Source: a phage. From it: a stretch of 218 bases of DNA. The position numbers and the translations under genes are program-made. The notes under the pieces are model-generated. The model was given only the letters and a program-made list of their open reading frames with translations, ran no database searches and had not been told where the DNA came from. The stretch is taken from the sequence record M25604.1; one strand, written 5' to 3'. Positions 1 through 218 of this stretch are shown here, one piece after another. How positions within the stretch are numbered: position 1 is the first letter of the stretch; the number at the start of each line of letters is the position of its first letter.

Positions 1-11
1 GGGGACCCCCC
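1..11. repeat. 5' arm of terminal inverted repeat (ggggacccccc)
   Basis: Pairs with 207-218: g1-4 with c215-218, a5 with t214, c6-11 with g207-212, with t213 as a single bulge. Gives an 11-bp helix joining the two window ends. Confidence 0.6.
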
Positions 12-21
12 GGAAGGGGGG
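6..21. other. Stem-loop H0: 6-bp G/C stem (6-11 with 16-21), loop ggaa (GNRA-type on + strand)
   Basis: cccccc-ggaa-gggggg is perfectly complementary. Competes with the terminal helix for the C-run at 6-11. Confidence 0.5.
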
Positions 22-41
22 ACGAGGTGCGGGCACCTCGT
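22..41. other. Stem-loop H1: 8-bp stem (22-29 with 34-41), loop cggg
   Basis: acgaggtg is the exact reverse complement of cacctcgt; no mismatches. Confidence 0.6.
23..29 (+). repeat. Direct repeat copy 1 of cgaggtg
   Basis: Identical 7-mer at 191-197; both are complementary to cacctcg at 34-40. Confidence 0.6.
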
Positions 42-53
42 ACGGGAGTTCGA

Positions 54-69
54 CCGTGACGAGTCACGG
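54..69. other. Stem-loop H2: 6-bp stem (54-59 with 64-69), loop cgag; 16-bp palindrome
   Basis: ccgtga pairs with tcacgg; the whole ccgtgac-ga-gtcacgg is a palindrome with a 2-nt centre. Confidence 0.55.
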
Positions 70-72
70 GCT

Positions 73-86
73 AGCGCTTTCGCGCT
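73..86. other. Stem-loop H3: 5-bp stem (73-77 with 82-86), loop tttc
   Basis: agcgc pairs with gcgct. Not followed by a T-run, so not an intrinsic terminator. Confidence 0.5.
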
Positions 87-90
87 CTCC

Positions 91-97
91 AGGTGAC
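91..97 (+). repeat. Direct repeat copy 1 of aggtgac
   Basis: Identical 7-mer at 193-199; the shorter gtgac also occurs at 56-60. Confidence 0.5.
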
Positions 98-119
98 GCC
101 TCGTGAAGAGGCGCGACCT
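91..119. other. Stem-loop H4: two-part stem, outer 91-94 with 116-119 and inner 97-102 with 108-113, separated by a 2x2 internal loop; apical loop gtgaa
   Basis: aggt pairs with acct and cgcctc with gaggcg; internal loop is ga (95-96) opposite cg (114-115). The only hairpin here with an internal loop. Confidence 0.55.
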
Positions 120-142
120 TCGTGCGTTTCGGCGACGCACGA
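120..142. other. Stem-loop H5: 8-bp stem (120-127 with 135-142), 7-nt loop ttcggcg
   Basis: tcgtgcgt is the exact reverse complement of acgcacga. Directly abuts H4, so coaxial stacking is possible. Confidence 0.6.
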
Positions 143-147
143 GAACC

Positions 148-170
148 GCCACGCTGCTTCGCAGCGTGGC
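148..170. other. Stem-loop H6: 10-bp stem (148-157 with 161-170), loop ttc; 23-bp perfect palindrome
   Basis: gccacgctgc is the exact reverse complement of gcagcgtggc. Longest perfect stem in the window. Confidence 0.65.
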
Positions 171-171
171 C

Positions 172-195
172 CTTCGCGCAGCCCGCTGCGCGAGG
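172..195. other. Stem-loop H7: 7-bp core stem (175-181 with 186-192), loop cccg, extendable to 172-195
   Basis: cgcgcag pairs with ctgcgcg. Extension adds t174-a193, t173-g194 (wobble, RNA only) and c172-g195. Confidence 0.55.
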
Positions 196-199
196 TGAC
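191..199 (+). repeat. Direct repeat copy 2 of cgaggtg, overlapping aggtgac copy 2
   Basis: cgaggtg at 191-197 matches 23-29; aggtgac at 193-199 matches 91-97. Confidence 0.6.
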
Positions 200-212
200 C
201 CCCGAAGGGGGG
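199..212. other. Stem-loop H8: 5-bp G/C stem (199-203 with 208-212), loop gaag
   Basis: ccccc-gaag-ggggg. Competes with the terminal helix for the G-run at 207-212. Confidence 0.5.
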
Positions 213-218
213 TTCCCC
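207..218. repeat. 3' arm of terminal inverted repeat (ggggggttcccc)
   Basis: Reverse complement is ggggaacccccc versus 5' ggggacccccc, i.e. a single-base indel difference. Confidence 0.6.

Follow-up and report, generated by a model that had tools for sequence, protein, structure and literature searches.

A 218-nt phage sequence with paired ends is very probably the complete midivariant RNA MDV-1, a parasite of Qβ replicase

The window, by which we mean the whole stretch of 218 nucleotides that was analysed (phage sequence record M25604.1), is predicted to fold into a body of seven perfect hairpins with small loops, closed by a helix between its two ends, with 72% of the bases paired (Table 1). 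Both strands fold far better than their shuffles (z-scores of −6.7 and −7.8). Unpaired runs in the plus strand are all of 5 nt or less and contain at most 4 G/C, and the minus strand shows one 7-nt loop with 5 G/C. The stretch 76–89 (CTTTCGCGCTCTCC) is rich in pyrimidines, 11 of its 14 positions by simple count. The only open reading frame of at least 20 amino acids (103–198, plus strand; 31 amino acids, GTG start, arginine-rich) is taken as a chance product of the GC-rich sequence, and ARAGORN finds no tRNA or tmRNA in the window. None of the 4227 Rfam families searched at E≤10 reaches its gathering score, and the search returned no msr and no ribozyme match. The sub-threshold matches, among them those to sbcD RNA (137–218, minus strand; 20.2 bits against a gathering score of 40) and to PhotoRC-I (198–214, minus strand; 18.6 against 45), are generic GC-rich hairpins with UUCG/GAAG-type loops and carry no family membership.

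Table 1. Features of the 218-nt window, with the basis of each assignment
Feature	Coordinates	Strand	Basis
5′ G cluster; complement is the minus-strand 3′ CCCC, the site of initiation	1–4	+	sequence
Terminal helix, 5′ arm; same sequence as Qβ(+) nt 2–12	1–11	+	fold, repeats, shuffles, Qβ comparison
5′ hairpin CCCCCC-GGAA-GGGGGG, about −14 kcal/mol; predicted to form first on the growing chain and to compete with the terminal helix	6–21	+	fold; direct repeat D1 with 199–212
Continuation of the terminal rod, paired to 199–203 (p 0.88)	16–20	+	fold
Hairpin, 8-bp perfect stem, loop CGGG	22–41	+	fold; inverted repeat I5
Hairpin, 6-bp stem, loop CGAG; carries the insertion site 61/62	54–69	+	fold; primers
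Hairpin, 5-bp stem, loop UUUC; part of pyrimidine-rich 76–89	73–86	+	sequence, fold
Qβ(−)-like segment, enclosing an interrupted hairpin at 91–119	79–125	+	alignment
Hairpin, 9-bp stem, loop UCGGC	120–142	+	fold; inverted repeat I9
Hairpin, 10-bp stem, UUC/UUCG loop	148–170	+	fold; inverted repeat I1
Hairpin, 10-bp stem, loop CCCG	172–195	+	fold; inverted repeat I7
3′ initiation module, including the 3′ hairpin 199–211 and the terminal CCCC 215–218	184–218	+	BLAST, Qβ(−) alignment
3′ arm of the terminal helix (207–217 paired in the MFE structure, C218 free)	207–218	+	fold, repeats, shuffles

The first 11 nucleotides of the window (GGGGACCCCCC) and positions 207–218 (GGGGGGTTCCCC, whose reverse complement is GGGGAACCCCCC) are complementary but for one extra T, and an earlier note made from the sequence alone had read them as an 11-bp helix with one bulged T. 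The pairing itself stands and lies far beyond chance: the 12 nucleotides at one end form with the 12 at the other a duplex of −26.5 kcal/mol, compared with −6.87±3.08 kcal/mol for dinucleotide shuffles (0 of 5,000 as good), and when the GGGG and CCCC ends are held fixed and only the interior is shuffled, 1 of 5,000 is as good as the real ends. The bulge, however, belongs to a minor alternative. The register preferred by ViennaRNA consists of 11 contiguous pairs between 1–11 and 207–217 (G1–C217 to G3–C215, a G4–U214 wobble, A5–U213, and C6–G212 to C11–G207) and has pair probabilities of 0.84–0.96, whereas the register with a bulged U, also of 11 bp (G1–C218 to G4–C215, A5–U, and C6–G212 to C11–G207), reaches 0.15. 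The arms 1–11 and 207–217 are also listed by a repeat search as an inverted repeat (I3) with 91% complementarity. Past a 4 × 3 internal loop the helix is predicted to continue as 16–20:199–203, which results in a 16-bp terminal rod (11 + 5 bp), and the MFE structure of the plus strand that this terminal helix closes has an energy of −140.1 kcal/mol. The description of the window as a self-contained module, in which paired ends enclose a series of hairpins, is correct as a structural reading, and its boundaries are indeed those of an element, the source being only 218 nt long and the whole molecule.

The first lead to the identity of this molecule comes from a BLAST search against phage genomes, in which the only meaningful match aligns window 185–218 (minus strand) with bases 1–34, the 5′ end, of Escherichia phage Qβ. 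Taken together with this match, the length of 218 nt, the GGGG start, the CCCC end and the all-hairpin make-up pointed to MDV-1, the 218-nt ‘Spiegelman monster', which is a non-coding RNA and a parasite of Qβ replicase. Published primers that anneal to MDV-1-encoding plasmids (PMC4652763), together with further primers for mdv plasmids (PMC5362092), match the window without a mismatch in 10 of 10 cases; they tile positions 32–82 free of gaps, and their orientations are those expected, flanking the known insertion site. The letter-by-letter match to the published MDV-1 sequence covers these 51 of the 218 nt, and the identity of the other 167 nt rests on homologies to Qβ and on length. When fragments of the window were used in a full-text search, those of primer length matched only the same two MDV papers; the 10-mer GGGCTAGCGC also matched 47 unrelated papers by chance, 24 fragments gave no match in that search, and the supplements of PMC7378860 are without the MDV-1 sequence. 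In length the window is the same as the RNA that Mills, Kramer and Spiegelman sequenced in 1973, for which PMC8781251 and PMC8743537, citing that work, give 218 nt.

The insertion site allows a choice between versions of MDV-1. Foreign sequences are by standard inserted in the loop of hairpin 54–69, between 61 and 62 of the window. In the current laboratory MDV-1, which is 222 nt long, the site is at 63–64 (literature numbering); the window is about 4 nt shorter, with 2 nt fewer upstream of 61 and 2 nt fewer downstream. A site at 61/62 instead of 63–64 therefore indicates that the window is the older 218-nt sequence and not the later revision. Resequencing subsequently revised the length to 221 nt. 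We conclude that window 1–218 (plus strand) is very probably the complete MDV-1 (+) RNA in its original 218-nt ‘midivariant' version.

It is very improbable that the window is instead an engineered or computationally designed RNA, be it a synthetic MDV-1 derivative or an unrelated hairpin scaffold with a GC clamp. Design would account for stems that are all perfect and for short loops that are often of stable types (GGAA, UUCG-like), for fold z-scores of −6.7 and −7.8, for the 4 nt by which the window falls below the 222-nt laboratory version and for its absence from all natural sequence collections searched. However, exact identity to MDV-1 primers over 51 nt and three separate Qβ-homologous segments would not be expected had the RNA been designed de novo, the published length of 218 nt is matched exactly, and the same look is produced by selection for fast replication that avoids forming double-stranded RNA (dsRNA). 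What had appeared to be a GC clamp is the initiation signal of Qβ replicase, a G-start and a C-end, and the sequence is that of the RNA sequenced in 1973.

The Qβ-like part of the window amounts to about 93 of its 218 nt only (1–11, 79–125 and 184–218). Window 184–218 agrees at 31 of 34 positions with the final 34 nt, at the 3′ end, of the Qβ minus strand, and window 1–11 is identical to nt 2–12 of the plus strand. The internal segment 79–125 aligns with nt 81–128 of the Qβ minus strand with 38 of 48 positions identical (Smith–Waterman score of 44; the 200 shuffles score 22.1±2.4, reach 31 at most and are never as good). This segment is nearly as far from the 5′ end as its counterpart in the Qβ minus strand, and the alignment needs a single 1-nt gap, at 88/89 (CTCT-CCAGG), one point at which an additional C of a later, longer MDV-1 version would fit. 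A direct repeat is found at 91–100 (AGGTGACGCC) and 193–202 (AGGTGACCCC), so placed that AGGUGAC opens both the internal Qβ-like segment and the 3′ initiation module; it could be due to chance or to a shared replicase contact. For positions 12–78 and 126–183 (about 125 nt), nothing similar could be detected in Qβ, E. coli, plasmids or the contig collections searched. MDV-1 was reportedly isolated from a reaction without added template. A popular account presents it as a shrunken Qβ genome (PMC8781251), which is unlike what plain alignment shows, since only the 93 nt mentioned above are Qβ-like.

Comparison of the 3′ ends accounts for the complementarity of the termini. The last 25 or so nucleotides of MDV-1(+) (...GACCCCCGAAGGGGGGTTCCCC), MDV-1(−) (...GTCCCCCCTTCCGGGGGGTCCCC) and Qβ(−) (...GACCCCCTAAGGGGGGTCCCCC) follow the same pattern, a C-run, a loop of 3–4 nt, a G-run and U(U)CCCC-3′, from which the 3′ end of the Qβ plus strand (...CTCTCTCCTCCCA) differs. 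A 3′ initiation module of the Qβ-minus type is thus common to both strands of MDV-1; each 5′ end has to be the complement of that module, and the ends of the window are therefore complementary. The ends of the Qβ genome pair only weakly (−9.6 and −8.0 kcal/mol), since the 3′ end of its plus strand is a different sequence.

The four options offered in the earlier note (a retron RNA, a small circular or satellite-like RNA, a MITE/REP-like element and a designed RNA) did not name MDV-1; three of them fail and the satellite-like RNA comes nearest. Two exact 22-mers of the window have no match in the viral contigs of IMG/VR, in 185,579 species genomes (GTDB, 596 Gb) or in 241 million JGI metagenome records. 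BLAST found no match in 5,426 complete E. coli genomes, and in 72,556 plasmids it returned only short matches, with a query coverage of no more than 26% and E-values of 0.6–8. A viroid-like or satellite circular RNA copied by rolling circle, whose paired ends would be the junction of a permuted monomer, is extremely improbable. In its favour are the size of about 220 nt, the extensive structure, the lack of coding capacity and the pairing ends of the window, but Rfam (E≤10) gave no match to a ribozyme, be it hammerhead, hairpin, HDV, twister or another, the G- and C-cluster termini and the homology to the Qβ(−) 3′ end mark a linear template copied end to end, and the sequence is in no metagenome or viral contig searched. 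The term satellite-like does fit MDV-1 as a parasite of Qβ replicase; the molecule is nonetheless linear and without a ribozyme motif, and its ‘circularity' is only functional, via the terminal helix. The probability of a retron msr/msd RNA, in which a1/a2 repeats pair the transcript ends and which likewise has a terminal inverted repeat around hairpins, is negligible, given that Rfam yields no msr match at E≤10, that the sequence is absent from the bacterial genomes, plasmids and E. coli genomes searched, so that no reverse transcriptase gene can lie next to it, that the source itself has no flanks, and that there is a positive identification of the window as MDV-1. A MITE or REP-like DNA element, to which an 11-nt terminal inverted repeat and GC-rich palindromic units would be suited, has just as vanishing a chance, with 0 copies in the 22-mer scans of 596 Gb of genomes and of metagenomes, none by BLAST in E. 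coli and short matches only in plasmids.

To be efficient, a template of Qβ replicase has to end in a 3′ CCC, form a stem at its 5′ terminus, contain an internal C/U-rich domain and allow a long-range 5′–3′ interaction (PMC4652763), the 3′ CCC or oligo-C requirement being also described elsewhere (PMC6913131). The GGGG start and CCCC end of the window, and hence of its complement, provide a 5′ G cluster and a 3′ CCC on both strands. A 5′-terminal stem is predicted on both strands as well (6–21 in the plus strand, and its minus-strand equivalent when the 3′ end of that strand is kept free), and the predicted helix 1–11:207–217 supplies the long-range 5′–3′ interaction. The pyrimidine-rich stretch 76–89 is a candidate for the internal C/U-rich domain. 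This interaction, termed ‘functional circularity', is listed in the literature as required for efficient Qβ templates. The predicted terminal helix would accordingly represent a functional feature already known for templates of this class, to which the same literature would assign a role in initiation. The experiments on functional circularity reportedly concern other RQ RNAs and not MDV-1. Both the identity of MDV-1 and its paired ends are already known; terminal pairing is a known requirement of such templates and defines no new element type.

Qβ replicase, made of the phage β subunit and the host proteins EF-Tu, EF-Ts and S1, starts without a primer at the 3′-terminal C cluster and copies the template from end to end. 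Because the complement would be an equally good template, both strands would be amplified exponentially. Since the start module is itself a hairpin, the termini could fold in two ways, either as local hairpins, which would form first during synthesis, or as the 11 + 5 bp rod predicted at equilibrium, which would correspond to the long-range 5′–3′ interaction. The seven perfect small-loop hairpins would prevent template and product from joining as inert dsRNA. Experiments have established that formation of dsRNA is suppressed by stems and promoted by GC-containing loops (PMC4652763), and S1 further promotes the release of single strands (PMC5762825). The predicted fold of MDV-1, with its small loops and high degree of pairing, agrees with this stem/loop rule, and its hairpins may, on the strength of that literature, serve in the avoidance of dsRNA.

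Each arm of the terminal helix can also form a hairpin, C6–C11 with G16–G21 and C199–C203 with G207–G211, and the resulting twin-hairpin conformer is predicted at −135.1 kcal/mol, 5 kcal/mol above the rod at −140.1 kcal/mol. Segments 8–21 and 199–212 are direct repeats of each other (CCCCGGAAGGGGGG and CCCCCGAAGGGGGG, 93%). The terminal hairpin modules are mutually repeated because each is palindromic, and this is what would permit the switch between twin hairpins and an end-to-end rod. In folds of the growing chain, hairpin 6–21 is present by nt 21 and is kept in the MFE structure through 211 nt; it is displaced at 214 nt, where 4–11 pairs with 207–214, and the full 1–11:207–217 helix appears only at 218 nt. 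The barrier to the rod is estimated at about 15.6 kcal/mol from closed twin hairpins and about 4.3 kcal/mol from open ones, and holding the 3′ CCCC (215–218) single-stranded costs about 8.7 kcal/mol. For initiation the 3′ C's have to be single-stranded on entry into the enzyme, so that the terminal helix cannot be the state that is actually copied. Classical drawings of MDV-1 show local terminal hairpins. It is conceivable, although we rather doubt it, that the 16-bp rod at predicted equilibrium, and not these classical terminal hairpins, is the state recognised by Qβ replicase, and that the hairpin/rod bistability would act as a switch between fresh and initiation-licensed strands. If this were true, the window would still be MDV-1, and the novelty would be confined to how much the terminal helix counts in the mechanism of this template.

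MDV-1 was the first replicating RNA to be sequenced and is still the standard vector in Qβ-replicase amplification and artificial-cell work. Its recovery here is mainly of value as a calibration, in which a closed module with paired ends is explained by a textbook molecule, and brings nothing new for biology. MDV-1 is a clear illustration of ends that become complementary through the need for an identical polymerase start site on both strands.

Compared with MDV-1 as sequenced by Mills, Kramer and Spiegelman in 1973, the window shows the same length, the same insertion-site loop and the same G-cluster 5′ and C-cluster 3′ ends; it is identical over the 51 nt comparable to published primers, and it has the Qβ(−)-like 3′ end and internal segment. 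The 222-nt laboratory version of MDV-1 differs from it by being some 4 nt longer. The 3′ end of the Qβ minus strand, which is the counterpart of the 5′ leader hairpin of the plus strand of Qβ (Qubevirus durum), contains the same C5-loop-G6-U-CCCC hairpin module. In MDV-1 this minus-type module is found on both strands, whereas the 3′ end of the Qβ plus strand is different. The RQ or ‘6S' RNAs (such as RQ135 and RQ200) can be likened to MDV-1 by description, being likewise non-coding, parasitic on the replicase and exponentially amplified, with a need for a 3′ CCC, a 5′ stem and a 5′–3′ interaction, but their sequences are different. Panhandle termini also occur in defective-interfering RNAs of the copy-back kind and in segmented negative-strand RNA viruses. 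Their complementarity likewise stems from a polymerase start site that is shared by the 3′ ends of the two strands; the polymerases and sequences of these RNAs are unrelated to those of MDV-1, and the analogy would be one of logic only.

Follow-up and report, generated by a model that had tools for sequence, protein, structure and literature searches.

The 218 nt sequence examined here (the window, meaning the whole stretch of DNA that was analysed) is very probably MDV-1, a non-coding 'parasitic' template of Qβ replicase in which local hairpins keep both strands single. It had a G+C content of 71%, started with GGGG at the 5′ end and terminated with CCCC at the 3′ end. The same ends were found on the complement, so that both strands carried GGGG at the 5′ end and CCCC at the 3′ end, as the oligo-C rule for Qβ replicase templates demands. 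The combination of a match to the Qβ 5′ end, 218 nt and GGGG...CCCC ends is one that we take to be that of MDV-1. The assignment and the primer sites on which it draws are as follows.

1–218, plus strand: whole window, very probably MDV-1 (+) RNA written as DNA (primer matches, length, Qβ-likeness, absence from natural collections).
44–61, minus strand: exact match (18/18) to the MDV-1 primer CGTCACGGTCGAACTCCC of Usui et al. 2015 (PMC4652763).
66–81, plus strand: exact match (16/16) to the MDV-1 primer ACGGGCTAGCGCTTTC of Usui et al. 2015 (PMC4652763).

The MDV-1-specific part of each of the two primers was found exactly once in the window, and neither was found in shuffled sequences. The pair points outward across the loop of one of the hairpins described below (H2). 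Usui, Ichihashi and Yomo amplified an MDV-1 plasmid outward from the insertion site with just these primers, and they placed the site for foreign inserts at 63–64 of an MDV-1 whose length is quoted as 222 nt (PMC4652763). In the window, this site comes after position 61, inside the H2 loop. The 222 nt laboratory molecule therefore has two extra nucleotides upstream of position 61 and, by subtraction, two downstream. This offset fits the window as the original 218 nt reading of the molecule.

The length of the window is the one originally reported for MDV-1. The sequence of MDV-1 (midivariant) RNA was reportedly determined in 1973 by Mills, Kramer and Spiegelman. Later papers give Mills et al. 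1973 as the standard MDV-1 reference, and according to several papers, Spiegelman's replicating RNA had 218 nucleotides. Hence, the window appears to be the original 1973 reading, with ~4 nt fewer than the current laboratory MDV-1. When the literature was searched for the window ends and internal segments as strings (DNA and RNA), the sole true match was the Usui primer. A string match in PMC2475669 was rejected as an unrelated toy sequence. We infer the full-length identity from 34 primer nucleotides, from the shared length and ends and from the homology to Qβ. Compared with the MDV-1 of Mills, Kramer & Spiegelman 1973, the window agreed in length, in the primer sites around the insertion loop, in the GGGG...CCCC ends, in the multi-hairpin fold on both strands and in the likeness of its 3′ end and of an internal block to Qβ. 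Nothing was demonstrably different, and the present-day plasmid-borne version has 222 nt.

The first-pass annotation had described nine tandem hairpins with perfect arms of 5–10 bp, covering about 82% of the window. All nine were present at their places, and their arms were exact reverse complements.

1–5, plus strand: 5′ leader GGGGA; its complement is the 3′-terminal UCCCC of the minus strand, the putative initiation site there (read from the sequence).
6–21, plus strand: H0, the 5′-terminal hairpin CCCCCC-GGAA-GGGGGG, 6 bp (near-repeat of 199–212).
22–41, plus strand: H1, 8 bp, loop CGGG (exact reverse-complement arms, fold).
45–90, plus strand: predicted three-way junction, a GGAG/CUCC stem pairing 45–48 with 87–90 around H2 and H3 (MFE prediction).
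54–69, plus strand: H2, 6 bp, loop CGAG (exact reverse-complement arms, fold).
73–86, plus strand: H3, 5 bp, loop UUUC (exact reverse-complement arms, fold).
91–119, plus strand: H4, stems of 4 and 6 bp on either side of a 2x2 internal loop (GA/CG), terminal loop GUGAA (homologous to the Qβ hairpin 4097–4125).
120–142, plus strand: H5, 8 bp, 7 nt loop UUCGGCG; 9 bp with U128.G134 (exact arms, fold).
148–170, plus strand: H6, 10 bp, loop UUC (exact reverse-complement arms, fold).
174–193, plus strand: H7, 8 bp, loop CCCG; one G-U pair extends it to 172–195 (exact arms, fold).
199–211, plus strand: H8, the 3′-proximal hairpin CCCCC-GAA-GGGGG, 5 bp (197–203/208–214 in the local fold with a span of ≤45).
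214–218, plus strand: 3′-terminal UCCCC, putative de novo initiation site of the plus strand (sequence; oligo-C requirement from the literature).

The nine hairpins comprised 66 bp, made up of 50 G-C pairs, 16 A-U pairs and no G-U pair. The earlier statement that the core stems lack G-U pairs thus held (0 of 66 bp were G-U), while the extended helices of the minimum free energy (MFE) fold contained 3 G-U pairs among 78. The hairpins spanned 174 of the 218 nt (80%), and ~82% was reached with slightly longer variants of H7 and H8, in agreement with the coverage given before. The only irregularity noted at the time, the 2x2 internal loop (GA/CG) of H4, was confirmed. Loops were small (3–7 nt) and contained one to five G/C bases each. 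The two ends of the window formed an 11 nt inverted repeat.

The hairpins were counted greedily as non-overlapping perfect Watson-Crick hairpins (stem ≥5, loop 3–8), and the count was compared with 5000 dinucleotide shuffles. Nine hairpins were observed, compared with 1.8±1.2 in the shuffles (a maximum of 6). They contained 165 nt (shuffles: 29±19, a maximum of 105) and 63 stem bp (shuffles: 9.9±6.3, a maximum of 35). None of the 5000 shuffles attained the observed number of hairpins, nucleotides or base pairs. Four stems were at least 8 bp long, with a shuffle mean of 0.05. The hairpin density had been called well beyond chance before any null was computed, and this impression proved right (nine versus a mean of 1.8 and a maximum of 6 in the 5000 dinucleotide shuffles).

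The folding energy pointed in the same direction. The MFE was −140.1 kcal/mol for the plus strand (shuffles: −103.4±5.5, z −6.7) and −135.2 kcal/mol for the minus strand (shuffles: −98.6±4.7, z −7.8). In the comparison with dinucleotide-shuffled controls that the first-pass annotation had proposed, the native energies therefore lay far below the shuffle means on both strands (z −6.7 for plus and −7.8 for minus).

The reverse strand formed the identical nine hairpins in mirror image. The energy of the nine-hairpin structure was −115.8 kcal/mol on the plus strand and −112.7 kcal/mol on the minus strand. When the MFE folds of both strands were computed independently, 82% of the plus-strand pairs recurred in the minus strand, compared with 28±20% in shuffles; a fraction as high as that of the window was found in 3 of 400 shuffles. 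The terminal hairpins H0 and H8 were formed on both strands, and each strand had a hairpin adjoining its 5′ GGGG. The strong structure on both strands and the terminal stem that characterize RQ templates were thus found in the window, as seen in the z-scores and the 82% of mirrored pairs.

G-U pairs were scarce. Their share of the MFE pairs was 3.8% in the window, 10.9±2.9% in composition-matched shuffles and 10.7±3.4% in the Qβ genome (40 windows). A share as low as that of the window occurred in 4 of 400 shuffles. The tests of mirrored pairs and of G-U share each gave a P value of ~0.01. Wherever one strand has a G-U pair, the other has an A-C mismatch, and a stem can therefore form in both strands only if it consists of Watson-Crick pairs. 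We infer that selection on both strands accounts specifically for the Watson-Crick purity. Alternatively, the purity could have come about incidentally, if the most stable stems were selected at high G+C content and G-U pairs carried no particular penalty. Selection for stem stability and selection on two strands would both drive G-U pairs down, and the data fit either.

The thermodynamic optimum differed from the local fold. In the MFE fold, H0 and H8 were replaced by an end-to-end panhandle pairing 1–11 with 207–217 and 16–20 with 199–203. The three G-U pairs among its 78 pairs (128–134, 173–194 and 4–214) lay in extended helices. The local-hairpin fold had −124.9 kcal/mol versus −140.1 kcal/mol for the MFE, i.e. 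it was ~15 kcal/mol higher. In the local-hairpin fold the 3′ CCCC was free, whereas the MFE panhandle had most of it paired. Taken literally, the panhandle would hide the initiation site, and the working fold would therefore have to be a kinetically formed local one. Sequential folding during synthesis would likely account for a free 3′ CCCC despite the panhandle optimum. Such sequential folding is said to have been proposed earlier for MDV-1 itself.

Both strands of the window were aligned with the complete Qβ genome (FJ483840) by Smith-Waterman, with 100 shuffled windows as the null (21.9±2.2, a maximum of 30). Two blocks stood out.

185–218, minus strand: 3′-terminal block, whose complement is identical to Qβ genome nt 1–34 at 30 of 34 positions (Smith-Waterman score 48, blastn).
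79–125, minus strand: internal block homologous to Qβ(+) 4091–4138, with 38 of 48 columns identical, ~79% (Smith-Waterman score 44).

The score of the internal block was ~10 sd above the shuffles. Its Qβ counterpart, 4091–4138, corresponds to nt 81–128 of the Qβ minus strand when counted from the 5′ end, a nearly equal distance to that of the block in the window (79–125). In blastn against phage records, the single meaningful match was the Qβ 5′ end, with the complement of window 185–218. Together, the two Qβ-like blocks comprised ~81 of the 218 nt. For the remaining ~137 nt, no counterpart was found in Qβ by Smith-Waterman or in the E. coli genomes. Further Qβ homology outside the two blocks was rejected, as the next Smith-Waterman scores were 18–23 and within the shuffle range, and the rest of the ends, when aligned, revealed no persuasive similarity. 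The Qβ homologies of MDV-1 were reportedly noted in the literature of the 1970s–80s.

To judge from these alignments, the plus strand of the window looks like a Qβ minus strand in which the 3′ end and a block near the 5′ end were kept and ~4 kb between them were lost. The Qβ-like blocks presumably supply the terminal and internal features recognized by the replicase. The window and the Qβ minus strand share the replicase, the end rule, the 3′ end (30/34) and the block at 81–128 (38/48) with a conserved hairpin. Windows of the Qβ genome also showed mirrored folding as in the MDV-1 window, with 61% of pairs. The difference is in size, coding and pairing: Qβ has 4.2 kb, codes for proteins and has ~11% G-U pairs, whereas the window has 218 nt, is non-coding and has 71% G+C and 3.8% G-U pairs.

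The conserved hairpin allowed one comparison of stems. The Qβ hairpin 4097–4125, the counterpart of H4, was an uninterrupted helix of 12 bp with one U.G pair, and its complement had an A-C mismatch. Its energy was −16.7 kcal/mol on the plus strand and −13.5 kcal/mol on the minus strand. In the window, H4 had −17.0 kcal/mol on each strand. Relative to Qβ, the U.G pair was replaced by C-G, a neighbouring A-U pair was replaced by G-C via changes on both sides, and two pairs were opened, giving the internal loop. These changes suggest maintenance of the stem at the RNA level, in the direction that two-strand selection predicts, in a comparison of two sequences that carries no statistical weight. 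The covariation in homologs that the first-pass annotation had looked to was therefore seen in part: H4 and its Qβ counterpart offered one compensatory change (A-U to G-C) and one change of U.G to C-G, and a single comparison of this kind has no statistical weight.

Natural sequence collections were searched for the window or parts of it. Exact matches to two core segments of 24–26 nt (H4; H5 with linker) were absent from 185,579 species genomes, the JGI metagenomes and IMG/VR. In the PLSDB plasmids, blastn gave chance-level matches only, none of them covering more than 26% of the query. No match to the window and no host-derived segment were detected in 5,426 E. coli genomes. In Rfam at E≤10, all ten matches were below the gathering score (best: sbcD with 20.2 bits versus 40). 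The matches to sbcD, PhotoRC-I, CRISPR-DR58 and others were rejected as sub-threshold chance matches driven by GC-rich tetraloop hairpins. A replicator from the laboratory should be absent from the genome, metagenome, viral and plasmid collections, as was seen here, and this absence rules out a repeat of genomic origin.

Plasmids of high GC content and actinophages gave short blastn matches of low significance. The sequence GGGGRACCCCCCNNNNGGGGG, a degenerate pattern for the terminal hairpin, was found in 33 IMG/VR contigs; these were judged to be chance matches, since most of them lay within contigs that greatly exceed the length of a levivirus genome. An ORF of 31 aa starting with GTG (103–198) was rejected as coding, its arginine/alanine-rich composition being ordinary for a GC-rich frame.

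Perfect Watson-Crick stems had originally been read as more typical of DNA-level palindromes, such as REP/MITE-like elements, protein-binding or recombination sites. We give almost no credence to the idea that the window is a palindromic repeat of a bacterium with high GC content (REP/BIME, MITE, or a group of palindromes for protein binding, recombination or termination), which would act as duplex or extruded DNA. Perfect palindromic stems at 71% G+C, the 11 nt inverted repeat at the ends and the short chance-level blastn matches in GC-rich plasmids and actinophages would suit it, and bacterial REP/MITE repeats share with the window their short, perfect, GC-rich palindromes. However, such repeats are multi-copy genomic DNA, while the core segments had no exact match in the 185,579 species genomes, the JGI metagenomes and IMG/VR, plasmid matches covered ≤26% of the query and the E. 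coli genomes had no match. Nor would a repeat of this kind explain why the MDV-1 primers match exactly and why there is homology to Qβ. The DNA-level reading was thus abandoned, with no trace of the sequence in genomes, metagenomes, IMG/VR, PLSDB and E. coli. That the window comes from nature, as a structured non-coding RNA or a short coding stretch of a GC-rich organism, is just as hard to credit. The strong folding z-score and the one 31 aa GTG ORF at 103–198 speak for it, but no Rfam family came near its gathering score (best: sbcD, 20.2 versus 40 bits), no homologues were found in the searched collections and the ORF had the composition of any GC-rich frame. Moreover, the complement folded equally well, which is unusual for a non-coding RNA that acts as one strand.

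Artificial or derived origins were weighed as well. It is very improbable that the window is a synthetic RNA made by rational design (RNA-origami, Eterna or benchmark type) or a computer-generated hairpin sequence. The GGGG start would suit in vitro transcription, and small loops, perfect stems and the lack of a natural homologue would all be in keeping with design; yet 34 nt match MDV-1-specific primers, 218 nt is the historic MDV-1 length, and a designer would not make two diverged copies of Qβ segments (79–88% identical) that are colinear with the Qβ minus strand. The earlier suggestion of a very recent origin or a synthetic design was therefore near the truth as regards the laboratory, since MDV-1 is an RNA that both originated and was selected in test-tube reactions of Qβ replicase, and wrong as regards the design, since it is an evolved replicator. 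Somewhat less remote, though still improbable, is another template of Qβ replicase that is akin to MDV-1, for example a selected mutant, S222 or a deletion parasite with MDV-1 termini. According to the literature, parasitic RNAs of ~220 nt that keep the MDV-1 termini arise readily, and the laboratory MDV-1 has 222 nt and not 218. Against this, the window has a length of precisely 218 nt. The primer sites lie on either side of the standard insertion loop, and what separates them looks like native hairpin sequence. Even if the window were such a related template, its biology and the explanation of its hairpins would be identical to those of MDV-1.

As a template of the MDV-1 type, the window can be set against what is known of the enzyme. 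Qβ replicase consists of the phage β subunit and the host proteins EF-Tu, EF-Ts and S1. Its templates need a 3′ oligo-C and terminal stems. Both strands act as templates, and the product is single-stranded, with no melting step; protein S1 promotes the release of the single-stranded product. The reaction is isothermal because the product leaves single-stranded. The formation of a duplex from plus and minus strands is a dead end that limits amplification. Exponential amplification of MDV-1 by Qβ replicase in vitro has been reported in the literature (PMC4652763 among the sources), and for inserts in MDV-1, stems suppressed dsRNA, while large or G/C-rich loops promoted it (PMC4652763). The window fits these template rules, with CCCC on both strands, 5′ terminal hairpins, 80% of its length in short-range hairpins and small loops.

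How the strands are copied, and how structure keeps them apart, is established in the literature. The replicase starts de novo at the 3′-terminal oligo-C and copies along the template. Template and product are set free as individual single strands, and the complement, which also ends in CCCC, is copied likewise. With no helicase and no heat step, each strand snaps into local hairpins on leaving the enzyme and so avoids the duplex. As the loops are small, there are few unpaired G or C bases at which annealing could begin. The stems would be needed in both strands, which would permit Watson-Crick pairs only. Selection would act purely on replication speed and stability, without constraints of coding, packaging or the host. 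The need for stems in two strands and this selection for speed and stability would together lead to a molecule with 71% G+C that consists nearly entirely of perfect, mirror-symmetric hairpins.

The RQ or '6S' RNAs (RQ135, microvariant, S222 and deletion parasites from systems in which replication is coupled to translation) are comparable. Like the window, they are non-coding, replicated on two strands and heavily structured, with G-rich 5′ and C-rich 3′ ends, and they are limited by the formation of plus/minus duplexes. Unlike the window, they reportedly have other sequences and origins.

The hairpin finding of the first-pass annotation is correct but already explained: MDV-1 is a textbook molecule, and nothing about it is new as a discovery. 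It was among the first RNA molecules to be fully sequenced, and for fifty years it has been a workhorse of in vitro evolution with Qβ replicase, of amplification diagnostics and of replication systems for artificial cells. What did not apply was the premise that RNA-level selection leaves G-U pairs behind, as the RNA was selected on both strands and G-U pairs were disfavoured. The rule that the absence of G-U pairs indicates a DNA-level function fails where both complementary RNA strands are selected to fold. The window is useful as a calibration case. A lack of G-U pairs can be the mark of an RNA under selection on two strands as well as of a DNA-level function.

One further reading goes beyond this, and we regard it as unlikely: MDV-1 would derive from the Qβ minus strand by internal deletion and would have been 'hardened', and its traits may mark unknown replicase parasites. 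The hardening would consist of the wobble pair being purged and A-U being replaced by G-C, with both strands equally stable, as seen in a single hairpin of a single molecule. If this reading is true, only the use as a signature would be new, the Qβ homologies themselves having reportedly been described before. In that case, G-U depletion, mirror folding and equal stability of the strands would together form a signature by which RNAs that are copied on two strands without a helicase may be recognized in metatranscriptomes.

The predicted minimum free energy (MFE) structure of the window RNA joined the two ends in a panhandle, with positions 1–11 paired to 207–217 and positions 16–20 paired to 199–203. 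The two terminal hairpins, H0 (6–21) and H8 (199–211), were absent from this structure, and the panhandle stood in their place. The MFE was −140.1 kcal/mol; when pairs were limited to spans of ≤45 nt, the most stable fold reached −124.9 kcal/mol. In this predicted structure, the panhandle would hide the 3' CCCC, the initiation site of Qβ replicase. For this reason, the functional fold of the window RNA is probably kinetic rather than thermodynamic.

The two ends also carry a near-identical direct repeat, CCCCGGAAGGGGGG at window 8–21 and CCCCCGAAGGGGGG at 199–212. On either strand, the replicase therefore meets an almost unchanged 5' hairpin and an identical 3' tail. A pattern scan with a degenerate version of the terminal-hairpin motif, GGGGRACCCCCCNNNNGGGGG, found it in 33 IMG/VR viral contigs (L002–L034). 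Most of the matches lay in the interior of contigs that far exceeded the length of a levivirus genome.

The laboratory version of MDV-1 is slightly longer than the window: it has 222 nt, and its site for foreign inserts is at 63–64 (Usui et al. 2015, PMC4652763). According to the primer numbering in the same paper, which covers window 44–81, window position 61 corresponds to position 63 of the 222-nt MDV-1. Laboratory MDV-1 therefore has two additional nucleotides upstream and two downstream with respect to the 218-nt window.

No similarity to the Qβ or E. coli genomes was detected for window 1–78 and 126–184 (~137 nt). Deriving MDV-1 from the Qβ minus strand by loss of the interior, with Qβ-like blocks at 79–125 and 185–218, leaves the origin of these two segments unaccounted for. 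A 10-nt exact match, TGCGTTTCGG, was found between window 123–132 and Qβ 84–93 on the same strand. As its score was no better than the shuffle range, the match is probably due to chance. The only open reading frame of at least 20 aa was at window 103–198 on the plus strand. It starts with GTG and encodes 31 aa, many of them Arg and Ala, and is probably an artefact of composition.

In the Qβ genome itself (FJ483840, 40 windows of 218 nt each), 61±17% of the MFE pairs were mirrored on the complement. This share was high compared with the 28% in shuffles of the MDV-1 window, which were not matched to Qβ in composition. The mirrored pairs in the Qβ windows are consistent with a folding pressure on both genome strands.
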